Source: Dehalococcoidia bacterium (lineage in GTDB: Bacteria > Chloroflexota > Dehalococcoidia > Lucifugimonadales > UBA3495). Taken from it: a DNA stretch of 64,000 nucleotides. The notes under the pieces were generated by a model, which did no database searches, was not told the DNA's origin, and saw nothing but the letters and a program-made list of their open reading frames with translations. The stretch is from positions 45,286-109,285 of the forward strand of contig CBDCYT010000006.1 of the NCBI GenBank assembly GCA_965224325.1, written 5' to 3'. The number at the start of each line of letters is the position of its first letter. The stretch's first letter is position 1. The position numbers were made by a program, and so were the translations under genes. Below are positions 1-64,000 of this stretch, in pieces.

Positions 1-12
1 CATGTCCATGGG

Positions 13-936
13 CTAAAGGTTCGAGGTAAAAGCTAAGGGGTCTTCCATGAACTCAATGTTCTGTAACTCCGCCCGGGCCATCTCTTCCAGCGCGGCGTCA
101 CCCTCTTTTGCGCAGTGGCCCAACGCCTTTTTGGCCAAAGGGCCTCCGATACTACCCAGGGCTTTTACGCCGGCCATCTGCACCTGATAGTCCTCGTCGT
201 CCAGCAGCGATATGAGGTGGAGAACAGCGTCCTCCTCCCCGAGCTCGCCGCAGGCGTTGGCTGATTCGTAGCGGATGGCCGGCTCCGAATTCTGAAGTTC
301 CCTAATCAATACTGGCAACCAGCCAATCTCACCAGTGCGGCCCATGGCAAAGATGGAGCTGGACTTTAGCGACAGATCGTCACTGTCATACGCCCAGGAA
401 ACCAAGTTCTTGATCTTGCCGGTGTTGAATGGTGCGATGGCCTCGAGGCTGCGGCGCCTGACGTCCACGTGCTGATCGGGGTCTTCCAGGATAGCCATCA
501 AACTATCGTGGATGGATTGCCGGTCCTTAGGCAGCAGCTTGCCCTCTTGGACCAGTGCGCTGAACTTACCCAACGCCAAAGCGGCGGCGGAGCGCACCTG
601 GACGCTAGTGCCGGAATTCAGCACGTCTATGAGGCCCGGGACTATGGAACGGTCCTCATGTTCCCACAAGCCTTCTATGGCCTTTTCCAAGACTACTTCG
701 TCTTTATTTTTCAAGCACATCTTGAACACGGCCCAAAAATCCAGCTCCGGGTTATCTTCGGCCAACTCTATCATGGTGGATATCAGCCACCGCTGGCGCT
801 CCACGTCTATAGAGTTCCAGGTACGGGCGAAGAGGCCCAATTCATCGGGCAGCATGTCCGATAGCTCGATGAACTCACTCAACGGCATTTGGGCGGAGTT
901 GTCCGCCACAGTTTCGAGGACACTCTCCAGCGACAT
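13..936 (-). CDS. HEAT-repeat (PBS-lyase HEAT-like) protein
   Basis: 307-aa ORF with recurring helical-repeat motifs (VRSAAALALGKF, VRRRSLEAIAPF, IRYESANACGELG, VQMAGVKALGSIG); AGGAG 5 nt upstream of ATG at 936. Confidence 0.7.
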   Translation of the reverse strand: MSLESVLETVADNSAQMPLSEFIELSDMLPDELGLFARTWNSIDVERQRWLISTMIELAEDNPELDFWAVFKMCLKNKDEVVLEKAIEGLWEHEDRSIVPGLIDVLNSGTSVQVRSAAALALGKFSALVQEGKLLPKDRQSIHDSLMAILEDPDQHVDVRRRSLEAIAPFNTGKIKNLVSWAYDSDDLSLKSSSIFAMGRTGEIGWLPVLIRELQNSEPAIRYESANACGELGEEDAVLHLISLLDDEDYQVQMAGVKALGSIGGPLAKKALGHCAKEGDAALEEMARAELQNIEFMEDPLAFTSNL

Positions 937-969
937 CCCGACTCCTAACTAAACTTCCGCATATGAGAG

Positions 970-1216
970 TGTCTCATAAAGCTGAGTCCTCCAGCATCCT
1001 ATCTTTCTGGATTCCCGCGAAAGCGGGAATGACGGGTTATTGAGTCTGGATTCCCGCTCCCCGATCGGGGTCGGGGACAAGCTTCGCGGGAATGACGGAT
1101 TAGTGAGCGGCATTCAATACTGGTTTAGCCGGTCAATAATTGGTATAGGCAGTTAATAATAGTAACCCGTCAGGTTGCGTCCGCCCAAAATCGTGAGCGG
1201 AGACTTCTGAGACGGG
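970..1216 (-). mobile_element. type I mosaic MITE-like element, copy A (reverse orientation)
   Basis: Reverse complement matches the left arm, one long plus one short hairpin module and the right arm of copies B, C and D; no clear target-site duplication found for this copy. Confidence 0.6.
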
Positions 1217-1597
1217 CTCCTATCCGGGCAGACTTGGGGACGGCGCCGGTCCATTCCCATCACGTGGTCAGGGATAGTTGTCCGCATGTCAGGCTTGTTA
1301 AACATTACGCAACGGGATTCAACTCGGCGGGCCTCGGGTCGGCGCCCAAAACGGAGGTGACGTATCATCCAAATCCGGACCTGCCGTCCACGAGCCTTGA
1401 ATGCCGTCTCCCGCGCCAACCGTCAATCGAGTTGCTATATGCCTTTCCATGATATCAAGGGTCTTGTTTAGGCCTGGAGGACTGTATTTTTCGCAACCCG
1501 TAAGAGGCCGTTGGCCGGAATTTGCCAACCCTGAAAATTTTGATGGAAGTATAGCATATGAGTGTCACGAGACTTCCGGGACCAAAAGGGCCGTGTT

Positions 1598-3166
1598 TCA
1601 TCTATGGGCCTCCGCCCTAAGCCCGTTTATGGCAATAGGCAGACCTTCCATCAAGTCCGAAGCCACCATTCCGGCGTCGCCCGAGCGGTCTCGCACTTCC
1701 TCGGCAACTTGCCCGTGAAGGTACACGCCGCAGGATGCCGCGTCATCAGGCGAGAGGCCCTGAGCCATTAGCCCCGTGATGATTCCGCTCAGCACGTCAC
1801 CGGTGCCTCCGGAGGCCAAACCGGGGTTGGCGAAGGGTGAGATTCGGACCATGCCGGCCGGTTCGGCGATTACGGTGTGGGCTCCCTTGAGAGCCACGGT
1901 AACTTTCCAGCGGGTGGCCCAATGTCGAGCGGCCCCGGTCCGGTCCTGCTGCACTTGGGTGGTCCCATGTCCTGTCAAAGTAGCCATTTCCCCGGGATGG
2001 GGAGTGAGTAGCGTCGGCCTACGCAAACGCTGCCACCAATCGGCTAGTTGAGACAAGTTGTTCAGGCCGTCGGCGTCTATTAACGTGGGCATGTTTGAGT
2101 CTTGGTCCAGAAGCAACCGCTCCAGGAAGCCCGCGGTCCCCGGCGACCATCCAAGACCGCATCCCACTAGCAGCGCGTCGCAGCGGTCCATGTACGGCGT
2201 GATTATGCCGGCGGCGTCGACATGAATGCGGCCGTCGGCGTCCTCGGGGAGCGGCAGGTGAATTACCTCGGTAAGCTTGCCGGCGGCGATGGCGTAGACA
2301 CTTTCGGGGGAAGCCAGGGTTACCAGCCCAGCTCCAACCCTCAAGGCGGCTTGGGAAGCTAAGAAGGCCGCACCTATATAGTTTCTCGATCCCGCCACTA
2401 CCAACGCGTGGCCAAAGGTGCCCTTGTGGGAATCCGCGGGCCGGTGTGGCAGGCGCCGCCCGGCCCCATCAGGGGTTAGAAGCTCCAGGTCAATTTCCTG
2501 CTCTTCCCTTAGATCCGGAGGGAGGCCAATGTCCGCTACCTCCAGCTTGCCCACACGGGCGGCTCCCGGGAAGGCCAGCAACCCGGCCTTGGGTCGTCCC
2601 AAGGCCAGGGTTAGGTCTGCGATGGGGCACACCGGGTCAACCTCTCCCGAATCGGCATTGAGCCCGGTGGGGAGGTCCAAAGCCAACAGCAAAGGCGGCC
2701 GGGGCTTCTCCCGGACTTCCCGCAAGCGCAAGAGAGCGTCTTTGACAAGCCCTTGCAACGGCCGCGCCCGCCCGGTGCCCAAGACGGCGTCTATGACCAG
2801 GTGGGAACGGGCCAGAAGCTTGTCCAGCCAGTCCAGACCGGGGTCGCCGGCGGATTGGACCACCTGGACGCCGTAGCTGCGGGCCAGGTCCATCTTGGGA
2901 TCGCCGGTGGGGCGGCCGGCGATTACGTAGGCGGTGACCTCGGCTCCCCAGCGCCGCAAATGACGAGCGCTAACCAGCCCGTCGGCGCCGTTGTTCCCCG
3001 GTCCAACCAAGACTAGGACCAGCGCTCCGGCAGCCCGTCCCATCATGCGGCGGGCAGCCTCGGCTACTGCCAACCCGGCGTTTTCCATGAGAGCGTCCGT
3101 GCTGACTCCCCGATGCTGGGAGGCCTGCTCCAGCATGGTCATTTGAGCCGCGGTGACCACCTTCAT
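1598..3166 (-). CDS. nnr: bifunctional NAD(P)H-hydrate repair enzyme (epimerase / ADP-dependent dehydratase)
   Basis: 522 aa; YjeF_N-like N-terminus (LVLVGPGNNGADGLV) and carbohydrate-kinase-like C-terminus (GGTGDVLSGIITGLMAQG); its ATG overlaps the acpS stop (ATGA). Confidence 0.9.
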   Translation of the reverse strand: MKVVTAAQMTMLEQASQHRGVSTDALMENAGLAVAEAARRMMGRAAGALVLVLVGPGNNGADGLVSARHLRRWGAEVTAYVIAGRPTGDPKMDLARSYGVQVVQSAGDPGLDWLDKLLARSHLVIDAVLGTGRARPLQGLVKDALLRLREVREKPRPPLLLALDLPTGLNADSGEVDPVCPIADLTLALGRPKAGLLAFPGAARVGKLEVADIGLPPDLREEQEIDLELLTPDGAGRRLPHRPADSHKGTFGHALVVAGSRNYIGAAFLASQAALRVGAGLVTLASPESVYAIAAGKLTEVIHLPLPEDADGRIHVDAAGIITPYMDRCDALLVGCGLGWSPGTAGFLERLLLDQDSNMPTLIDADGLNNLSQLADWWQRLRRPTLLTPHPGEMATLTGHGTTQVQQDRTGAARHWATRWKVTVALKGAHTVIAEPAGMVRISPFANPGLASGGTGDVLSGIITGLMAQGLSPDDAASCGVYLHGQVAEEVRDRSGDAGMVASDLMEGLPIAINGLRAEAHR

Positions 3167-3561
3167 GGTTGGGGCGCCAGCCTCACCACCACAAAGGCAA
3201 CGGCGTATTCACGGGAGTGGGAGAGGCTCACGGAAATTTCCTCGACGCCAAGGGCCTGCGCCCGGGTCTTGGCCCGGCCTTCGAGCCGGATGGCGGGCGC
3301 TCCGCTTTGGTGCCGGACCACCTCGATGTCTTTCCAACCCACGCCGCGGACCCCGGTGCCGAGGGCTTTCATGGTGGCCTCTTTGGCGGCGAAACGGGCT
3401 GCCAAGTTAGGAGGCCGTTCCCGGCAATATGCTATCTCGCCGGGAGTGTAAACGCGGTCTAAAAACCGCTGTCCGTAGCGCTCCAAGACCTGCTTCACCC
3501 TAGATATCTCTATGATGTCGACCCCGGAGCCTAGGCTTGCGGCTGGTTGGGACCGGTTCAT
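3163..3561 (-). CDS. acpS: holo-[acyl-carrier-protein] synthase
   Basis: 132 aa; GVDIIEISRV...FAAKEATMKALG...SLSHSREYAVAFVVV is the classical AcpS pattern. Confidence 0.9.
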   Translation of the reverse strand: MNRSQPAASLGSGVDIIEISRVKQVLERYGQRFLDRVYTPGEIAYCRERPPNLAARFAAKEATMKALGTGVRGVGWKDIEVVRHQSGAPAIRLEGRAKTRAQALGVEEISVSLSHSREYAVAFVVVRLAPQP

Positions 3562-3642
3562 GCTGTTATGACGGCCATCCCGGAGCGGAGCGGCAACCGG
3601 GGGAGAGTATTGTGGATCCCTCCAGCTATGGCCTTCTCTCCA

Positions 3643-4524
3643 TCAACCGTGATCAGTATGTCCGGGCAGGTCTAGATTGGTCAGGATCTTGGAAACCGAA
3701 TAGCTTCTGTTGAGCACGTAGAAGTGGATACCGGGCGCCCCGGACTCCCAAAGCTCTCTTACCTGGCCGGTGGCGTAATCCACCCCAAGCTCCCGGACCG
3801 CATCGTCGTTATCGGCAAACTTTTCCAGTTGCCGGTCCAAAGAAGGGGGAATCTTGGAGCCACACAGCGAGGTGAACCGGCGGATCTGCGGCGTGCTCAG
3901 TATTGGCAGCACTCCCGGGATTATGGGAACGTCTATACCGGCCCGCTTCGCCCGGTCTGAGAAGTCGAAGTAGTCGCGATTGTCGTAAAACAGCTGAGTG
4001 ATAAGAAATTCGGCGCCGTGCGCTACTTTTAGCTTGGTGTACTCCAGATCAGCGGCCAAGTCGGTGGACTCGGTATGGCCTTCAGGATAGCAAGCGGCTG
4101 CTATGCCCAACTGGAAATGCTCCCGAATGTGGCCGATCAAGTCGGTGGCGTGACCGAACCCATCTGCAACCGGCTCTTGCTCAACCGGTCCCTGGGGTTG
4201 GTCCCCCCGGAGAGCAATGACGTTCTCGATTCCGGCGGTTTCCAACCTTTGGAGCACTCCATGGACCGCTTCTTTGGTTTGCCCCACGCAAGTCAGATGC
4301 GCCATCACCTCCAGGGCCGCTTCCGCCTTGATACGCAGTGTGATGTCCTCGGTGAACGCCCTGGTGGAGCCGCCCGCTCCGTAGGTGACCGACACAAAGT
4401 CGGGACGAAACGCCTTTAGGCGCTCAACAGTCCGAAATACTGCCGGGATCCCGTCCTCCGTCTTCGGCGGAAAAAACTCGAAGGAAATCGTCCGTGTCTT
4501 TGTTAAAATATCCTTGATTCTCAA
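3643..4524 (-). CDS. metF: methylenetetrahydrofolate reductase
   Basis: 293 aa; SFEFFPPKT...VSVTYGAGGSTR...HLTC...IENVIALRGD motifs; TTG start codon. Confidence 0.9.
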   Translation of the reverse strand: MRIKDILTKTRTISFEFFPPKTEDGIPAVFRTVERLKAFRPDFVSVTYGAGGSTRAFTEDITLRIKAEAALEVMAHLTCVGQTKEAVHGVLQRLETAGIENVIALRGDQPQGPVEQEPVADGFGHATDLIGHIREHFQLGIAAACYPEGHTESTDLAADLEYTKLKVAHGAEFLITQLFYDNRDYFDFSDRAKRAGIDVPIIPGVLPILSTPQIRRFTSLCGSKIPPSLDRQLEKFADNDDAVRELGVDYATGQVRELWESGAPGIHFYVLNRSYSVSKILTNLDLPGHTDHG

Positions 4525-4709
4525 CGTAACTGCCTATGCTCAGAACGGTGGCCGATAAGCAAATGCTCTCCCGGAGCCTGTACCCGAGACCCGGCGAGGC
4601 CAAGGACCGCATTTAACCAATCTCGGAATGGAACGGAAACCAAGCTCATGCCCAAGGGTGCGAACTCAGGTCTCCCTACGAAATTAAAGCCCAAGCAACA
4701 ATTAGCCCC

Positions 4710-4739
4710 ATCATAGCATTGGGCAAATTAGCTGTCTAA
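4710..4739 (-). promoter_or_regulatory. possible sigma70-type promoter for metF (TTAGAC-18 nt-TATGAT)
   Basis: Read by eye on the minus strand; would give a ~175-nt leader before the metF TTG start. Confidence 0.3.
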
Positions 4740-4744
4740 CCGGG

Positions 4745-5524
4745 TCAAAATAGTGGCTGCCGTTTTTCTTTGAACGCTTGGATCCCCTCAGTGGGATGGG
4801 GTGAGGTAGCCACGTACTGCGCAAAAGCCAGTCTCTCCAACGCCACTCCGTCCCGCAAGGATAGGCCCTGGCCTCTGAGAGTCACCGACTTGATCCAGCC
4901 TAGGCCGGGACGGCTCTTGGTCCGAAGTTGGGCCAGCAACTCTTCCAACTGCCCGTCCAACTCTTCAGCGGGCGCCGCCCGCAACACCAGTCCCCATTGG
5001 GCTGCGTCCGCCCCGGAAAGCCAGCGTCCGGTGGTCAGCAGTTCCATCGCCCGCTGCGACCCGATGCGCCGGGGCAGGCGTTGCGTGGAGCCTCCGCCGG
5101 GCATCAAACCGAAGTTAACGTGTTGGTCGCCTATGCGGGCGTCATTAGCCGCGATGGCCAGGTCGCACGCGAGCATCAGCTCCAGACCGCCCGCCAAAGC
5201 GAAACCATGGACCAAGGCTATGACGGGAACCGGCAATTCCTCCAACCGGAACAGAACGTCGTTCATGAGGCGTAGATAAGCATCGAGCTGGTCCGGGACG
5301 GCGAAGGAGTCCCCCAAGTAAGTGAGGTCCGCCCCGGCGCAAAAAGCCCGGCCCTCGCCTCGCACTACCAGGGCCTTGATTGCTAAGTCCGCGTTCACCT
5401 CGGCCACGGCGTCCGAGAACTCCTCGAGAAGTTGCAGACTCAGAGCATTTAAGGCGTTCGGCCGGTCCAGGCGGATAGTGGCCACCGCGTTTTCCCTTTC
5501 CAGTTTGATGTTGGTATACTTCAA
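4745..5524 (-). CDS. enoyl-CoA hydratase/isomerase family protein
   Basis: Crotonase motifs (RAFCAGADL, GFALAGGLELMLACD) lie only in the C-terminal 259 aa of the 444-aa ORF; in-frame TTG at 5524 with AGGAG 11 nt upstream; the upstream extension is Pro/Arg-rich and non-protein-like. Confidence 0.85.
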   Translation of the reverse strand: MKYTNIKLERENAVATIRLDRPNALNALSLQLLEEFSDAVAEVNADLAIKALVVRGEGRAFCAGADLTYLGDSFAVPDQLDAYLRLMNDVLFRLEELPVPVIALVHGFALAGGLELMLACDLAIAANDARIGDQHVNFGLMPGGGSTQRLPRRIGSQRAMELLTTGRWLSGADAAQWGLVLRAAPAEELDGQLEELLAQLRTKSRPGLGWIKSVTLRGQGLSLRDGVALERLAFAQYVATSPHPTEGIQAFKEKRQPLF

Positions 5525-5810
5525 TTGGTCTCTCGCTCCTCGGCCATCGTTCCGGATAGTCCACGGAATAACGCATCCGGGATAATATATCAGACCCTTA
5601 CACTCCTTACACCCCGGCCTAAGACGATTGCATGACGATGTTGGAGCTGCCTCCACCGCTGCAGGCAAGGGCCATTCCAAGAGACCTGACCGGCTGGAAC
5701 GTCTTCCTCCGGCGTTGCAGTCCAACCAAAGGTCCCAACCCAGGCGACAGCCCCTCATGGAGGGCCGAGACACGGCCAGAATTGGACTTGAGCCGGTCAG
5801 GGGAAGGGTA

Positions 5811-6128
5811 ATGCCACTTAAGCAAGAAAGGCCCGTGGCCGCCTCTACCCGCCCCGGTGCCTTGATCAACGTGCGGGTGCACCCCCGGGGAGGTTGCGAC
5901 CGCGTGGAAGGGTATCGCGGAGGCGCTCTACGTGTGCGCGTGACCGCGGCGCCGGAGGACGGAAAAGCGAACTCCGCGGTGGTTTCTCTTCTAGCCAAAA
6001 CGTTGGGCGTCGCTAAAAGCAATGTGCAAATTCTTCGAGGGCATGGGTCAAGGGATAAAGTGGTGGCCGTGGAAACCATCAGCCAAGAATACGTAGAACG
6101 TCGTCTGACAGCGCATTCCGGTCCATGA
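5811..6128 (+). CDS. DUF167 (YggU-like) protein
   Basis: INVRVHPRGGCDRVEGYRGGALRVRVTAAPEDGKANSAVVSLLAKTLGV is the YggU pattern; ATG 5811 preceded by GGGAAGGG; the longer ORF from 5628 was rejected. Confidence 0.75.
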   Translation: MPLKQERPVAASTRPGALINVRVHPRGGCDRVEGYRGGALRVRVTAAPEDGKANSAVVSLLAKTLGVAKSNVQILRGHGSRDKVVAVETISQEYVERRLTAHSGP

Positions 6129-6173
6129 TCCTCACCCTAAGGCAACCGGACGCCTCGACGTGGAGCCTCTAGC

Positions 6174-6635
6174 GTGGAATATTTGAACTTCAGCTGGGTC
6201 ATCCACGGCTCGCTGGCCGGAGCCCAAGGGCCTGTCCAGAACCGCGATCTGGTGTTCCTCAAGCTGCAGGATGTCCGGGCTATCGTGCGCATGGACAGTC
6301 AGACTGTCTCGGGGGAAAGCGCCGAGTTGGTGGACTTTTTCGAACCGGTGCCGGATTTTACCGCTCCCAGCCTACATCAGATAGAACTCATAGTCGGCTT
6401 CATATCTCAACAAATCGAAACGTGGGAGCGGCCTGTGGTGGTAACCTGCCGCGCGGGGTTAGGCCGCACCGGCACTGTGCTGGCTTGTTACTTGGTGCAC
6501 GAGGGTTACTCGGCAGACAAAGCCATCAACCTGGTCCGTGAGCTGCGCCCCAATTCAATTGAGACGGGAAAACAGGAAGACGTCGTGCATCAGTATGCGG
6601 AGTCGCTGCGGTCCAAAGACCGGGAAAGCCGGTAA
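6174..6635 (+). CDS. dual-specificity / tyrosine protein phosphatase
   Basis: 153 aa with a CX5R P-loop (VVTCRAGLGRTGT). Confidence 0.75.
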   Translation: MEYLNFSWVIHGSLAGAQGPVQNRDLVFLKLQDVRAIVRMDSQTVSGESAELVDFFEPVPDFTAPSLHQIELIVGFISQQIETWERPVVVTCRAGLGRTGTVLACYLVHEGYSADKAINLVRELRPNSIETGKQEDVVHQYAESLRSKDRESR

Positions 6636-6745
6636 TTATTATGCTGGAGCCTGCGGAGCGGTAAAGAAGCGGCAGGGTACGGACGGTGTGCCCCGGTAAA
6701 CCGACAGGCGTGGGTGCATACGGCAGGATCAGAAGGGAGGCGTCT

Positions 6746-7159
6746 TTGGCGCAGATTGAAGGACGATTTGTAGACGAGATGGTGACCCACGCCCGTGAGG
6801 ACCTCCCCAACGAGTGCTGCGGCATTCTGGCCGGGACGGAGGGACGGGTCTCCAAGCTTTACCGGATGACCAACGTGGAGGCGAGCCCATTCCGCTTCTC
6901 CATGGACCCGAGGGAGATTGTCAAAGTGGACCAGGAGGCGGGAGACAACGGATGGGACCTTATGGCCATCTACCACTCCCATACCCGCAGTGAAGCTTAC
7001 CCTTCGGATACCGACGTTCGCATCGCCCGCGGCACTGAAGAGCTTTGGCCGGATGTTGCCTACGTCCTAGTGTCTCTGATGGATGAAAAGGACCCGCAGG
7101 TACGCATCTTTCTCATAAACGCCGGTGTGGTCACCGAAGAACCCCTGGACGTCATCTGA
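6746..7159 (+). CDS. JAMM/MPN+ (Mov34) metallopeptidase
   Basis: E..CG..G ... HSHTRSEAYPSDTD JAMM motif; in-frame TTG at 6746 with AGGGAGG 5 nt upstream (longest ORF starts at 6686). Confidence 0.8.
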   Translation: MAQIEGRFVDEMVTHAREDLPNECCGILAGTEGRVSKLYRMTNVEASPFRFSMDPREIVKVDQEAGDNGWDLMAIYHSHTRSEAYPSDTDVRIARGTEELWPDVAYVLVSLMDEKDPQVRIFLINAGVVTEEPLDVI

Positions 7160-7350
7160 TTGCCCACGGGACTGCTTTTGGAACCTCAGGCCTTCCGTCC
7201 GGTCAAATGGAGCTGTTGCCGTGCCCGTCGGCCGGATACCAAGGGAAAGTTAGCCGAAAGTTCCCTGTTCCTGGCCACCATGGCAGCAGCAGAGCCTACC
7301 GTTTCCCGCCACAGGACCCCTCGTGGGTATGCAACGCATCTTACCGGGGG

Positions 7351-8415
7351 CTATTTCTGAGGGTTTGAGGGAATGTCCTCTGCGGTGTAGGCCGCGGTCT
7401 GGCCCACGCTTTGGTCTTCCGCTGCCCCCAATACAGTCACAGCCGCGGCCCCGGCAATATAGACCGACGCCATAGCTGCCAGACCGGCGGCAACGACGAC
7501 CTTATGGATCCTATCACGCCCCAGTATCAACACCAGCGCCGTCAGGATGAGGCCTAATGCAACCCCGCCGGCTGCGAGATGGGCCGGCTCGGCCTGGTTC
7601 ACCAAAATGCCTTCTCGGTAGAAGATGTCCGCGAAAAACAAAATAATGGTGTTAAAGGCGCAACTGCCAAAGAGGCCGGCAACTCCCAGGTCCGCCGCGC
7701 CGATCCGAGCCGCGGCGATGGTGGACGTCGCCTCAGGCATGGTGGTTACCAGAGAGACGGCAATAATGCCCAGAGTGCTGGAAGCGACTCCGGTGATATC
7801 CGCTATTTCGTCTGTGCTCCAGGCCAGAAAAATTCCCGCCACTACAACACCCACCGAGGACAGACTAAACAGCAGCCAGGCTTTCCTCAAAGTGACGTCC
7901 TGAACGTCGCTCTCACCTTCGGTAGTCTGAGGGCGAGTCACGTAAATCACCCGCGTGGATGCCAAGAACATAACTAAGAGGATTGTCGAGGAGAGCCCTA
8001 TCTGCCAGGCTTGAACGTCCATCTTGACCGCAGCGAAGATCACTGCTGCGGCCGTCATGATGGCTGCCACCGCGATGAGGTAGCCTTGTTCCGGGGCGAT
8101 CTGCTGTAAAAACCGTTTGCCGCCAAAGGTCAGGGCCACCACAGCTAGGGTGAACATGTTGAGCATGTTGGCGCCTAGGACGTTTCCCACCGATAGGTCC
8201 GGGTTGGGTGGTTCCAGACGCACCGCCGAGATGTTGGTGGTAAGTTCGGGCAACGACGTGACCAAGGCCAGCAGCAGGCTTCCAACGAATACCCGGCCCC
8301 AGCCGGTCAAGCCGGCTATGGCGTTGCCGTATATGGCCAGCTTGTACCCAAAGAAAATTACCGCCATGGCGCTAACTGCGAATACAACGATCGCTATCGC
8401 TAGGTCAACGCCCAT
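7351..8415 (-). CDS. Ca2+/cation antiporter (CaCA, YrbG-like) membrane protein
   Basis: 354 aa, polytopic; two alpha-repeat-like motifs (GSLLLALVTSLPELTTNI and AVSLVTTMPEATSTI). Confidence 0.8.
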   Translation of the reverse strand: MGVDLAIAIVVFAVSAMAVIFFGYKLAIYGNAIAGLTGWGRVFVGSLLLALVTSLPELTTNISAVRLEPPNPDLSVGNVLGANMLNMFTLAVVALTFGGKRFLQQIAPEQGYLIAVAAIMTAAAVIFAAVKMDVQAWQIGLSSTILLVMFLASTRVIYVTRPQTTEGESDVQDVTLRKAWLLFSLSSVGVVVAGIFLAWSTDEIADITGVASSTLGIIAVSLVTTMPEATSTIAAARIGAADLGVAGLFGSCAFNTIILFFADIFYREGILVNQAEPAHLAAGGVALGLILTALVLILGRDRIHKVVVAAGLAAMASVYIAGAAAVTVLGAAEDQSVGQTAAYTAEDIPSNPQK

Positions 8416-8462
8416 GCTGTTGTGTCCCTTGTATCATTCCTGTTATTTCAATACAGTGCGCT

Positions 8463-9554
8463 TCACTCCAGGGCGGATGCTATCAGATCGCCCATTCGGG
8501 CGGACCCGACTTGCGGAGAACCTGGAATGGCGATATCCGCCGTACGGTGATTTTGAGACAACACCTGCTCGACCGCCCGTTCTATGCCCGCCGCCTCCTC
8601 GGTCAGACCCAAGGAGTAGCGGACCATCATGGCGACGCTAAGCACGGATGCTATGGGGTTGGCGATGCCTTGGCCGGCAATGTCCGGCGCTGTGCCGTGA
8701 ATAGGCTCGTATAGCCCTGGAGTCTTTTTGCCCGCCACCGGCACTTCCGTCAGGCTGGCCGACGGCAGCAGGCCCAATGAAGCCGCCAGCACGGAAGCTT
8801 CATCGCTCAGAATATCGCCGAAGGTGTTTTCGGCCACTATAACGTCGAACAACGCCGGACGCTGTATCAGTTGCATGGCGCAATTGTCCACCAGAATGTG
8901 TTCCAACTCTACGTCGGGGTACTCCTCCGCCAACTGAATCGCCACACGCCTCCACAACCGTGAGCACTCCAGCACATTGGCCTTGTCCACCGAGGTCAGT
9001 TTTCCTCGCCGCCCTCGCGCCACCTCGAAACCCACCCTCAAGATGCGCTCTATTTCCGCCTCGCTGTAGCGCATGGTGTCCACCGCGGCCCAGCCTTGAG
9101 GAGTCTCGTGGCGGTTCTTGGGTTCGGCATAGTAAAGGCCGCCGGTGAGTTCCCGCACCACCACCATGTCGACGCCTTCCAGGATCTCCGGTTTCAGGGG
9201 GCTGGAGTCGGCCAGCCAAGAATGGACTTTCACCGGCCGTATGTTGGCGAAGACGCCCATGTGAGAGCGTAACTGGAGTATGGCGTCTTCAGGATGCGCC
9301 GTCGCTGCCGGATCGTCCCACTTAGGGCCGCCGACGGCGCCGAACAGCACCGCGTCGGCCTCCTCGGTCAAGCTGCGCACCTCCTGCAAAAGCGGTGCTC
9401 CGTGTTTGTCTATGGAGATTCCTCCCACGTCCCCGTACTCCAGCTGAAACTGGTGTCCAAAGGCCCTGCCTAAAGCCTCCAGCACCTTGACGCCCTCGGC
9501 AGTCACCTCCGGGCCGATGCCGTCGCCAGGTAATACTGCGATTTTGAACTCCAT
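8463..9554 (-). CDS. leuB: 3-isopropylmalate dehydrogenase
   Basis: 363 aa; IAVLPGDGIGPEV ... NLFGDILSD-type motif (ENTFGDILSDEASVL). Confidence 0.95.
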   Translation of the reverse strand: MEFKIAVLPGDGIGPEVTAEGVKVLEALGRAFGHQFQLEYGDVGGISIDKHGAPLLQEVRSLTEEADAVLFGAVGGPKWDDPAATAHPEDAILQLRSHMGVFANIRPVKVHSWLADSSPLKPEILEGVDMVVVRELTGGLYYAEPKNRHETPQGWAAVDTMRYSEAEIERILRVGFEVARGRRGKLTSVDKANVLECSRLWRRVAIQLAEEYPDVELEHILVDNCAMQLIQRPALFDVIVAENTFGDILSDEASVLAASLGLLPSASLTEVPVAGKKTPGLYEPIHGTAPDIAGQGIANPIASVLSVAMMVRYSLGLTEEAAGIERAVEQVLSQNHRTADIAIPGSPQVGSARMGDLIASALE

Positions 9555-10097
9555 AGGTCTACTCCCTCATTAGACTAAAATACCGGCTCCAACGGACAAC
9601 AAATATACTCGTGTCAGTAAAGGTGAATGAACCCCACGCTCTGTAGAAATAATCCTGATGTTCATTGTTACGGCCGGTTACGGCCGTCATTCGCCGGCGG
9701 TTATGATTTGAAAGCCATTTTTGGACCGCCGGCGCGGGGCGCGAACGGGAGGCGAGGGTCACCACCGGGGACGGGCGCTTCCCTGTGCTGCTCCCAGCGG
9801 AAGCGTACCAGGGGCGGCCTCCAAGCCGTGCGCGGCGCGGCATGGCGGCGTTCTTAAGCAAAGCGCCCAGTTGTTACATGGAGGGCTGCGTTTTTAGACC
9901 GGGTCACTTTTTTCAACTCGCCTTGCTGCTGTCTTGGGAGCCGCTTTCATAGACACAAGTGTGCGTAGGCATTGGCCTACGATGCACGGGACTCCGTGAT
10001 GGTTGCCGGACCGTTTGTCTCGTCCATTATCGCCAGACCTGAAGATGGCGTGTCAAGACCCGGAGGCTATTCCGTGGCGAGTATGGCGCCGCATGGC

Positions 10098-10106
10098 TGA
10101 TATAAT
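10098..10106 (+). promoter_or_regulatory. extended -10 element (TGaTATAAT)
   Basis: Exact TGnTATAAT directly upstream of the MIP-channel ORF. Confidence 0.3.
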
Positions 10107-10109
10107 GCT

Positions 10110-10844
10110 GTGACGGCAGAAATAGCTTCCGCAGCGCAACTGCCGGTTGGTCCGGCGGAGCGAGGGTCTGTTCGAGTTGTGCTAAATCGGTGTGTCGCCG
10201 AATTCATTGGCGCCTTTGCGTTGGTTTTCGCGGGCACCGGGGCGATCATAATCGACGAACTGTCCGGAGGCCAGGTGACCCACGTGGGAGTGGGAGCCAC
10301 CTTTGGGCTAATCGTAGCAGCCATGGTCGTGGCCACCGGGCATATCTCCGGCGCCCATATTAACCCCGCGGTCACTTTGGGTTTCGTGTTGGCCCGGCAT
10401 TTCCCCTGGAGAGAAGCGCCTTTCTTCTGGGCGGCACAACTGGCCGGGGCGGCCGCGGCCAGCTTGGTGCTGCGAGGTCTCTTTGGCCTGGTGGCGGACA
10501 TGGGCGCCACCCTTCCCGCCGGAGACCCTTACCAGTCCTTAGGGCTAGAGGTCCTGCTCACCTTTTTCCTCATGTTTGTGATCATGGCGGTGGCTGCGGA
10601 CAGTAGGGCCGCGGGGCAGGGGGCGGCTTTGGCCATCGGTGCGACAGTGGGGTTGGAAGCTATATTCGCCGGCCCTATCTCCGGGGCCTCCATGAACCCC
10701 GCCCGCTCCTTCGGGCCGGCATTGGTGGCTGTCAACTGGACTGCCCACTGGGTCTATTGGGCTGGGCCCCTGGCGGGAGCGGCAGCCGGCGCCGTGGTCT
10801 ATAGATGGCTGCGAGACAACGGGAAGGCGGCGCCCCAGCCGTAA
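10110..10844 (+). CDS. MIP-family channel (aquaporin/glyceroporin-like)
   Basis: Two NPA boxes (HISGAHINPAVTLGF, ISGASMNPARSFGPA). Start is uncertain: GTG 10110 sits only 3 nt after TATAAT; in-frame GTG 10179 (GAGGG upstream) gives an AqpZ-like N-terminus. Confidence 0.9.
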   Translation: MTAEIASAAQLPVGPAERGSVRVVLNRCVAEFIGAFALVFAGTGAIIIDELSGGQVTHVGVGATFGLIVAAMVVATGHISGAHINPAVTLGFVLARHFPWREAPFFWAAQLAGAAAASLVLRGLFGLVADMGATLPAGDPYQSLGLEVLLTFFLMFVIMAVAADSRAAGQGAALAIGATVGLEAIFAGPISGASMNPARSFGPALVAVNWTAHWVYWAGPLAGAAAGAVVYRWLRDNGKAAPQP

Positions 10845-10964
10845 GCCCCGGAGGGACGGGTTCTTCGTCCGCCGGGCCATTGGACTGGGAGGGTTGGAGC
10901 CCGCCACCGCCAAAACCGGTATTACGCCGGCGGGATAGGTGATGGTGCATTGAGCTAGCGGGTC

Positions 10965-11720
10965 CTATTCTGCGGTGGTCCCACCGTCTATCCCCAGTTC
11001 GGACCCGGTCATGAAGGACGACTCGTCGGAGGCTAGAAATAAAACGCCGTAAGCGATGTCTTCCACCGTGCCGAGTCTGCCCAAAGGCACCCGGTCCAAC
11101 CGTCTTTGCAGACGCTCCGGATCGTCCAGCATCTCTTGAATGAACGGGGTATTCACGGGGCCGGGGTGGACCGAGTTGCACCGGATATTGTCATGCGCGT
11201 ACTGGATGGCGGTTGACTTGGTCAAGAGCCTCACCGCCCCTTTGCTGGCCGTATAGACCGCCGAACGGCCTATGGCCACGATGCCGGCGGTGGAGGATAT
11301 GTTGACAATGGACCCTCCTCCACTGCGGCGCAAAGCGGGGATGGCCTGCTTGGAGCCCAGGAACACGCCTTTGGCGTTGATATCCATAACGCGGTCCCAG
11401 TCCTCCCCGCTGGTCTCTTCGATGCTCCGGGAACCGATGGTGATTCCCGCATTGTTTACCAGGATGTCCACCTTGCCGTACTTGCTTTCGGCGAGCTCGA
11501 CAATTGTTTTCCAGTCCTCTTCCTCGGTGACGTCAAGGTGGTTGTAGGTGACGTCTCCCCCTAGCTCTCTGATTTGAGCCTCCAGCTTTATCCCATCCTC
11601 ATCCAATATGTCGCCGAAGCAAACCTTGGCGCCCTCCATGGCGAAGAGCCGGACTTCCTCGGCGCCTTGACCACGGCTGCCGCCGCTGATGATGGCAACT
11701 TTACCCTCTAGCCTGGCCAT
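10965..11720 (-). CDS. SDR-family oxidoreductase
   Basis: 251 aa from ATG 11720 (GGGAGG upstream); GKVAIISGGSRGQG, NNAG and YTASKGAV motifs. Confidence 0.85.
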   Translation of the reverse strand: MARLEGKVAIISGGSRGQGAEEVRLFAMEGAKVCFGDILDEDGIKLEAQIRELGGDVTYNHLDVTEEEDWKTIVELAESKYGKVDILVNNAGITIGSRSIEETSGEDWDRVMDINAKGVFLGSKQAIPALRRSGGGSIVNISSTAGIVAIGRSAVYTASKGAVRLLTKSTAIQYAHDNIRCNSVHPGPVNTPFIQEMLDDPERLQRRLDRVPLGRLGTVEDIAYGVLFLASDESSFMTGSELGIDGGTTAE

Positions 11721-11839
11721 AGTTGGACCTCCCGAATTGTCAGTGTGGATTCTGAATTTCCGATGCGCACCGGAAACGCTAATGGGGCCAGCAGCGCCAT
11801 TAACGCTTAATGCGGCCGGCAGCCTTGGCCGTAGATGGG

Positions 11840-12727
11840 CTAGCTCGCGACCACATCCTTGAATCGTTGGATGGCGTCGATGTGGTCTTGGGGCGACTGG
11901 AGTCCCGCCCCCATGGTGTTGACCGAGATGTGGGTTGCCCCTAATCCCTGCCAGGCGGCGGCTTTTGCCTGCCAAAATTCCGGATCGCCGTCGGTAACGT
12001 TAATCAGGGCGTCCATGCCAATGGCGGAAGGGTCCCGTCCGGCTTCCCTGGCAAGTTCCTGGACCTTGGCTATTCTAGCCCGCCCTGTGTCATCTGGCAG
12101 GAACCGAGGGAACCAACCGTCGGCCAAGCGGGCCACCCTCCGTAACACCCTGTCGTTCGACAGCGGGTTGCTGCGGCCGCCCACTCCCATCCAAATGGGT
12201 ATTGGCCGCTGCACCGGAAGCGGGCTGATCCCAGCGTGGGTTACCCGGTCCCAACGCCCCTGAAAATTGACCACGTCTTCAGTCCACAAGGACCGCAGAA
12301 GCTCGATTTGTTCCTCGTTGCGCTTTCCTCGGTCCTGAAAGCTCTTACCCAGAGCCTCGTACTCCACGTGGTTCCAACCCACTCCTACTCCCAGCCGGAG
12401 ACGCCCCCCGCTGAGCACGTCCACCTCCGCCGCTTGCTTAGCCACGAGGGCGGTCTGCCGCTGCCCCAGGATGATTACCGCAGTCACCAACTCGAGTTTA
12501 GTGGTGATGCCCGCCAGATAGCCGAACAGGACGAACGGCTCGTGGAACATGTGCTGGGAAGTATAGGTTGCTGGCCAATTCGAGTGATGCCGGGTATCGG
12601 CGCCCAACACGTGGTCATAGGCAATTACGTAGGAGTACCCTAAGTCCTCAGCCGCTTGCGCGTATTCCCTGACCGCGCCAGGGTCGGAGCCGATTTCGGT
12701 TTGGGGGAACACGACGCCAATATTCAT
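11840..12727 (-). CDS. LLM-class (luciferase-like) F420-dependent oxidoreductase
   Basis: 295 aa; TIM-barrel LLM pattern (LSGGRLRLGVGVGW, PIPIWMGVGG). Confidence 0.85.
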   Translation of the reverse strand: MNIGVVFPQTEIGSDPGAVREYAQAAEDLGYSYVIAYDHVLGADTRHHSNWPATYTSQHMFHEPFVLFGYLAGITTKLELVTAVIILGQRQTALVAKQAAEVDVLSGGRLRLGVGVGWNHVEYEALGKSFQDRGKRNEEQIELLRSLWTEDVVNFQGRWDRVTHAGISPLPVQRPIPIWMGVGGRSNPLSNDRVLRRVARLADGWFPRFLPDDTGRARIAKVQELAREAGRDPSAIGMDALINVTDGDPEFWQAKAAAWQGLGATHISVNTMGAGLQSPQDHIDAIQRFKDVVAS

Positions 12728-13049
12728 TGCCTTCTCCTTCGTGTTTTAGTTCTGATGGTTACCTGGGTTGTTTATAGAGGACTTGGTGAAGCCCAGACAG
12801 AGGATAGGATATCCGACCAAGAATCACCCTGATGGCCCGGTGGGGTATCCTTGTACAAAGCGCGGTAAGACGGACAAACGGATGGCCAATCGCTCAGCGG
12901 ACAACTAGGTAGGGTTGGCCGTCACCGGTGCGGCGGCCCGGCGCGCCTGAATGCCTCAGCGGCCTACATCTCCAACTTAGGTGTCCGGCGGGTTTCCTGA
13001 CATTATATGGCGTTGGGATGCGTCGTCAATGCCCGTCGGCGGGCCCCGC

Positions 13050-13544
13050 GGGGCCTTTTCGTTTTCTGGGTTGGCTCGCATAGTTCCCGTCATTCCCGCG
13101 ACAGCCGTCATTCCAGCGCCTTCCGTCATTCCCGCGGAAGCGGGAATCCAGAGACCTTTGCGACAGGAAGGCTGGCATTGGACGGACAACCTTAGATTCC
13201 CGCTTTCGCGGGAATGACGGTAGGTGGGAACGACGGGACGGGGGAATGACGGAAGGTGGGAATGACGGTAGGTGGGAACGACGGGAGGGGGGAATGACGG
13301 AAGGCGGGCATGACGGGAGGGGGGGAACGACGGAAGGCTGGAATGACGGGAGCGGGGAACGACGGAAGGCAGGAACGACGGAAGGCAGGAACGACGGAAG
13401 GCAGGAATGACGGAACGCAGGAATAACAGAAGGCAGGAATGACGGGTAAGGCGGGAACGACGGAAGGCAGGAATGACGGAGGGCGGGAACGACGGAAGCT
13501 GGGAATGGCGGAAGGTGGGAATGACGGAAGAATCACCGGGCCCT
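13050..13544 (+). mobile_element. type II mosaic MITE-like element, copy a
   Basis: Flanked by an exact 12-bp direct repeat GGCGGGCCCCGC (13038-13049 and 13545-13556); same architecture as 43958-44244. Confidence 0.65.
13210..13530. repeat. ~20 tandem copies of a 16-nt unit (GGGAAYGACGGRAGGY)
   Basis: Read directly; the unit is the GGGAATGACGG half-site of the hairpin module. Confidence 0.85.
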
Positions 13545-13952
13545 GGCGGGCCCCGCCATCCATGAGCGTTCGTCGACAAGAAGCTTGCGCCTCCCAAGGG
13601 ATAATTGCTCCTTGACCGCCTACTATAGGGCCACTAAAATCGATTATAACCATCGAGATTCTTTTTGGACTTCGTCCAAGATGGCCGCGTTAACGGTGCC
13701 GTCGGGCTACCGGAATCGACATGGCCATCGAGGTCCTTTCTGTCGCTAGGACCCACTCGGAGTGGAGTTGGGGACTTTTTGGATGCAATCCGGGCTGAGG
13801 CCCGAGGGGCTAGACCTTCGTAATGAGGCGAACGGCATATAAAGACCCTCAACCGGCCGGTGGGGGACTTGAGTGCTCCTCCGTGCTCCGGCAATCTGGT
13901 GGTATGCGGTTACTGGCCGACTTGGATCTAAGCTTGAAGGAGGGATACACCA

Positions 13953-14945
13953 ATGACGCAATCGAGTGATCTCCATCGCAGGTTATACGTCGGGACCGTT
14001 GACGGGGTATGCGCCCTAAGCAGTTATGACGCCGGGCGCACCTGGGAACAGGGCAACATGACACCGTTGGACCATGCGGCCGCTCGGTTGTCGGTCAGCG
14101 CCGCAGAGCCGGGCGTGGTTTACCTGGCCGCCTACGAAGCGGGCGTGCTCAGGAGTGACGACAGCGGCGCTACGTGGCGCCAACTCCCTTCTTATCCCAC
14201 CGGCTACGCCCATAGCGTGACGGCCCATCCCGATCAGCCGGGAGTCGTGTTCGTGGGCAGCGAACCGGCCGCCATTTTCCGCTCTAATGACGGCGGCGAG
14301 AACTGGGAGGAATCTGAGAGTTTCCGTCAAGTGCCTGAGTCCAGCCGTTGGAATTTTCATGGGGACCGTCTTTCCCACGTGCGTGAATTACGGATGGCGC
14401 CGGGCGACCCTGACACAATGTTTGCCGGGATTGAGGTTGGAGGGATGGTCCGTTCCGATGACGGCGGAGAGAGTTGGAAGCAACTGGAGGGCACCCACGA
14501 CGACATTCACTTCGTAAACGTGAGCAGGGTCAACCCGCGACGCGTGTACGTGGCCACGGCCGAAGCGCCGTTTCGCAGCGACGATGGCGGGGAGCACTGG
14601 GAAAGGATCAACGATGGGCTGGAACGGCGCTACACTTTGCACATCACCGCGGCTCCCACGGATGCCGACCTAGTGCTGGTGACGGTTTCCAGCAGCGCCG
14701 GGCGCAACAATCCTCAGTTCTACCGCTCGACGGACGGCGGCCACCATTGGAAGCTGGTTGAGCAAATAGGCCAGGACGGAGACATGGTTGTGGCCATCGA
14801 TTGGGACCCGGCCAGCCCGGGCCGAGTCTATGCAGGCACGGACAAGGGGAAAATTTATTGCAGCGAGGACGGTGGTCAAGGGTGGCAGCCGGTGGAGGCC
14901 GACCTGGCTACAATTGCCATTGGCGCTTTAGTGGTGGGCGCCTAG
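13953..14945 (+). CDS. BNR/Asp-box repeat (sialidase-fold / Ycf48-like beta-propeller) protein
   Basis: 330 aa with repeated S-x-D-x-G-x-x-W boxes (SDDSGATW, SNDGGENW, SDDGGESW, SDDGGEHW, STDGGHHW, SEDGGQGW). Confidence 0.7.
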   Translation: MTQSSDLHRRLYVGTVDGVCALSSYDAGRTWEQGNMTPLDHAAARLSVSAAEPGVVYLAAYEAGVLRSDDSGATWRQLPSYPTGYAHSVTAHPDQPGVVFVGSEPAAIFRSNDGGENWEESESFRQVPESSRWNFHGDRLSHVRELRMAPGDPDTMFAGIEVGGMVRSDDGGESWKQLEGTHDDIHFVNVSRVNPRRVYVATAEAPFRSDDGGEHWERINDGLERRYTLHITAAPTDADLVLVTVSSSAGRNNPQFYRSTDGGHHWKLVEQIGQDGDMVVAIDWDPASPGRVYAGTDKGKIYCSEDGGQGWQPVEADLATIAIGALVVGA

Positions 14946-15128
14946 TCCAGCGCAGATCCACGCGCGTCCAGGAAATCCGTTCCGGCGAGTCGGCTACTCC
15001 GGGCGGCGAAGGCGCCGCGACGGTTGCAGGGCCCGGCTGGATAACGGCCGCTAAACATCCTACCGGTCAACTTGATTGTCCAAGTTGGCGGGCAAGTTGG
15101 CCGGTGGCTACACTGCAGGTGTCTTTAA

Positions 15129-15776
15129 TTACGTTGCATCAGGTGCATTCTTGACCCGAGAGCGAAACTGGCGGTCGTCCACCACTACGGTCTTGACTAT
15201 CTTGTCATGAAGGGCCTGCCGGTCTCGGTCCCAAAAGGCCCATAGGCCGTCCAGAACCGATCCGAGGCCCAATGTCACGGAGTCAATCGCCAGCCCAATG
15301 ATGCCGAACTTGATGACGACCTCCCGGATGAAGGTCCACCCCCAGTCGGAAGGACTTCCATCGCAGCGGATAACGCGGATGCCCAGGACTTGCTTGCCCG
15401 GGGTCTGGCCGTGACTCAAAGAGAAGCCTAGCCAAATAACGTAACCGATCACCAGAGTGAGCAAGAGGAGTAGCGCTTCCAGCAGGTAGGCCACAACACG
15501 CCGCGTAATACTGGCTGCTTTGACTCCTACCGGGCCGTTGAGGAACTGCTGACACCATGGGCAAAAAAGCCCGTCACCGTCAAAACCTCGTTGGCAGTCG
15601 GGACAACCGGTGAGCATAGTGGCCCCGCAATAGTTGCAAAAACCGACACCACCGGGGTTATCTTGGCGGCACGCCGGGCACGTGACAGTATCGACACGGG
15701 AAGCCAGCGCCGTGCCGCAATTGCCGCAGAAACGGGCCTCCGGAAGGTTATCGTTTCCACAATTCGGGCAGTTCAC
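15129..15776 (-). CDS. zinc-ribbon / RDD-family membrane protein
   Basis: N-terminal CPNCG...CGNCG, CPAC...CNYCG, CPDC...CPWC ribbons followed by an RDD-like hydrophobic domain. Confidence 0.75.
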   Translation of the reverse strand: MNCPNCGNDNLPEARFCGNCGTALASRVDTVTCPACRQDNPGGVGFCNYCGATMLTGCPDCQRGFDGDGLFCPWCQQFLNGPVGVKAASITRRVVAYLLEALLLLLTLVIGYVIWLGFSLSHGQTPGKQVLGIRVIRCDGSPSDWGWTFIREVVIKFGIIGLAIDSVTLGLGSVLDGLWAFWDRDRQALHDKIVKTVVVDDRQFRSRVKNAPDAT

Positions 15777-15814
15777 ACCAAGTCTCCAATGCTGTGGCTT
15801 CTACTCAAGCCACC

Positions 15815-16657
15815 TCAGATCAACTTGGCGTACTCGTCTATGAGGGGCAGTACCTCCTCCCGTTCCACCGATGGCAACGAGAATACCACTCGTTCCACGC
15901 CCGCCGCTTCCATTCCGCGTATTATGTCCGGGTCCGGTTGGGTGCCGAAAGAGGAGATCGAAATCGACGCCGGGTCCCTCCCGGCCTCGGAAGCTTGGCG
16001 CTTGAGCAAGGCGATTTTCTCCGCCATGCTGGGCCCTCTGGGTGCTCCACTCCCTACTGGCATCCAGCCGTCACAATACTCGACTACCCGATCAAAGGTC
16101 GTCGCGCCATCGCCGCCCATGATTATGGGCGGGTGAGGCTGTTGCACCGGTTTGGGGTAGGCCCAGATTTTGTCGAAGTCGACGAATTCTCCGTGGTATT
16201 CGGGCTCGTCTGCGGTCCATATCTCTTTCATGGCCAGGATTCGCTCGCGGAGCAGGCGCCAGCGGCTCTTGAAATTGGTCCCGTGGTTGCCCATTTCCTC
16301 AGAGTTCCAGCCTCCGCCTATCCCGAACAGGAAGCGCCCGCCGGATAACCTGTCCAGGCTGGCAACCTCCTTGGCGGTGACTATGGGGTCGCGCTCGATC
16401 ATCAAGCAAATTCCTGTTCCCAGCTTCAGGTTGGTGGTTACAGACGCGGCGGCGGTCAAGGCCAAGAAGGGATCGTACGTGTGCCAGTACATTTCCGGGA
16501 GATCGGTGCCTCCGGGAAATGGAGACAGTCTGCTGGCGGGTATGTGGGTATGTTCAGGCACCCACATAGACCCGAATTCCCGGTCTTCCAACAAGCGGGC
16601 CAGGTCATCCGGCCGGATGGAATAGTCGGTGCAAAACATGTAGGCTCCAAATTCCAT
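15815..16657 (-). CDS. LLM-class F420-dependent oxidoreductase
   Basis: 280 aa; LSGGRFLFGIGGGW, PHPPIIMGG; GGGAGGA upstream of the ATG. Confidence 0.85.
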   Translation of the reverse strand: MEFGAYMFCTDYSIRPDDLARLLEDREFGSMWVPEHTHIPASRLSPFPGGTDLPEMYWHTYDPFLALTAAASVTTNLKLGTGICLMIERDPIVTAKEVASLDRLSGGRFLFGIGGGWNSEEMGNHGTNFKSRWRLLRERILAMKEIWTADEPEYHGEFVDFDKIWAYPKPVQQPHPPIIMGGDGATTFDRVVEYCDGWMPVGSGAPRGPSMAEKIALLKRQASEAGRDPASISISSFGTQPDPDIIRGMEAAGVERVVFSLPSVEREEVLPLIDEYAKLI

Positions 16658-16959
16658 GGCTTCCTCCCAACGGGTTAATCCCGGACAAGTATTGAGTAAT
16701 TATACTATCACGAGCGGCAACGCAAAGGGGAATTACAAGAGTTGTCTTCGGCTCCCAGGCTCCCCAGCCGCAGACGTAGGGGCAGCCAATCCTTCACCAA
16801 AGAATGCCATGTCCTCAGCAGCGGGTGTGGGATGTAGGGGCGGCCCTTGTGGCCGCCGACGGCGGAGAATGGAAAGGCCCAGGGGGCGGTTGAAGTTGCG
16901 TGGCTAGCGTGGTGAGACGGACCCCGGCAACCGGCGTGCTGACCTGAGGTCCTCAGCGC

Positions 16960-17412
16960 TCATTCCTCCGGGTCCATGTAGGCATTGGGGACAATTGCGC
17001 TTCCTTGCCCAATGCCGGTCGTGTCCCCGTTTTGGTTGATAACTTGGATGTCCAGCGACACTTTGGCGCCATTGGGCTCCCGAGAGGTTGCGGATATTTT
17101 CCCCGAAAAGGTAATTGTGTCACCGGGGCGCACCGGCCGCAGGAATCGCAGGTCAACCACTCCGGTGTGATTAAAGACGTCGCCGCCGAAGTGACGCCTC
17201 AGCATCTCCATGGCGAAGGCCAACGACATCCTGCCCGAAGCTACGGTGCCCTGGGTTCCCAAGGTCTGCCTGGCGGTTTCCACGTCGGTGAACTGAGAAG
17301 GGCTTGTTTGACCGGCGCTGCCCTCAAACAGGTTGATGGCTTCCTGGGTCATGTGTTTAGTTAGGGGTGTAAGCTCGTCGCCCACCTGGTAGCTCCTCGT
17401 TAGTCTCCCCAT
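16960..17412 (-). CDS. MaoC-family (R-specific) dehydratase, hot-dog fold
   Basis: 150 aa; typical MaoC C-terminal hot-dog pattern (LRFLRPVRPGDTITFSGKI). Confidence 0.8.
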   Translation of the reverse strand: MGRLTRSYQVGDELTPLTKHMTQEAINLFEGSAGQTSPSQFTDVETARQTLGTQGTVASGRMSLAFAMEMLRRHFGGDVFNHTGVVDLRFLRPVRPGDTITFSGKISATSREPNGAKVSLDIQVINQNGDTTGIGQGSAIVPNAYMDPEE

Positions 17413-17819
17413 TTCTTGCCCACCTCGGAGGGCTGCTTCAACTCATGGGTGATGACCCGGTCTATCAAACGTCCGTCTTCATCAACCGAAACCGCCTCGG
17501 TAACGATGTAATTTTTGCCCCTTCTCAGGTATTTATCAGCAATCCAGGCCCTGACCGTTATGGTTTTACCAGACAGGGGAGGGTTGTAACAATGAAAAGT
17601 GCAGCGGGCGTTTACGGAACCGTTGTCCCGGTACTTTGCGTTGTACTGCTTGACGTCCACTTTGTGGGAGATAGTGGGAAAACCGGCTTCGGGGTCCGTC
17701 ACACCTTGTCTGTAGGCGTCGATCATATCCTGGGTCAAGACATACTGGTGCTTCTCAAAGGTTTCGCCGACCTCCAAGGCATCCCAGTCAAGTAGTATCC
17801 GGCCGTCAGTATCTGCCAT
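17400..17819 (-). CDS. MaoC-like/FAS1-like dehydratase N-terminal hot-dog subunit
   Basis: 139 aa; overlaps the downstream MaoC gene by 13 nt, suggesting a heteromeric hydratase. Confidence 0.65.
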   Translation of the reverse strand: MADTDGRILLDWDALEVGETFEKHQYVLTQDMIDAYRQGVTDPEAGFPTISHKVDVKQYNAKYRDNGSVNARCTFHCYNPPLSGKTITVRAWIADKYLRRGKNYIVTEAVSVDEDGRLIDRVITHELKQPSEVGKKWGD

Positions 17820-17900
17820 TTGGGGACCGTCCTATGTCACTTCTAGGGTCAATTAGCGAGCAGTTCCGTGGGCTGACATCTTTGCGGCGTTAACCACAGG

Positions 17901-18995
17901 CTAAGCCGGCGCGGCGGCTTTTCCCTCCGCCGAAGCTTGGCGAATAGTGTCGATAAGATGGTGCAGTTCTACCGCGGTGTCGAAGTCGGGATGGCTTGTT
18001 TGGTCCGACCGGATAGCCTCACCGAACATGTAATAAAGTTGGCCTACGTTGTAAGCCGGTCCCTGGGGCATGCCTTCCAACACGTAGGTGTGCTTGTCCG
18101 GGATATCCAGGTCTCCCAGGTCGTCTCCCATTTGAGACCCTTGTATCCGCACCGGCCCCAACTGGGGGGAGTCTTCAGAGGTAGCCACGAGGGTGCCCTC
18201 CCGGCCGTAGATTTCCATGCGGTAGCCGCTCCCGGCCCAAGGGATACTGGCAACGTGGGCTGACACCACCGCTCCGCCGGCTAGCCGGCCGCTAATCAGT
18301 ATATTGTCCGGGGCCGTGACATCCAGCAGTTGTTGCGTGTCGGTTTCCAACCACTGGCCGCACTGAGTGGACACCACCGAGGAGACCTCGCTGAATTCAC
18401 CGAGCACGAACCGCAGAGCATCCAACGAGTGGCCGGCCGCGATGGTGAGGGTGGTGGCGCCCAGGGCGTCGTCTCGCTGCCAAGTCCGGCCCGATGGCCT
18501 GGCAAGCACTCCTCCCCGGATCAAGCTCATCGAGCAGGACATGACTTCGCCGATGTACCCGTCTTCAACCAGTTCCTTAAGATAATTCAAGGCGGGGGCC
18601 GCCCGTGCTTGCAACCCAACGACCACTTTCAGGCCCTTGGAGCGGGCCAGGCCGGCCAGTTCTTGAGCTTCGTCGATGTCTTTACCCAGCGGCCACTCGG
18701 TAAAAACGTGCTTGCCCGCCTCCAAAGCGTCTTTGGTGATCTGGTAGTGGGAGGGTACGCGCAGCACCACCGCCACTGCGTCGATGCCCGGGTGAGCCAG
18801 CATGTCGTGATAATTGTCGAACGCCAACTTGGCGCCGAATTGGCGAGCCGACTCACTGGCAGTCTCCATGCGGGTGGTGCAGACCGCGGTCAGCTCAAAC
18901 TCGGGGCTGGCGGCGATGGCAGGCAGATGGGAGCGATGGGCCCAACCCACCGTGGGGCTTGCTCCAATAATTCCCAGACGTATGGGATCAGGCAT
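17901..18995 (-). CDS. Gfo/Idh/MocA-family oxidoreductase
   Basis: 364 aa; N-terminal Rossmann (IRLGIIGAS) and the EWPL motif characteristic of the family. Confidence 0.85.
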   Translation of the reverse strand: MPDPIRLGIIGASPTVGWAHRSHLPAIAASPEFELTAVCTTRMETASESARQFGAKLAFDNYHDMLAHPGIDAVAVVLRVPSHYQITKDALEAGKHVFTEWPLGKDIDEAQELAGLARSKGLKVVVGLQARAAPALNYLKELVEDGYIGEVMSCSMSLIRGGVLARPSGRTWQRDDALGATTLTIAAGHSLDALRFVLGEFSEVSSVVSTQCGQWLETDTQQLLDVTAPDNILISGRLAGGAVVSAHVASIPWAGSGYRMEIYGREGTLVATSEDSPQLGPVRIQGSQMGDDLGDLDIPDKHTYVLEGMPQGPAYNVGQLYYMFGEAIRSDQTSHPDFDTAVELHHLIDTIRQASAEGKAAAPA

Positions 18996-19170
18996 GAGTT
19001 ATCTCCCTGGGGGCGAGTGTCAGATGAGTATTAGGGGTGGGTGTTGTTGAGCGGGCTGCCGCAGTTAAGCCGCCGAGGTCAGGCCCTGGACCAATTCCAG
19101 CAGACACAGTTGACCGCCAGGGGAGATACGGGGACTGGCTTAGCCCCGGAACGTGCAGGGCTGATTCAGG

Positions 19171-19209
19171 CCCAGCGGCTGTGACCTTCGCCACAGCCGC
19201 TGGGTTTTG
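19171..19209. terminator. perfect 13-bp-stem hairpin; T-tract only on the + strand
   Basis: CCCAGCGGCTGTG-accttcgc-CACAGCCGCTGGG followed by TTTTGT; lies 46 nt downstream of the stop of the minus-strand amidohydrolase gene. Confidence 0.5.
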
Positions 19210-19254
19210 TCCGTCTCCCCGAAGTAAAGACCGAGGAGGCCAGCCGTTACAGCT

Positions 19255-21027
19255 CTACCGGTCTCCCTGATACAGCGGGCCCCGGAGGACCTGGCCAGGC
19301 AGCGCCCCGGTGTGCTCCCCGTTTTCCAACAAGACTTGACCATTGACAATCACGAAGTCTATGCCAACGGCGCCCTGTTTCACGTGCATCTCTCCGCCGG
19401 GGAAGCTATGCATGGGCTCCCGTGGCGCGGGGGCGATGGTGTCAGGGTCAAAGATAGTTATATCGGCGGCTTTACCCGCCGCAATGAAGCCCCGGTCGTG
19501 GAGATCGTGCATCAGTGCGGTCTTGCCCGTCATTCGGTAGACGGCGTCTTCTAGGGACATGACGCCCTCTTCCCGGACCCACTTGCTCAGCAGGTCGGTG
19601 CTATAGGTGGTGCGGTCCCCTTTGTCGGGCCGGGCGCCTCCGTCGGTGGTGCCGATAACGGTGTACGGTGAGCCCAGTATTTGCCGCTGCGATTCCGAGT
19701 CGCTGTTCCTATCCACCACTTGGAAGCTGGTGCGCAGATCGTCGTCCAAGACCAGGTCCAGGAAGGCGTCCATGATGCCTTTGCCCTGCTCCTGGGACAG
19801 TTGCTCTATGCTCTTGCCGCCAAACTGCCTGTTCCTCTCCTCGTGGGCCATGTAGACCTGGACCAAGTCCCAGCGCCGGTTGAAGCTCATACGCCTGGTG
19901 CCGCGCTCAGGTTGGTAGGAATGGGCGCCTTCCGCCTCCACCGCTTCGAGGCTCAAGGCCTTGCGAATCTCGGGGTCACGGAAGGACTGTATTCTCTCCT
20001 GGACCGGCTGGGCCATTACCGAGTCCCAGGTGGGCATGCCTTGAAACACCGTCGCGGGGTTGATGGTGTCTTCGTCCTCCAGCCCGGCTAATCCCGCTCG
20101 CAAGTCGAAGATTGGCCCGGCGGTGGCGGACAAGCACGAAGCGTAGGACCTGGCGCCGGACTTGAACGCCTCTTCTATCATCTGAAGGTGCTCTACCCAC
20201 TCTTCCGGCTTGTTCAGTTCCTGGGATAGCAGGTTGTACATGGCGGGACGGCCTGTCCTGCGAGAGAGCTCTTGAGCGATGCGGGCCGGCTCCGTGTACC
20301 CGCCGGCAGCGCCGCCGCTGACCTGGAACACGCCGGTGCCCAACTCGCCCAACACGCTGCCCAGGGCGTACCACTCTGCATCGGTGGCCATGGAGGAAGG
20401 GACTTTGACCCCGAAAATCTCCTCACCTTGGCCGGCGAAGTTACCGATGCTGAAACCCAAAGCGCCAGCCAGCATCCCTTCTCTGACCAGGCCTTTCATA
20501 GCGTCGATCTCTTCAGAGGTGGCGTTCCGTTCTTGGCAGTCTTGGCCCATGACGTAACGCCTTACTCCGGAGTGGCCTATCAACGCGCCTACGTTGATAC
20601 CGCGGTTCCTGCCGAGGGCGTCGAGGTATTCCGCGATGGACTCCCAAGCGAAATCTACTCCCGCACGTTGCGCCTGCAGGGGGATTCCCTCCATCCTGTT
20701 GAACATCTGGAGGTACCAATCGCCGTCACCAGGACGGGTAGGGGCCAACACCAGCCCGCACTGCCCGACGATTATCGAGGTGTTGCCGTTTAGAGACGTG
20801 GAGTTAACGATGGGGTCCCACATGCACTGGGGATCGAAGTGGGTATGGTGGTCAATAAATCCAGGAGCAACCACTCGGCCATCAGCGTCAATGGTGCGGG
20901 CGGCGGGCTCGTTGAACTTGCCGACTCCCACAATTTTGCCGTTGGCCACCGCCACGTCGGCGTAGAAAGCGGGTTCACCCGAGCCGTCGATCACTCGGCC
21001 ATTCTTGATGAGTAGGTCATACGCCAT
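19255..21027 (-). CDS. N-acyl-D-amino-acid deacylase (D-aminoacylase) family amidohydrolase
   Basis: 590 aa; DLLIKNGRVIDGSG...ADVAVANGKIVGVG...APGFIDHHTH. Confidence 0.85.
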   Translation of the reverse strand: MAYDLLIKNGRVIDGSGEPAFYADVAVANGKIVGVGKFNEPAARTIDADGRVVAPGFIDHHTHFDPQCMWDPIVNSTSLNGNTSIIVGQCGLVLAPTRPGDGDWYLQMFNRMEGIPLQAQRAGVDFAWESIAEYLDALGRNRGINVGALIGHSGVRRYVMGQDCQERNATSEEIDAMKGLVREGMLAGALGFSIGNFAGQGEEIFGVKVPSSMATDAEWYALGSVLGELGTGVFQVSGGAAGGYTEPARIAQELSRRTGRPAMYNLLSQELNKPEEWVEHLQMIEEAFKSGARSYASCLSATAGPIFDLRAGLAGLEDEDTINPATVFQGMPTWDSVMAQPVQERIQSFRDPEIRKALSLEAVEAEGAHSYQPERGTRRMSFNRRWDLVQVYMAHEERNRQFGGKSIEQLSQEQGKGIMDAFLDLVLDDDLRTSFQVVDRNSDSESQRQILGSPYTVIGTTDGGARPDKGDRTTYSTDLLSKWVREEGVMSLEDAVYRMTGKTALMHDLHDRGFIAAGKAADITIFDPDTIAPAPREPMHSFPGGEMHVKQGAVGIDFVIVNGQVLLENGEHTGALPGQVLRGPLYQGDR

Positions 21028-21542
21028 TGCGTTTCTTTCTCCCTCCCCCGCCTAACGCGAGGCAACCTCTACCGGTCCAAGCATGTACGATGGATGTCTA
21101 ACCCGGACCTGAGGACGCAGTATTATGGATGATGTGACTGCACTCTACGATACAGGAGGGCTTTGGTCAAGGGAGCATTCCCCGGTGACGGATGGCTAGA
21201 GGCTTCCTTGGACCAGAATTCGACGAACACTGGGCATAGAAAGGTAAGTAATCGTTTCAAACGGCTTATTATATGAAGCTCTTAGGGTTGTGCTGGTGCG
21301 GAGCCTGCGCTGGCGTAGGTCCAAGTTGCTCAGCTCTTCGGTGTCAGGCGTATGGCTGCCCCAAGCTCCCAGTAATTGTCTACTTAAACCGGCTCAAATG
21401 AGTGGTGTCTACTCAGGGACCGGTAACTTTTGGGCCTTGAGGACGCTCCTTCAACTCCTAGGCAATTCCTTTAAGGCCTCGGGGCGCTGTGTTATACTCC
21501 TTGCCGTCGTAAAGCTGGATTTGTGCCCAGGGGGTTGCCCAA

Positions 21543-22760
21543 ATGGCAAGTCAAATCAACCTGGTGGAAGGTGGTACGGTGACCGCCGCCCGGGGTTTCA
21601 TGGCCGGGGCCACGTTTGCCGGGTTGAAAACTTACGCCGAGGACAAGCTGGACTTGGGCCTGCTGTGGTCCGAGGCGCCTTGCGCCGCCGCCGGCGTGTT
21701 TACCACCAGCAGCATCAAGTCGCCCTCGGTGACGGTAACCAAGGAGCACGTGGCCCGGAACCCAATAAGGGGGTTGGTGGTCAACGCGGGCATTGCCAAT
21801 GCGTGTGTCGGCGACCAGGGGTATAAGGATGCCAAGGAGATGACTGTCCTGGCCGGGGCCCGGCTAGGCGCACGTCCTGAAGAGGTCCTAGTTTGCAGCA
21901 CCGGCATCATTGGTGTCGAGCTTCCCATATCGCTCATCAGTTCCGGACTGGAGAAAATCAATCTATCCACCGACGGCGGCCATGCCCTGGCCCGGGCTAT
22001 GATGACCACCGACACTAGGCCCAAGGAGGTGGCAGTCACTTTCGAAGTCGACGGCCGCCGGGCGCACATGGGAGGCGTCACCAAGGGCTCGGGCATGATC
22101 CACCCTAACATGGCCACCATGCTGGCCTTTGTGACCACCGACGCCGCCGTGGAGCCGGGCTTCTTGGACGCCAGTCTGCGGGAGGTTGCGGACTCTTCCT
22201 TTAACATGCTGAGCGTAGACGGAGACACCAGCACCAACGACACCTTGCTGGTGCTGGCCAACGGGTTGGTGGAAAATCAGCCCATCGCCGCCGGTTCCCC
22301 CGACGCCCAGACCTTCGCGGCCGCCCTCAATGAGGTGTGTGTCCACCTTACTCGGGAAATGGCCCGGGACGGCGAGGGAGCCTCCCGGTTGATCGTCGTG
22401 GAGCTTTTGGGAGCTAGAGACACGGCGGACGCCCGAAAAGCAGCCCGGACCATCGCCTCTTCCAACTTGGTGAAGTCGGCGGTGTACGGGGCCGACCCCA
22501 ATTGGGGCCGGGTAATGATGGCCCTTGGCATGAGCGGAGCGGCCGCGGAAGAGACAAAGGTCGACCTGTTTGTGAACGGCGTCTGCATCATGCAGGAAGG
22601 CAAACCCATTCCGTTTCATCGCGATGCCGTCGTAGCGTTGATGCGGGGCCCAGAGGTTACTTTCCGTCTAGACCTCAACCTGGGAGACGGAGCCGCCACC
22701 GCGTGGGGCTGCGACCTCACCGAAGAATACGTGATTATTAATAGCGCGTATACCACCTAG
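21543..22760 (+). CDS. argJ: bifunctional glutamate N-acetyltransferase / amino-acid acetyltransferase
   Basis: 405 aa; autoproteolysis-site context ATMLAFVTTDA and C-terminal EEYVIINSAYTT. Confidence 0.95.
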   Translation: MASQINLVEGGTVTAARGFMAGATFAGLKTYAEDKLDLGLLWSEAPCAAAGVFTTSSIKSPSVTVTKEHVARNPIRGLVVNAGIANACVGDQGYKDAKEMTVLAGARLGARPEEVLVCSTGIIGVELPISLISSGLEKINLSTDGGHALARAMMTTDTRPKEVAVTFEVDGRRAHMGGVTKGSGMIHPNMATMLAFVTTDAAVEPGFLDASLREVADSSFNMLSVDGDTSTNDTLLVLANGLVENQPIAAGSPDAQTFAAALNEVCVHLTREMARDGEGASRLIVVELLGARDTADARKAARTIASSNLVKSAVYGADPNWGRVMMALGMSGAAAEETKVDLFVNGVCIMQEGKPIPFHRDAVVALMRGPEVTFRLDLNLGDGAATAWGCDLTEEYVIINSAYTT

Positions 22761-22943
22761 TCACAGCCTAATCACAGCGCCAGGGGGCCTTGGCAGGAAG
22801 GCCAAGCAGGATACGGCGCCAGCCGTTTCTCATCACCGCATGTTTGCTCCCTATTTTTTGTTTTCACACAGGCTTCAGGTTATGGCGTCTTCACCTAACA
22901 GCTACATTGGTCCGAAGTTTGTTTTTGCCTGGACCTCTTATGA

Positions 22944-23753
22944 ATGCCAGAGGAGGCTGGGGTGCCTGGGCCGCCGATAGTCGTGAAAATCGGGGGCAGT
23001 ACGTTGGGCAGTCACGACACCAGTTTAAAAGACCTGGTCACTCTTCAACGGGAGGGCGCCGACGTGGTGGTGGTCCACGGCGGGGGCAACGTGATATCCC
23101 AATGGATGCAACAACAGGGCATACCTCCCCGCTTCGTAAACGGCTTGCGGGTCACCGATGCTCCCAGCTTGCAAATCGTGGTGGCGGTGTTGACCGGGCT
23201 GATCAACAAAGAGCTGGTTTCCGCCCTCCACCTTGGAGGAGGCCGCGCCATTGGAATCAGCGGCATCGACGGCGGGCTTTTGGAAGGCCGGATTGCCCAG
23301 CCGGAATTGGGTTATGTGGGAGAAATTTCCCGAGTAAACGACGGACCGCTGCGGACCATCTTGGATGCCGGTTACATCCCCATGGTCGCTCCTTTGGCCA
23401 TGCATGCCGACGACGGGTCTGAGAACGCCGGTTCGCCCCTCAACGTCAACGGCGACACCGTGGCTGGCGAGTTGGCCCATGCGCTGAACGCCCAAAGGTT
23501 GGTTTTCTTGACCGACGTGGAAGGCATCATGGACGGCTCAAACCGGGTAATACGCCGCCTTGACCGCGGACGGGCCAACATCCTTTTTCAATCGGGGGTT
23601 GTGCGCGGAGGCATGATCCCCAAGCTGGCTGCCAGCCTCCGCGCGCTGGAGCGATCGCCCATGGTCAACGTTATCGACGGGCGCAGCCCCGGCGCTTTGC
23701 TTGACTGCCTTCGCGGAAAGTCCACCGGCACCACCATCGTTGGGGAGAGATGA
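22944..23753 (+). CDS. argB: acetylglutamate kinase
   Basis: IVVKIGGS...VVVHGGG; alternative in-frame GTG 22962 has a better-placed GGAGG. Confidence 0.95.
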   Translation: MPEEAGVPGPPIVVKIGGSTLGSHDTSLKDLVTLQREGADVVVVHGGGNVISQWMQQQGIPPRFVNGLRVTDAPSLQIVVAVLTGLINKELVSALHLGGGRAIGISGIDGGLLEGRIAQPELGYVGEISRVNDGPLRTILDAGYIPMVAPLAMHADDGSENAGSPLNVNGDTVAGELAHALNAQRLVFLTDVEGIMDGSNRVIRRLDRGRANILFQSGVVRGGMIPKLAASLRALERSPMVNVIDGRSPGALLDCLRGKSTGTTIVGER

Positions 23754-23955
23754 AGGGTTGGAACGGTCTTGAATTACATCCCCAACAGTGTCAAAGTAAC
23801 CGGTGGCCCCTATAATGAGTAGGCTCGGTCCTGGGCGCTGAAGCCGGCAATTTGGACGGCCCAGTTTCCGGTTAAGTTTTCCGGTCAAGCAAAGGGGTGG
23901 ATAAGCCCCAGACAGCTACGGCGGAGCTGGGCGAATCTGTTGGAGGTGTCTCACA

Positions 23956-25146
23956 GTGACCAAGAGCAGCGATTGGATCGACGTCGAGAAGAAGTATTAC
24001 GCTCAAACGGTGCGGCGTCAGCCGGTGGTCATCGTTCGAGGTCAAGGCGCGGAGGTGTGGGACGCCGACGGTAAGCAGTACCTCGACTTTGTGGCCGGTT
24101 GGGCGGTAAACCAATTGGGCCACAGTCACCCCGTAATTACGCAAGCCATCGCCGACCAAGCGGCGACGCTGATCCAGACCTCCAACCAGTTCTACACCGT
24201 CCCCCAACTGCAATTGGCCGAGATTCTCATCGAGAACAGTTGCTTGGACCTGGTGTTCTTCGGCAATAGCGGGGCGGAGGCGGTGGAAGGCGCGATGAAG
24301 CTGGCCCGACGCTATGGTAAGTTACACCGCGACGGCGCCTACGAAATTATCACCGCCCTCAATTCCTTCCACGGGAGGACGCAGGCCACGGTGGCCGCCA
24401 CCGGCCAGCCCCACTACCAGGAGAACTTCGCCCCCTTGCTTCCCGGCTTCGTTCACGTCGATTACAACGACGTTGAAGCCGTGATGAACGCCACCACCGA
24501 CAGCACCGCGGCCGTGATGGTTGAGCCGGTCCAAGGAGAGGCCGGGGTTGTCATTCCCGACCACGATTATCTGCAGCGTCTCCGGGAGTGGTGCAACCAG
24601 CAGGGAATCTTGCTCATCCTGGACGAGGTCCAGACGGGGATGGGCCGCCTGGGCAGTCTGTTCGGCTATCAGGAGTACGGCGTGGAGCCCGACGTCATGA
24701 CCTTGGCCAAGGGTCTGGGCTACGGTGTGCCCATCGGCGCGTTCCTTTCCAAGGCGCACTGTCAAGCCCTGGTGCCCGGTGACCATGGATCGACCTTCGG
24801 CGGCAACGCTCTGACCACCGCGGCCGCCTTCGCAGGGACCCAGTACCTCATCGATAACGACATCCCGGGGCGCGTCAAGGAGATGGAAAGCCACCTGTTG
24901 GGCGCTCTTAACGGTCTCAAGTCCCGCTTCTCCTTCATCTCCGAGGTCCGGGGCAAAGGGTTGCTGGCCGCAATGGACTTTGACAGCAACATTTCCGGCC
25001 AAGTGCTGGCCAACGCCAACGAAGCGGGTATTCTGTTGAACGCCCCCCGTCCCCATACGGTGCGCTTCATGCCTCCCCTCACGGTGACCAAGGCTGAGAT
25101 AGACGAGGGGGCTGAGCGCCTGGGCGTCGCGTTGGGGAAGATTTAA
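23956..25146 (+). CDS. argD: acetylornithine aminotransferase (class-III PLP)
   Basis: 396 aa; LILDEVQTGMGRLG and TLAKGLG (PLP lysine) motifs; GTG start with GGAGG upstream. Confidence 0.9.
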   Translation: MTKSSDWIDVEKKYYAQTVRRQPVVIVRGQGAEVWDADGKQYLDFVAGWAVNQLGHSHPVITQAIADQAATLIQTSNQFYTVPQLQLAEILIENSCLDLVFFGNSGAEAVEGAMKLARRYGKLHRDGAYEIITALNSFHGRTQATVAATGQPHYQENFAPLLPGFVHVDYNDVEAVMNATTDSTAAVMVEPVQGEAGVVIPDHDYLQRLREWCNQQGILLILDEVQTGMGRLGSLFGYQEYGVEPDVMTLAKGLGYGVPIGAFLSKAHCQALVPGDHGSTFGGNALTTAAAFAGTQYLIDNDIPGRVKEMESHLLGALNGLKSRFSFISEVRGKGLLAAMDFDSNISGQVLANANEAGILLNAPRPHTVRFMPPLTVTKAEIDEGAERLGVALGKI

Positions 25147-25334
25147 CCCTGCTCCCATAGGGTGAAACCGTCAGCGCAAAACGGGACTTCTGCGCCGTAA
25201 TCGAGAACGCCGGGATGGGATGTTCATAGGTGAGGCGCGGCGGCTACGGTAAAACACTCGACGAATTGATGGGAAACACGAAGGATGTCACCCTATTGCG
25301 CTTGGATGACAATCTGGGGGTCGGCGAAAAAGGC

Positions 25335-25620
25335 TGTCTCAGAAGTCTCCACTCACGATTTTGGGCGGACGCAACCGGACGGGTGACTATTATTAACCGC
25401 CTAAACCAGTATTGAATGCGGCTCAATAACCCGCCAGTGCCATGAAAATAGCCGTTTTCATATCCATACGAGGCTCATAGGGCCATCCGCAATTCCCGCG
25501 AGGCTTGTCCCCGACCCCGATCGGGGAGCGGGAATCCAGACTTAATAACCCGCCATTCCCGCGAAAGCGGGAATCCAGAAAGGTAGGATGATGGAGGACT
25601 CAGCTTTATGAGACAACCTC
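25335..25620 (+). mobile_element. type I mosaic MITE-like element, copy B
   Basis: Flanked by an exact 10-bp direct repeat CGAAAAAGGC (25325-25334 and 25621-25630); lies between argD and argG. Confidence 0.75.
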
Positions 25621-25763
25621 CGAAAAAGGCCGCCCCACGGAATTCGTAGGAGTTCAGAAAACCTAAGTCTAGCTTTGCATGGTCCGGCTGTCATCTGTCC
25701 GGGGTAGGGAGATCGTCCGAGCTTTCCACGTAGCTACATTCAAGCGGAGCTTTCAACAACAAA

Positions 25764-26954
<1,191 letters not shown>

Positions 26955-27596
26955 GACAGATCCGGCGTGTCGACTACGGACGTCGTGCCTCTCAAAGCGA
27001 GGGATAACGTAGTCCATCAATCCAAGCTTTGGTCCGGCGATACGTGAGGTCCGGCGGGACCACTTAAATGAGCCACCGGGACGTTATACAGCCGCAATGA
27101 GGTTGACGCCTTGTGAGGAAGCCGAGCCCCTTCCAACCGCCTTTTGGGAAAGTCCGGCGCTTTCCAAGCGGCTTCCGAGGACGTCCGGTGAGTCAAAGCG
27201 TCGTTAGCGCCGCCATGACCTCATAGAAAACCCGCCGGGAAAACCGGCCGGCTTGTGGCGGCGTTTATGGCTTATCAACCCGAAGGTATCACCTATTTGG
27301 CTCCACGGCTCATGGTGACGATGACTAGTACAGCGATGTTGGCTTGATAGCTATCAACGAAATCGATCGACGGCCCATTTATTGGTCCTTCAAGGTTATG
27401 AATTTTCTGCCCAAAGATGTATCAACTGACGCTTTGGTGTACACTCCCAAGAGTTCCAAACTATTCGAGATTTGTAGTAACCCGTTCATCGAACGAGTCC
27501 TCAAAGACGCCATCTTTCTCTATGAAAACACCCCTGGCAACGGCTAGACGCGGGCCGCCGCAGGCTAATCGCAGCCTGGGCGCAACCCGGCTTGTG

Positions 27597-27932
27597 ATGG
27601 AAGACCCCCTTTGGCCAGAGGCGTGTCTTCAGGCTGAGCAAACGCCCAAACCGTCCCTCAAGACGTACCTTTGCTTCGACGGCCGGCGCCGCGTCACGAT
27701 TCATCCCCTGCGCGTCCTGGTCCAAGAATGCAGCACCGAAGACGCCCGGTTGCAGACCTTCACCGGCCATGACGCAGCCCTGGACTACCGCTATCTGCAG
27801 ACCCGGCGCCCGGACGCGCCAACTGCCCCGGCAGTCGCCTTTGAGTACTTCACCGGACCCGAGGCCCGTCAGGGCCCAGACCACGCCACCGAAACGGCGA
27901 AGTTGGTCCAAGCTGAAGAGCCTGCCCAGTAA
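27597..27932 (+). CDS. hypothetical protein (weak call)
   Basis: 111-aa tail of ORF 27417..27932 is protein-like and stops 10 nt before the aminotransferase ATG; no clear RBS and no recognisable family. Confidence 0.25.
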   Translation: MEDPLWPEACLQAEQTPKPSLKTYLCFDGRRRVTIHPLRVLVQECSTEDARLQTFTGHDAALDYRYLQTRRPDAPTAPAVAFEYFTGPEARQGPDHATETAKLVQAEEPAQ

Positions 27933-27942
27933 GGGAGAGTGT

Positions 27943-29118
27943 ATGACCGTCGCCGCTAGAATGATGAACCTGGGCACGGAGACCGCCTTCGAGGTGCTTG
28001 CTAAGGCCAGAGCCCTGGAAGCTCAAGGCAAGGAAATCATTCACCTTGAGATCGGTGAACCCGACTTCGATACGCCGCCCCATGTCGTCGAAGCGGGTGT
28101 GGAAGCCCTGCGCCAGGGCTACACTCACTACGGACCCACGCCCGGGCTGCCCGAGCTTCGGGAAGCCATCGCTCGCAACAACCGGGAAATCCGAGGATTG
28201 GACACCCAGGCCGCGCAAGTGGTGGTTACCCCCGGGGCCAAGCCCATTATGTTCTACGTTATTCTGACTCTGGCCGAACCGGGGACCGAGGTTATCTACC
28301 CCAACCCCGGATTCCCCATCTATGAGTCCATGATCAAATTCTCTGGCGCCACCCCGGTGCCAATGCAGCTGTTGGAGGCCACCGGCTACCACCCAGACCT
28401 GGAAGAGTTGGCCGCCAACGTTAACAGCCGCACCAGGCTGATTATCCTAAACTCTCCCGAAAATCCCTGCGGCTCCGTCCTGACTAGAGCCGAGCTACAG
28501 AGGATTGCCGAGATCGTCAAAGAAACGCCCGATTTATACGTCCTGGCCGACGAGATCTACAAAGATATTCTTTATGAAGGGGAACACCACAGCATCGCCA
28601 CTTTCCCCGGTCTCGCGGAGCGCACTATCATCCTGGACGGGTTTTCCAAGAGCTACGCTATGACCGGCTGGCGGTTGGGCTATGGAATTATGCCCGAGGA
28701 GCTGGCGCCTCACGTTACCAGGCTGGCCGTAAACAGCGTGTCCTGCGCGGCCACCTTCAGCCAGCGAGCGGCCATCGCCGCTCTTGAAGGACCCCGTGAC
28801 CAGGTGGAGGCCATGGTGCAGGAATTCAACCACCGCCGCCGCCTGATAACCGACGGCCTGCGCAGCATACCGGGAATCAGCTGCCCGGAGCCCGAAGGTG
28901 CTTTTTATGCATTCCCCAGTATCCGGGAAACCGGTCTTAGCAGCGGGGAATTCGAAGAGCGGGCCATGAACGAAGCCGGAGTAGCCTTGTTGTCCGGCGC
29001 CGCCTTCGGCCAATATGGCGAAGGGTACGTCCGCTTATCCTACGCCAACTCCCAAGAGAACATTCAGAAGGCGTTGGAGCAATTGGATACCTTCGTTCGG
29101 AGCATCAACAGAGCGTAG
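27943..29118 (+). CDS. class-I PLP-dependent (aspartate-type) aminotransferase
   Basis: 391 aa from ATG 27943 (AAGGGAGAG upstream); SKSYAMTGWRLGY PLP-lysine motif. Confidence 0.9.
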   Translation: MTVAARMMNLGTETAFEVLAKARALEAQGKEIIHLEIGEPDFDTPPHVVEAGVEALRQGYTHYGPTPGLPELREAIARNNREIRGLDTQAAQVVVTPGAKPIMFYVILTLAEPGTEVIYPNPGFPIYESMIKFSGATPVPMQLLEATGYHPDLEELAANVNSRTRLIILNSPENPCGSVLTRAELQRIAEIVKETPDLYVLADEIYKDILYEGEHHSIATFPGLAERTIILDGFSKSYAMTGWRLGYGIMPEELAPHVTRLAVNSVSCAATFSQRAAIAALEGPRDQVEAMVQEFNHRRRLITDGLRSIPGISCPEPEGAFYAFPSIRETGLSSGEFEERAMNEAGVALLSGAAFGQYGEGYVRLSYANSQENIQKALEQLDTFVRSINRA

Positions 29119-29268
29119 CCTGGCCGTTCCTTGAGGCAATTTCTCCTTTGGGCTATACTAGCCTCGCTTTGGCAGCGTTGCGTCTGGATGGTCCCGCGAC
29201 ACGCCTCGCGCCTGATATTTCACCGCTCACGGCTAACATCTGATTCATTAGACGCTTGGGAGGAAAAG

Positions 29269-30414
29269 ATGGACCTAGGTTTAAGCGAAGTGCAGCAGAT
29301 GTTAAAAAGCAGTGCGGAGGAATTTTTATCCCAGGAGTGCCCTCTTACATTGGTCCGGGAGATGGAGGAGAACGACAAAGGCTATACGGATGAGTTGTGG
29401 CGCAAGATGGTAAGCCTGGGCTGGACCGGCTTGGCGTTTCCGGAGCAATACGGCGGCGCCGGAGCCAGCTTTTTGGACTTGGCAGTGCTCCTGGAGCAGA
29501 TGGGGCGCGCCCTGGTCCCCAGTCCCTTCTTCGCCACGGTGGTGCTGGGCGGCCTGACGGTGCTCGATGCCGGGACGGACTCTCAAAAACAGGACATTCT
29601 TCCCCGGATATGCTCCGGTGAGTTGATGATGACCCTGGCGCTGACCGAGCCTTCCGCCACTTACGAACCTTGGGGAATTGAGACCCTTGCAGAGTGTCAA
29701 GGCGACAGCTACGTGCTCAACGGCAGCAAGCTTTTCGTGGAGAATGCCCAGGCCGCGGACCTGATAATCGTGGCGGCCCGGACCTCGCCGGTGGGCGGCG
29801 CGGCAGACCCGTCACAAGGAATCACGTTGTTTTTGGCGCCGGCGGGCAGCCCGGGGCTAAACATACGCCCCCTCAACACCATCGCTTCGGACCGCCAGTG
29901 CGAAGTCACGTTGGAGAACGTAAGTGTACCGATCACCTCTGTTCTGGGTGGGATGGGAAGTGGGTGGCCCGTCGCGCATCGCGCCATGCAACGGGCGGTA
30001 GCGAGTAAGTGCGTTGAAATGTTGGGCGGCGCCGACGCCGTAGTCGCAATGACATTGGAGTACGTCAAGCAGCGGACTCAGTTCGGGCGCCCCATCGGGG
30101 GTTTTCAAGCAGTGCAGCACCACTGCGCCGACATGGCCACCGACGTCGAAGGGTCCCGCACCATCGCGTACCAGGCTGCCTGGCGGGTGTCTGAAGGGGA
30201 AGCCGCGGATAGAGTGGTTTCCATGGCTAAAGCCTGGATAAGCGGCGCGTACGGCCGGGTTTGCGCCACCGCCCATCAATGCCACGGCGCCATCGGCTTC
30301 ACCAAGGAACATGACCTTCAGCTTTACACCAGGCGGGCCAAGGTCCTGGAACTGACCTACGGAGACCAAAATTTCCACAAAGAGCTGGCGTTGCAGCACT
30401 TGGACCAAGAGTGA
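29269..30414 (+). CDS. acyl-CoA dehydrogenase
   Basis: 381 aa from ATG 29269 (GGGAGGAAAAG upstream); ACAD N/M/C pattern, QFGRPIGGFQAVQH. Confidence 0.9.
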   Translation: MDLGLSEVQQMLKSSAEEFLSQECPLTLVREMEENDKGYTDELWRKMVSLGWTGLAFPEQYGGAGASFLDLAVLLEQMGRALVPSPFFATVVLGGLTVLDAGTDSQKQDILPRICSGELMMTLALTEPSATYEPWGIETLAECQGDSYVLNGSKLFVENAQAADLIIVAARTSPVGGAADPSQGITLFLAPAGSPGLNIRPLNTIASDRQCEVTLENVSVPITSVLGGMGSGWPVAHRAMQRAVASKCVEMLGGADAVVAMTLEYVKQRTQFGRPIGGFQAVQHHCADMATDVEGSRTIAYQAAWRVSEGEAADRVVSMAKAWISGAYGRVCATAHQCHGAIGFTKEHDLQLYTRRAKVLELTYGDQNFHKELALQHLDQE

Positions 30415-30534
30415 CACCGGCTGGGGCTTAGTTGGCTTTTCAGTCCAGGGAGTTGTGTTGGACCGCCGCGGTTGAAAACGCCGCCGGCCCGCCCTTATTC
30501 TCCTCAACCGGTTTGACACGGAGGTGTAGTTAGC

Positions 30535-30882
30535 GTGACCACCAGGGAGTGCATCTTTTGCAGCATGGCCCGAGACTCGCTCCACGAGTCCCCCATCTAT
30601 CGAGACGATCAAGTTTTCGTGGTCCGGGACATCGATCCCAAGGCCCCGGTCCACCTGTTGATAGTCCCCAATGCCCATCTTGCCTCGTTGGCTTACGTGG
30701 GTCCGGGCCAGGAGCCCATTATGGGGCACATGTTCGTCGTGGCCGAAGAGATGGCGCGGCGTGAGGGGGTCACCCTGAGCGGCTACCGGCTCTCCCTAAA
30801 CCAGGGTGAGGACTCGGGGCAGGAAATTGAACATCTGCATCTACACCTCCTCGGCGGTCGCCAGCTAGGGGCAATGGGCTAG
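30535..30882 (+). CDS. HIT-family (histidine triad) protein
   Basis: 115 aa; HLHLHLLGG triad. Confidence 0.9.
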   Translation: MTTRECIFCSMARDSLHESPIYRDDQVFVVRDIDPKAPVHLLIVPNAHLASLAYVGPGQEPIMGHMFVVAEEMARREGVTLSGYRLSLNQGEDSGQEIEHLHLHLLGGRQLGAMG

Positions 30883-30885
30883 CGG

Positions 30886-31503
30886 GTGGAGGACTTGCGC
30901 AGCCGAATTGAACGGCGGGTCAGCGCCTTGCCCAGCGGCTTGAAGAAGCATATACAGCGGGTTGACACCATAGCCCGGGAGTTGGCGCCCCGTTTCGGAG
31001 TGGCTGAAGACCGGGCCTCCCTAGCCATGATAGCCCACGACGTAGCCCGGGCCATGGGCGACCAGGAGTTGCTGTGGAGAGCCGCGCAGTTGGGCCTTTC
31101 AGTGGGGGACGTGGAGCGGGCTAACCCGTTGCTATTACATGGACCGGTGGGAGCCGAGTTGTTGGGCCGAGAGGACGGCCTGGCCGATCCCTCGATTCAC
31201 CAGGCGGTTTATTGGCACACCACCGCCCACCCCTCTTTGGACACCCTGGGCAAGGTCGTATTTCTGGCCGACAAGCTGGACCCCTTGAAGGCCGCCGCCT
31301 ATCCCTATCAGGCCCGGCTGTACGAGCTGGCCGAGGTAGACTTGGACCGTGCCATACTGGAGTTTTTGACCCGTCAAACCGCCGCTTTAATTTCCCGCGG
31401 CCTCATGGTCCATCCGGCGGCAATCGAGACGCGGAACCGCCTCTTGGCCGGGTTGGGCCCGGCCGAACTCTCAGTGGCGAGTGTTCCGATGGCCCATAAT
31501 TGA
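30886..31503 (+). CDS. yqeK: HD-domain bis(5'-nucleosyl)-tetraphosphatase, YqeK-like
   Basis: 205 aa; HD motif (IAHDVAR), HGPVGAELL, FLADKLDP. Confidence 0.75.
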   Translation: MEDLRSRIERRVSALPSGLKKHIQRVDTIARELAPRFGVAEDRASLAMIAHDVARAMGDQELLWRAAQLGLSVGDVERANPLLLHGPVGAELLGREDGLADPSIHQAVYWHTTAHPSLDTLGKVVFLADKLDPLKAAAYPYQARLYELAEVDLDRAILEFLTRQTAALISRGLMVHPAAIETRNRLLAGLGPAELSVASVPMAHN

Positions 31504-31622
31504 TGTAGAATAGGGTATCAGGCTCCCTCTCGTGATCGCCACAGCGGGGTTTAAGCCAGAGTTAAAACCAGTCCTGTCAGGCGTTCACCGCACCCATCCT
31601 AGAGGGCAACTGGGGTGATTCA

Positions 31623-31943
31623 ATGCACGTGACACTTAGCGAGAAAGCAAAAGCCCACATTCGGGAGAAAGGCGGCGTTGCCGCCGTTGACCTGGTCTCT
31701 CTAGCCACTTGATCCGGGTCTAATGCTCGGGTATCGGTCGATACCCGCGTTAGCCGACGGAACCTCACGGCGTACCGGGCCGTCAAACTTGAGGATATTC
31801 AGCTAATGGTAATGCCGGGCTTGGTCCGGCGTACCGAGAATATGTATATCGACCTCAAGGAGTCCCTGTTTTCTCGCAACCTCGACGCTACGCTGGTGTT
31901 TGCCGGGGGTATCGTCCTGGGACGCCGGGTCCCTTTGTCCTAA
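31623..31943 (+). CDS. candidate selenoprotein (small IscA/HesB-like or CC/Se-motif-like protein), in-frame TGA at 31710-31712
   Basis: ATG 31623 (GGGGTGA upstream), then 29 codons, TGA, 76 more sense codons and TAA 31941. Read-through product: MHVTLSEKAKAHIREKGGVAAVDLVSLAT-U-SGSNARVSVDTRVSRRNLTAYRAVKLEDIQLMVMPGLVRRTENMYIDLKESLFSRNLDATLVFAGGIVLGRRVPLS. A SECIS-like hairpin starts 8 nt after the TGA. Confidence 0.6.
31720..31753 (+). promoter_or_regulatory. bacterial SECIS-like stem-loop
   Basis: Lower stem CTAATGC/GCGTTAG (one G-U pair), 5' bulge TC, upper stem GGGTATC/GATACCC, apical loop GGTC. Confidence 0.55.
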
Positions 31944-32270
31944 TCAAGGCTGTCCGGACGCGGCGCTCCCGACCTCGCGTGTCTCGCTGACTTAACCGGA
32001 CTTGGGGCTCCTGTCCTAATGGAGACCAATCCGGTGGCGCGTTCCGGACCCTTCGTGTCTCGCAGGCTTAATCAAACCCGAAGCGCTTGCCTCAGTCAAA
32101 GTTGTCCCTGCGCCTCGCTCCGGACCCTGCGGGTTCAACTGACTTAACGGGACCTGGAGCGCCTGTCTCAATCAAGGCTGTCCCGATGCGGCGCTCCGGA
32201 CCCTGCCTGTTAAGGTCACTTGACCTGACCCGGAGCACCTGTCTTAACGGAGACGCCGCGGGCTTACGGC
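31932..32270. repeat. ~4.4 degenerate tandem copies of a 72-80-nt unit
   Basis: Units start near 31932, 32010, 32090, 32162 and 32239; shared blocks CCTGTCYTAATCAAGGCTGTCC, GCGCTCCGGACCCTG, GACTTAAC. Confidence 0.6.
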
Positions 32271-32327
32271 TTGGTGACGGCGCGGGGCCCTACCGCCGTT
32301 CACAATGCCGCGCCTACACCGCCCCGA

Positions 32328-32774
32328 TTAAAATCCGCTGATAAGTTCCAGGATGGCGCCATCCGGGTCTTTAAAGCAGACCACCCCTATTTCGTTTCCG
32401 TCAGCCCCATTGAGCTTGTGCAGCGGCGCGACGAACTCCACATTTTTTTCCTTCAACTGTTGGTAGGCCTTGTCAATGTCCTCGACGGTGAAAGCGATGC
32501 GGCAGATACCGATGTTGTTGAGCGTGGGATAAGGCTCACCCTGCGTGGGAGGATCAATAAACTGCACCAGGTCCAGCACCGGCGAGTTGGGATCATCGCC
32601 CAGACGCATGAAAACCCCTCGCAGCTTGTTCGCTTTCACTCCCAGGGCGTCACCCGCTGCGGGATCTTCCATTATAAAATCGTTGACCGTCTTGAAACCC
32701 AGGTCTTGGTAAAAGGCGACAGATCGATCCATGTCTTTGACACAGATGTTTACATGAAATAACTTCTCTAACAC
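32328..32774 (-). CDS. VOC-family (glyoxalase/bleomycin-resistance/dioxygenase fold) protein
   Basis: 148 aa; HVNICVKDMDRSVAFY and ICRIAFTVEDID beta-alpha-beta-beta-beta modules. Confidence 0.85.
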   Translation of the reverse strand: MLEKLFHVNICVKDMDRSVAFYQDLGFKTVNDFIMEDPAAGDALGVKANKLRGVFMRLGDDPNSPVLDLVQFIDPPTQGEPYPTLNNIGICRIAFTVEDIDKAYQQLKEKNVEFVAPLHKLNGADGNEIGVVCFKDPDGAILELISGF

Positions 32775-32942
32775 GGCTATTCCTCCTTATTTGTGCTCTC
32801 TTATTTATTTATTTTGTGCCGTTTCTATCGCCACGCCTCGGCGGGTAGCTCACGAGACACCAACGTTAAGACTATCAGCGCCTCATCTCCAATTACAACC
32901 CCGTTCGCTATCAGAGGTCCTTTCGGGTGAACCCGGCCGCTT

Positions 32943-33731
32943 TTACTTGGCCCGGTATTGAGGTTGCCGCTTGTCCACGAAAGCCTGGCTGGACTCCTTG
33001 AAGTCTTCAGTGAGGTGGAGCTTCAACGACTGGATGAACATGTCCGCACCCGCCGTTGGCTGGACCCATTGGCGGCGGGCCAGGTGCACCCCGGCGCGGG
33101 AGGCCAGAGGAGGCGCTTTGAGCACCTTCTCAGCCAACTCTTGGGCCACCTCCAAGTGCTGGCCGGTAGGCGCCAAACGGTTGATGAGTCCAAGGCGGTA
33201 GAGCTCAGGGGCGGCCACGGGCTCACCGGTGATGACCAACTCGCTTAAGATCTTGGAAGGCATGAAGGCGTTAAGCTTGGCCCAGACTCGACCTCCGGGC
33301 AGTCCCCGCCGGGTTTCGGCAATACCGAACTGGGTCTCTTCCGAGGCCACGATCAGATCGCATTCAGCGGCGATAGCCATGCCGTAGCCCAGGGCGTAAC
33401 CGTGGACCGCGGCAATCACGGGTTTCCAATGGATGGAGCGGCCCAGAAAGCCTTCCGGGTTATAGCCTCCTTCCCGCGCCGCCCGCTGCTGGGGCGTCAT
33501 GTTGACGAAGCGCTGCTTGACGTCTGCGCCGGCGCAAAAACTGCGGCCTGCCCCATGGATAATGGCTATCCAAGCATCTTCGTCGACGTCGAACTCCAGC
33601 AAGGCGGCATGAAGATCGCGCTCGAACTGGTCATTGACCGCGTTGAGCGCCTGAGGACGGTTGAAGGTAATGTAACCGGTTTTTGCCGTCCTGCTGTAGA
33701 CCATGGTCTCGTATTCAGCCATGTGGAACAC
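32943..33731 (-). CDS. enoyl-CoA hydratase/isomerase family protein
   Basis: 262 aa; GAGRSFCAGADV, HGYALGYGMAIAAECD. Confidence 0.9.
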   Translation of the reverse strand: MFHMAEYETMVYSRTAKTGYITFNRPQALNAVNDQFERDLHAALLEFDVDEDAWIAIIHGAGRSFCAGADVKQRFVNMTPQQRAAREGGYNPEGFLGRSIHWKPVIAAVHGYALGYGMAIAAECDLIVASEETQFGIAETRRGLPGGRVWAKLNAFMPSKILSELVITGEPVAAPELYRLGLINRLAPTGQHLEVAQELAEKVLKAPPLASRAGVHLARRQWVQPTAGADMFIQSLKLHLTEDFKESSQAFVDKRQPQYRAK

Positions 33732-33850
33732 CTCCGGGCTTGGGTTTCATTGGTCCTTGGCCCGACTACTGGGGAGTCCGGATGGGCCTCGGATCACCAT
33801 TCTACCAGCAAGCTGTCGTCGGCGGCTCCTGGGCCGCCGGATTTGCCTGG

Positions 33851-34039
33851 GCCATTTAGTTATCGCGACGACTCCTGTTTTCCCATGCACTTTGGGCTTG
33901 TCCAATGGCAGTGCAACATCAAGAACGCATGGATTCCCGCTTTCGCTGGAATGACGGGTGAGCCGCGGGAAAGGCGGGTGAGCGGTGGGCATGACGGGTG
34001 AGCGGCGGGTATGACCGGCGGCACACAATTAACACACCC
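33851..34039 (+). repeat. type III mosaic element, copy a
   Basis: Shares GCCMTTTAGTTATYGCGACGACTCCTGTTTTCCCATGCACTTTGGGYTTGTCCAATGGCAGTSCAACATCAAGAACGYATGGATTCCCGCTTTCGC... and ...GGCGGCACACAATTAAMACACCC with 34977-35385. Confidence 0.75.
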
Positions 34040-34343
34040 CGGGGTGATAGGCGGCCCAGGGGAGGAGGGCGCGAAGGAGGCGCTCCGGGCTGGGTTCCTG
34101 ACGGATAGAGGCGCAGCGTTCAAGGTAGCGGGCGGCAACGGAGAAGGTCGGGAGAAGGAAACCCGCGGCGGCGACCCGGCGAACGAAGGCCTGGGGAGAA
34201 GGTGTGGGCCGCTTATCCGCCTGGGCGCGAGCCCATGGGGTGCAGAGGTCGCCGGCCGCGCGTTGGACCATGAGCTGGGCGTAGGGCAGAGCCAATCTCC
34301 GGCGAAGGGAGCGGATGCGGGCCCGCAAAGAGCTAATGTTCAT
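34029..34343 (-). CDS. hypothetical 104-aa protein (cargo of the composite insertion)
   Basis: ATG 34343 with GAGGAGA 7 nt upstream; protein-like, GC3-rich sequence MNISSLRARIRSLRRRLALPYAQLMVQRAAGDL...; stop codon lies inside the end of type III copy a. Confidence 0.5.
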   Translation of the reverse strand: MNISSLRARIRSLRRRLALPYAQLMVQRAAGDLCTPWARAQADKRPTPSPQAFVRRVAAAGFLLPTFSVAARYLERCASIRQEPSPERLLRALLPWAAYHPGVC

Positions 34344-34410
34344 ACAGATTTCTCCTCGTGATTCGAGAGCCTCACCACGAACGGGGAAGGGCGCCCCGCG
34401 TGAGCGATGT

Positions 34411-34861
34411 TCATACGGATTTCTCCCGGGCGGTCCAAAGGGGCAGGGCGGCCTCCAGGGTCTGGACCTGGTCATGCAGGTCTTGGATTTCGGGATTTCG
34501 GGATTTCGCCAAATTTGGCGGAGTAATTGAGGACGGCGCGAATGGCGCGGAGGCGGATTTCCGGGTCTTGATTCTCCGGGTCTTGATTCTCGGGTTTTGA
34601 TTCTCGGGGAGGTTGCCGGGGTGAATGACAGCTTGAAAGGTGAGGCTTTGGAGGCAGCCTTTGGCGAGGTCGGCGGACTGGCGCTGCAGTTGGGCAAGTT
34701 GGTCGCGGAATTCGGGGTCCTGGAGTCAACGGTGCAAAGTGCGGCGGCCCACTCTGGAGAAGCGGGAGGCCTGGGCAATGGGCGGCGACGAGAATGGGGA
34801 GCGCCGATTGCTGGCGTGGAGAGAGGCCGGAGTTTTTTATTTCAGGGCCGTTGTGAGCCAT
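34411..34861 (-). pseudogene. decayed HTH-type (phage/plasmid-style) regulator gene
   Basis: The protein-like reading alternates between two frames. Segments are MAHNGPEIKNSGLSPRQQSALPILVAA | PIAQASRFSRVGRRTLHR-TGA-LQDPEFRDQLAQLQRQSADLAKGCLQSLTFQAVIHPGNLPENQ | PEIRLRAIRAVLNYSAKFGEI | QDLHDQVQTLEAALPLWTAREKSV. Two of the three frame switches coincide with tandem duplications. Confidence 0.5.
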
Positions 34862-34894
34862 TGCCTCAGTGGCCGTTTGATAGATTTGGCAGGG

Positions 34895-34916
34895 TGCTAA
34901 TAGCTGCCTATTAGCA
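34895..34916. promoter_or_regulatory. AT-rich perfect palindrome TGCTAATAG-ctgc-CTATTAGCA (operator-like)
   Basis: 9-bp inverted repeat about 35 nt upstream of the pseudogene ATG; compositionally unlike the GC-rich surroundings. Confidence 0.3.
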
Positions 34917-34976
34917 GCGTAGGGAGTGGTCGCCGGAGGGGTCAAGGGCGAAGTGTCGGGAGTTTAGGACGAGGGG

Positions 34977-35385
34977 GCCCTTTAGTTATTGCGACGACTC
35001 CTGTTTTCCCATGCACTTTGGGTTTGTCCAATGGCAGTCCAACATCAAGAACGTATGGATTCCCGCTTTCGCGGGAAAGACGGGGGAGCGGCGGGATGGA
35101 TTCCCGCTCCCCGGTCGGGGCCGGGGACAAGCTTCACGGGAATGACGGGTGAGCGGCGGTATGGATCCCCGCTCCCCGATCGGGGCCGGGGACAAGCTTC
35201 GCGGGAAAGACGGGTGAGCGGCGGGATGGATTCCCGCTCCCTGATCGGGGCCGGGGACAAGCTTCGCGGGAAAGACGGGTGAGCGGCGGGATGGATTTTC
35301 GCTCTCTAATCGGGGCCGGGGACAAGCTTCGCGGGAAAGACGGGTGAGCGGCGGGTATGACGGGCGGCACACAATTAAAACACCC
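34977..35385 (+). repeat. type III mosaic element, copy b
   Basis: Same arms as 33851-34039 but with an expanded hairpin-module array. Confidence 0.75.
35098..35357 (+). repeat. 4 tandem copies (~64-nt period) of the long hairpin module plus linker
   Basis: GGATTCCCGCTCCCCGATCGGGGCCGGGGACAAGCTTCGCGGGAAAGACGGGTGAGCGGCGGGAT repeated with starts near 35098, 35163, 35227 and 35293. Confidence 0.85.
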
Positions 35386-35453
35386 TGCCGTATTTACCTG
35401 GCGCGCGGCGCGGGGCAAAGCGGATTTGGTTGCCAAACCGCCGTCAAAAGGTA

Positions 35454-35483
35454 TTGACGGTACAAGAACAGGCGTTCTATAAT
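35454..35483 (+). promoter_or_regulatory. near-consensus sigma70-type promoter (TTGACG-18 nt-TATAAT)
   Basis: Read directly; about 35 nt upstream of the Cys-rich HTH ORF. Confidence 0.5.
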
Positions 35484-35520
35484 CGTCGCAATATTAGAAC
35501 GTATGTTTCGGAGGATGGCC

Positions 35521-35865
35521 ATGACTACGTCCCAACTAGCCAAGCCCCGGCCCGCTGATTCCACGGCGGACGCCATTCCGGAGTATTACCACTATGAAGA
35601 CACGGGGTGTGAAATATCTCCTTCCTGTCTCAACTGTCCCTTGCCCCAGTGCAAGTACGATGATCCCGGTTGGTTTCAGAGGAGCCGACGGATGGCCCGG
35701 GACTTGAAGGTTTGGTCGACGATCCAATCGGGAGGTCTAACGGTGGAGGAAGCGGCGGAACACTTTTCAGTGACGGTGCGGACGGTTTTCCGGATCATGC
35801 GCCGCTGCCGGGACGTGGCGGGGGAGACCGACGCCGCAGCATTAGCGGCCTTTGCCGCGGACTAA
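35521..35865 (+). CDS. small Cys-rich HTH protein
   Basis: ORF 35503..35865; ATG 35521 has GGAGG 6 nt upstream. N-terminal C-x5-C-x2-C-x4-C (CEISPSCLNCPLPQC), C-terminal HTH-like LTVEEAAEHFSVTVRTVFRIMRR. Confidence 0.6.
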   Translation: MTTSQLAKPRPADSTADAIPEYYHYEDTGCEISPSCLNCPLPQCKYDDPGWFQRSRRMARDLKVWSTIQSGGLTVEEAAEHFSVTVRTVFRIMRRCRDVAGETDAAALAAFAAD

Positions 35866-36017
35866 CGGTCTGGGTTTGACGGGACCATGGGAGAGGACTT
35901 CTCTCGCATAGGTCTACGGGCGCGGTCCCCGGACGCCACCTGAAGCACCCGCGTGCGGCCGACTGGTCCTGGCTAGTCCCTTGGGTCAGCCGGACGCCCC
36001 GGAATTTACGAACGTCC

Positions 36018-37193
36018 TTAGCCCCTGGGTAAGCCCAGCCCTCGACCGGCGATGATATTCCGCTGGACCTCCGATGTCCCCGCGGCGATCTTGTGAGAGA
36101 AGCTGACCATCCAATTTTCCTGGACTCGGCCATTGAGGGGGGCCCATTTTTCGTCCCGGCCCAGTGCGCCGTACATACCCAGGACGTCCAGTCCGGTCGA
36201 GGTGACCCTTTGCAGGGTCTCGCTGCCGAACACCTTGCTCATGGACGCTTCTTTGTTGGGCACCAGGCCCTCTCCCTGCATGTAGGCAACGTTGTAGGCC
36301 ATTAGGCGGGCTACTTCGCACTCGATGTACCGGTCCGCCAGCACGTTTCGCACCCATGGAGTCTCGATCAAGGGCGTACCGTTCCGTTTCGTCTCAACGG
36401 CGTGCATTCGGGTTTCATCCAGCAAGCGGCGGGCCATGGCCGAATAGTCGATGCCGGAGCGCTCAAAGTCCAACAGGGTCACAGCCACATACCATCCCCG
36501 ATTCTCTTCTCCCACGACGTTCTGGCGCGGCACCCGCACGTTATCGAAATTAATTTGATTGAACTCGTGCCCATTGGCCATATTAATGATGGGCCGGACT
36601 TCGATGCCGGGACTTTTCATGTCCACCAGCATGAAACTGATTCCCCGGTGTTTGGCCGCGTCGGGGTCAGTGCGGGTCAGCAACATTATCCAGTCGGCCC
36701 TATGGGCCAGGGTAGTCCAAATTTTACTGCCGTTCACAACGAAATCGTCGCCGTCCTTGACGGCGCGGGTGTTGAGGGACGCCAGGTCAGACCCCGACTC
36801 GGGCTCGCTGTAACCCTGGCACCATTGCACTTCTCCCCGGGCGACGGGTGTCAGGTGTGTCTGCTTTTGCTCTTCGGAGCCGTGGATCATCAGGGTGGGT
36901 CCCAACATGCGGACACCGAAAATGTCGCGTCCCGGGGCGCGCATGTAAGCCATTTCTTCATTGAAGATGGCCGAGCGGATCGGCGAAGCGTTCTGGCCGC
37001 CGTACTCTTGGGGCCAGTGCATGGTCAGCCATCCCCGGGCAGCCAGCTTCTTGCGCATCTCGCGGGTCAGCTCCCAATCGCCCTCTTCGGGCCAACGGCC
37101 TCCGCCCTCCCACTCGGCAGGAAGAGCCGAGGCTACGAACTCTCGCAGTTCATGGCGGAAGGTCTCGTCACCGGGGCTGAGCTTAAAGTCCAC
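36018..37193 (-). CDS. acyl-CoA dehydrogenase
   Basis: 391 aa; ACAD pattern (GYSEPESGSDLASL, IAAGTSEVQRNIIA). Confidence 0.9.
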   Translation of the reverse strand: MDFKLSPGDETFRHELREFVASALPAEWEGGGRWPEEGDWELTREMRKKLAARGWLTMHWPQEYGGQNASPIRSAIFNEEMAYMRAPGRDIFGVRMLGPTLMIHGSEEQKQTHLTPVARGEVQWCQGYSEPESGSDLASLNTRAVKDGDDFVVNGSKIWTTLAHRADWIMLLTRTDPDAAKHRGISFMLVDMKSPGIEVRPIINMANGHEFNQINFDNVRVPRQNVVGEENRGWYVAVTLLDFERSGIDYSAMARRLLDETRMHAVETKRNGTPLIETPWVRNVLADRYIECEVARLMAYNVAYMQGEGLVPNKEASMSKVFGSETLQRVTSTGLDVLGMYGALGRDEKWAPLNGRVQENWMVSFSHKIAAGTSEVQRNIIAGRGLGLPRG

Positions 37194-37260
37194 GGTCCTA
37201 CTCCTGATTGCGGACGGTTGAACGGTGTGCTGAAGGCTGTCTTGGGAGGTGGTGGTCTCG

Positions 37261-37497
37261 CTAAGACCCGACCGCCACGCAGGTCACGGTCCGGACTACT
37301 CCCGTAACCGTGTGTATGTGCCCGGTCACCAGGTTTCCTACCACGGTCATGTCGTCAGCGCTGATCAGCGCGATAATATCGTAGGGACCGGTGACCACGT
37401 CCACCGACTCGATGCCTTCCAGCCCCTGTAGTGTGCTGGCCACGTCCCGGGTCTTACCCACCGCTGTTTCCACCAAAAGGTATGCTCTAGTTGCCAT
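37261..37497 (-). CDS. stand-alone Lrp/AsnC ligand-binding (RAM) domain protein
   Basis: 78 aa from ATG 37497: MATRAYLLVETAVGKTRDVASTLQGLEGIESVDVVTGPYDIIALI... Confidence 0.8.
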   Translation of the reverse strand: MATRAYLLVETAVGKTRDVASTLQGLEGIESVDVVTGPYDIIALISADDMTVVGNLVTGHIHTVTGVVRTVTCVAVGS

Positions 37498-37923
37498 CCT
37501 GCCCCCTCGGCGCCGGCGCCGGGTTTGAAGCTCGGTTCCTGGTAAACGCAAATGCCAGTTGGGACGCTTCCGGGCGAACCGGACTACTGGTTGATATGCG
37601 CACGGCCCATTCTACGGCCCGGATTTTGGGCTGTCAATTCGGCCCATTCTCCGCGCGAACTTACCTGATGGCGTCACGATGCCCGGCCGCCGGAGCTAGG
37701 CCATAGGCCCATGCCTCCTGGAGGGCGGCTTGTCCGTCGCCTCCGTTAGCCGACCTCGTAAACACAAGGTCTGTCCTTCACAAGGATGGACAACTGCTCT
37801 ATTTACGCCGGGCAAATTATAACGGGCAAACTCGCGGCGGGCCGGAGTGAACTCGCCAACGCCCGATGAGCATGGACAACCGCTCTGTTTACACCGGGCA
37901 GGCTCACAGCGGTGAGCTTCCAG

Positions 37924-37974
37924 GTTGTCTGGATTCACCAGTTGTCCGGATTCACCGGTTGTCCGGATTCAGTA
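37924..37974. repeat. 3 tandem 17-nt units (GTTGTCYGGATTCACCR)
   Basis: Read directly; the last unit overlaps the SDR stop codon; GGACAAC, the complement of GTTGTCC, recurs at 37788 and 37874. Confidence 0.8.
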
Positions 37975-38787
37975 GTAAACCGCGTTGCCGGTGCCGCCTC
38001 CGGCCGCGATAACCTCACCGGTAACGGCCCAGGCTTTGTCGGAAGCTAGGAATGCCGTTAGATAGGCGATCTCGGACGCATCGACCATTCGGCAGATTGC
38101 GTTGCCCCGGGAAGAGCCGGGCGTGAAGTCTTGCTGCTCCATTTCCTCCGCTGAAATGCCAATTTCGGCGGCCCGGGAGGCTAACATACCCGGCGTGCGT
38201 TCAGTTCGGGTGGTCCCGGGATGGATGCAATTGACCGTGATCCCGTGCCGTCCCACGTGGTTTGACAGAGTCTTGGTAAGATGCACCATAGAAACGTTGC
38301 GCGCTCCACCGCTCAGATTGCCGGCGTTGCGGGCGTTGCCGCCACTGATATTGATGATGCGGCCCCATCCCTGCTCATTCATGAATGGAATGGCAGCGCG
38401 AGCGCAGCGCAACGCTCCCACGTACTTCACGTCGAAGTCATTGATCAGGTCATCCTCGTTGACGGTTTCAATAGGTCCGGTTGCGGAAGCCGCTCCGCCC
38501 GGATGCGAGCCGCTATTTACCAGGATATGCAACCCGCCAAGTTGCTCCGCCGCCTCGGCCACGACCCGGTCCACCTGCTCCCGACTGGTCACGTCAAGGG
38601 GCATGGGAATCACTCTCTGGCCGGTCTCGTCCTCGATTTCCCGCGCCGCCGCCTCCAAATCAGCCAGGGTGCGGGAGGCGATGGCCACACCAACCCCTTC
38701 CCGGGCCAGCTCTCGTGCGATGGCCTTGCCGATGCCCCGGCTGCCCCCGGTCACCAGCGCTTTCTTACCTTGCAGTCCTAAGTCCAT
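37969..38787 (-). CDS. SDR-family oxidoreductase
   Basis: 272 aa; VTGGSRGIGKAIA, NSG, catalytic region present. Confidence 0.9.
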   Translation of the reverse strand: MDLGLQGKKALVTGGSRGIGKAIARELAREGVGVAIASRTLADLEAAAREIEDETGQRVIPMPLDVTSREQVDRVVAEAAEQLGGLHILVNSGSHPGGAASATGPIETVNEDDLINDFDVKYVGALRCARAAIPFMNEQGWGRIINISGGNARNAGNLSGGARNVSMVHLTKTLSNHVGRHGITVNCIHPGTTRTERTPGMLASRAAEIGISAEEMEQQDFTPGSSRGNAICRMVDASEIAYLTAFLASDKAWAVTGEVIAAGGGTGNAVYY

Positions 38788-38980
38788 GTTGACCTTCTCC
38801 CGTATCTAATGTGGGTTGCCAGGGACCCGCACATGCGGTATTCGACTTAATCCAGGCTTTATTCTTGCCAAACTCTCGAGGCAAGAGGCACTCGGCCCGA
38901 CCCCTCCAATCTCGCGGTTGTTCATACGGCTTGCCGGCATACGCCGCGGGGCGTAACCGTCGGTGTGGTGAGGAGAGACT

Positions 38981-39910
38981 TTATGGGGAATCCGGGAAGT
39001 GGGAATCCGGGAAGTAGGGCATCACCTCCTGGGCAAAGGTGTCCATGGCACTCCAAAGGGTTTGCACGTCCTCCGCCCGGAAGTTGCAAACCACAGCCGG
39101 AATTCCCAGGTCCGAGTAGTTGCTCATGTCCTCGCGGACTTGCTCGGAAGTCCCCTGCCCAAGGCGGCGGTTACCGGTATCGTTGCCGCTCTCCTCACCC
39201 CCTGCAGCCAGCCGGATGCCCTGGTGGACGGTCACCTGGGGCCCATTGGCGCGTCCCGCCTCCGCGGCCAATTGACGCAACCGGGTCATCCTCTCTTGAA
39301 GGTCGGCCAGAGGCATGGAGGTGGGATGCCAAGCCTCTCCCCAGGCAACCGCACGTTTGAGTGCGGCGTCACTTTTTCCACCTACCCAGATGGGAGGATG
39401 AGGGACTTGCCGCGGCTTTGGTTGGAACCGTACGCCCTCAAAAGAAAAGTAGCGCCCGCTAAAGGTGGTGGGGTCCTCGGTCCAAAGGGCGATCATCAAC
39501 CTCAAGTACTCGTCGGTCCTCCGCCCCCGTTCATTGGATGGGATCCCCAGGGCTTGGAACTCGTCCGGGGCTCCTCCCGCTCCAACGCCGAAGATGACCC
39601 TTCCTTCGGACAAAGTGTCCAACGTAGCCAGCATCTTTGCCGCCACCAAAGGATTTCTGTATGGGACCACGATAACCGTGCTGCCTAACCTGATGGTCTG
39701 GGTGAAGGCAGCCGCATAGCTAAGGACTACAAAGGCGTCGTAAAAAGTTGGTCCGAAGGCGGGCAGAAGATGTTGGGGAGTGACCACGTGGTCACTTACC
39801 CAAACCGAGTGGAAACCCAGGGCCTCGGCACGTTGCGCGGTGATCCGAAGATCATCGGTGGATACTGTTTTACCGTAGTGGGGAAGGCACACGCCAAATT
39901 GCATCTTCAC
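38981..39910 (-). CDS. LLM-class F420-dependent oxidoreductase
   Basis: 309 aa; LSEGRVIFGVGAGG, PHPPIWVGG; C-terminus FPDSHFPDSP is encoded by a 15-nt tandem duplication. Confidence 0.85.
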   Translation of the reverse strand: MKMQFGVCLPHYGKTVSTDDLRITAQRAEALGFHSVWVSDHVVTPQHLLPAFGPTFYDAFVVLSYAAAFTQTIRLGSTVIVVPYRNPLVAAKMLATLDTLSEGRVIFGVGAGGAPDEFQALGIPSNERGRRTDEYLRLMIALWTEDPTTFSGRYFSFEGVRFQPKPRQVPHPPIWVGGKSDAALKRAVAWGEAWHPTSMPLADLQERMTRLRQLAAEAGRANGPQVTVHQGIRLAAGGEESGNDTGNRRLGQGTSEQVREDMSNYSDLGIPAVVCNFRAEDVQTLWSAMDTFAQEVMPYFPDSHFPDSP

Positions 39911-40280
39911 ACCAAAGCGCGTTTGATTCGTTCACGGCGGCCTCCCACGGGGATTGCACGGACTCACGGCATAGACCGGTCCCGGACCCCGCCGGAGGAA
40001 GCGCCGTGACACCTAAAATCGACCGCCAATCGGCTCTATCGCCACCGGCCAAGGCTGATTAGTTAGTCCACTCGAGCCGGAGCGCCGCAGGCGGTGCTGC
40101 CAGGACCCCACTAGGAGGCGCTAGCCGGTTATTTCCCCGGTTATTTTCCCGGAACCAGGCGCCGAAGCAGACGCCCGCGGGCGACGCGGCAGAGTCGCGG
40201 CCAACGGGGAGACGCCGGCGCTGCACTTCGTTGTCGCCTGCAGAGTGCCGGGGACTACGGGGCCTCGACCCCGCTCCGGG

Positions 40281-41387
40281 TTAACCGGCGCCCAGGCCAG
40301 CTAGCTGGGGCATGACCTCTTCGGCCAGAAGACGCATAGACTTTTCGTAGGCCGGCCTATTGTCCGAGTGATCGTAGGTGAGCCATAGAAGAGTGCCGAA
40401 CCCGCCCACCATCTCGTACAGGTCCCGGATTTTGTTGGTGACTGTGCTGGGAGACCCCACCAGCCACAGGCGGTCCGCCAGGTACTCAAGGGTTACGGCC
40501 TCGTCCGGAATACTCTCGTCGTGCTTCATGGAACGTAGGAAGGGATAGGCGCCAAAGGAGAAAAGGGGATGCAGGTATTCTCGCCAGACCCGGCCCTGCA
40601 TACTGTTCAACGCGCCGTCGAGGGCTTCCTCGTCCGTGTCTGCAATCCAGACATCTCTAACGATGCGCCAGTCGCCCCGGGAAGGGGCTGGACGGCCGGC
40701 ATCGGCGGCGCCCTTTTCCACGGCGTCCCAATGACTCGCCACATACACCGCGTTCAGGCCCAGGCTCATGGGAATGTAGCCTCGTTCTCCCGCAATCTTA
40801 AGCGTCTCCGAACTGGGGCTGGCGGCGGCGACCCCGATGGGCGGATGAGGCTTTTGAAACGGCGTCATGAAGGTCCGCAGGTTGGCGAACTCGGTATTCT
40901 TGGGATCGGGAATGTTGAAGTTCCAGTACTTGCCTTCGTAATGAAAGGGGCCGTCCGGGTGCTCCCATATTTTCAGGATGATGTCCAGGGATTCTCTGGT
41001 CATCTCCCTATGCTGTCCGGCTTCCATGTTTACGTTGAACATCTCGTGATCGGTGGGGAGCCCTCCCGACCCGATGCCGAACATAAACCGGCCCTGCGCC
41101 ATGTGGTCGAGGTATGCCACCCGGTGGGCCAATTCGACTGGGTGGTGGAACGGGAGCAGGTGGGCGCCGGTTCCCAGCTTGATGTTCTCGGTCCGGGTCA
41201 ACGCTTGAGCAATCAGCAGGTCGGGAGCGGGAACAGGTTCCCATGGCGCGGTGAAGTGCTCTCCTACCCACGCTTCACTGAATGCCAGCTTGTCCGCTTG
41301 GGAGATAACATCCAGGTCCCACCGGAGTGCCTCAATCGGCGCCCGTTCCGGCGGATGTGACGGCATCAAAAATAGACCGGCTTTCAT
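40281..41387 (-). CDS. LLM-class flavin-dependent oxidoreductase/monooxygenase
   Basis: 368 aa from ATG 41387 (GGAGGG upstream); MAQGRFMFGIGSGG, PHPPIGVAA. Confidence 0.85.
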   Translation of the reverse strand: MKAGLFLMPSHPPERAPIEALRWDLDVISQADKLAFSEAWVGEHFTAPWEPVPAPDLLIAQALTRTENIKLGTGAHLLPFHHPVELAHRVAYLDHMAQGRFMFGIGSGGLPTDHEMFNVNMEAGQHREMTRESLDIILKIWEHPDGPFHYEGKYWNFNIPDPKNTEFANLRTFMTPFQKPHPPIGVAAASPSSETLKIAGERGYIPMSLGLNAVYVASHWDAVEKGAADAGRPAPSRGDWRIVRDVWIADTDEEALDGALNSMQGRVWREYLHPLFSFGAYPFLRSMKHDESIPDEAVTLEYLADRLWLVGSPSTVTNKIRDLYEMVGGFGTLLWLTYDHSDNRPAYEKSMRLLAEEVMPQLAGLGAG

Positions 41388-41537
41388 GTGCCCTCCACGT
41401 TTAGCGAATTGGATTCCATTTAACCATGTATGGCTAGCCATCTGGGGCGCGTCGGGACGCGCGCAGCCACGTCGCCCGGTCTTGATTCAGCGAAGTCCTA
41501 TTATGTTCCTCCTGTTGTCGCCCCCAGCCCGCCCCGG

Positions 41538-42389
41538 CTAACGGAGCAGCGCCTCGGCCATCCTCTCAAGTTGCTCATCCATCTCGGCCTCGGTGTCGCA
41601 GTGCTCAGGCCACACGGCTACCCGGTCCGCGCCCGCGTTTAGATAAGCTTGTATTTGCCCCCTGTCGGTGTCCGGGGGCAGACCGAACGCGGATATGGTA
41701 AGAGAGGCCGGGTCTCGTCCTCTTTCAGCAGCCAAGGTGTCTAGGATTTTGCGGCCGTCTTCTATCTGGCTGGGAGTGGCGCGAGTGGGAAGCCAACCGT
41801 CACCCCACCTCACGACTCGTTGCAGTACGTTCCGAGCGTTACCGCCCAGGAGCACCGGCGGGTGGGGCTTCTGCGCGGGTTTGGGATAACAGTAAACCGG
41901 GGGGAAATCATAATACCGGCCGTGAAACTCCGCTTCATCCTCCGTCCACAGCTTTTTCAACACCTGGACAGCTTCCTGGGTCTGGGTCCAACGGTGGTCG
42001 AAGTCACCTCCCATTATGGTGGTTTCCTCACGGTTCCAACCGGCGCCGATTCCGAACACAAACCTGCCGCCGCTATATTGGTCCAGGGCCGAAATTGCCT
42101 TGGCCAGTTCCAGGGGATTGCGCTCGGGAACTAGGGTGATGCCCGTGGCTAACTTTATTTTGCTGGTGACGGCCGATGCTCTGGCCAAGGCGATGTACGG
42201 GTCGGTGAAGTGGCGGTAGGTCTCCGGGATGGGGCCACCGGTCAAGGGAAAGGGACTGTCACTGTGCACCGGCAGTATGGGGTGCTCATGATACCAGAGG
42301 GACTCGAAGCCCAATTCCTCGGATTTGCGAGCGATAAAAGCCGGGTCTATGGTGTAAGCGGGCAGGGGTACGACAATTCCGACGGACAT
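41538..42389 (-). CDS. LLM-class F420-dependent oxidoreductase
   Basis: 283 aa from ATG 42389 (GAGGAG upstream); YSGGRFVFGIGAGW, PHPPVLLGG. Confidence 0.85.
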   Translation of the reverse strand: MSVGIVVPLPAYTIDPAFIARKSEELGFESLWYHEHPILPVHSDSPFPLTGGPIPETYRHFTDPYIALARASAVTSKIKLATGITLVPERNPLELAKAISALDQYSGGRFVFGIGAGWNREETTIMGGDFDHRWTQTQEAVQVLKKLWTEDEAEFHGRYYDFPPVYCYPKPAQKPHPPVLLGGNARNVLQRVVRWGDGWLPTRATPSQIEDGRKILDTLAAERGRDPASLTISAFGLPPDTDRGQIQAYLNAGADRVAVWPEHCDTEAEMDEQLERMAEALLR

Positions 42390-42425
42390 GTGAATTACTC
42401 CTCGAAGCCGGTAGCGAGCTACCTT

Positions 42426-42497
42426 CTTAAATCCGGTCTCCTTAGATGCAGTCCCAAGGGGCTTAAATGGGGTCTCCTTAAATTCAATCCCAAGGGG
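42426..42497. repeat. 2 tandem 36-nt units (CTTAAATSSGGTCTCCTTARATKCARTCCCAAGGGG)
   Basis: Read directly in the intergenic region just upstream of the LLM start at 42389. Confidence 0.8.
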
Positions 42498-42524
42498 GCC
42501 CAAGCGCGGTTGGCAGGGCGGCGT

Positions 42525-43493
42525 TTAGTTACCAAATCCCCGGGCATATAGCTCCCGGAGGAGGATCAAGTGTTCCGGTGGTATGGGCGGCAGATCGACG
42601 CAACCGGCGATTTCTTGGGTCTCTGCCAGGTTCTTTACCCCCGGAACCGTAGTGTGGATGTCCTGGTTCATCAGACTGAACACCATGGCTGCTTGAGACA
42701 GATTGCGGATGGGTCCTTCCAGCAAAAAGCCTAAAGTCTTTGAGCTGGCCGCATCTTGCGCCAGCAAGCTGCCGGGCGGGACCGGGCGGTCCACCTCTTC
42801 ACTCAGGGCCCCCGCGGCGTGGGACCGGATGCCAATGACTCCCATGTTCAGCGATTTTGCCAAGGGGATAATCTGTCCGTTGTCGAAAATTGACACTCCG
42901 GCCGGCGGCGGCTCTTGCGCCGTGAAGTTCAATAGGTTGTAATAGGCCAGCACGGTGTCATAGTGGCTGCTTTCCATGATCCGCTTCATTGTGGGGATGT
43001 GGGGTTCCATCGCCGACAGACCGATGAACCTGGTTTTGCCTGCTCGCTGCGCGTCAAGGAAGGCCTTCAGCACGGGGCCCAACGCGTCGTCAGCGGAAAG
43101 GGAATCGGGAGAGTCGCCGCGGTGCTCGGTAAACCGGTTGTGCACGTGCAGCACGTCCACGGCGTCCATTCGCAAGCGTCTCAAGCTGGTGTCCACCGAG
43201 CGGCTGACGGCGGTTTTAACGTCGCCCATCTCGTCGGCCCGGAGCCGCACTTTGGTGGCCACGATAGCCTGGTCCGGGCGGCCGTGGAGCGCAAGGCCCA
43301 GCGCCTCTTCAGCCTTGCCGTCACCATAGGCAGGCGCCACGTCGAAGAAGTTGATCCCCAGGTCCAAGGCGCCGTGAATGGCCCGCACTGACTCCTCTTC
43401 GCTGGTAGGACCCCAGACTTGGCCGATGCCTCCGCCGCCGAAGCCGGCTCGTGACACTCGCAGGCCGGTGCGGCCCAGTGTGGCGTAATCCAC
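42525..43493 (-). CDS. aldo/keto reductase
   Basis: 322 aa; GINFFDVAPAYGDGKAEE and other AKR signatures. Confidence 0.9.
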   Translation of the reverse strand: MDYATLGRTGLRVSRAGFGGGGIGQVWGPTSEEESVRAIHGALDLGINFFDVAPAYGDGKAEEALGLALHGRPDQAIVATKVRLRADEMGDVKTAVSRSVDTSLRRLRMDAVDVLHVHNRFTEHRGDSPDSLSADDALGPVLKAFLDAQRAGKTRFIGLSAMEPHIPTMKRIMESSHYDTVLAYYNLLNFTAQEPPPAGVSIFDNGQIIPLAKSLNMGVIGIRSHAAGALSEEVDRPVPPGSLLAQDAASSKTLGFLLEGPIRNLSQAAMVFSLMNQDIHTTVPGVKNLAETQEIAGCVDLPPIPPEHLILLRELYARGFGN

Positions 43494-43957
43494 AGGTGTC
43501 CACCCCCTTCTGTTGGAGATTGGAACGCCGGCGCATCGGGCCGGGACCTTCAGACCAAAAGCCTCGCACCGCGCGGGGCTGCGTTTCCAGCCTGGCCCCG
43601 CACAGGGCTAACATTCTGTCGTGTTCAGTTGTAATTCGTCGGGTTGCCTTCGGAACAGATGAGCAGCGCGGCCCCAAGTTGGCTGCCCTGCCAATAATCA
43701 ACACCAGCTAGAAGGAGAAGCGGGCTTCCCTCTGCCGGTCGCCGAATCAACGCGTGTCCCTGATTTTGGACCCAACTTAGCAAGACGCTGTCACCGGAAG
43801 GCGTCCTTTACGATGTTCTTCAGGTGTTTTTCGCGGGTGGTTACTCAACAATCCCGATAACAACGCTGTGGATATCGACGTTTGGGCCGCTAGGACGCTA
43901 TGATGGCGCATTATACTCGGGTCAAATTACCCGGGCAACTTGACGTATAGCTGTGGC

Positions 43958-44244
43958 AGGGCCTTTTCATTTTTGGGCTGGCTCGCATAGTTCCCTTCTC
44001 CGGGTTGACTCGCATGGTTGCCGTCTCTGGTTTGGCTCGCATGGTTCCCGTCATTCCCGCGAAAGCGGGAATCCACTACGCCCTGCCATATGACAAACTC
44101 CCGGGGCAAGGCGGTATGGATTCCCGCTTTCGCGGGAATGACGGAAGGCGAGAACGACGGAAGGCGGGAATGACGGAAGCGCGGGAATGACGGAAGCGCG
44201 GGAATGACGGAGGGCGGGAATGGAGGAGGAATGAAAAAGCCCTG
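43958..44244 (+). mobile_element. type II mosaic MITE-like element, copy b
   Basis: 10/11 direct repeat at the ends (ATAGCTGTGGC 43947-43957; ATAGCTGTAGC 44245-44255). Terminal inverted repeat AGGGCCTTTTCATT / AATGAAAAAGCCCT (13/14). Contains 3 x 27-nt units, two opposed hairpin modules and about 6 x 16-nt units (44134-44232). Confidence 0.7.
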
Positions 44245-44489
44245 ATAGCTGTAGCGCCCGCCGCATCCAGAAATATCGCCGGCCGCCAGCCCCACGAAAG
44301 CAAGAGTCCAAAAAGCCGGCCCATGGGTTTCCATCCTCGCGCTTCGCGGGACGAATTTATCGAGCACCCGCATATGCGCATGATTATGCGTATGCTCCGT
44401 CCGGGTTGCTGTTTTTGAGTGATATACTCGTCTCTGGAACGTCCCGTTTATTCGTTACAAATCTACGGAGAGACAGGAGAGCAACGGAA

Positions 44490-44993
44490 TTGATTCGGCG
44501 AATGATAGGCGTTGCGCTGCTACGCGTAGAAATCTATGAAGAGGTTGAGGAGGACCGCAACGCGACACTACAAGCGTTGGCGATCGTAATACTCGTCGGC
44601 CTTGCAACGGGTATAAGCAACCTGGGAGGCGGGAACGCGACCGGATTCGCGGTCGGCCTGGTGATATCGATTGCCGGCTGGGCCTTGTGGGCCTGGCTCA
44701 CCTATTTCATAGGCACAACCATGCTGAGAACCGCCGACACACATGCGAACTGGGGACAGCTGGCGCGGACCTTGGCTTTTGCCCAGTCTCCCGGAATACT
44801 GAAAGTCCTCGGACTACTACCGGGCATTGGCCCTGTATTGTTCGCTTTGGTGTCAATCTGGCAGTTGGTGGCTATGGTCATCGCCATCAGGCAGGCCCTA
44901 GACTACACCTCCACCATGCGAGCCTTGTTGGTGGCGGTGATCGGCTTCATTGCGTACGCCGTGATGACCAGCTTAGTGTTAGCGTTTCTATGA
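44490..44993 (+). CDS. Yip1-family membrane protein
   Basis: Polytopic; N-terminal EIYEEVEEDRNATLQAL and multi-TM core typical of Yip1-domain proteins. Start uncertain: TTG 44490 has AGGAGA 9 nt upstream; ATG 44502 and the longest ORF from 44406 are alternatives. Confidence 0.6.
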   Translation: MIRRMIGVALLRVEIYEEVEEDRNATLQALAIVILVGLATGISNLGGGNATGFAVGLVISIAGWALWAWLTYFIGTTMLRTADTHANWGQLARTLAFAQSPGILKVLGLLPGIGPVLFALVSIWQLVAMVIAIRQALDYTSTMRALLVAVIGFIAYAVMTSLVLAFL

Positions 44994-45184
44994 GCCGGCC
45001 GGCCGGGTAATCTTTGGCCGCCGCCGGGGTGCTGGCAAGGGGTCACGGTCCGCCGGGCCTGAGAACAAGGTGTGCGTGCGGCGGTCCTCCGGCGTCCCGC
45101 CTGCCGCCATGATTCGGACAGGGGCAGTCCATTCCAGGCAAGGATTCATCCCGATGGGCGCCCCTAGCCTCGTGGTTCCGCGCC

Positions 45185-45481
45185 TTACTCTTGGTAAATG
45201 ACTTCGAGGTATTCCACAGTGGGAGCTTCGGTAATAACCGCGGCAACCTTGTCGATTTGGGAACTGAATGAACCCTGACTGCTCTCTACCGCCCGGGCGT
45301 CGGACTCGCTTTCCCACAAGCTCATCCCAATAGCCCGGTTCGTGTTACGGTCCGTCAGCACCATGACTCCTTTGAAGCCTTGCTGCGCCCTAGCTGGGGG
45401 CACCATGGAATCGCGGAAAATCTGGACAAACTCGTCCATCTGGCCGAATTTAACTTGAATCACACCAAATCTTGCCCACAT
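45185..45481 (-). CDS. ABM/Dabb-fold (antibiotic-biosynthesis-monooxygenase-like) protein
   Basis: 98 aa; ferredoxin-like pattern with GMSLWESESDARA. Confidence 0.55.
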   Translation of the reverse strand: MWARFGVIQVKFGQMDEFVQIFRDSMVPPARAQQGFKGVMVLTDRNTNRAIGMSLWESESDARAVESSQGSFSSQIDKVAAVITEAPTVEYLEVIYQE

Positions 45482-46015
45482 GCTTGTTCTCCTACTGGGT
45501 AACTAGGCTTCGGGTTATCGCCCCGTCCCGCCAACGGAATTATAGACAGTGTGCTGTGCAACGCCAAGTTGACCTGGGGTGCGTTGCGAGCCGTCTAGCC
45601 AGCTGAATTCATCCGCAGGAATCCCTTTAGAGCGACGGGTTGGAACGACGGGTTAAGGCCTATTCTACCGGCGGCCCGTTTCACGGCTCCCGCCTATCAT
45701 GGGCAAGCTTAGCTGGGAGCTAACGCAAATCGTCCATGATCACGGTCTTGGGTAAATCGCTAAGATCTTGCTTTAGCTGGGAGGCGATCTCCGCTGAGTA
45801 GAAACACCGTCGCTGAGATGACTCTTGGCGGGTGAGAATAGAACGGCCAACCCTGGAAGAGTCGGCTTGGAGCATTGTCCCAGACGTGATCAGGCCCGAA
45901 CCGTAACTGCTCGCGTCCCTTCTAGAATCCGTCCGCCGGACCAGTATCCGCAGACCGTACCGGATGTCGGGGCAACATAGGCGCCCCCGGATATTGGACT
46001 CTCAGCGTGGACACC

Positions 46016-46045
46016 AAAGAAAAAGACCACGAATGACGCGGTCTT
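46016..46045 (-). terminator. intrinsic terminator downstream of tRNA-Pro
   Basis: Minus-strand RNA AAGACCGC-GUCAUUC-GUGGUCUU followed by UUUCUUU. Confidence 0.6.
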
Positions 46046-46076
46046 CAGATAAGGCTTGGGCTTTTTCCCGGTTGTT

Positions 46077-46153
46077 TGGTCGGGGCGCCCGGATTTGAAC
46101 CGGGGGCCCCCTGCACCCCATGCAGGTGCGCTACCTGGCTGCGCTACGCCCCG
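46077..46153 (-). tRNA. tRNA-Pro (anticodon GGG), CCA encoded
   Basis: Hand-folded cloverleaf: acceptor CGGGGCG/CGCCCCG, D arm GCGC..GCGC, anticodon arm CCTGC-AT GGG GT-GCAGG, T arm CCCGG-TTCAAAT-CCGGG. Confidence 0.9.
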
Positions 46154-46403
46154 ACGGGAGCCATTATATACCATGGGAGGTTCACCTGGCACCGGGCATA
46201 CCTGCACCCACCGCTAAGAGCCCTCCAAAACTGGCGATTCCGGGCCCGTCGCGCCTATAATTACGGCCACATACCGGCAGAAGCCCCGTTCCTGGTCCGT
46301 ATTCGTATCGAATCCTTCACAGACGTTGCGCTTGGTCCCGCCTCGGCAGGGCAAGGGGCGGCCGGAATCGGGAGCCGGACAAGCTAAGACAGGGAGGTTA
46401 CTG

Positions 46404-47675
46404 ATGGGCGGACCATTGGCCGGGGTGAAGGTGTTGGATTTCACCGAGGTTATCGCTGGCCCTCTAGCCGGGAGATTGCTGGCGGAGATGGGCGCCGAAG
46501 TGATCAAAATCGAGCCTCCTTGGGGCGACCCGTGGCGAACGACCCAGCCGTTCATGCCCCAGGAGAGCCGTTCCTTCATTACCTACAACCGAGGGAAGCG
46601 CAGCTTGCCCCTGGACCTGACCAAGCCGGAGGCTCAAGAGGTCCTGGGCCGGTTGGCGTCCGAGACGGACGTGGTCCTGGTCAACTACCGTCCCGACGTT
46701 GCAGTCAAGCTGGGAGTGGACTACGACACCCTGGCCCAGGTGAATCCCCGCCTCATCTACTGCGAGATGACCGCCTACGGCCGGCAGGGACCGGATGCCC
46801 ACCGGCCTGGCTACGACATGATCCTTCAGGCCATGACCGGAATGATGGCCGCCGAGAATAAGACCATCGACGGCATTCCGCAGTGGGTCTGGTCTAGCCC
46901 GGTCATAGACACCACCTCTGGAATGTGCATGGCCTGGTGCGTGTGCGCGGCTTTGTTCGCCCGGGAGCAAACGGGCCGGGGCCAAAAAATAGAGACCTCT
47001 CTCCTGGCGTCGGCTCTATTCTTGATGGGGTCCCGATTGCTCCAGGTGGAGGACAGGGACCAAGAAGCTCGCGCGGAGGCGCTGAAGGAAATCACCGCCG
47101 GACGCGCCGCCCAGGCTCCTTTCGAAGAGCTGGTGGCGATCTCGCCGGGCAGCCGCCGCTTGCTTTACCACGGGAACGTTTACTACCGGGTTTACGATAC
47201 CAAGGACGCCCCCATTGCCGTCGGCTGTCTCAGCGACCCTTTGCGACGCCGGTTGTTGGATGCCCTGGGCCTCACGGACGTCAATCTGGAATCGGGTTAC
47301 GACCCCAATACCCCCGAGGCCCAGGAGTACGTTCATTCGCTATTGAAACGGGCCGAAGCCGTGTTTCGCCAGAAAACCTCCGGGGAGTGGCTGGCGCTAT
47401 TTGAGCAGCAAAGCATCCCGGCCGGACCGCTGCGGTTCGTGGAGGAGTTGATCGAAGACCCCCAGGTCCTGGCCAACGGCCTGCTGGTTGAGGTGGAGCA
47501 TCAAGCCGCCGGAAGGTTGAAGACACTGGGGCCGGTAGCCCAGTTTAGCGAGACGCCTTTCCCGTCTGCCTCCTCCTCTCCCACCTTGGGTCAGCACACC
47601 GCGGAAATCCTCAAGGAACTGGGTTACAGCGATGAAGACATCCTGAGGTGGCGCCAGGCTGGAGTAGTAAGTTAG
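46404..47675 (+). CDS. class-III CoA-transferase (CaiB/BaiF family)
   Basis: 423 aa from ATG 46404 (AGGGAGG upstream); GVKVLDFTEVIAGPLAGRLLAEMGAEVIKIEPP. Confidence 0.9.
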   Translation: MGGPLAGVKVLDFTEVIAGPLAGRLLAEMGAEVIKIEPPWGDPWRTTQPFMPQESRSFITYNRGKRSLPLDLTKPEAQEVLGRLASETDVVLVNYRPDVAVKLGVDYDTLAQVNPRLIYCEMTAYGRQGPDAHRPGYDMILQAMTGMMAAENKTIDGIPQWVWSSPVIDTTSGMCMAWCVCAALFAREQTGRGQKIETSLLASALFLMGSRLLQVEDRDQEARAEALKEITAGRAAQAPFEELVAISPGSRRLLYHGNVYYRVYDTKDAPIAVGCLSDPLRRRLLDALGLTDVNLESGYDPNTPEAQEYVHSLLKRAEAVFRQKTSGEWLALFEQQSIPAGPLRFVEELIEDPQVLANGLLVEVEHQAAGRLKTLGPVAQFSETPFPSASSSPTLGQHTAEILKELGYSDEDILRWRQAGVVS

Positions 47676-47943
47676 CGTTGGGTCCACGGCCCCAAGCGCA
47701 CCTTCAGCCCGAGCGTACCTTCGAACCGAGAAAGCGCCGCGCTAAAGCATGGCCTAGCGCTAAGTTGACGGCCCGCAACCGCGTCCTAGCATGGCGGCGG
47801 CGGGCTCTTACGTAACCCCACCCGGAGTGGCTTGAATACAAGGCCGGAGCCGGGGGTTCGCCGGCGCCTCGCCCGGTTGGTTATCAGCCGGCCATCTTTG
47901 GGTCTTCCGCCGGTCCTGCCCGGCTGGAATGGGCGAGTTTGTC

Positions 47944-48741
47944 CTAACTCAGACCAGCCAGGAACTCCGCCACCACCCCATGGAACTCCTCGGGCTTTTC
48001 GATCTGGGGGGAATGACCGCAGTGGTCGATGACCTTGAGCGTGGCGCGGGGAAGCGCTTGTTGGTACAACTCTCCACATTCAGCGGGAACGATGGCGTCT
48101 TGCTTGCCCCAAACGATCAGCGCCGGAGTGGTTACTTTTTGCAGATAATGGGGCAGGCTGGGGTTGTTCATGTAGGGGCGCCAGCACAGGCGGGAGGCCA
48201 TCTCCCGGTTGGAGTGGTCCAGGTTCATCTCTTCCTGAGTCATCTCCCGGGCATATTGTTCGTAGTTAGCGACCTGTGAAGGGTCGTAGAACCGTTGCTT
48301 TAAACGGGTGTCGGCCCCAACCATGAAAATCTCCGCAATCTCTCCCTGTTGAGGTTTGATGCCCACGGGATCGATCAGGACTAAACCCTTGAGTTGGTGA
48401 TCGTTCATGGCCGCCATTTCCGCCGAGACCCATCCTCCCATGGAGGAGCCCATTAGGATGAACTGGTCCAAGCCGAGGGTTCCAACCACTTGCTGGGCAA
48501 AGTGGGCGACGTCGGTAATGGTGCTAATCCATGCGGGATTGGGGGTGCCGTTGAATCCGGGCAATGACGGCGCGTACACCCGGTAGCTCTTGGCCAACTC
48601 TTCGTGATACGGCTGCCATCCCGGATTGCCCCCAGCTCCGTGAAGGTAGAGCAGCCCGGGCCCGGAGCCGCCGGAGAACATCTGTACTTGGGCGCCGCCC
48701 ACCGTTAGTGTGGACTCGTTAGCACTCTGGGTGGTTGTCAT
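47944..48741 (-). CDS. alpha/beta-fold hydrolase
   Basis: 265 aa; HGAGG oxyanion region, GSSMGG nucleophile elbow, C-terminal GH. Confidence 0.85.
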   Translation of the reverse strand: MTTTQSANESTLTVGGAQVQMFSGGSGPGLLYLHGAGGNPGWQPYHEELAKSYRVYAPSLPGFNGTPNPAWISTITDVAHFAQQVVGTLGLDQFILMGSSMGGWVSAEMAAMNDHQLKGLVLIDPVGIKPQQGEIAEIFMVGADTRLKQRFYDPSQVANYEQYAREMTQEEMNLDHSNREMASRLCWRPYMNNPSLPHYLQKVTTPALIVWGKQDAIVPAECGELYQQALPRATLKVIDHCGHSPQIEKPEEFHGVVAEFLAGLS

Positions 48742-49100
48742 GGAGTTAACCTCGTCTTCGTTATTAACCTTCTGCGTCTAATGGGTCGCTGGGGCGCCGC
48801 CGCTACCGGGCGCGCCCGCCCAAGCGCATATCCGCAGCAGTATGGCGCCTAACCGATTCTGGTGTAAAAGCATAATGTTGTCAAGCTGGGCTCGACGCCT
48901 GCCCGGGGCAGCGGTGTAGCATCCGTGTTAATACCCCGTTAATACCCCCGTTCGTTAGCAATGGCCGGAAGAATGCCTGGAAGCATGGCTGGGAAGGGCG
49001 CTAAACCGGTGCTGTATCTGCCGGTTGCCGGGGAGAGAATGTATTCGTGGCCGTGCCAGACGTTCCAACGACGGGCGGAACGATGGCCGCCTCCTCAAAG

Positions 49101-49291
49101 ACCCCGTCTCGGAAGTCTCCCCTCACGATTTGGGCGGGCCCAACCTGACGGGTTGCTAGTATTAACCGCCTAAACCGGTATTGAATGCGGCTTGATAACC
49201 CGTCATTCCCGCGAAGCTCGTCCCCGACCCCGACCGGGGAGCGGGAATCCAGAAAGGTAGGATCCTGGAGGACTCAGCTTTATGGGACAAG
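49101..49291 (+). mobile_element. type I mosaic MITE-like element, copy C (single long hairpin module)
   Basis: Flanked by an exact 10-bp direct repeat CTCCTCAAAG (49091-49100 and 49292-49301). Confidence 0.75.
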
Positions 49292-49352
49292 CTCCTCAAA
49301 GTCCTCGCCTTTGTTAAGAAGCGTCTAAGAGGCGATGGCCCTGCCGCACTTC

Positions 49353-50216
49353 TCAGCCGAGAAAATCGGCGGTCCAGCGGCTGTAGTCGCTCCGGCGGGT
49401 GACTTGGTCCATCAACTCCGAGGAGGCCAATTGGGGGCCAAGGTCTGAGGGAGCGACGCCGTCGCGCAGCGCCTTCAGGGTGTCATGCACCGCTTTCACG
49501 GCGGCCTGAAAGGGCAGGTGTCCCTGCAGGGCAATACGCACGCCTTGAGCCGCGAGAAATTGGGGGTCTCCCAGGTCCAGCCCCCCGCCTCCCAGCAGCA
49601 GGGGAATGTCAACTTCGGCGTGGACTGCCTGCAATTCCTCTTTGGTCCGCGCCCCAACAAGGAACATGGCGTCGACCCCGGCGTTTTGATACGCCCTAGC
49701 CCGTTTGACGGCCTCGGGTATCCCACCAGAGCGCAGGGCGCTGGTACGGCCTGCGATGACCAATGCGGGGTCTTGCCTGGCTGCCAGGGCCGCCTTCATC
49801 TTCCCGACGCCCTCCTCCAGGGAGATCAATTGCTCCTCGCCATTCGCTCCGAAACTTCGAGGCAGAACGGTGTCCTCGATGGTCAGCCCCGCTACGCCCG
49901 CAGTCTCCAACTCCTCCACGGTGCGCATCACGCTTAGGGCGTTGCCGTAGCCGTGGTCGGCGTCAACCATGAGACTCAGGTCCCCGGCCCGGCAGATGCG
50001 GTGAATCTGTTGAGCAAACTCGGTCAGCGTCAGGACTATTAGATCGGGGGCGCCCAGCACCGTACCGGAAGCGATGGAGCCGGCAAACATCCCCACTTCG
50101 AAGCCCAGGTCTTCAGCTATCCGGGCTGAAATGGGGTCGAACACCGAGGCTGGGTGAACGCACTGATGGCCCTCGATAATGGACCGGTACCGCTGGCGTC
50201 TCTGGGTTAAGTTCAT
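49353..50216 (-). CDS. isocitrate lyase / PEP mutase superfamily enzyme (oxaloacetate decarboxylase or methylisocitrate-lyase-like)
   Basis: 287 aa; VDADHGYGN, AGLTIEDT. Confidence 0.8.
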   Translation of the reverse strand: MNLTQRRQRYRSIIEGHQCVHPASVFDPISARIAEDLGFEVGMFAGSIASGTVLGAPDLIVLTLTEFAQQIHRICRAGDLSLMVDADHGYGNALSVMRTVEELETAGVAGLTIEDTVLPRSFGANGEEQLISLEEGVGKMKAALAARQDPALVIAGRTSALRSGGIPEAVKRARAYQNAGVDAMFLVGARTKEELQAVHAEVDIPLLLGGGGLDLGDPQFLAAQGVRIALQGHLPFQAAVKAVHDTLKALRDGVAPSDLGPQLASSELMDQVTRRSDYSRWTADFLG

Positions 50217-50454
50217 GGGGCCCCCTCAAGTCCGCAAGCCTGCTGTATACTGGTGATCCGCGCCTGCGACCGTCGCCCATTCTATCACAAGGGCGCCTGG
50301 GCACCTGGACACAAGCCACCCATACATGGCCGTCAGTAAATTTCTCCGCCGCCTGTTCTCCGGGGCATGGGTCTGAGCAACTTGACGGACGTCGAGCAAC
50401 CCAGGACGGCCGGTGGGACCACTCATTCGCTTCTCGAGGGCGGCCTCCCTCTAT

Positions 50455-50547
50455 GAACGAGAAATCCAGAACGAGAAACCCAACGAGAAAACCTCTGGGC
50501 AACTGAGCAGGCCAGTTGTTCGAAATATCCCAGGTTTTCGAAATATC
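50455..50547. repeat. iterated motifs in a divergent intergenic region: 3 x GAACGAGAAAYCCA (14-nt period) and 2 x TTCGAAATATC (18-nt period)
   Basis: Read directly between the PEP-mutase-family gene (-) and the DUF429-like gene (+). Confidence 0.8.
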
Positions 50548-50574
50548 TAAGAAGCACCTGGTAAATAGGGCGTT

Positions 50575-51486
50575 TTGGAGCCGGAGTTGCAAATCTTAGG
50601 AGTGGATTTCAGCGGCGCCAAGACCGACGACCGCACGTGGGTGGCGCAGGGAGCATTGAGCGCCGGCGTATTGGCCCTCCACGACTGCGCTCCGATGGGC
50701 CGGGCGAAGCTCTCAGAGACTCTTTCGTCCTTGCCCGGAGGCTCGGTAGCCGCCTTGGACTTCCCCTTCTCCGTCCCCGAGAGCTTCGCCCGCTTCTGGC
50801 AACCGGAAGCCGTCAATATGCCGGACTTGTGGGCCGCCGCCGCCGCCATGGATCTGGGCCAGTTCCTGGTCCTGCGAGACCGGTTCGTTGCCCGCTGGGG
50901 CGAGCCCAAGCGTCGCGGCGACCTGAACTTTCCTGAGTGTTACTCCTGCCTGCACCAGGCCAACCCCAACATGGTGCCCATGACGTTTTACGGCATGCGG
51001 ATGCTGGACTCCCTGTGGCGGGCCGGTTGCTCCGTCCCTCCATTGGAGTCCCACATGGAGTCCCACATGGACTCGCCGTTGGAGTCCCCGGGAAAGTCAG
51101 ACGGTGAGCCGGACCGGGATTCAACCGGCGGCAATAGGCCCGTCTTGTTGGAAGCGATGCCCGGCGCAGCCCTCAAGGCGCTGCAATTGCCCCATAAGGG
51201 ATACAAGAACGGGGCCAACGCCCACCGGTTGCGGCAACGTATCCTCGAGGGTTTGGAAGCTCGGTCCGGGGTAGAAATTGAGAACTTGGACCCTTACAGG
51301 GACCTCTGCCTGGAAAGCCACGACTGCTTGGACGCGGTAGTGGCCGCGGTGGCCGCCTCTCTTTGGGCCGGCGGCCCCTCGGTCTTCCTGAGGCCTTGCG
51401 TGGCCGGTCCCAATGCGCCGGATAGGGTGGCTCTACTGGAAGGCTGGCTGTACGCGCCCACCTCGCTGGGCCGGTCCGGCCCCTGA
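50575..51486 (+). CDS. DUF429-like (predicted RNase-H-fold) protein
   Basis: ILGVDFSG N-terminus and HDCLDAVVAAVAA C-terminal motif resemble DUF429; start may be TTG 50587; in-frame 12-nt duplication gives ESHMESHM. Confidence 0.45.
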   Translation: MEPELQILGVDFSGAKTDDRTWVAQGALSAGVLALHDCAPMGRAKLSETLSSLPGGSVAALDFPFSVPESFARFWQPEAVNMPDLWAAAAAMDLGQFLVLRDRFVARWGEPKRRGDLNFPECYSCLHQANPNMVPMTFYGMRMLDSLWRAGCSVPPLESHMESHMDSPLESPGKSDGEPDRDSTGGNRPVLLEAMPGAALKALQLPHKGYKNGANAHRLRQRILEGLEARSGVEIENLDPYRDLCLESHDCLDAVVAAVAASLWAGGPSVFLRPCVAGPNAPDRVALLEGWLYAPTSLGRSGP

Positions 51487-51802
51487 ACGAGCTCGAGACG
51501 CGGGGTCCCTGCGCTCCTTAGGCTGCCGGCGGGATAAACGGCTTTGCCCGTTTCCCGCGCGCAAAAGCTTGCCGCATTTCTTACAGCAGTTAATGCCTGG
51601 ATTTTCAGTGCCATGCCCAGGTTGGCCATGCCCAGGTTGCCCGCCCCTTGGGAATCCGTTAAGCTGGGGGACAGCCTGGACCAGGCTCCCCTTTGCGGAT
51701 GGAACATTAGCTGGAACACTCGTGGGGACACCGGTGTCGCACCTCTCGGGGTGTGTTTGGGCAATACGCCCGGAAGACCGGGCGGGATCGGGAGGCTTTT
51801 GA

Positions 51803-52141
51803 ATGGGTATCTACCGGCTGTACACCGGTCAGGACAGCCAGTCTCACGTAGAAGAGCTGGCCCTGGCTTCCCACCCGGCATTGGCGGAGGGCCAGGATAC
51901 GAAAGACATCACCTTTCGGGAGTGGCCGGCCGGCCACTTCATTGACTGGCATCCGGCGCCGCGCCGTCAGTACGTTATTTCCCTGTCGGGCCAGATCGAG
52001 ATAGGTTTGGGGGACGGGACCACCAGCCGTTACGGTCCCGGCGACGCCCGCTTGGTGGAAGACACCACCGGGCAGGGTCACACCACCAGGGTGGTCGGAG
52101 ACCAACCCAGTATCACGGCGGTGATTCCCCTGGCGGACTAG
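51803..52141 (+). CDS. small cupin-like protein (paralogue 1)
   Basis: 112 aa; shares HPAPRRQYV..LSG....G.GDG......PGD..LVED.TG.GH with 52374..52712. Confidence 0.55.
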   Translation: MGIYRLYTGQDSQSHVEELALASHPALAEGQDTKDITFREWPAGHFIDWHPAPRRQYVISLSGQIEIGLGDGTTSRYGPGDARLVEDTTGQGHTTRVVGDQPSITAVIPLAD

Positions 52142-52373
52142 ACCCACCTCCGGGAATGCGCCGAAAGTGAGACGGGCCCGGCTGGAAGGATGGCGTCCGC
52201 ACCCCGGGCAGGCGCACGGGAACGATTCTAGCCCGGTGAGTTTTGGCCGGGTAAGTTTTGGCCCGGTAAACTTTGGCGCCGAAGACCGTGGGTAGCCGCG
52301 GAGCGCCGTGTTGGTTAGCTTAGTTATGAAATCGGCCTGTAAGACAGCCGTGTAAGACCTTGAAGGAGACAAC

Positions 52374-52712
52374 ATGCAGATAGTCAGAGTTTATTCCGGC
52401 AGCGATGGTGAGTCCTATTTCGAAGACCTGACCGCGGAGCAGTTCGCCGAGATCGTCAACCGGGTTGGCGAGGGCGACGTCACCCTCATGCAACGGACTT
52501 CCCCTTCCTTCATGGACTACCATCCGGCGCCCCGGCGCCAGTACGTGGTGAACCTGTCCGGGACCGCTGAGTTCGAGACTGCCGATGGGTCGGTGCGGCG
52601 CTTGGTTCCGGGCGACGTCCTGGTGGCCGAAGACGTGACCGGTCACGGGCACATCGCCCGCGCCATTGGAGACGAGTTGCGGGTATCCTTGGCGGTGCCC
52701 CTGGCCGAATAG
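52374..52712 (+). CDS. small cupin-like protein (paralogue 2)
   Basis: 112 aa, same length and motif set as 51803..52141; GAAGGAGA upstream. Confidence 0.55.
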   Translation: MQIVRVYSGSDGESYFEDLTAEQFAEIVNRVGEGDVTLMQRTSPSFMDYHPAPRRQYVVNLSGTAEFETADGSVRRLVPGDVLVAEDVTGHGHIARAIGDELRVSLAVPLAE

Positions 52713-52867
52713 CCCCACGACTCGGTTAGCTTCCTTCGTGACGTCCTCGCGGAGTCCTGCCCCAGCCAAAAAAGGGCCAATTCTCCCTTTTGTGGTAGGC
52801 GGGAGAGTATGCGGGTCCCGTTGTACCCGTGTGCCCGGCGAAACGGCTCCGCAGGGGCGTGGTGGGC

Positions 52868-54298
52868 TTACCCGGCTCCCAATAGCACCGAGTGAAGGTG
52901 CAGTAGGCCTTGCTGGCGGCGCGCGCTGTTTACTACCGCCAGCCAAGACGGTTCCAGCAACTGCTCCCGCATCTCCCGGATTAAGTTATTGTCCTGCAGC
53001 TTGCCGAACCGTTGGTACGTCTCCAAGTAATTCCCGGCGTCTCCGGCGCCGCTTTGGGAAATGCCGGCGCCGGCCCAGGCGTTCAGGAAGGGCAGCACTC
53101 CATTGACCGCCAAGTCTGCGGCCCGTCCTTTTCCGATGTAGGCCTGTCCTTGACTCTGGCCGTCCCCCACCGTAAGGGCTTCCGTGAGCCGGCGGGGGCT
53201 GCCTTGGTCCGCAGCCTGGCGCAAGCCGGCGGCCAGGCCTTGGTCGAGGAAGCGGTCCAGCAATCTCGCTGCCCCGGCGATACGGCGGCGGGGATGGTTG
53301 GAGGGGCGGAGCCGGAAGCAGTGCCACTCCTGAGCGGCCATGGCGGTCCCGAAGCCGGCCTTGGGCGGAGGCCTAGTCGGCTTGCCGTGCCCGGTCGAGT
53401 CAGTCCCGGGCAACTCGGGCGAAAACCCGGCAAGGTTGAACAACCACCCCTCCAACGCCTGTGCCCGGTTTTCATGAAATCCCGGAACTCCTGGAAAACC
53501 CGGAAATCTTGGCACACGGAGCGCCGTCACCAAAGCTGAGTATGGAGCCCTTCCCTCCAGCTTCAAAAAAGGCTGCTGATTGGCGTGGTACCCCAAGCCC
53601 TCCATTATTCCTTCGTATAGGGTTTGGTCGGGGTCCTGCTCCGAAAGCAGCGTGGAAAGGTAGGCGCTTTTGACCAAAAAGCGGCGGTCGCCGGCCTGGT
53701 CCAATAGGGCGGCCGCCTCGCCGGAGGTCTCCGGACGGCAGTAACCCTGCCGCCCAAGCACCTCCCATAGAGCGCCGTTGGGACCGGCCTCCGGCGGCTC
53801 CGGAGTCCCGAGCAGCGGTTCGAGGGAGACTACGTGAGCCTGTTGGCCGCTCCTCAAGTCCGTGGTTGACGACTCTACCTTCAGTGCTGCGTGAAGCACC
53901 ACGCCATTGTAATTGGGGTCCTGGCCGTGACCGTGATGGCGCCAGTCGCTCTGGCGGACGTGAATTTCAACGTCGCCCCGGACCAGTCCCACACCCTCCA
54001 CTTCCAACAACGCGTCCAGGAAATCCGGTCCGGCGGCTGTGCCGGACCGTCCCGGATAGATTACCCGGACCAGGCGTCCCGCTTCGGTATGAAAAGACCT
54101 TTGACGGGCCGCTCGTTTCTGCCACAAGCGCGCCAGCAACACCTCGGGAATGCGGGAGTTTCCCCCCGAGCGCCGGCCATTCGGCCGGGACAACCGGTAA
54201 GAGTCCTCCGCCGGTCCCTCCCGCAGGACAGTTCGGGTCACTGCATCTCGGGTCATCACATCTACCATGGGAGCGACGATAACATATTTTAGCCCCAT
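52868..54298 (-). CDS. DUF2851-family protein
   Basis: PGRSGTAAGPDFLDALLEVEG...GDVEIHVRQSDWRHHGHGQDPNYNGVVLHA matches my recollection of DUF2851; start uncertain. Confidence 0.55.
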   Translation of the reverse strand: MGLKYVIVAPMVDVMTRDAVTRTVLREGPAEDSYRLSRPNGRRSGGNSRIPEVLLARLWQKRAARQRSFHTEAGRLVRVIYPGRSGTAAGPDFLDALLEVEGVGLVRGDVEIHVRQSDWRHHGHGQDPNYNGVVLHAALKVESSTTDLRSGQQAHVVSLEPLLGTPEPPEAGPNGALWEVLGRQGYCRPETSGEAAALLDQAGDRRFLVKSAYLSTLLSEQDPDQTLYEGIMEGLGYHANQQPFLKLEGRAPYSALVTALRVPRFPGFPGVPGFHENRAQALEGWLFNLAGFSPELPGTDSTGHGKPTRPPPKAGFGTAMAAQEWHCFRLRPSNHPRRRIAGAARLLDRFLDQGLAAGLRQAADQGSPRRLTEALTVGDGQSQGQAYIGKGRAADLAVNGVLPFLNAWAGAGISQSGAGDAGNYLETYQRFGKLQDNNLIREMREQLLEPSWLAVVNSARRQQGLLHLHSVLLGAG

Positions 54299-54500
54299 CC
54301 AGCAGACCCGGCTCTTCTTGGGCCGGGTCTCGAAGGTTGCTGTTGCAGACCCGCGGGAGATTCAGGGCGACGACGTCCGAGACGACCCCGGGGATCATTC
54401 TCTTGCTCTTTCTGGGGCCGGGTCGTAAAATGGCCCACAATCGCGATCCTATATATAATAGTGTTTCTTAAAATCGCTGTTTTAAAGAGGTTTAACGATC

Positions 54501-55715
54501 ATGGCAAGCCTCAAACATCCGCTGGAAGACATTCGGGTTATTGATTTGGGCCGTCACCAAGCGGGCCCCAGATGCGGTCAGGTGCTGGCCCGCATGGGCG
54601 CCGAGGTCATCAAAGTGGAAAGGCTGGGGGGCGAAGAGACCCGCTATCATGGGCCGTGGGTCCGCAAGCAAAGCTCCTACTGGGTCCAATACAATTCAGG
54701 CAAGAAGAGCCTGAGCATAGACATGCGGAAGGACAAAGCTAAAGAGGTGCTCCGCAAGCTGGTGGAGGTTTCCGACGTGCTGGTGCAGAACTTCCGTCCG
54801 GGGACCATCGAGAACATGGGTTTCGGCTACGACGTGCTTAGGGAGTTGAACCCCAGGATCATAATGGTCAACGTGTCGGCCTACGGCCAGTTCGGGCCCT
54901 ACAGGGACAACATAGGATACGATCCCATCGGCCAGACCATGTCGGGGATCACCATGGTTACCGGCGAAGAAGGCATGCCTCCCATACGCACCGGGGTGCC
55001 CATCATCGATCGTATCACGTCCCTCCACGCCGCCATAGGTACGCTTTCCGCCCTGCATGAACGCCAGATCTCCGGTGAGGGCCAGTCCATGGACGTTTGC
55101 CTGGCCGACACCGGTTACAGTATGACCGAGATCCCAATAACCGCTTACCACGGCACCAAGATTCCTCCCAAGCGGGGCGAATCCACTGCTCCGCCCAGCG
55201 GCATTTACCCTTGTAAGGGGGGCTGGGTGTTGTTGTCCGCTGGGGACCAGCATCACTGGCACCGGGTGTGCAACGCGCTGGGGAAGCCGGAGTGGTTGGA
55301 GGACCCTCGCTTTACCACTCGCCACGAGCGGTCCAGCAACCGCGTGTTGGTCGACGACGCCTTGAAAGAACTGCTATCCGCCATGACCATGGAGCAGGCC
55401 ATCAGCCACTTTACTCAGCACGACGTGGTGGCCGCGCCGGTCAACACCATCCCCATGGCCGCAGAAGACCCCCACCCCTGGGAACGCGGGACCATGGTGG
55501 AAGTGCCTGACTTTCTGGCGGGGGACATCGCGGTTTCCGGGGACTACTGGCACTTCAGCCGTACCCCGGTGGTGGTGGGCTCAACGCCTCAAGTTGGCGA
55601 ACACAACGATGAAGTCCTTTGCGATATGCTGGGCTATTCGACGGAGGAAGTAGCACAGATGCGCGCGGAGCAAGTCATCGGCGAGGCCCACGAGTATGAC
55701 CAAATACCCGGTTAG
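54501..55715 (+). CDS. class-III CoA-transferase (CaiB/BaiF family)
   Basis: 404 aa; IRVIDLGRHQAGPRCGQVLARMGAEVIKVE. Confidence 0.9.
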   Translation: MASLKHPLEDIRVIDLGRHQAGPRCGQVLARMGAEVIKVERLGGEETRYHGPWVRKQSSYWVQYNSGKKSLSIDMRKDKAKEVLRKLVEVSDVLVQNFRPGTIENMGFGYDVLRELNPRIIMVNVSAYGQFGPYRDNIGYDPIGQTMSGITMVTGEEGMPPIRTGVPIIDRITSLHAAIGTLSALHERQISGEGQSMDVCLADTGYSMTEIPITAYHGTKIPPKRGESTAPPSGIYPCKGGWVLLSAGDQHHWHRVCNALGKPEWLEDPRFTTRHERSSNRVLVDDALKELLSAMTMEQAISHFTQHDVVAAPVNTIPMAAEDPHPWERGTMVEVPDFLAGDIAVSGDYWHFSRTPVVVGSTPQVGEHNDEVLCDMLGYSTEEVAQMRAEQVIGEAHEYDQIPG

Positions 55716-56101
55716 ACACATCCCCCGTTAGGCAGATGCCCGGCTAGGCCGGCTGCCGCCGGCGGGCCCTCTCCAAAACCGCGGGACAAGAACGGTCTGG
55801 CACCGAAATACCGAAATAAGGAGAAGGCGGCCGACGGCCTTCTTCCGCTCCGGTCAGGGACCCAACTCCGGAATCTTTTGAATTCCAGTAGGTGTGTGAT
55901 ATGCTGGCGCCGTCTGAACAGCCTCGTTTTTAAGCCGCGTCACCGCCGGAAAGCTTCACCCGCGCGGTTTCTATTTCAACCGGCAACGGGTCCAACCGGC
56001 GACGGGTCCAACCGGCGCCGGGACCGGCGGCCAACGTCCCCAGCGTTCAAGAATAGCAGTCGCCGGTCGCTATGCGGATGCTGGGAAGGAGGTGAGAGCG
56101 G

Positions 56102-57163
56102 GTGGTTATCCTTTGGACGCTCGCAGCCTTGGGCGCCGGAGGTTTTACGGTTCTCGGCTGGACATCAAGAGTAATTATTTCCGAATTGTCCTCTAATGAG
56201 GAACGGTGTTTACCAAACGGGGTGTCCCTACCCCTCACTGCGCTGCCGGTTGGAGCCCATTTTGCGTCTCACTTTACGTTGAAGCCCTGGCGCAAAGGCA
56301 GCGATTACATCAGTTCCATCCCCGGCTCCACCTTGATCAGTGGCACCGCGGGGCTGCTGGTGGGTCTGGTGGTGGCCTCGCTGATATCGATCCCCCTCTA
56401 CAGCTTTAGCGGATGGCAGGGGTGGGGCGTGCCCATCATAGTGAGCGCGGTCCTGGGAATTGGCGGCCTTTGGGTCGGGGCGAGCCGGAAGGGGGACGTG
56501 CAGGCCGTCTTCCCGGCGCTGGAGGCCAGCAATGGAACGGGAAGCCCGCCTGCCGGGCGCACCCGCAACCGGAAGATCCTGGTGGACACCAGCGCTATCA
56601 TCGACGGACGCATGGCAGACCTGAGCACTACCGGGTTCCTTGAGGGAGTCCTGGTTGTCCCCAGGTTTATTTTAGACGAGTTGCGCCACATCGCTGATTC
56701 CGCGGACCCCTTGCGGCGCGCCCGTGGGCGCCGGGGGTTGGAAGTGCTGGGGCGCCTGCGGAAAGATAACTCCATCCCAGTGGAGGTCCTCGACGTGGGG
56801 GTCAGCCCCGGCGAGGAGGTTGACTCCAGTCTGGTGCAGTTGGCCCGCAGCATGAAATCCCCAATCCTTACCACCGACTTCAACCTCAACCGGGTGGCCG
56901 AGCTTCAGGGAGTGCAGGTGCTGAACGTCAACGAGCTGGCCAACTCCCTCAAGTCCATCGTCTTGGCCGGGGAAGAATTGCGGGTGAACATCATCCAAGA
57001 GGGCAAAGAGGCGGGCCAGGGCGTGGCGTACTTGGACGACGGGACCATGGTGGTGGTGGATGGGGGCCGGCGCTACCTCAACGCCTTCCACGACGTGGTG
57101 GTGACCCGGGTGCTCCCGACCGCTGCCGGCCGGATCATATTCGCTCAACCCAAGGGTGGTTGA
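56102..57163 (+). CDS. yacL: PIN + TRAM domain membrane-anchored protein (YacL-like)
   Basis: 353 aa; N-terminal TM segments, PIN core (ILVDTSAIIDGR), C-terminal TRAM; conserved yacL-ispD-ispF-cysS order. Confidence 0.8.
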   Translation: MVILWTLAALGAGGFTVLGWTSRVIISELSSNEERCLPNGVSLPLTALPVGAHFASHFTLKPWRKGSDYISSIPGSTLISGTAGLLVGLVVASLISIPLYSFSGWQGWGVPIIVSAVLGIGGLWVGASRKGDVQAVFPALEASNGTGSPPAGRTRNRKILVDTSAIIDGRMADLSTTGFLEGVLVVPRFILDELRHIADSADPLRRARGRRGLEVLGRLRKDNSIPVEVLDVGVSPGEEVDSSLVQLARSMKSPILTTDFNLNRVAELQGVQVLNVNELANSLKSIVLAGEELRVNIIQEGKEAGQGVAYLDDGTMVVVDGGRRYLNAFHDVVVTRVLPTAAGRIIFAQPKGG

Positions 57164-57884
57164 TCCTTTCATGCCTTCATCCTCGGGTCAGCCTCAGGAA
57201 ATCCCTCCCGTGGTCAGGATTGGGGCCGTTGTCGCGGCGGCAGGCAAAAGCAGCCGGATGGAAGGCGCCGACAAGACCTTTGCCCTAGTTCAGGGCGTTC
57301 CTCTCATCGCCCATACCCTTGACCGGTTGGAGAGTTTCCCCCCGGTCTCGGAAATCGCCCTGATGCTGGCCGAGACCAACCTGGAGCAGGGCAAGACACT
57401 GGTCCGGCAGCGCGGTTACGGCAAGGTTTCCCAGGTCCTCCTTGGAGGCGCCAGACGCCAGGACTCGGTGCGATGCGGAATCGAATCTCTGGCGCCTTGC
57501 GATTGGGTCATAATCCAGGACGGGGCCCGTCCCTGCCTGGACCACGCCATGCTGCGGCGGGGCCTTGAAGCCGCCCAGGAGTCAGGAGCCGCGGTGGCCG
57601 GAGTGCCGGTCAAGGACACCATAAAGGTTGTATCCTCCCAAGCCGTGGTGAGGGAAACTCCGCCGAGAGACCGGCTCTGGGCGGCCCAAACTCCTCAGAT
57701 ATTCCGTTACTCTCTGTTGGTGGACGCCCACCGGCGCTGCACCGAACCGGTGACCGACGATGCGGCTATGCTGGAAGGGCTGGGGCATCAGGTCAAGATG
57801 TTCCTGGGTTCCTACGAGAACCTTAAGGTGACTACACCCGAAGACCTGGCGGTAGCCGAGATCTTTCTCAGGTCCCGCACTTGA
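57156..57884 (+). CDS. ispD: 2-C-methyl-D-erythritol 4-phosphate cytidylyltransferase
   Basis: AVVAAAGKSSRM, IQDGARP motifs; start is either GTG 57156 (overlaps the yacL stop) or ATG 57171. Confidence 0.9.
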   Translation: MVDPFMPSSSGQPQEIPPVVRIGAVVAAAGKSSRMEGADKTFALVQGVPLIAHTLDRLESFPPVSEIALMLAETNLEQGKTLVRQRGYGKVSQVLLGGARRQDSVRCGIESLAPCDWVIIQDGARPCLDHAMLRRGLEAAQESGAAVAGVPVKDTIKVVSSQAVVRETPPRDRLWAAQTPQIFRYSLLVDAHRRCTEPVTDDAAMLEGLGHQVKMFLGSYENLKVTTPEDLAVAEIFLRSRT

Positions 57885-57885
57885 G

Positions 57886-58225
57886 CCCGTCTCAGAAGTC
57901 TCCACTCACGATTCTGTGCGGACGCAACCTGACGGGTGACTATTATTAACCGCCTAAGTCGGTATTGGCTGCCTGAACCAGTATTGAATGCGGCTCAATA
58001 ACCCGTCATTAACCCGTCATTCCCGCCTTCCGTCATTCCCGCGAAGCTCGTCCCCGACCCCGATCAGGGAGTGGGAATCCAGACTCAATAACCCGTCATT
58101 TCCGCGAAGCTCGTCCCCGATCCCGATCGGGGAGCGGGAATCCAGACTCAATAACCCGTCATTCCCGCGAAAGCGGGAATCCAGAAAGGTAGGGTGCTGG
58201 AGGACCCAGCTTTATGAGACAAGCT
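57886..58225 (+). mobile_element. type I mosaic MITE-like element, copy D (two long plus one short hairpin module)
   Basis: Flanked by an exact 8-bp direct repeat CACTTGAG (57878-57885 and 58226-58233); the left repeat contains the ispD stop codon. Confidence 0.8.
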
Positions 58226-58339
58226 CACTTGAGGCCCTTGGGTGCTCCTACGCCTGTAGCAAGCGGCAAGGCCAGGCGCGATGAACACAGGCATCTCCAA
58301 TTGGGCGTCTGTGACTAATAAATGTAGGCGGATAATTTC

Positions 58340-58840
58340 ATGCCCGAAAGCAAGCCCATGAACTTCAGAGTCGGCATCGGGTTCGACGCCCATCCTTTGG
58401 TCCCCGGCCGCCCATTGGTGTTGGGCGGAGTCACCATTCCCTACCATCTGGGCCTGGCAGGCTATAGCGATGGGGATGTGCTGGTCCACGCCGTCATGGA
58501 CGCTCTGTTGGGGGCTGCCGGACTGGAGGACAAAGGGTCGCATTTCCCCTCTGACGACCCTGATTACAAAGATATTTCCAGCCTGCTGCTGCTTTCCGTC
58601 ACGGCAGGCTTGGTTCAGGCCGCCGGTTGGCACATTTCCAACGTCGATGCTACAATGTTGGCGCAAAAGCCCAGGTTGGGGGCCTTCCTATGGACAATGC
58701 GCGGGCAGTTGGCCGCGGCCGTCGCCGCTCCTTCCGATCTCATTAACATAAAAGTTACCACCACCGACTACCTAGGGTTCATTGGGCGGGAAGAGGGCAT
58801 CGCCGCCGTAGCGGTGGCATCGCTGATCACAGGGATATGA
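58340..58840 (+). CDS. ispF: 2-C-methyl-D-erythritol 2,4-cyclodiphosphate synthase
   Basis: RVGIGFDAH...GHSDGDV-type motif (GYSDGDVLVHAVMDALLGA). Confidence 0.9.
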   Translation: MPESKPMNFRVGIGFDAHPLVPGRPLVLGGVTIPYHLGLAGYSDGDVLVHAVMDALLGAAGLEDKGSHFPSDDPDYKDISSLLLLSVTAGLVQAAGWHISNVDATMLAQKPRLGAFLWTMRGQLAAAVAAPSDLINIKVTTTDYLGFIGREEGIAAVAVASLITGI

Positions 58841-60243
58841 GGCTTTACAGCACGCTCACCGGCCAGACCCGAGACTTCATCCCCGCTGACGGCAAACACG
58901 TCAAAATGTACGTGTGCGGTGTAACCCCCTACTCTTCTACTCACGTGGGCCACGCCCTCAGCTACGTGGTGTTCGACGTCTTGCGCCGGTACCTGGAATT
59001 CCAGGGCTACGAGGTGCGCCACGTCCAAAACTTCACCGACATAGACGACAAAATCATCCAGAGGGCCCAGCAACAAGGGATTGGCGTCGAGGAGTTGGCG
59101 GAACGGTATATTGAGGACTTCTTCCGCACCATGGACGCCCTAAACGTGACGCGGGCCCACGTGTATCCCCGGGCCACCCAGGAGATTCCCCCCATTATCA
59201 ACTCCATCCGGAGTCTGGTGGACAAAGGCTTCGCCTACCCTGCCGGGGGAGACGTGTTTTTCCGGGTGAACCGCAGCCAGGATTACGGCCAGCTAAGTCA
59301 CCGCACTCTAGATGGAATGATTGCCGGCGCTAGGGTGGAGGTGGACCAATATAAAGAACATCCCATGGACTTCGCTCTGTGGAAGGGCGCCCGGCCCGGG
59401 GAGCCCGCCTGGGACAGCCCCTGGGGGCCGGGAAGGCCGGGCTGGCACATTGAATGCACCGCAATGTCCACCACCTACCTGGGACAGTCCCTGGACATCC
59501 ACGGGGGCGGCCAGGACTTGATCTTTCCCCATCATGAGAACGAGATCGCCCAGAGCGAAGCCGCCACCGGCAGTAAGCCCTTCTCGCGCTACTGGGTCCA
59601 CAACGGCTTGCTCCAGTTGGGGGACGACAAGATGAGCAAGTCCTTGGGCAACCTGATTTCGGCGGAAGAGGCCTTGGAGCGCCACGACCCTGACTGTCTG
59701 CGCCTTTATTTTCTCAGTTCCCACTACCGTAGCCCGCTGCAGTTCAGCGACGAGGGCTGCAACGCTATGGAACGGAGCGCTCAGCGGCTGCGCCACGCCC
59801 TGGACCGGGAAGGCGGGGACGGGGAACCCGCTCTTATCGCCAAGGATTACGAGACTCGATTCCTGGAGGCCATGGACGACGATCTAAACACTCCCAGGGC
59901 GCTGGCGGCGCTTTTCGATTTAGCCCGGGAGATTAACCGCGCCCATGACTCCGGCCGCGGCGTTCAGCAAGCCCAAGCCACCCTTCGCCACCTGGGAAGC
60001 ATATTGGGACTAACCTTCCGGAACCAGCCGCAAATGGGCATGGAACACCTGGCGGCCAAGCCGTTTATCGAGCTGTTGCTGGATACGCGGGCCGAGCTCA
60101 GGGGGGCGCAGCAGTACGCTTTGGCAGACCGCATAAGGGTGGGCCTGGAAGGGGAGGGAGTGAGCGTTGAGGACACCCCTGAGGGACCCAAGTGGCATTA
60201 CCGGCCCCAACACGAGCAACCGGCGTGGGAAGACGGCGAGTGA
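58837..60243 (+). CDS. cysS: cysteine--tRNA ligase
   Basis: 468 aa; HVGH (HIGH-type) and KMSKS motifs; ATGA overlap with the ispF stop. Confidence 0.95.
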   Translation: MRLYSTLTGQTRDFIPADGKHVKMYVCGVTPYSSTHVGHALSYVVFDVLRRYLEFQGYEVRHVQNFTDIDDKIIQRAQQQGIGVEELAERYIEDFFRTMDALNVTRAHVYPRATQEIPPIINSIRSLVDKGFAYPAGGDVFFRVNRSQDYGQLSHRTLDGMIAGARVEVDQYKEHPMDFALWKGARPGEPAWDSPWGPGRPGWHIECTAMSTTYLGQSLDIHGGGQDLIFPHHENEIAQSEAATGSKPFSRYWVHNGLLQLGDDKMSKSLGNLISAEEALERHDPDCLRLYFLSSHYRSPLQFSDEGCNAMERSAQRLRHALDREGGDGEPALIAKDYETRFLEAMDDDLNTPRALAALFDLAREINRAHDSGRGVQQAQATLRHLGSILGLTFRNQPQMGMEHLAAKPFIELLLDTRAELRGAQQYALADRIRVGLEGEGVSVEDTPEGPKWHYRPQHEQPAWEDGE

Positions 60244-60323
60244 CCCGGTGTTTCCCGCGATCACCAGCGGTACGCACCAACCCCGGCCCCTTGCTCAAGC
60301 CTAGTCTCAGGCGATAAAAGAAC

Positions 60324-61712
60324 GTGCTGGATAGCTCCACCCTTGAGTCGTTGGAAAAGATTGTTGGGAAGGACCACGTCCTCACCGGCCCGTACGACCT
60401 GGACCGCTACTCCGGCGACGCGCTGACGCCGTTTCGGGCCTTCAGTGCCGCGGGAGACTTAGACCACACGGCGGACGTGGTGGTGCGGCCGGGCTCCGCC
60501 GAAGAAGTTTCAAGAATCGTCGTCTTGGCCAGCGACCGCAAGACACCGGTGGTGCCCTATGGAGGCGGCACCGGCGTCATGGGCGCCATCGTGCCGGTCC
60601 AGGGCGGCATCATCGTGGATATGGGCCGGATGAACCGGGTCTTGGAGGTGAACACCGCCAACCTCACCGCCCGCGTGGAAGCCGGCGTCGTGTTGCAGGA
60701 CCTGGTGGACGCGCTGGCCGAACACGGCCTCATGCCGGGACACGACCCCTACAGTGTGCCCATTGCTACGGTTGCCGGAGCTATATCCACCAACGGGGTC
60801 GGCTACCGGGCTGCGGCGTTTGGTCCCATGGGAGACCAAGTAGTGGCCCTGGAGGTGGTGCTCCCCGGGGGAGAGTTGCTCAGCACCCGCCCGGTGCCAA
60901 AGTACTCCTCAGGACCCAACCTCAACCAGTTGTTCATCGGCTCTGAAGGCGTCTTGGGCATCATCACCCAAGCAACCCTCAAAGTGTACCGTCTTCCCGA
61001 ATCCCAAGCTTTTGCCTCGGTCTCCTTTGAAAGCTTCGACCAGGGTTTCCATGCCGCCGCGGAGCTCCTCGCTTTGGGCATCCGGCCGGCTTTGCTGGAC
61101 TTGACCGAAGAACCGGACGGCATAAACCTGCATCTGCTCTTCGAGGGATTCCGGGAAGGGGTGGCCGCTCAGGAACACCGGGCCAAACAGGTGTGCGCTC
61201 AGTTAGGAGGCCGAGACGCCGGCTCCGAGCTCACGTTGTCTTATTGGCGGGAACGGCATCAGTCCGGAATAAATTACAAGCGAACCGCCCTCGGTAAGCC
61301 TCGCAAGGTCCGGTGGGACCGGAGCGTTGGGCGAGGGTTCGACTACCTTCATCTGGGATTGCCGACGTCAAGGGTGCTGGAATACCGTAAGCGCTGCGAT
61401 GAAATCATGGCCGGCAGCGGCGTAAAGACAGTGGAGTACGCTATCTGGAGCCGTCCGGAAATGTTTTCGATGCTAATGGTCGCAGAGCAGGACGATCAGG
61501 ACAATTACCGGGATAACCTGGCTCAGGTGGTTGAGCGGGTGCTTATCTTGGCGCAGGAAATGGGCGGGGTGATGGAGTATTGTCACGGAGTTGGGGTAAA
61601 GCTGAACCATTTACTGGCGGCGGAATTGGGCTCCGGGCACGACGTTATCCGGGCCATCAAACAGGCGCTGGACCCCGCAAATATAATGAATCCGGGGAAG
61701 CTGGGCCTTTGA
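60324..61712 (+). CDS. FAD-linked oxidase (GlcD-like)
   Basis: 462 aa; FAD-binding PCMH-type N-terminus (PYGGGTGVMGA), C-terminal LDPANIMNPGK. Confidence 0.85.
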   Translation: MLDSSTLESLEKIVGKDHVLTGPYDLDRYSGDALTPFRAFSAAGDLDHTADVVVRPGSAEEVSRIVVLASDRKTPVVPYGGGTGVMGAIVPVQGGIIVDMGRMNRVLEVNTANLTARVEAGVVLQDLVDALAEHGLMPGHDPYSVPIATVAGAISTNGVGYRAAAFGPMGDQVVALEVVLPGGELLSTRPVPKYSSGPNLNQLFIGSEGVLGIITQATLKVYRLPESQAFASVSFESFDQGFHAAAELLALGIRPALLDLTEEPDGINLHLLFEGFREGVAAQEHRAKQVCAQLGGRDAGSELTLSYWRERHQSGINYKRTALGKPRKVRWDRSVGRGFDYLHLGLPTSRVLEYRKRCDEIMAGSGVKTVEYAIWSRPEMFSMLMVAEQDDQDNYRDNLAQVVERVLILAQEMGGVMEYCHGVGVKLNHLLAAELGSGHDVIRAIKQALDPANIMNPGKLGL

Positions 61713-61786
61713 TGGCTTCATCCCGCATCCGGCCGCGCTATTCCCCAAGTAGCTAGCACCCCTTGGGACAGGAGCGCCGTAGAGAC

Positions 61787-62779
61787 ATGGACAGACCCAG
61801 GGCTTTCGTCACGCGGCAAATCTTCCCCGAAGCCGTGGAGTTGATCGAACGGGCGGCCCAGGTGGAAGTGTGGCCCAGCGAGCGGCCCCCAAACCGGGAG
61901 GAGCTGGCCGGTAAGATTGCCAGCTGCGACGGCGTATTGACCAACATCATGGACCGGGTCGACGCTTCGCTGCTGGAGGGCGCAACCCGGCTAAAGGTCA
62001 TCAGCCAACTGGCAGTAGGCCTGGACAACATAGACGTGGCCGAAGCGTCTCGCCGGGGCATTCTAGTGGGCAACACGCCGGGAGTGCTGGCCAAAGCCAC
62101 GGCGGACTTGGGCTTTGCGCTGTTGATGTCCGCGGCCCGGCGCGTCAGTGAGAGTGAACGGTGGGTGCGGGCGGGGCGGTGGGAGATGGCCTTCCATCCC
62201 ATGTACTGGTTGGGCGTCGACGTGCACGAAGCCACACTGGGCATCGTTGGTCTGGGCCAAATAGGACTGGAGATGGCCAAGCGAGGCCTGGGCTTTGGTA
62301 TGAAGATCATCTACTATTCCCGGAACCGCAAGCCGGACCTGGAGCAGCGCTACGGCTTGGAGTACGTCGCGGCTGATACTCTTTTCGGCTCCGCCGACTT
62401 CGTTTCCCTGCACGTTCCGTTGACGCCTGAAACCCGCCACTTCATCGGAGAGCGGGAGCTCCGCATGATGAAACCCACCGCCGTCTTGGTCAACCTGGCC
62501 CGCGGCCCGGTGGTGGATGGGGAAGCGCTGTACACTGCGTTGAGCGAAAATTGGATTCGGGCCGCCGCTTTGGACGTGACCGACCCAGAGCCGATTCCCC
62601 TGGACCACCCGCTGCTGACCCTGGACAACCTCGTAATATCTCCCCACATCGGCAGCGCTTCTTTGACCTCTCGCCGCGAAATGTGCCTGCTGGCCGCCCG
62701 CAACTTGGTGGCCGGGCTGGAGGGACAGCGCTTGGAGCATTGCGCTAACCCGGAGTTGTATGCGTCCAAAGGACTGTAA
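61787..62779 (+). CDS. D-2-hydroxyacid dehydrogenase (glyoxylate/hydroxypyruvate reductase-like)
   Basis: GIVGLGQIG NAD motif, catalytic R..E..H context (ISPHIGSAS); ATG 61787 preferred over 61763. Confidence 0.85.
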   Translation: MDRPRAFVTRQIFPEAVELIERAAQVEVWPSERPPNREELAGKIASCDGVLTNIMDRVDASLLEGATRLKVISQLAVGLDNIDVAEASRRGILVGNTPGVLAKATADLGFALLMSAARRVSESERWVRAGRWEMAFHPMYWLGVDVHEATLGIVGLGQIGLEMAKRGLGFGMKIIYYSRNRKPDLEQRYGLEYVAADTLFGSADFVSLHVPLTPETRHFIGERELRMMKPTAVLVNLARGPVVDGEALYTALSENWIRAAALDVTDPEPIPLDHPLLTLDNLVISPHIGSASLTSRREMCLLAARNLVAGLEGQRLEHCANPELYASKGL

Positions 62780-62826
62780 AGAGACCGGCTTGGGGGGGTT
62801 AAAGGGATGGAGCCTCGAGAAGACGG

Positions 62827-62914
62827 CGGAGAGGGCGGGATTCGAACCCGCGAGAAGCTGTTAACCTCTACGCGATTTCCAGTCGCGCCCGTTCGGCCGC
62901 TCCGGCACCTCTCC
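62827..62914 (-). tRNA. tRNA-Ser (anticodon GGA), long variable arm, CCA not encoded
   Basis: Hand-folded: acceptor GGAGAGG/CCTCTCC+G, anticodon arm CGCGA-CT GGA AA-TCGCG, T arm GCGGG-TTCGAAT-CCCGC. Confidence 0.9.
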
Positions 62915-62999
62915 AACACCACTGCAAAACCCGGGCCGGGTCCCTGACGTCAGGCAAGCCGCGTGTCCCGATTCCAGGCAGGGCGTAAAGCCATGCGCA

Positions 63000-63029
63000 A
63001 TTATATTCAACGGACAACGCGCCTGTCCA
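63000..63029 (-). promoter_or_regulatory. possible promoter for tRNA-Ser (TGGACA-18 nt-TATAAT)
   Basis: Read by eye on the minus strand, about 80 nt upstream of the tRNA 5' end. Confidence 0.3.
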
Positions 63030-63553
63030 CCGCTTTACTTTGAAGCTTTTAAGCAACTGTCCAGAGTTGGCGAGTCCAATTCGCCGAAAGCGGCTTGATA
63101 ATCACCGGCCTGAGCTTCAACAGCAGAGATTAAACCTCTGATTACCAGCCGTCAGGTACTCGGCTCCCCTCAAGCTTGAACAGCTACGCTTTCGATAGAC
63201 GAGGTCATTTGTGGCCCAGGAACCCCCCGGCAATGGGCACTCCGGCCCGCTCCGGACATGCCCGTGGACCCGTGGGCAAGCACCTATGGTCCGCCTTTGG
63301 CGAATGCGGGTCAGGGGAGGTGTGCTCCGACGTCTGCAAGCAGACGGTTACCAACAAAAGGTCCTGTCAATCAACCCTGTTTCAATCGTCGCCCTATGTA
63401 CTCTATAATATCCCCAGCTCATGGGGTGGTCGTTGACGTTGTGGCCCCTATCGAGCCGGAGTTGGGATGCAGGGCGGCCGGGCTGGTTCCCATGAACTTC
63501 ACGTCGCGGCGGCATCTTGTCCCAAGCAAACCTCATAAGGAGTTGAGCATTAT

Positions 63554-63877
63554 ATGGCCGAGTCAGGCTTTGTGAAAATTGCTGAAATGGGCGATCTTTC
63601 ACCGGGTGAAATGATGGCGGTGGACGTAGGAGACCAGCGGATATTGCTGGCCAACGTGGATGGGAACGTGTGCGCCATCGACGATACCTGCACCCACGCC
63701 TACGCTTCTCTATCCGACGGGGACCTAAGCGGGAACGAGGTGGAATGCCCGTTGCATGGCGCAACGTTCAACGTACACACGGGTGAAGTGTTAACGCCTC
63801 CGGCCCCCGATAGTGTCAAGGCGTACGAGCTGCGCATCGAAGGTCAAGACATCCTGCTCGGTCCGTCAAAGGCGTAG
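63554..63877 (+). CDS. Rieske [2Fe-2S] ferredoxin (oxygenase ferredoxin component-like)
   Basis: 107 aa; CTH...17 residues...CPLH Rieske ligands; AAGGAG upstream. Confidence 0.85.
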   Translation: MAESGFVKIAEMGDLSPGEMMAVDVGDQRILLANVDGNVCAIDDTCTHAYASLSDGDLSGNEVECPLHGATFNVHTGEVLTPPAPDSVKAYELRIEGQDILLGPSKA

Positions 63878-64000
63878 TCTGGCTAGATAGGCGCTTTGGC
63901 TGGGCCGTCGGGCACATTCCGACAGGCCGTCTAGCCAGCTATCCGGCACCGCACCCGTGGCTGAGAGGCAGGCTGAACGTCTTCGCCCGGTCTAGTGTCG

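What the first reader, a model, noticed from the sequence alone, without database searches (positions are those of the whole stretch)
13038..13556. Type II mosaic MITE-like family with an internal 16-nt VNTR (about 20 versus 6 copies) and 11-12 bp TSDs
Two same-orientation copies are present, at 13050-13544 and 43958-44244. They share one architecture. The terminus is GGGCCTTTTCNTTTT followed by a GGGYTGRCTCGCATRGTTCCC box, present once in copy a and as 3 x 27 nt in copy b. Next comes a forward hairpin module (ATTCCCGCG-RAA-GCGGGAAT), a ~45-60-nt spacer and an inverted hairpin module. A tandem array of the 16-nt unit GGGAAYGACGGRAGGY follows, with about 20 units in copy a and about 6 in copy b. 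The element ends ...GAAT....GCCCT. Copy a is flanked by an exact 12-bp repeat (GGCGGGCCCCGC). Copy b is flanked by a 10/11 repeat (ATAGCTGTRGC) and has a 13/14 terminal inverted repeat. The 16-nt unit is a reiterated half-site of the hairpin module. It could act as an array of protein-binding sites or simply be a slippage product.
Basis: seen in the sequence. Interest (0 to 1): 0.65.

Follow-up and report, generated by a model that had tools for sequence, protein, structure and literature searches.

The report
Mobile repeat carrying variable hairpin arrays
Both loci are copies of a roughly 35-40-copy miniature transposon with the ends of an ISAs1-type insertion sequence; its interior is the DNA hairpin recognised by Ssn single-strand nucleases, and its 16-base array (repeats of the nuclease-cut half of that hairpin) changes length between strains of one species.

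Summary
Copy a is 13049-13545 and copy b is 43957-44244. The true ends are CA-GGGCCTTTTCATT...AATGAAAAGGCCC-TG, and the target duplication is 10 bp, not 11-12.

- **Family:** about 35-40 copies in this Chloroflexota genome. I found none in 120 genomes of the same family or in 185,000 species representatives.
- **Likely mobiliser:** the ends match decayed ISAs1-family transposase remnants in the same genome. No intact transposase was found.
- **Interior:** the hairpin is the published NTS motif, the target of Ssn GIY-YIG single-strand nucleases. The genome has three ssn paralogs with the same layout: NTS, gene, inverted NTS, half-site array.
- **The 16-nt unit:** it is the cut-side half of the NTS. 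Only that half forms arrays (76 arrays against 1).
- **Strain variation:** both insertions are fixed in conspecific assemblies (97-99% identity). Copy a's element ranges from 408 to 547 bp (about 14 to at least 20 units). Copy b has 5-7 units. Copy b's spacer is inverted in one strain, and one hairpin plus spacer is deleted in another.
- **Not found:** no empty site.

Earlier reports of this scan noted cut-side half-site arrays in other genomes. What is new here is the transposon vehicle and the strain-level polymorphism. Whether Ssn nicking drives array growth is inferred.

The parts
13039..13048 (.). Copy a, left target-site duplication GCGGGCCCCG
   Evidence: Identical 10-mer at 13546-13555, directly outside the element ends.
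13049..13545 (+). Copy a, complete type II element (497 bp)
   Evidence: Boundaries set by the family consensus CA...TG. Present at the same site in three conspecific assemblies, with element lengths of 492, 408 and 547 bp.
13049..13066 (+). Copy a, left terminal inverted repeat CGGGGCCTTTTCGTTTTC (CA mutated to CG)
   Evidence: Two mismatches to the 40-nt terminus-plus-box consensus.
13067..13089 (+). Copy a, single 27-nt-type box (TGGGTTGGCTCGCATAGTTCCCG)
13087..13136 (+). Copy a, short forward array of NTS first halves (period 18, 2.8 copies) ending in the forward hairpin
   Evidence: Tandem Repeats Finder; sequence.
13124..13151 (+). Copy a, forward NTS hairpin CGTCATTCCCGCGGAAGCGGGAATCCAG
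   Evidence: One mismatch to the published NTS consensus CGTCATTCCCGCGMAVGCGGGAATCYRG.
13152..13192 (.). Copy a, spacer module SP2
   Evidence: A 44-nt module found at about 19 places in the genome.
13193..13220 (-). Copy a, inverted NTS hairpin
13208..13530 (-). Copy a, array of 20 units of 16 nt. On the minus strand these read CTTC+CGTCATTCCCGC, the NTS first half plus 4 nt of flank.
   Evidence: Tandem Repeats Finder gives 20.0 copies. Unit list with 3-unit and 1-unit local duplications. Roughly 14 to at least 20 units across four assemblies.
13530..13545 (-). Copy a, decayed right terminal inverted repeat GAATCACCGGGCCCTG
13546..13555 (.). Copy a, right target-site duplication GCGGGCCCCG
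43947..43956 (.). Copy b, left target-site duplication ATAGCTGTGG
   Evidence: 9/10 match to 44245-44254. Same flanks in five other assemblies.
43957..44244 (+). Copy b, complete type II element (288 bp)
   Evidence: As single-stranded DNA it folds at -74.1 kcal/mol, z = -5.9 against shuffles.
43975..44052 (+). Copy b, 27-nt box in 2.9 copies
   Evidence: Tandem Repeats Finder.
44049..44076 (+). Copy b, forward NTS hairpin CGTCATTCCCGCGAAAGCGGGAATCCAC
   Evidence: One mismatch to the NTS consensus. Deleted together with the spacer in strain L233.
44077..44116 (.). Copy b, spacer module SP1, here in the minority orientation
   Evidence: Exact reverse complement at the same locus in strain L232. 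Both orientations occur among paralogous copies.
44117..44142 (-). Copy b, inverted NTS hairpin
44132..44222 (-). Copy b, array of 6 units of 16-17 nt (NTS first halves)
   Evidence: Tandem Repeats Finder gives 5.6 copies. Alleles of 5, 6 and 7 units in conspecific assemblies.
44226..44244 (-). Copy b, right terminal inverted repeat GGAATGAAAAAGCCCTG (14/15 to the left repeat)
44245..44254 (.). Copy b, right target-site duplication ATAGCTGTAG

Best explanation
**What it is.** The two loci are copies of a non-autonomous transposon (MITE) derived from an ISAs1-family insertion sequence. A DDE transposase supplied in trans recognised the 15-16-bp inverted ends (CAGGGCCTTTTCATT) and inserted the element with a 10-bp staggered cut.

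**History.** The family burst to about 35-40 copies in this species lineage. The transposase genes then decayed, and the insertions tested are now fixed.

**Cargo.** The interior is a cassette of the Ssn-nuclease system: forward NTS hairpin, spacer, inverted NTS hairpin. Each hairpin is preceded on its own strand by tandem copies of its 5' half. This is the layout found around the genome's three ssn genes, with a 40-45-nt spacer in place of the gene.

**The array.** The 16-nt array is a minisatellite of that 5' (cut-side) half-site. It grows and shrinks in place by local duplication and loss of one to three units.

**The mosaic.** Each NTS is palindromic, so the two hairpins act as both direct and inverted repeats. 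Exchange or template switching between them inverts the spacer, deletes a hairpin plus spacer, and shuffles modules between element families.

**Shown:** ends, target duplications, copy number, the IS partner, NTS identity, the ssn paralogs, cut-side asymmetry, in-place growth, and strain polymorphism.

**Inferred:**
- The transposase acted in trans.
- Ssn nicking a few bases 5' of the hairpin starts the half-site duplications. The 16-nt unit runs from 4 nt upstream of CGTC to the last base of the left stem arm.
- A nick followed by displacement synthesis up to the hairpin, then religation of a hairpin-protected flap, would produce exactly such units. I put about 0.35 on this last step.
For: **Ends and target duplications**
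- Termini alignment and pairing.
- 13 of 33 elements have 10-bp flanks with at most 1 mismatch, against 0.1% in controls.

**Copy number and specificity**
- 35 copies of the 40-nt terminus-plus-box in this genome and 0 in 120 family genomes.
- 0 exact 37-mers in the species collection.
- 79 terminal 15-mers here against 6 in the same-genus genome.

**IS partner**
- C7:509752 carries the exact terminal 15-mer, followed by an ISAs1 transposase C-terminus whose stop codon lies inside the repeat. It matches NCBIfam NF033564 at E = 8.7e-17.
- Two further remnants exist and none is intact.
- ISAs1 relatives elsewhere in the order have CAGGG... ends and 9-10-bp duplications.

**NTS identity**
- The consensus is quoted from PMC11893778.
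- 84 exact and 146 one-mismatch sites in this genome.

**ssn genes**
- Three 95-aa single-domain GIY-YIG paralogs are flanked by NTS, inverted NTS and half-site arrays.
- pN/pS is 0.24 between paralogs.
- One ssn gene lies in a 1138-bp unit bounded by such ends, with a 9/10 target duplication.

**Asymmetry**
- 76 arrays of the first half against 1 of the second half.
- 71 of 112 arrays abut a full hairpin.
- The same holds in 59 of 80 loci from many phyla.

**In-place growth**
- Units differ by 2.65/16 within an array and 4.0/16 between arrays.
- 19% of adjacent units are identical, against 1% of random pairs.
- Block duplications are visible in copy a.

**Strain polymorphism**
-.
Against: - No empty site was seen. 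Copy a, copy b and the young-looking copy at C1:208572 are all occupied in conspecific assemblies. Mobility therefore rests on target duplications, inverted repeats and absence from relatives.
- No intact ISAs1 transposase with these ends was found in the assembly or in the relatives searched.
- About a third of paired elements show no recognisable duplication. This fits age or recombination between copies, but neither is proven.
- Unit changes between strains sit in the interior of the arrays, not at the hairpin-proximal end. Ordinary slippage explains that as well as nuclease nicking does.
- The cut position of this organism's Ssn is unknown, and the published enzyme cuts only single-stranded DNA.
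- Some compared assemblies are low-coverage long-read contigs (6-8x), so individual odd units may be sequencing errors.
Confidence: 0.75

Rival explanations
1. The arrays are ordinary replication-slippage minisatellites. Ssn plays no part in making them, and the hairpin merely stalls replication.
For: - Strain differences are gains or losses of 1-2 interior units, often between identical neighbours.
- Units are locally homogenised.
- Higher-order block duplications occur.
Against: - Slippage alone does not explain why only the 5' half multiplies (76 arrays against 1).
- It does not explain why arrays abut the full hairpin on its 5' side in many phyla.
- It does not explain why the unit ends exactly at the left-arm/loop junction and starts a few bases upstream, where the published enzymes cut.
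Confidence: 0.3
2. The array is a functional platform. Its many half-sites bind Ssn or another protein as a sponge or regulator, or offer alternative cut sites by pairing in turn with the single second half.
For: - The paper shows that a first half is cut when paired in trans with a second half, and that loop extensions are tolerated.
- The arrays are widespread.
Against: - Copy number ranges freely from 0 to 20 among paralogous copies and varies between strains.
- Units decay.
- Nothing shows selection on array length.
- The published binding determinant is the cytosine after the palindrome, which half-sites lack.
Confidence: 0.1
3. The elements are REP/BIME-like mosaics spread by a Y1 (RAYT) transposase or by Ssn itself. 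The inverted ends and flanking repeats would be incidental.
For: - The interior resembles a REP doublet (two inverted hairpins around a spacer).
- The Ssn paper itself draws the analogy with RAYT and REP.
Against: - No Y1 transposase was found in a 96%-complete genome.
- The ends are identical to ISAs1 remnant ends.
- The 10-bp duplications are far beyond chance.
- A second, hairpin-free 135-bp family uses the same ends.
Confidence: 0.04
4. The strain differences (unit number, spacer inversion, 67-bp deletion) are assembly artefacts of repeats rather than biology.
For: - Several compared contigs have 6-14x coverage.
- L228 contains irregular units typical of long-read errors.
- Short-read contigs break at the elements.
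Against: - The same alleles recur in independent samples: 5 units in L232, L233 and L235; 6 units in the window and L231.
- The inversion is an exact reverse complement with intact flanks.
- The deletion has clean ATTCCCGC direct-repeat breakpoints.
- The flanks align at 97-99% without other indels.
Confidence: 0.05

Closest known systems
NTS / Ssn-related motifs with SsnA-type GIY-YIG single-strand DNA nucleases (Nat Commun 2025, PMC11893778)
   Same: - The hairpin matches the published 28-nt NTS consensus: 84 exact sites, and 146 with at most one mismatch.
- ssn genes are flanked by inverted NTS copies.
- The protein is a 95-aa single-domain GIY-YIG nuclease with Tyr7, Tyr18 and Glu65, a uniform +1 offset from the residues Y6, Y17 and E64 mutated in the paper.
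   Different: - The host is a Chloroflexota, a phylum the paper's text does not mention.
- The hairpins here ride inside transposon-ended elements.
- Tandem arrays of the cut-side half are not mentioned in the paper (no occurrence of 'tandem').
- No biochemical test has been done for this organism.
ISAs1-family insertion sequences and MITEs derived from insertion sequences
   Same: - The ends begin with CAGGG.
- Target duplications of about 10 bp.
- A transposase remnant matches NCBIfam transpos_ISAs1.
- The element is small, non-coding, multi-copy and mostly intergenic.
   Different: - The interior is not a deleted transposase gene but a nuclease-target hairpin cassette with two variable-number repeats.
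- No intact partner was found.
- No insertion polymorphism was seen among strains.
Pneumococcal BOX elements (boxA-(boxB)n-boxC); comparison from my own knowledge, not tested here
   Same: A modular, dispersed, non-coding repeat with a variable number of internal tandem units and strong secondary structure.
   Different: - BOX units are about 45 bp and are not half-sites of a known nuclease target.
- BOX has no clear 10-bp target duplication or identified IS ends.
Neisseria intergenic mosaic elements (dRS3 plus RS repeats) and E. coli BIMEs (REP mosaics); comparison from my own knowledge
   Same: - Palindromic units of the same ATTCCC...GGGAAT core (dRS3/NTS) are arranged with variable spacers into mosaics.
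- Recombination at the palindromes shuffles modules.
   Different: - Those mosaics lack transposon ends and target duplications.
- BIMEs depend on RAYT, which was not found in this genome.

Membership tests
MITE (non-autonomous DNA transposon) | Small and non-coding | tested here: met
   Elements are 89-593 bp. The ORFs across them are translations of the repeats only.
MITE (non-autonomous DNA transposon) | Terminal inverted repeats | tested here: met
   CAGGGCCTTTTCATT at both ends. 79 sites with at most 1 mismatch in the genome. Copy b 14/15; copy a decayed to 9/15.
MITE (non-autonomous DNA transposon) | Target-site duplication of fixed length | tested here: met
   10 bp (range 9-12). 13 of 33 elements have at most 1 mismatch, against 0.1% of control pairings.
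MITE (non-autonomous DNA transposon) | Ends shared with an autonomous IS | tested here: met
   Decayed ISAs1 remnants at C7:509752 and C5:5180-5894 carry the same ends. No intact copy was found.
MITE (non-autonomous DNA transposon) | Insertion polymorphism or empty sites | tested here: not met
   Three loci are occupied in all conspecific assemblies retrieved. The family is absent from the same-genus genome and from 119 other family genomes, but orthologous empty sites could not be aligned.
ISAs1 family origin | Transposase homology | tested here: met
   NF033564 at E = 8.7e-17 over profile positions 262-313, on a 90-aa fragment. Three fragments found by whole-genome search.
ISAs1 family origin | CAGGG termini and 8-10-bp duplications (family traits recalled from ISfinder) | tested here: met
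   Seen here and in ISAs1-type elements of related genomes L021 and L023.
NTS / Ssn-related motif | Match to CGTCATTCCCGCGMAVGCGGGAATCYRG | tested here: met
   84 exact and 146 one-mismatch sites. Window copies have 1 mismatch each.
NTS / Ssn-related motif | Flanks an ssn gene on both sides | tested here: met
   All three paralogs have NTS-type hairpins upstream and an inverted one directly after the stop codon.
NTS / Ssn-related motif | Cut by the cognate Ssn as single-stranded DNA | not testable with these tools
   Needs biochemistry.
Ssn nuclease family (cd10448) | Single-domain GIY-YIG protein of about 94 aa | tested here: met
   95 aa. Pfam GIY-YIG at E = 3.7e-14 over residues 5-77. At least 7,967 homologs of about 95 aa.
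Ssn nuclease family (cd10448) | Catalytic Tyr, Tyr and Glu | tested here: met
   Y7, Y18 and E65 in ssn1 and ssn2, a uniform +1 offset from Y6, Y17 and E64 of the paper. ssn3 has Y18C.
Ssn nuclease family (cd10448) | Direct homology to N. meningitidis SsnA, or assignment to CDD family cd10448 | not tested
   No CDD library and no Neisseria sequence were on hand. No solved structure matched.
REP/BIME with RAYT | Y1 (RAYT) transposase gene in the genome | tested here: not met
   PF01797 gave no match in this 96%-complete genome, while 6 of 14 control genomes matched.

The most novel reading that the evidence does not exclude
The cut-side half-site arrays are scars and products of Ssn nicking: a nuclease-driven, one-directional minisatellite. 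In this lineage the ends of a DDE transposon became the vehicle that spreads Ssn targets, and even an ssn gene, around the genome. That would be a partnership between a classical transposon and a single-strand nuclease cassette, neither of which is mobile alone here.
Probability: 0.3. Interest if true: 0.8.

Novelty: new variant of a known kind. Interest (0 to 1): 0.58.

Why it matters
Ssn nucleases and their hairpins were described only in 2025. How the hairpins multiply is an open question.

- **A route for hairpin spread.** This locus shows one concrete route: the hairpins, and in one case the nuclease gene, are carried between ISAs1-type transposon ends that leave 10-bp target duplications.
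- **Population-level evidence.** The hairpin cassette is a hot spot of structural change. It shows unit gain and loss, spacer inversion, and hairpin deletion between strains that are 97-99% identical.
- **A testable hypothesis.** Only the nuclease-cut half multiplies, and the unit runs from a few bases upstream of the hairpin to the top of its left arm. That makes 'nuclease nicking drives repeat expansion' directly testable.
- **Practical use.** The arrays are ready-made strain markers, and they are places where short-read assemblies break.

Tried and rejected
- **Empty sites.**
  - Relatives held as genomes are too distant: 67-77% identity in the flanking genes and no synteny for copy a.
  - The metagenome scan with the neighbouring aldo-keto reductase gave only 70-73% relatives without synteny.
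  - Exact-protein look-ups found conspecific contigs for three loci, all occupied. Seven other look-ups found nothing.
- **Intact autonomous partner.**
  - Not found in this genome.
  - Not found in the same-genus genome, where the best hit is a 55% remnant.
  - In 150 genomes of the order the best hit is 62%.
  - The two exact terminal 15-mers in the same-genus genome are solo sites with unrelated content.
- **Known RNA families.** Rfam gave nothing near its gathering scores. The only hits were generic long-hairpin matches to microRNA models.
- **RAYT/REP explanation.** Rejected.
- **Link between ssn presence and NTS abundance.** Five family genomes all have an ssn-family homolog, whether they hold 0 or 178 NTS sites. 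Presence alone explains nothing.
- **Spacers as remnants of the ssn gene.** No similarity was seen by eye between SP1 or SP2 and the ssn flanks. No alignment was run.

Full report
**Observation.** Both loci are as described.
- Tandem Repeats Finder reports a 16-nt array of 20.0 copies at 13208-13530 and 5.6 copies at 44132-44222.
- It also reports a 27-nt box of 2.9 copies at 43975-44052, and an 18-nt mini-array at 13087-13136.
- The hairpin ATTCCCGC-N4-GCGGGAAT occurs nine times in the window, against none in shuffles.

**Family and boundaries.** The window is C6:45286-109285 of a 3.76-Mb, 21-contig genome with 59% G+C.
- Aligning all termini shows that the element ends are CA-GGGCCTTTTCATT...AATGAAAAGGCCC-TG.
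- The left arm continues with TTCTGGGTTGGCTCGCATGGTTCCC. The right arm continues with copies of CTTCCGTCATTCCCGC.
- I paired 34 elements of 89-593 bp. Their interiors are built from a small module set:
  - the box, 1-4 times;
  - a short or a long form of the hairpin;
  - spacer SP1 or SP2, in either orientation;
  - an inverted hairpin;
  - 0-20 units of the 16-nt repeat.
- With the CA/TG assigned to the element, the flanking repeat is 10 bp. Thirteen of 33 elements have at most one mismatch, against 0.1% of mismatched left/right pairings. Allowing 9-12 bp, about two thirds show a duplication.
- Copy a is 13049-13545 with GCGGGCCCCG on both sides. Copy b is 43957-44244 with ATAGCTGTGG and ATAGCTGTAG.

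**Mobiliser.** The terminal 15-mer at C7:509752 is followed, on the other strand, by the C-terminus of a transposase whose stop codon lies inside the repeat. That copy is interrupted by an IS3-type element at a contig end.
- The fragment matches NCBIfam transpos_ISAs1 at E = 8.7e-17.
- A 713-bp remnant with both ends lies at C5:5180-5894, and a third fragment near C5:31 kb. None is intact.
- ISAs1-type elements in related genomes have CAGGG(C/T)CTTTCG ends and 9-10-bp duplications.
- The 40-nt terminus-plus-box occurs 35 times here. It occurs in none of 120 other genomes of the family, including the one same-genus genome. The exact 37-mer is absent from the species collection.
- The family is therefore a lineage-specific burst of an ISAs1-derived MITE.

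**Interior.** An earlier report on this window pointed to the NTS/Ssn system, and I checked it.
- The paper defines NTS as CGTCATTCCCGCGMAVGCGGGAATCYRG and shows that SsnA, a 94-aa GIY-YIG protein, cuts single-stranded DNA. The cut falls 3 nt upstream of the NTS.
- This genome has 84 exact and 146 one-mismatch NTS sites.
- It has three 95-aa single-domain GIY-YIG paralogs. Homologs of that size are very numerous, and the named ones are from Chloroflexota.
- Tyr7, Tyr18 and Glu65 line up with the paper's Y6, Y17 and E64. ssn3 carries Y18C. pN/pS between ssn1 and ssn2 is 0.24.
- Each gene is preceded by a forward hairpin. It is followed, directly after the stop codon, by an inverted hairpin and an array of GGGAATGACGG-type half-sites. 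This is the layout of the MITE interior.
- ssn2 lies in a 1138-bp unit (C12:243092-244229). That unit is bounded by a type II left end and a related 'type III' end, with a 9/10 target duplication.
- ssn3 lies between the two type III ends. The gene-less type III elements therefore look like its derivatives.

**The array.**
- Read on the hairpin's own strand, the unit is CTTC+CGTCATTCCCGC. That is four flank bases plus the NTS from its first base to the last base of the left stem arm.
- Genome-wide there are 112 arrays of three or more units, 704 units in all, with periods of mostly 16 or 17. Seventy-one abut a full hairpin and 34 abut a right transposon end.
- Only the 5' half multiplies: 76 arrays against 1 for the 3' half.
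- Units are more alike within arrays than between them. Nineteen percent of neighbours are identical, and copy a shows 3-unit and 1-unit block duplications. Growth is therefore local.
- The same arrangement (half-site arrays ending 3' in a full hairpin) holds in 59 of 80 loci from many phyla, including Neisseria lactamica.
- The paper's text has no occurrence of 'tandem'.
- Earlier reports of this scan had already noted such cut-side arrays in other genomes.

**Strains.** Exact-protein look-ups retrieved conspecific contigs at 97-99% nucleotide identity with no other large indels. The tables give the alleles at the same insertion sites.

| Copy a assembly | Element length | Units |
|---|---|---|
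| Window | 497 bp | 20 |
| L226 | 492 bp | about 18 |
| L227 | 408 bp | 14 |
| L228 | 547 bp | 20 or more |

The two hairpin-proximal units and the eight distal units are conserved.

| Copy b assembly | Element length | Units | Other change |
|---|---|---|---|
| Window | 288 bp | 6 | none |
| L231 | 284 bp | 6 | none |
| L232 | 271 bp | 5 | spacer exactly inverted |
| L233 | 204 bp | 5 | forward hairpin plus spacer deleted between ATTCCCGC direct repeats |
| L234 | 304 bp | 7 | none |
| L235 | 271 bp | 5 | none |

- A third, young-looking copy (C1:208572) is also occupied in a 99% relative.
- The insertions are thus older than the strain divergence, while the interior keeps changing.

**Mechanism.**
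- Shown: transposon ends with 10-bp duplications, NTS cargo, cut-side asymmetry, local growth, inversion and deletion at the palindromes.
- Inferred: trans-mobilisation by a now-lost ISAs1 transposase.
- Inferred with less confidence: Ssn nicking a few bases upstream starts the duplication of the segment between the nick and the top of the hairpin. Interior unit changes fit plain slippage equally well.

**Other checks.**
- No Rfam family matches.
- No RAYT was found.
- Copy b folds strongly as single-stranded DNA.

Noticed in passing
own genome G000:C12:243092-244229 (outside the window): A 1138-bp unit bounded by a type II left end and a type III end, with a 9/10 10-bp target duplication (TCCTGGCAGG / TCCTGGCAAG). 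It carries an intact ssn (GIY-YIG) gene, half-site arrays and five 65-nt hairpin repeats. The nuclease gene is thus a passenger of a non-autonomous transposon.
   Followed up: partly
own genome G000:C17:171138-171356 and locus L225: ssn3 has Cys in place of the second catalytic Tyr (GTLCIG). A near-identical gene in a related metagenome contig has the same change. It differs from ssn2 by 4 non-synonymous and 0 synonymous changes, so it may be an inactive, binding-only copy.
   Followed up: partly
own genome G000:C3:96281-96415, C21:24670-24804, C20:129971-130100, and near C6:42996: A second family of about 135 bp uses the same CAGGGCCTTTTCATT ends but has an unrelated interior without hairpins. 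The two copies checked show no clear target duplication.
   Followed up: no
window 33851-34039 and 34977-35385: Type III elements with ends CAGGGYCTTTAGTT... and ...AATTAAAACACCCTG. They look like gene-less derivatives of the ssn3-carrying element, sharing the same left and right arms. The DNA between them resembles the region upstream of ssn3.
   Followed up: partly
own genome G000:C20:52000-67100: A roughly 15-kb region around ssn1 is packed with NTS hairpins, SP2-type spacers and dozens of half-site arrays.
   Followed up: no
own genome G000:C16:120556-121174 and C7:369020-369557: The longest half-site arrays in the genome, with 37 and 32 units of 17 nt. Neither ends in a type II right end.
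   Followed up: no
window 42426-42497: A 36-bp tandem duplication just upstream of the luciferase-like oxidoreductase gene. Alignments to several conspecific contigs break and overlap here, which suggests copy-number variation between strains.
   Followed up: no
own genome G000:C7:509752-511269: The best ISAs1 remnant is interrupted by an IS3-family element (orfA/orfB) that runs to the contig end. Insertion sequences are probably under-assembled in this draft.
   Followed up: no
loci L123-L202 (genome contigs): In many arrays from other phyla, the 5-8-nt linker of each unit equals the sequence just upstream of the first unit, and the period is mostly 18. Each array therefore arose by duplicating local flank plus the hairpin's first half.
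   Followed up: partly
own genome G000:C20:342954-343400: Two type II elements sit in tandem and share the duplication CTCGCCTGTA, which occurs three times. This means either a second insertion into the same target or duplication of element plus target.
   Followed up: no

What the first reader, a model, noticed from the sequence alone, without database searches (positions are those of the whole stretch)
25325..25630. Type I mosaic MITE-like family: four copies, three with exact 8-10 bp target-site duplications
One non-coding element occurs at 970-1216 (-), 25335-25620 (+), 49101-49291 (+) and 57886-58225 (+). All copies share a ~105-nt left arm: CCGTCTCAGAAGTCTCCACTCACGATTTTGGGCGGACGCAACCTGACGGGTGACTATTATTAACCGCCTAAACCAGTATTGAATGCGGCTCAATAACCCGTCATTCCCGCG. 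All share a ~45-nt right arm: GGGAATCCAGAAAGGTAGGATGCTGGAGGACTCAGCTTTATGAGACA. The tips are imperfect inverted repeats (TGTCTCAGAAG versus CTTTATGAGACA). The middle is a variable cassette of 1-3 hairpin modules: copy C has 1, copies A and B have 2, and copy D has 3. Copy B also has an extra ~58-nt insert with an AT-rich hairpin (ATGAAAA..TTTTCAT). Exact direct repeats abut the ends of three copies: CGAAAAAGGC for B, CTCCTCAAAG for C and CACTTGAG for D. This is the signature of transposition, yet no transposase gene is in the window. I found no TSD for copy A, which sits 34 nt upstream of the HEAT-protein start codon.
Basis: seen in the sequence. Interest (0 to 1): 0.7.

Follow-up and report, generated by a model that had tools for sequence, protein, structure and literature searches.

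The report
Mobile repeat carrying known hairpin arrays
Four copies of a short non-coding repeat in a soil Chloroflexota genome look like old transposon-style insertions, and their variable middle is an array of a hairpin already known from Neisseria (the NTS/dRS3 motif cut by SsnA nucleases), so this is a new variant of known repeat types rather than a new kind of element.

Summary
Four copies share an arm of about 100-120 nt and an arm of about 45 nt around 1-3 hairpin modules. Copies B, C and D carry exact 10-, 10- and 8-nt flanking direct repeats (chance about 0.0005-0.004 each). A fifth copy lies just outside the window.

An insertion origin is supported. Copy B splits a HicB-like pseudogene; removing the element plus one repeat copy restores one reading frame colinear with the intact gene of a relative.

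The short module fits the published 28-nt Neisseria Transformation Sequence (dRS3 core), the single-strand DNA target of SsnA GIY-YIG nucleases. The long module is the same hairpin with an enlarged loop. This hairpin occurs across many phyla. The arms were found nowhere else.

All sampled strains carry the tested copies (A-E) with unchanged flanks. The ispD-ispF copy holds 1 to 10 long units of 63 nt.

No transposase, ssnA or matching insertion sequence was found in about 100 kb of this species.

Verdict: a lineage-specific MITE-like element carrying an NTS array. It appears fixed in the strains sampled and now varies in unit number. Moderate interest.

The parts
965..1219 (-). Copy A: left arm, 1 long NTS-type module (1046-1097), 1 short NTS hairpin with an inverted loop TTTC (1007-1034), right arm. 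It lies between nnr/yjeF (1598-3166, -) and a HEAT-repeat gene (13-936, -), 29-34 nt upstream of the latter's ATG depending on where the right tip is placed. No flanking duplication.
   Evidence: present in all strain contigs L139-L141 and L146-L149
25335..25620 (+). Copy B: left arm, 58-nt AT-rich insert (25434-25491), long module (25492-25539), short NTS (25551-25578, one mismatch to the consensus), right arm. It lies between argD and argG, inside a HicB-like pseudogene.
25325..25334 (+). Left copy of the 10-nt flanking duplication CGAAAAAGGC of copy B. The right copy is at 25621-25630.
25179..25666 (+). HicB-like pseudogene split by copy B. The N-terminal part is at 25179-25334 and has an internal TAG. 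The C-terminal part is at 25621-25666 (...EFVGVQKT*). The two parts are in different frames as they stand, and in one frame once 296 nt (element plus one repeat copy) are removed.
   Evidence: relative L018 has an intact 69-aa ORF, with only a weak HicB_lk/UPF0150 match, followed by what I read from its translation as a HicA-like remnant, not scanned
49101..49294 (+). Copy C: left arm, one long module (49201-49252), right arm, no short hairpin. It lies between an alpha/beta-hydrolase gene (47944-48741, -) and a PEP-mutase-family gene (49353-50216, -), so it is antisense to both.
49091..49100 (+). Left copy of the 10-nt flanking duplication CTCCTCAAAG of copy C. The right copy is at 49292-49301; its first three bases can also be read as the element's CTC tip.
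57886..58226 (+). Copy D: left arm with extra half-sites, two long modules (58031-58082, 58094-58145), one short hairpin that matches the NTS consensus perfectly (58157-58184), right arm. It lies between ispD and ispF.
57878..57885 (+). Left copy of the 8-nt flanking duplication CACTTGAG of copy D; it contains the ispD stop codon (57882-57884). The right copy is at 58226-58233.
1554..1582 (-). 29-nt relic resembling the left terminus (GTCCCGGAAGTCTC...), followed by CACTCATATGC, which resembles copy A's right junction. It lies just after the nnr stop codon and is conserved in the strains.
   Evidence: not followed further

Best explanation
The copies belong to a lineage-specific, non-autonomous mobile element (MITE-like). 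It has family-specific arms with imperfect inverted tips (GAGCCCGTCTCAGAAG ... CTTTATGAGACA-NN-CTC). At a fixed internal position it carries a tandem array of NTS/dRS3-type hairpins.

Shown:
- At least three copies sit between different exact 8-10-nt direct repeats.
- One copy splits a recognisable gene remnant.
- The copies differ from each other by 7-15%, whereas the same copy in different strains looks nearly identical (not quantified). The insertions therefore appear old, and they were present in every strain sampled.
- The internal array changes at a fixed locus by whole 63-nt units (1 to 10 long units at ispD-ispF).
- Sub-modules are shared between copies: B's AT-rich piece turns up in one strain's D copy.
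- The hairpin matches the published consensus of the ssDNA substrate of SsnA GIY-YIG nucleases.

Inferred:
- Insertion was by a transposase that makes staggered cuts. That enzyme has not been identified.
- The progenitor element acquired an NTS hairpin before it spread.
- The array now expands and contracts by slippage or unequal recombination between hairpin units, possibly helped by nicking of exposed single strands.
- If the genome encodes an SsnA-type nuclease or a RAYT, the arrays are its chromosomal targets. They would then mark these intergenic sites for cleavage or recombination of single-stranded DNA, as proposed for Neisseria.
For: Anatomy and copies.

Flanking duplications: 10, 10 and 8 nt exact, against P = 0.0005-0.0044 per copy in the window's own sequence. 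Each word is unique to its two positions.

Insertion into a gene: relative L018 has a HicB-like ORF between argD and argG. The window has its remnants on both sides of copy B, and they are in one frame only after removing the element plus one repeat (pairwise E = 7e-7).

Fixation and variable unit number: D: 13 contigs, 1-10 long units, identical flanks, in contigs of 9-22x coverage; C; A; B; E.

Hairpin identity:
- 58157-58184 equals CGTCATTCCCGCGMAVGCGGGAATCYRG. There are six matches at one mismatch or fewer in the window against 0 expected. The consensus and the SsnA biochemistry are in PMC11893778.
- The long module keeps both NTS halves around a 28-nt loop. The paper reports that loop extensions are tolerated.
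- As ssDNA the modules fold at -9 and -15 kcal/mol (z = -4.8 and -3.6); the arms do not fold specially.

Arms are lineage-specific: 0 hits in GTDB species representatives, JGI metagenomes (two patterns) and IMG/VR.

The hairpin is not lineage-specific: at least 120 stretches across many phyla. Two of them carry a GIY-YIG gene next to or between hairpins.

NTS doublets elsewhere carry no flanking duplication.
Against: - No autonomous element with these termini was found. No transposase is in the window, and the insertion sequences in strain-specific islands have other ends.
- No unoccupied allele or presence/absence polymorphism was seen. The nearest relatives are too distant (IspF 81%, ArgG 88%) to give a clean empty site.
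- The duplication length is not constant (8, 10, 10; weak or absent in E and A), and its distance from the recognisable termini varies by 0-5 nt. That is untidy for a classical DDE transposase.
- No ssnA or RAYT gene was found in the roughly 100 kb of this species that could be read. The link to a nuclease in this organism is therefore untested.
Confidence: 0.6

Rival explanations
1. A NIME/BIME-type mosaic spread by a hairpin-specific single-strand enzyme (SsnA-like GIY-YIG nuclease or RAYT), not by a transposase with staggered cuts. On this reading the arms are just one of many 'RS'-type spacer families between NTS hairpins. The flanking repeats come from microhomology at the joints, or from target sites that resemble the abutted element tips (CTC...GAG).
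For: - The same hairpin builds at least two other mosaic families in the window, each with its own flanking sequences.
- Arrays differ in unit number between strains at fixed positions, exactly as described for Neisseria NIME arrays.
- The flanking repeats overlap the GAG/CTC tips and vary in length.
- The published NTS-ssnA-NTS layout has been likened to an insertion sequence.
Against: - 22 NTS doublets from other phyla show no flanking duplication.
- No flanking repeat was apparent on reading the ends of the two copies of the second mosaic family; this was not tested with a script, and the third family was not checked.
- IS200/RAYT-type single-strand transposition makes no duplications (established knowledge).
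- Exact 10-nt repeats are long for microhomology.
- The arms have their own inverted tips.
Confidence: 0.25
2. A family of structured RNA genes or cis-regulatory leader/terminator elements, kept for a function in the neighbouring operons (arg, isp).
For: Three of the four window copies are co-oriented with both flanking genes, and they sit inside or next to operons. The hairpins are stable.
Against: - Copy C is antisense to both neighbours.
- No Rfam family was matched at gathering or relaxed threshold.
- The whole element folds no better than shuffled sequence (z = -0.9 and 0.0).
- No promoter- or terminator-like sites were found.
- Unit number varies 1-10 at one locus between strains.
- One copy disrupts a gene remnant.
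- Across 120 loci the hairpin shows no orientation bias relative to genes.
Confidence: 0.05
3. Chance similarity or an assembly artefact of long-read metagenomes.
For: All related contigs come from metagenome assemblies, some at only 2-4x coverage.
Against: - The same elements, flanks and duplications recur in independent samples and assemblers, including short-read contigs that break inside the element.
- Unit-number differences are seen between contigs of 9-22x coverage.
- Chance is excluded.
Confidence: 0.01

Closest known systems
NTS / dRS3 hairpin repeats (Ssn-related motifs) and their SsnA GIY-YIG single-strand nucleases (Chenal et al., Nat Commun 2025, PMC11893778)
   Same: - The short module equals the 28-nt NTS consensus, including the oriented flanks CGTC... 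and ...TCCAG.
- The motif is strongly over-represented (6 matches and 35 half-sites in 64 kb, against 0 and 0.8 expected).
- It is mostly intergenic.
- The same hairpin lies next to small GIY-YIG genes in two of the retrieved genomes.
   Different: - The host is a Chloroflexota soil bacterium, which the paper's main text does not mention.
- No ssnA was found in the DNA available.
- Most modules here are a long-loop version (52 nt) repeated in tandem every 63 nt.
- The arrays are enclosed in arms that carry flanking duplications.
Neisserial intergenic mosaic elements (NIMEs: dRS3 hairpins separating RS units; Bentley et al. 2007, PMC1797815)
   Same: - A mosaic of one conserved hairpin (ATTCCC-N8-GGGAAT) with family-specific sequences.
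- Arrays sit at fixed positions but differ in repeat number between strains.
- Several families occur in one genome.
   Different: - NIMEs were reported as Neisseria-specific.
- Here the hairpins lie inside a unit bounded by inverted tips and direct repeats, rather than bounding the RS units.
- I know of no report of flanking duplications for NIMEs (from memory).
MITEs, e.g. the Correia element of Neisseria
   Same: Short, non-coding and multi-copy (5 copies in about 74 kb), with imperfect terminal inverted repeats, flanking duplications that differ between copies, and insertion into a gene remnant.
   Different: - No cognate transposase is known.
- Duplication length is not fixed and the junctions are ragged.
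- No insertion polymorphism was seen.
- There is an internal hypervariable hairpin array.
REP/BIME and REPIN-RAYT systems (Bertels and Rainey, bioRxiv 10.1101/2021.07.10.451892, treat the Neisseria hairpin as a REPIN with a Group 2 RAYT)
   Same: The building block is a palindromic extragenic hairpin. Copies are old, diverged and vertically inherited. Some BIMEs are tandem arrays of variable length (from memory).
   Different: The modules are in tandem direct orientation, not inverted doublets. Flanking duplications are present, whereas IS200-type mobility makes none. No RAYT was found in the DNA available.

Membership tests
MITE (non-autonomous DNA transposon) | Short (under about 600 bp in most alleles), non-coding, several dispersed copies | tested here: met
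   Elements of about 190-340 nt in the window; 5 copies in about 74 kb. No credible ORF: the ORFs overlapping the elements are mechanical translations of the repeats.
MITE (non-autonomous DNA transposon) | Terminal inverted repeats | tested here: met
   GAGCCCGTCTCAGAAG against the reverse complement of the right end, GAGCTTGTCTCATAAAG. The tips are conserved in 4-5 copies. The repeat is imperfect.
MITE (non-autonomous DNA transposon) | Target-site duplications that differ between copies | tested here: met
   Three of five copies have exact 8-10-nt repeats (P = 0.0005-0.004 each); E is weak and A has none. Length and distance to the tips are not constant.
MITE (non-autonomous DNA transposon) | Empty sites or insertion polymorphism in relatives | tested here: inconclusive
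   All strains are occupied. The 81-88% relatives have different spacers. Only the indirect HicB colinearity supports insertion. A search for an intact allele found nothing.
MITE (non-autonomous DNA transposon) | Cognate autonomous element with the same termini | tested here: not met
   None was found in the window or in about 40 kb of extra DNA from this species. The insertion sequences seen there have other ends. The arms are absent from three public collections. The whole genome could not be scanned.
NTS / Ssn-related motif | Sequence fits CGTCATTCCCGCGMAVGCGGGAATCYRG, allowing one mismatch (the paper's own criterion) | tested here: met
   Six matches in the window, one of them perfect inside copy D, against 0 expected.
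NTS / Ssn-related motif | An ssnA (small single-domain GIY-YIG) gene in the genome, often flanked by the motif | tested here: inconclusive
   Absent from the window and all loci of this species that were read. Present next to the hairpin in L054 and L104. The rest of the genome could not be reached.
NTS / Ssn-related motif | Strand-specific cleavage of the motif as single-stranded DNA by the cognate nuclease | not testable with these tools
   This needs biochemistry. Only the ssDNA hairpin stability was computed.
NIME (Neisseria) | dRS3 hairpins (ATTCCC-N8-GGGAAT) separating RS units, in arrays whose length differs between strains | tested here: met
   The hairpin fits the consensus. Arrays hold 1-10 units at one locus. 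The family was defined for Neisseria only, so this is a likeness in architecture, not membership by descent.
REPIN-RAYT | Inverted doublets of the REP hairpin plus a RAYT gene | tested here: not met
   Modules within Type I elements are all in direct orientation. No Y1 transposase was found among the window's proteins. Convergent NTS pairs do occur in another family of the window (13124+/13192-, 44049+/44116-).

The most novel reading that the evidence does not exclude
NTS/Ssn-type hairpin arrays can travel as cargo of, or be mobilised together with, a duplication-generating element. In this Chloroflexota lineage they would then act as hypervariable chromosomal targets of a single-strand nuclease that shape recombination around core operons. 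In the strongest form, the arms are the ends recognised by a not-yet-described GIY-YIG-dependent insertion mechanism that leaves variable 4-10-nt duplications overlapping the CTC/GAG tips.
Probability: 0.12. Interest if true: 0.75.

Novelty: new variant of a known kind. Interest (0 to 1): 0.42.

Why it matters
The origin and spread of NTS/dRS3 hairpins is an open point. The 2025 Ssn paper noted only that NTS-ssnA-NTS looks like an insertion sequence.

This case offers three things:
- A natural instance, far from Neisseria, in which an NTS array sits inside a unit that carries the marks of insertion.
- A contrast with plain NTS doublets, which carry no such marks.
- A set of closely related strains in which array length can be read directly.

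It also has a practical side. These elements break short-read assemblies and produce spurious ORFs in MAG annotation.

Tried and rejected
- Exact look-ups of IspD, ArgG and the FAD-oxidase failed because of start-codon or strain differences.
- A search for an intact HicB allele, using the reconstructed protein as query, found nothing.
- Rfam gave only two tRNAs at gathering threshold and chance-level hits at relaxed threshold.
- Whole-element RNA folds were no better than shuffled sequence.
- Promoter and terminator scans were empty.
- Clustering the genes next to the hairpin in 120 genomes gave no strongly recurrent family; the only relevant pair was the two GIY-YIG genes.
- The hairpin shows no orientation bias relative to genes.
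- Insertion sequences in strain-specific islands were tested as candidate partners and rejected because their ends differ.
- The ORF at 34029-34778, between two copies of another mosaic family, was checked as a possible associated gene. It looks like a spurious low-complexity reading frame.
- I considered an alternative framing of the ends: a full 11-nt inverted repeat with 4-6-nt duplications. It requires unlikely coincidences in B and D, so I kept the 8-10-nt reading but report the ambiguity.
- The termini (C/T)GTCTC recall IS4-family ends from memory. This was not tested and is not claimed.

Full report
**1. The observation**

- The left arm starts with (GAG)CCCGTCTCAGAAGTCTCC... and the right arm ends with ...CAGCTTTATGAGACA-NN-CTC. 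Between them are one to three hairpin modules.
- The repeat finder recovers the same pairs at 83-95% identity.
- Between copies, left arms are 85-93% identical and right arms 89-91%. The left arm itself holds one or two copies of a ~20-nt unit.
- The three flanking direct repeats are exact, and each word occurs only at its two flanking positions in the 64-kb window.
- Random pairs of 20-nt windows at the same spacing in this window share a word of at least 8 nt in 0.44% of trials, and of at least 10 nt in 0.05%. Three such repeats among four copies is therefore not chance. Copy A has none.

**2. Context and organism**

All copies are intergenic.
- A lies between nnr/yjeF and a HEAT-repeat gene.
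- B lies between argD and argG.
- C lies between an alpha/beta-hydrolase gene and a PEP-mutase-family gene, antisense to both.
- D lies between ispD and ispF. Its left repeat contains the ispD stop codon.

The best protein matches are named Chloroflexi, Chloroflexota, Dehalococcoidia or SAR202. G+C is about 60%. The window holds ordinary metabolic genes and no transposase.

**3. Strain comparisons**

Contigs encoding identical or 98%-identical IspF come from many independent metagenome assemblies.
- All 13 contigs carry copy D with the same ends and the same CACTTGAG repeats. The number of 63-nt long modules ranges from 1 to 10, and the differences hold between contigs of 9-22x coverage.
- Copy C is present and unchanged in every contig that covers it.
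- Copy A is present in all contigs covering it.
- Copy B is present in the one other contig found.
- A fifth copy, E, lies just beyond the left end of the window. It also varies in unit number, with about 2-5 long units.
- Short-read contigs end inside the elements.
- One strain's D copy contains part of the AT-rich piece otherwise seen only in copy B. This points to exchange between copies.

The family therefore appears fixed in the strains sampled. What changes today is the length of the arrays.

**4. Evidence for insertion**

The nearest other genome (ArgG 88%, IspF 81%, a 3.1-Mb circular contig) has no such elements at either site.
- Between argD and argG it has a 69-aa HicB-like ORF, with only a weak Pfam match. 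The sequence after it looked to me like a HicA-like remnant when read by eye; I did not scan it.
- The window has remnants of that ORF on both sides of copy B. As they stand, the two parts are in different frames.
- After removing the element and one copy of CGAAAAAGGC (296 nt), they form one frame colinear with the relative's protein...GKTLDELM...EFVGVQKT* against ...GKTLDDLM...EFIGVQKIEI*.
- This is good, though indirect, evidence that the element inserted there.
- A clean empty allele was not found. Further look-ups were exhausted.

**5. What the modules are**

The short hairpin CGTCATTCCCGCGAAAGCGGGAATCCAG fits the dRS3 consensus ATTCCC-N8-GGGAAT (PMC1797815). It also fits, base for base, the 28-nt Neisseria Transformation Sequence CGTCATTCCCGCGMAVGCGGGAATCYRG (PMC11893778).

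That paper shows three things:
- SsnA, a small single-domain GIY-YIG nuclease, binds and cuts this motif only as single-stranded DNA, and only in one orientation.
- Similar motif-nuclease pairs occur across bacteria.
- The loop can be lengthened without loss of cleavage.

In the window:
- There are six NTS matches at one mismatch or fewer (0 expected) and 35 half-sites (0.8 expected).
- The long module keeps both NTS halves around a 28-nt loop that has its own small palindrome.
- Both forms fold well as ssDNA.

- The hits span Proteobacteria, Bacteroidota, Chloroflexota, Nitrospirota, Planctomycetota, candidate-phyla-radiation lineages, a Nanoarchaeota bin and Neisseria.
- The loop is strongly oriented.
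- Two hits have a GIY-YIG gene next to or between hairpins.
- A Gemmatimonadota contig has a long-loop version 89% identical to the one here.

A second published view treats the Neisseria hairpin as a REPIN served by a RAYT.

**6. Arms against hairpins**

The arms are absent from GTDB representatives, JGI metagenomes (two patterns) and IMG/VR. They have no similarity to the 120 hairpin-bearing loci. Twenty-two convergent NTS doublets from other phyla show no flanking duplication. The duplications thus belong to the arm-bounded unit, not to the hairpin.

The junctions are not tidy.
- All five copies end in GAGACA-NN-CTC. Three start with GAGCCCGTCTC outright; D does so only if the last three bases of its flanking repeat are counted as part of the element.
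- The exact repeats overlap these tips by 0-5 nt.
- They measure 10, 10 and 8 nt, with a weak 7-nt repeat in E and none in A.

I keep the reading of 8-10-nt duplications. The alternative (4-6 nt plus chance identity with the tips) needs unlikely coincidences. The raggedness leaves room for a mechanism other than a classical transposase.

**7. What it is not**

- Not a known RNA family.
- Not globally structured.
- Not a promoter or terminator by simple scans.
- Not oriented with genes, either here or across phyla.
- Insertion sequences found in strain-specific islands next to tRNA-Ser have unrelated ends.

**8. Verdict**

This is a lineage-specific MITE-like element whose interior is an array of the already described NTS/dRS3 hairpin. 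It inserted long ago, appears fixed in the strains sampled, and now evolves by unit-number change.

It is a new variant of known kinds (MITE, NIME, Ssn-related motif), not a new category. The mobilising enzyme, and the presence of a cognate nuclease in this genome, remain untested.

Noticed in passing
window 13065-13560 and 43972-44240: A second mosaic family built from the same hairpin: a convergent pair of NTS hairpins (13124+/13192-, 44049+/44116-), followed by a tandem run of the 16-nt half-site unit GGGAATGACGGAAGGC. There are about 20 units at the first site and about 5 at the second. The leader repeats TCTGGGTTGGCTCGCATAGTTCC.
   Followed up: partly
window 33849-34040 and 34975-35392: A third family with its own arms (GGCCATTTAGTTATCGCGACGACTCC ... 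GGCGGCACACAATTAACACACCC). It carries zero versus four 65-nt long-loop NTS units, in the opposite orientation. The two copies are direct repeats 1126 nt apart. Only a low-complexity, probably spurious ORF (34029-34778) lies between them. No flanking duplication was apparent on reading the ends (not tested with a script).
   Followed up: partly
genome loci L019-L138: The 25-nt NTS core occurs in species representatives of very many phyla, often as convergent doublets 66-140 nt long with a palindromic centre. The GTCATT side lies nearer the neighbouring gene (median 36-61 nt, against 113-130 nt on the other side). Upstream arrays of half-sites recur in Dehalococcoidia, Rhodoferax, Caulobacterales, Elusimicrobia and others.
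   Followed up: partly
L104:4363-4881 and L054:6117-6428: Small GIY-YIG genes (108 and 94 aa, PF01541) lie between or next to NTS hairpins in a Sphingorhabdus and a Methylotenera genome. This is the published NTS-ssnA-NTS layout.
   Followed up: yes
L102:1641-1692 (Gemmatimonadota MAG): A long-loop NTS 89% identical over 53 nt to the 63-nt module of this window. The enlarged-loop form is therefore also shared across phyla.
   Followed up: no
window 1007-1034 (copy A): The short hairpin of copy A has the loop TTTC instead of GAAA, while stem and flanks keep their orientation. This looks like a loop inversion, as expected from template switching within a palindrome. The same form is present in all strains.
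   Followed up: no
window 1554-1582: A 29-nt relic resembling the left terminus, followed by a sequence like copy A's right junction, just downstream of the nnr stop codon. It may be the remnant of an earlier copy or of a rearrangement, and could explain why copy A has no flanking duplication.
   Followed up: no
L146:13352-13886 (about 3 kb beyond the left end of the window): A fifth Type I copy, between a dCTP-deaminase gene and a methyltransferase gene. It has about 2-5 long units depending on the strain, and only a weak flanking repeat, CT(T/C)GTAT.
   Followed up: partly
window 62825-62914 and beyond (L153, L155, L156 from about 14500): Strains diverge completely just past tRNA-Ser(GGA). 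Different islands there carry a DDE_Tnp_1-type transposase fragment, an IS110-type transposase with PIN toxin-antitoxin genes, or a 441-aa DDE_Tnp_1_4 transposase with 31-nt inverted ends. This looks like a tRNA-linked integration hotspot.
   Followed up: partly
L146-L148:1535-3605 versus window 7351-8415 and L149: Three strains have about 960 nt extra in the Na+/Ca2+-exchanger gene region. The gene is called as 356-aa and 206-aa pieces with a 125-aa ORF between them. The window and L149 have a single 354-aa gene.
   Followed up: no
window 31936-32254: An unrelated 76-nt tandem repeat (three copies, 69-77% identical, TGTCCTAATCAAGGCTGTCC...) in a 767-nt intergenic gap.
   Followed up: no
window 58148-58666 (-) and similar: Mechanical ORFs across the arrays translate the hairpin into peptides such as ...WIPAFAGMTG. 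From memory, peptides of this kind (AFAGMT, RFRGND, VIPAKAGIQ) are common in hypothetical proteins of MAG annotations and probably stem from this hairpin family.
   Followed up: no

What the first reader, a model, noticed from the sequence alone, without database searches (positions are those of the whole stretch)
31623..31943. Unlisted ORF with in-frame TGA and a SECIS-like hairpin: candidate selenoprotein
The six-frame track misses this ORF because it is split by TGA. On the + strand, ATG 31623 (GGGGTGA upstream) opens 29 codons (MHVTLSEKAKAHIREKGGVAAVDLVSLAT). TGA follows at 31710-31712. The same frame then stays open for 76 more sense codons to TAA at 31941, and the sequence is clearly protein-like (…AVKLEDIQLMVMPGLVRRTENMYIDLKESLFSRNLDATLVFAGG…). 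A 34-nt hairpin (31720-31753) begins 8 nt after the TGA. It has a 7-bp lower stem, a 2-nt 5' bulge, a 7-bp upper stem and a GGUC apical loop. As I recall it, the E. coli fdhF SECIS has the same design, with essential G and U in the apical loop and a bulged U on the 5' side. The residues around the TGA (LAT-U-SGS) resemble the Cys-containing TSGCSG loop of IscA/HesB proteins. The overall layout (M.V.L...AK..I...GG, then Sec, then a beta-rich tail) matches what I remember of small CC/Se-motif selenoprotein families. No sel genes lie in this window.
Basis: partly seen in the sequence, partly recalled or inferred. Interest (0 to 1): 0.75.

Follow-up and report, generated by a model that had tools for sequence, protein, structure and literature searches.

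The report
Hidden selenoprotein gene with SECIS hairpin
This is a real but unannotated small gene whose in-frame TGA most likely encodes selenocysteine; it belongs to an already catalogued selenoprotein family of unknown function (the "CC/Se motif" family) that is widespread in Dehalococcoidia bacteria, so it is a good catch but not a new kind of thing.

Summary
ATG 31623 opens 29 codons, TGA follows at 31710-31712, and 76 more codons run to TAA 31941-31943. A stable hairpin with a GGUC loop lies just downstream.

- Both halves are under purifying selection (dN/dS about 0.1).
- The same TGA column was found in at least 116 species-level genomes, almost all Dehalococcoidia. That scan required the hairpin sequence; loci found by protein search agree.
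- The hairpin meets all four published bacterial SECIS criteria and shows compensatory synonymous changes.
- Distant homologues carry Cys (TGT) at the Sec column and lack the hairpin.
- The protein matches NCBIfam NF041239, "CC/Se motif family (seleno)protein", at E 2.4e-9 and 37.1 bits, just under the 40-bit cut-off. Relatives are tagged Pfam PF28096 CC_Se_fam.
- A confident AlphaFold model of a homologue has the IscA/SufA (HesB) fold. A profile alignment puts Sec on IscA Cys35, and the C-terminal CxC ligands are missing.

The window protein has no cysteine, so it lacks the family's name-giving Cys partner. The sel genes and tRNA-Sec are not in the window. Two homologue-bearing genomes are published as selenoprotein-rich. 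Verdict: a new member of a known family; function still unknown.

The parts
31612..31618 (+). Shine-Dalgarno-like GGGGTGA, 4 nt before the start codon
   Evidence: Read from the sequence. It is conserved as GGGGTGA in L001, L002 and L114 and as GAGGTGA in L003. An SD-like 4-mer lies upstream of the predicted start in 77 of 116 family members, against a 28% background.
31623..31709 (+). Coding part 1: codons 1-29 (MHVTLSEKAKAHIREKGGVAAVDLVSLAT)
   Evidence: Translation. dN/dS against L114 and L001 is 0.09-0.10 at pS about 0.5. The codon-usage score is 0.16, within the range of the window's plausible long ORFs, 0.12-0.24. The N-terminal motif (A9, I13, G17-G18, D23-L24 and similar) is conserved across clades.
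31710..31712 (+). In-frame TGA, codon 30: predicted selenocysteine codon
   Evidence: TGA sits at the same aligned column in all 7 protein-derived lineages and in 116 pattern-derived genome loci. Distant homologues have Cys (TGT) there. The column aligns with IscA Cys35.
31713..31940 (+). Coding part 2: codons 31-106 (SGSNARVSVDTRV...GRRVPLS)
   Evidence: Translation. dN/dS is 0.13-0.14. An exhaustive phmmer search found 11 true homologues, all gene-caller fragments that begin just after the Sec column.
31941..31943 (+). TAA stop codon
31713..31758 (+). Full SECIS-like stem-loop as folded (outer pairs, lower stem, bulge, upper stem, loop)
   Evidence: Minimum free energy is -25.7 kcal/mol, z about -3. 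Cognate 5' and 3' flanks fold better than chimeric ones across the family: -13.85 against -12.44 kcal/mol, Mann-Whitney p = 4e-4.
31729..31746 (+). Upper stem (7 bp) with apical loop GGUC (31736-31739); also encodes part of the conserved (E/R)VSVDT peptide
   Evidence: This is the RNAalifold consensus helix. Pair 24-33 is AU in 97 sequences, GC in 11, GU in 2 and broken in 0. The loop starts 23 nt after the UGA. It is the same GGUC loop as in E. coli fdhF.

Best explanation
Positions 31623-31943 (+) hold one gene for a 105-residue selenoprotein.

Decoding (inferred from the canonical bacterial mechanism, not shown here). The ribosome starts at ATG 31623. At UGA codon 30, instead of terminating, it receives Sec-tRNA(Sec) from the elongation factor SelB. 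SelB is recruited by the hairpin just downstream, whose upper stem starts 16 nt after the UGA and whose GGUC loop starts 23 nt after it. Translation then continues to TAA 31941.

The protein (fold modelled on a homologue that is 46% identical, alignment computed). It adopts the IscA/SufA (HesB) beta-sandwich fold. The selenocysteine sits between strands 2 and 3 of the model, at the position of the first cluster-ligand cysteine of IscA (Cys35 in GCSG). The C-terminal Cys-x-Cys ligands of A-type carriers are absent, and the window protein has no cysteine at all.

Function (inference only). The most likely role is a single-Sec nucleophile or ligand protein. It might carry or relay a metal, sulfur or selenium species, or act in redox chemistry, perhaps as a dimer as IscA does. 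It is unlikely to be a classical Fe-S carrier.

Family and origin. The gene is a divergent member of the catalogued CC/Se motif (seleno)protein family (NCBIfam NF041239, Pfam PF28096). The source organism is almost certainly a Dehalococcoidia bacterium. In that class the gene usually sits downstream of hinT-like and yqeK genes.
For: Frame and hairpin.

Coding on both sides of the TGA: dN/dS is 0.09-0.14 at pS about 0.5 against L114 and L001, and codon-usage scores are 0.16 and 0.09.

The TGA is conserved:
- Seven protein-derived lineages all have TGA as the first upstream in-frame stop, preceded by a conserved 29-31-residue N-terminus.
- A DNA pattern that allowed TGN at that codon hit at least 119 species genomes. 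116 have TGA and a homologous read-through ORF. The 3 non-TGA hits are unrelated sequences.
- Apparent full-length database homologues with W at that position are TGA read under another genetic code (L133).

Cys/Sec pair: P0118, P0127 and P0132 have RC-C-GG where the Ktedonobacteraceae/Chloroflexia-type proteins have RC-U-SG. In L137 the codon is TGT and the region no longer forms the hairpin (-9.9 kcal/mol, z = +1.9).

SECIS. All four constraints of the published bacterial model are met: a 4-nt loop, a 7-bp upper stem, G then G at the first loop positions, 23-nt spacing, and MFE -25.7 kcal/mol. The model is in PMC13188914 Fig. 2 legend; the measurements come. GTA/GAT changes to GTG/GAC on both sides at synonymous sites in 11 sequences from at least 4 clades, with no A-C mismatch.

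Family: NF041239 at E 2.4e-9, 37.1 bits, model positions 1-87 of 91. Sister clades score 40-49.7 bits. Homologues carry the precomputed tag PF28096 CC_Se_fam. The family is listed as a selenoprotein family in PMC13188914 Table 1.

Fold: AlphaFold2 model with pLDDT 87 and pTM 0.76. Foldseek's top 11 PDB hits are SufA, IscA, HI1723, 2p2e, AQ_1857 and DsrR; the best has E 7.7e-5 and TM 0.56. hhalign gives probability 82% and E 1.1e-5, with Sec on IscA Cys35.

Sec use in relatives: Dehalococcoidia bacterium UBA1141 (my L116) and isolate 10f4566d (my L075) carry the gene. They are listed with 49 and 46 selenoprotein genes, in a database built only from species with the Sec pathway (PMC13326102).

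TGA is not reassigned: 18 of 45 long ORFs in the window end in TGA.
Against: - No selA, selB, selD or tRNA-Sec lies in the window, and the rest of this genome could not be examined. I found no other credible TGA-interrupted gene in the 64 kb. Sec use by this particular organism is therefore inferred from relatives.
- The window protein scores 37.1 bits, below NF041239's 40-bit cut-off. It also lacks any Cys partner.
- The hairpin overlaps a conserved peptide, (E/R)VSVDT, so part of its conservation comes from the protein.
- The genome-wide sample was collected with a pattern that required the upper stem and Gly at +2. Invariance of those features in L014-L132 is partly by construction.
- The Cys form L137 still keeps TCG GTC GAT ACC.
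- No Rfam family matches the hairpin.
- The structure model is of a homologue (P0014, with W at the Sec position), not of the window protein.
- There is no experimental evidence of expression or selenium incorporation.
Confidence: 0.88

Rival explanations
1. Pseudogene. A formerly intact gene was inactivated by a nonsense mutation, and the TGA simply terminates translation.
For: The gene is split in every gene call. Database entries are 57-90-aa fragments. The Sec machinery was not seen in the window.
Against: The identical TGA column is kept in at least 116 species genomes and 7 metagenomic lineages. Both halves show dN/dS of about 0.1 at half-saturated synonymous divergence. A nonsense mutation would not be preserved across a bacterial class, with a co-conserved hairpin.
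Confidence: 0.02
2. Two separate small genes: a 29-residue peptide ending at TGA, and an independently initiated downstream ORF. The hairpin would act only as an attenuator or as a by-product of the conserved VSVDT codons.
For: Gene callers do call a 29-31-aa ORF and then a second ORF in several loci. The hairpin lies inside codons for a conserved peptide.
Against: - There is no conserved start codon after the TGA. Callers pick different GTG, ATG or TTG positions, 5-22 codons downstream. In the window the first in-frame ATG is 31806.
- Residues immediately after the TGA are conserved in frame.
- Cys-containing homologues are single continuous proteins.
- The predicted fold needs both halves: strand 2 is before the Sec and strand 3 after it.
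- In the protein-derived loci, whose codon choice no search pattern fixed, the Ser, Val and Thr codons of VSVDT are always TCG, GTC and ACC, and the GTR and GAY codons change together.
Confidence: 0.03
3. Stop-codon read-through or recoding that inserts a standard amino acid, for example Trp by near-cognate decoding or a reassigned TGA, rather than selenocysteine.
For: Some database translations show W at this position. Sec machinery is unverified for this genome.
Against: - The W entries are TGA translated under another genetic code by the gene caller.
- TGA is the commonest ordinary stop in this window, ending 18 of 45 long ORFs.
- The residue at this column in TGA-free homologues is Cys, not Trp. 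A CGA (Arg) variant also exists.
- The hairpin matches the SelB-type SECIS model, including fdhF's GGUC loop.
- Homologue-bearing genomes are documented Sec users.
Confidence: 0.05

Closest known systems
CC/Se motif family (seleno)protein. NCBIfam NF041239 'Moor_selen_rel'; Pfam PF28096 CC_Se_fam. Listed in PMC13188914 Table 1 as predicted in Moorella thermoacetica, motif CxxU.
   Same: Significant, full-length, colinear HMM match (E 2.4e-9, model 1-87 of 91). Syntenic relatives from sister clades pass the 40-bit cut-off. Small size of about 105 aa, a single Sec near residue 30, and Cys-containing homologues. Function unknown in both.
   Different: The window protein scores 37.1 bits, under the cut-off. 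It has no cysteine, so the Cys partner that names the family is missing (the local context is LAT-U-SG). Elsewhere in the family the partner Cys wanders between -4, -3, -1 and +3. The lineage is Dehalococcoidia rather than Moorella.
A-type Fe-S carriers IscA, SufA and ErpA (HesB fold; PDB 1r94, 1s98, 1x0g, 2d2a)
   Same: Same fold: Foldseek probability 1.00, E 7.7e-5, TM about 0.55. Profile-profile alignment gives E 1.1e-5. The N-terminal M-x-[IV]-T-L-S-x-x-A pattern is shared. Sec aligns with Cys35 of the G-C-S-G loop.
   Different: The C-terminal C-x-C ligands (Cys99 and Cys101) are absent. The IscA-type HMMs are far below threshold: TIGR00049 scores 13 bits against 58.8, and NF038090 scores 14 against 85. 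It cannot bind a cluster in the IscA manner.
HesB-like selenoprotein (TIGR01911, motif UxGP; PMC13188914 Table 1)
   Same: A small selenoprotein with the HesB/IscA fold in which Sec replaces the loop cysteine, followed by x-G.
   Different: No TIGR01911 match was reported for the window protein (E up to 10) or its relatives. There is no Pro after the Gly. The C-terminal half and the lineage differ.
E. coli fdhF SECIS element
   Same: A hairpin immediately 3' of the UGA inside the coding sequence. GGUC apical tetraloop. A bulge on the 5' side below the upper stem.
   Different: The loop begins 23 nt after the UGA, against 18 nt in fdhF. The bulge is 2 nt (UC), not a single U. The stem is longer and more stable (-25.7 against -14.9 kcal/mol).

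Membership tests
Bacterial selenoprotein gene (Sec-UGA plus bSECIS; model in PMC13188914 Fig. 2 legend) | In-frame UGA flanked on both sides by conserved coding sequence | tested here: met
   dN/dS is 0.09-0.14 on both sides.
Bacterial selenoprotein gene (Sec-UGA plus bSECIS; model in PMC13188914 Fig. 2 legend) | Apical loop of 3-9 nt and upper stem of 4-16 bp | tested here: met
   4-nt loop GGUC and a 7-bp upper stem.
Bacterial selenoprotein gene (Sec-UGA plus bSECIS; model in PMC13188914 Fig. 2 legend) | G in one of the first two loop positions, usually followed by G or U | tested here: met
   The loop is G-G-U-C. It is invariant in all loci examined, though the DNA pattern required it in L014-L132.
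Bacterial selenoprotein gene (Sec-UGA plus bSECIS; model in PMC13188914 Fig. 2 legend) | 16-37 nt between the UGA and the apical loop | tested here: met
   23 nt (31713-31735), counted.
Bacterial selenoprotein gene (Sec-UGA plus bSECIS; model in PMC13188914 Fig. 2 legend) | Minimum free energy of -7.5 kcal/mol or lower | tested here: met
   -25.7 kcal/mol.
Bacterial selenoprotein gene (Sec-UGA plus bSECIS; model in PMC13188914 Fig. 2 legend) | Homologues with Cys at the Sec column (Cys/Sec pair) | tested here: met
   P0118, P0127 and P0132 have ...RC-C-GG..., and the codon is TGT in L137. These lie in a distant subfamily. No Cys form was found in the Dehalococcoidia clade.
Bacterial selenoprotein gene (Sec-UGA plus bSECIS; model in PMC13188914 Fig. 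2 legend) | selA, selB, selD and tRNA-Sec present in the same genome | not testable with these tools
   Absent from the 64-kb window and from the fetched loci (no tRNA-Sec). The window's genome is not on record. Indirect support: homologue-bearing genomes UBA1141 and 10f4566d are listed with 49 and 46 selenoprotein genes.
Bacterial selenoprotein gene (Sec-UGA plus bSECIS; model in PMC13188914 Fig. 2 legend) | Selenium actually incorporated at the UGA | not testable with these tools
   Needs 75Se labelling or mass spectrometry.
CC/Se motif family (NCBIfam NF041239 / Pfam PF28096) | HMM score at or above the curated cut-off (40 bits) | tested here: inconclusive
   The window protein (U written as C) scores 37.1 bits, E 2.4e-9, over model positions 1-87 of 91. 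Five of nine relatives from other clades score 40.0-49.7, and four score 30.9-37.8. Homology is significant, but the curated threshold is narrowly missed. PF28096 is not in the local Pfam copy, so it could not be scored directly.
CC/Se motif family (NCBIfam NF041239 / Pfam PF28096) | A Cys partner next to or near the Sec/Cys (the 'CC/Se' or CxxU motif) | tested here: not met
   The window protein contains no Cys; its context is VSLAT-U-SGSN. Other clades have Cys at -4, -3, -1 or +3. I therefore file it as a homologue and divergent member by sequence, not as a carrier of the motif.
CC/Se motif family (NCBIfam NF041239 / Pfam PF28096) | Sec or Cys at the family's conserved column near residue 30 | tested here: met
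   Alignments A3 and A5 have the column invariant.
A-type Fe-S carrier (IscA/SufA/ErpA, HesB family) | HesB/IscA fold | tested here: met
   Model pLDDT is 87. The top 11 Foldseek PDB hits are all of this fold. The model is of homologue P0014.
A-type Fe-S carrier (IscA/SufA/ErpA, HesB family) | First ligand Cys (IscA Cys35, G-C-S-G) | tested here: met
   hhalign puts the Sec column on Cys35. The residue is Sec, not Cys.
A-type Fe-S carrier (IscA/SufA/ErpA, HesB family) | C-terminal C-x-C ligands (Cys99, Cys101) | tested here: not met
   There is no Cys in the C-terminal half. The hhalign alignment ends before that motif.
A-type Fe-S carrier (IscA/SufA/ErpA, HesB family) | Family HMM above cut-off (TIGR00049, NF038090) | tested here: not met
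   Only 13-14.5 bits against cut-offs of 58.8 and 85, and only in some relatives.
HesB-like selenoprotein (TIGR01911) | TIGR01911 HMM match and UxGP motif | tested here: not met
   No TIGR01911 hit was reported for the window protein at E up to 10, or for relatives at E up to 0.1-1. The motif is U-S-G-S, without Pro.

The most novel reading that the evidence does not exclude
The Dehalococcoidia branch of this family may be an obligately Sec-dependent offshoot of the A-type Fe-S carrier fold. In clades such as the window's it has no cysteine at all. Sec has taken the place of the first cluster-ligand cysteine and the C-terminal CxC has been lost. That would imply a chemistry not described for IscA-like proteins, such as carrying or relaying selenium, sulfur or a metal on a single selenol, perhaps across a dimer. 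A whole bacterial class has kept this protein, with a SECIS hairpin almost unchanged inside the (E/R)VSVDT codons. No Cys version was found in that clade. Some marine lineages have replaced Sec with Arg (CGA) while keeping the hairpin.
Probability: 0.25. Interest if true: 0.55.

Novelty: new member of a known kind. Interest (0 to 1): 0.35.

Why it matters
Standard gene callers split or drop this gene in every assembly I looked at. Protein databases hold it only as 57-90-aa fragments, or as read-through translations with W written for the UGA codon. Correct annotation would add one selenoprotein to many Dehalococcoidia and SAR202 genomes, a group already noted for large selenoproteomes.

The family's function is unknown. 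Two results here give experimenters a starting point: the IscA/HesB fold with Sec at the Cys35 position, and the wandering or absent partner cysteine. The near-invariant hairpin sequence GAGGTRTCGGTCGRYACC also works as a simple DNA probe for the family. None of this changes what is known about selenocysteine decoding.

Tried and rejected
- Pfam (local copy) gave only noise for the read-through protein. It lacks PF28096.
- Rfam found nothing at the hairpin, with either gathering or permissive thresholds.
- The first protein search, with the single read-through sequence, found only one fragment.
I used a DNA pattern instead. My first pattern was miscounted by one N and matched nothing.
- The window's own genome is not in the assembly index, so I could not search it for sel genes.
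- ARAGORN found no tRNA-Sec in about 1 Mb of fetched loci.
- The two Haft papers that probably describe the family are not held. One paper search timed out.
- A scan of the window for other TGA-split genes gave only antisense artefacts and one coincidence: metF and a downstream ORF lie in the same frame.
- P0003, a 948-aa repeat protein, is a spurious hit.
- I considered a functional link to the neighbouring hinT-like and yqeK genes. The synteny holds in 77-90 of 116 loci but is absent in the Ktedonobacteraceae/Chloroflexia-type subfamily. I treat it as lineage synteny, not evidence of function.
- The sigma-70 promoter scan found nothing upstream.
Full report
OBSERVATION. ATG at 31623 opens 29 codons (MHVTLSEKAKAHIREKGGVAAVDLVSLAT). 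TGA follows at 31710-31712. The same frame then runs 76 further sense codons to TAA at 31941-31943. The mechanical ORF list shows only a 45-aa remnant, 31806-31943. A GGGGTGA Shine-Dalgarno-like motif lies at 31612-31618.

The hairpin also folds as described. It has a 7-bp lower stem (31720-26 with 31747-53), a 2-nt 5' bulge (31727-28), a 7-bp upper stem (31729-35 with 31740-46) and a GGUC loop (31736-39). Outer pairs extend the structure to 31713-31758. Energy is -25.7 kcal/mol, z about -3, and 1-3 of 200 shuffles fold as well.

IS IT ONE TRANSLATED GENE? A search of 5.8 billion proteins with the read-through sequence found one hit, a 64-aa fragment. Its metagenomic contigs, L001 and L002, are syntenic with the window: argG, an aminotransferase, an acyl-CoA dehydrogenase, HIT, HD, then the candidate. 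They have the same ATG, the same in-frame TGA and an identical upper stem.

An exhaustive phmmer search of 1.8 billion representative proteins, using the 76 residues after the TGA, found 11 true homologues. All are 57-90 aa long and begin 5-22 residues after the Sec column. That is the signature of a gene that callers split at the TGA. I fetched DNA for five of them. In all seven distinct lineages (the window, L001, and the loci fetched for those five) the first upstream in-frame stop is TGA at the same aligned codon. It is preceded by a conserved N-terminus of the form M-x-[IV]-T-[LV]-S-x-x-A-x-x-H-I-x-x-K-G-G-x-A-x-[VI]-D-L.

Against its closest relatives (L114, L001) the window gene shows dN/dS of 0.09-0.10 for the 29 codons before the TGA and 0.13-0.14 for the 76 after it. 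Synonymous divergence is about 0.5. Codon-usage scores are 0.16 and 0.09. The window's plausible long ORFs score 0.12-0.24, and most other long ORFs in the same test scored 0.06 or less. TGA is not reassigned in this organism: it ends 18 of 45 long ORFs in the window.

HOW WIDESPREAD, AND IN WHAT? I scanned the GTDB species-representative genomes with the pattern TGN-N3-GG-N11-RGGTRTCGGTCGRYACC, which leaves the third base of the critical codon free. Of these, 116 have TGA and a homologous read-through ORF. The three non-TGA hits (Hydrogenedentota, Dechloromonas, Sandaracinaceae) have no homology and are chance matches.

The hosts are almost all Dehalococcoidia or Chloroflexota MAGs, including SAR202. 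A side branch lies in Ktedonobacteraceae and 'Chloroflexia' MAGs. The closest genome relative of the window is OZ244707.1, a 3.1-Mb Dehalococcoidia MAG chromosome (L114).

One caveat applies. The pattern demanded the upper stem and Gly at +2. Invariance of those features in L014-L132 is therefore partly by construction. The protein-derived loci form the less biased sample, and there Gly+2 is not universal: P0016-P0019 have U/R-S-T.

THE HAIRPIN AS A SECIS. The published bacterial SECIS model (PMC13188914, Fig. 2 legend) sets four requirements. The window element meets each.
- Apical loop of 3-9 nt and upper stem of 4-16 bp: the loop is 4 nt and the stem 7 bp.
- G in the first two loop positions, usually followed by G or U: the loop is GGUC.
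- 16-37 nt between the UGA and the loop: the spacing is 23 nt.
- MFE of -7.5 kcal/mol or lower: the MFE is -25.7 kcal/mol.

I checked my recollection of the E. coli fdhF SECIS. The string is present inside fdhF in 5419 of 5426 E. coli genomes. It folds with a GGUC loop and a single bulged U on the 5' side. In fdhF the loop starts 18 nt after the UGA.

Across 110 distinct family sequences, RNAalifold keeps the 6-bp core of the upper stem. At pair 24-33 the counts are A-U in 97, G-C in 11, G-U in 2 and broken in none. The G-C cases are GTA/GAT to GTG/GAC, synonymous changes on both sides, in at least four protein clades. Lower stems differ by clade but are present in most sequences: 103 of 110 have 5 or more enclosing pairs. 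Cognate flanks fold better than chimeric ones, -13.85 against -12.44 kcal/mol, p = 4e-4.

The hairpin overlaps the conserved peptide (E/R)VSVDT. Yet in the protein-derived loci the Ser, Val and Thr codons are always TCG, GTC and ACC, the choices that make the stem and the GGUC loop. Rfam has no matching family.

CYS HOMOLOGUES. A profile search with 20 diverse full-length sequences found 141 proteins. Those spanning the critical column fall into three groups.
- W: P0014. Its DNA has TGA, so the caller used another genetic code (L133).
- R: P0016 and P0017. This is a genuine CGA in two marine contigs, with the upper stem retained.
- C: P0118, P0127 and P0132 have ...RC-C-GG... where the Ktedonobacteraceae/Chloroflexia-type branch has ...RC-U-SG....

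In L137 the Cys codon is TGT. A GTT codon breaks the stem, and the region is less structured than shuffled sequence (-9.9 kcal/mol, z = +1.9). So a Cys/Sec pair exists, though only in the distant subfamily. No Cys form was found in the Dehalococcoidia clade.

WHAT FAMILY? NCBIfam NF041239, 'CC/Se motif family (seleno)protein' (Moor_selen_rel), matches the window protein at E 2.4e-9 and 37.1 bits. The curated cut-off is 40, and the match covers model positions 1-87 of 91. Nine relatives from other clades score 30.9-49.7 bits, and five of them pass. Database homologues carry the precomputed Pfam tag PF28096 'CC_Se_fam'. That model is missing from the local Pfam copy.

[quoted passage not shown] The family is therefore already catalogued.

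The window protein departs from it in one respect. It has no cysteine (context VSLAT-U-SGSN). In other clades the partner Cys sits at -4 (ICWKG-U, VCISS-U), -3 (VSCSS-U), -1 (EPLRC-U) or +3 (LQHSS-U-AGC).

FOLD AND LIKELY CHEMISTRY. I modelled homologue P0014, which is 46% identical to the window protein and has W written at the Sec position, using a 70-sequence alignment. AlphaFold2 gave pLDDT 87 and pTM 0.76, with Sec between strands 2 and 3. The top 11 Foldseek PDB hits are all HesB/IscA-fold proteins: SufA 2d2a (E 7.7e-5, TM 0.56), IscA 1x0g, 1r94 and 1s98, HI1723, 2p2e, AQ_1857 and DsrR.

hhalign of the family profile against IscA, SufA and AQ_1857 gives 82% probability and E 1.1e-5. It aligns the Sec column exactly with IscA Cys35 in G-C-S-G. 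The C-terminal C-x-C ligands are absent, and IscA-type HMMs score far below threshold.

My inference, not shown by any result, is a single-selenol ligand or nucleophile protein. It may act as a dimer and carry or relay a metal, sulfur or selenium species, or do redox chemistry.

CONTEXT. The upstream neighbours are a HinT-like HIT protein and YqeK, the symmetrical Ap4A hydrolase (TIGR00488, 95.8 bits against a 70.15 cut-off). YqeK lies upstream on the same strand in 90 of 116 genome loci and HIT in 77 of 116. This arrangement is absent in the Ktedonobacteraceae/Chloroflexia-type branch. I read it as lineage synteny.

SEC MACHINERY. The window has no tRNA-Sec. None of the roughly 30 larger ORFs I scanned carries a SelA, SelB or SelD domain. 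There is no other credible TGA-split gene. The source genome is not in the assembly index, so the decisive test could not be run.

The indirect evidence is as follows. BSepDB was built only from species with the Sec pathway. It lists Dehalococcoidia bacterium UBA1141 (49 selenoprotein genes) and isolate 10f4566d-... (46) among its top ten (PMC13326102 Table 2). Both carry this gene (my L116 and L075).

VERDICT. This is a genuine, conserved, UGA-interrupted gene with a canonical bacterial SECIS. With about 0.88 confidence it encodes a selenoprotein. It is a divergent, cysteine-free member of the catalogued CC/Se motif family and has an IscA/HesB-like fold. It is a new member of a known kind. 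Interest is moderate to low (0.35): the call is correct and useful for annotation, but neither the decoding nor the family is new, and the function remains unknown.

Noticed in passing
window 31942-32244: A degenerate tandem array of four 76-nt units starts at the selenoprotein stop codon (63% matches). It is unique to this locus: absent from the rest of the window and from the orthologous loci L001 and L114. No Rfam match.
   Followed up: partly
window 33732-36017 (repeats at 33944-34015 and 35068-35355): A 2.3-kb stretch has no ORF with good codon usage and shows a GC-skew spike of 0.19. It holds a 65-nt x 4.4 tandem repeat (93% matches) and a 20-nt x 3.6 repeat that share the core CGCGGGAA[AT]GACGGGTGAGC. 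The nature of this region is unknown.
   Followed up: partly
L135 601-603 and L136 (marine metagenome contigs; proteins P0016, P0017): In one marine clade the Sec codon is replaced by CGA (Arg). The upper SECIS stem and GGUC loop are still intact but the lower stem is weak. Arg is an odd replacement for a catalytic Sec. This could be a decaying or neofunctionalised copy.
   Followed up: partly
window 31501-31511: The sequence TGATGTAGAAT immediately follows the yqeK stop codon. It is conserved as TGATGTAAAAT in L001 and L114. It could be a -10 box for the selenoprotein gene, about 110 nt upstream of the ATG. The sigma-70 scan found no promoter.
   Followed up: no
window 3163-4524 (- strand): An ORF that resembles methylenetetrahydrofolate reductase (judged from the translation only) and the ORF after it, which resembles a phosphopantetheinyl transferase, lie in the same frame separated by a single TGA. 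I read them as two ordinary adjacent genes, not a read-through product. Neither was scanned against a family library.
   Followed up: no
family-wide (loci L014-L132): The cysteine that could pair with Sec moves between positions -4, -3, -1 and +3 in different clades. It is absent in several clades, including the window's.
   Followed up: partly
window 56102-57163 (+) and 32271-32762 (+): A 353-aa ORF with good codon usage has no Pfam match at E up to 1e-5. The 163-aa ORF downstream of the repeat array has no Pfam or NCBIfam match, and tblastn found it in only 1 of 116 related loci.
   Followed up: no
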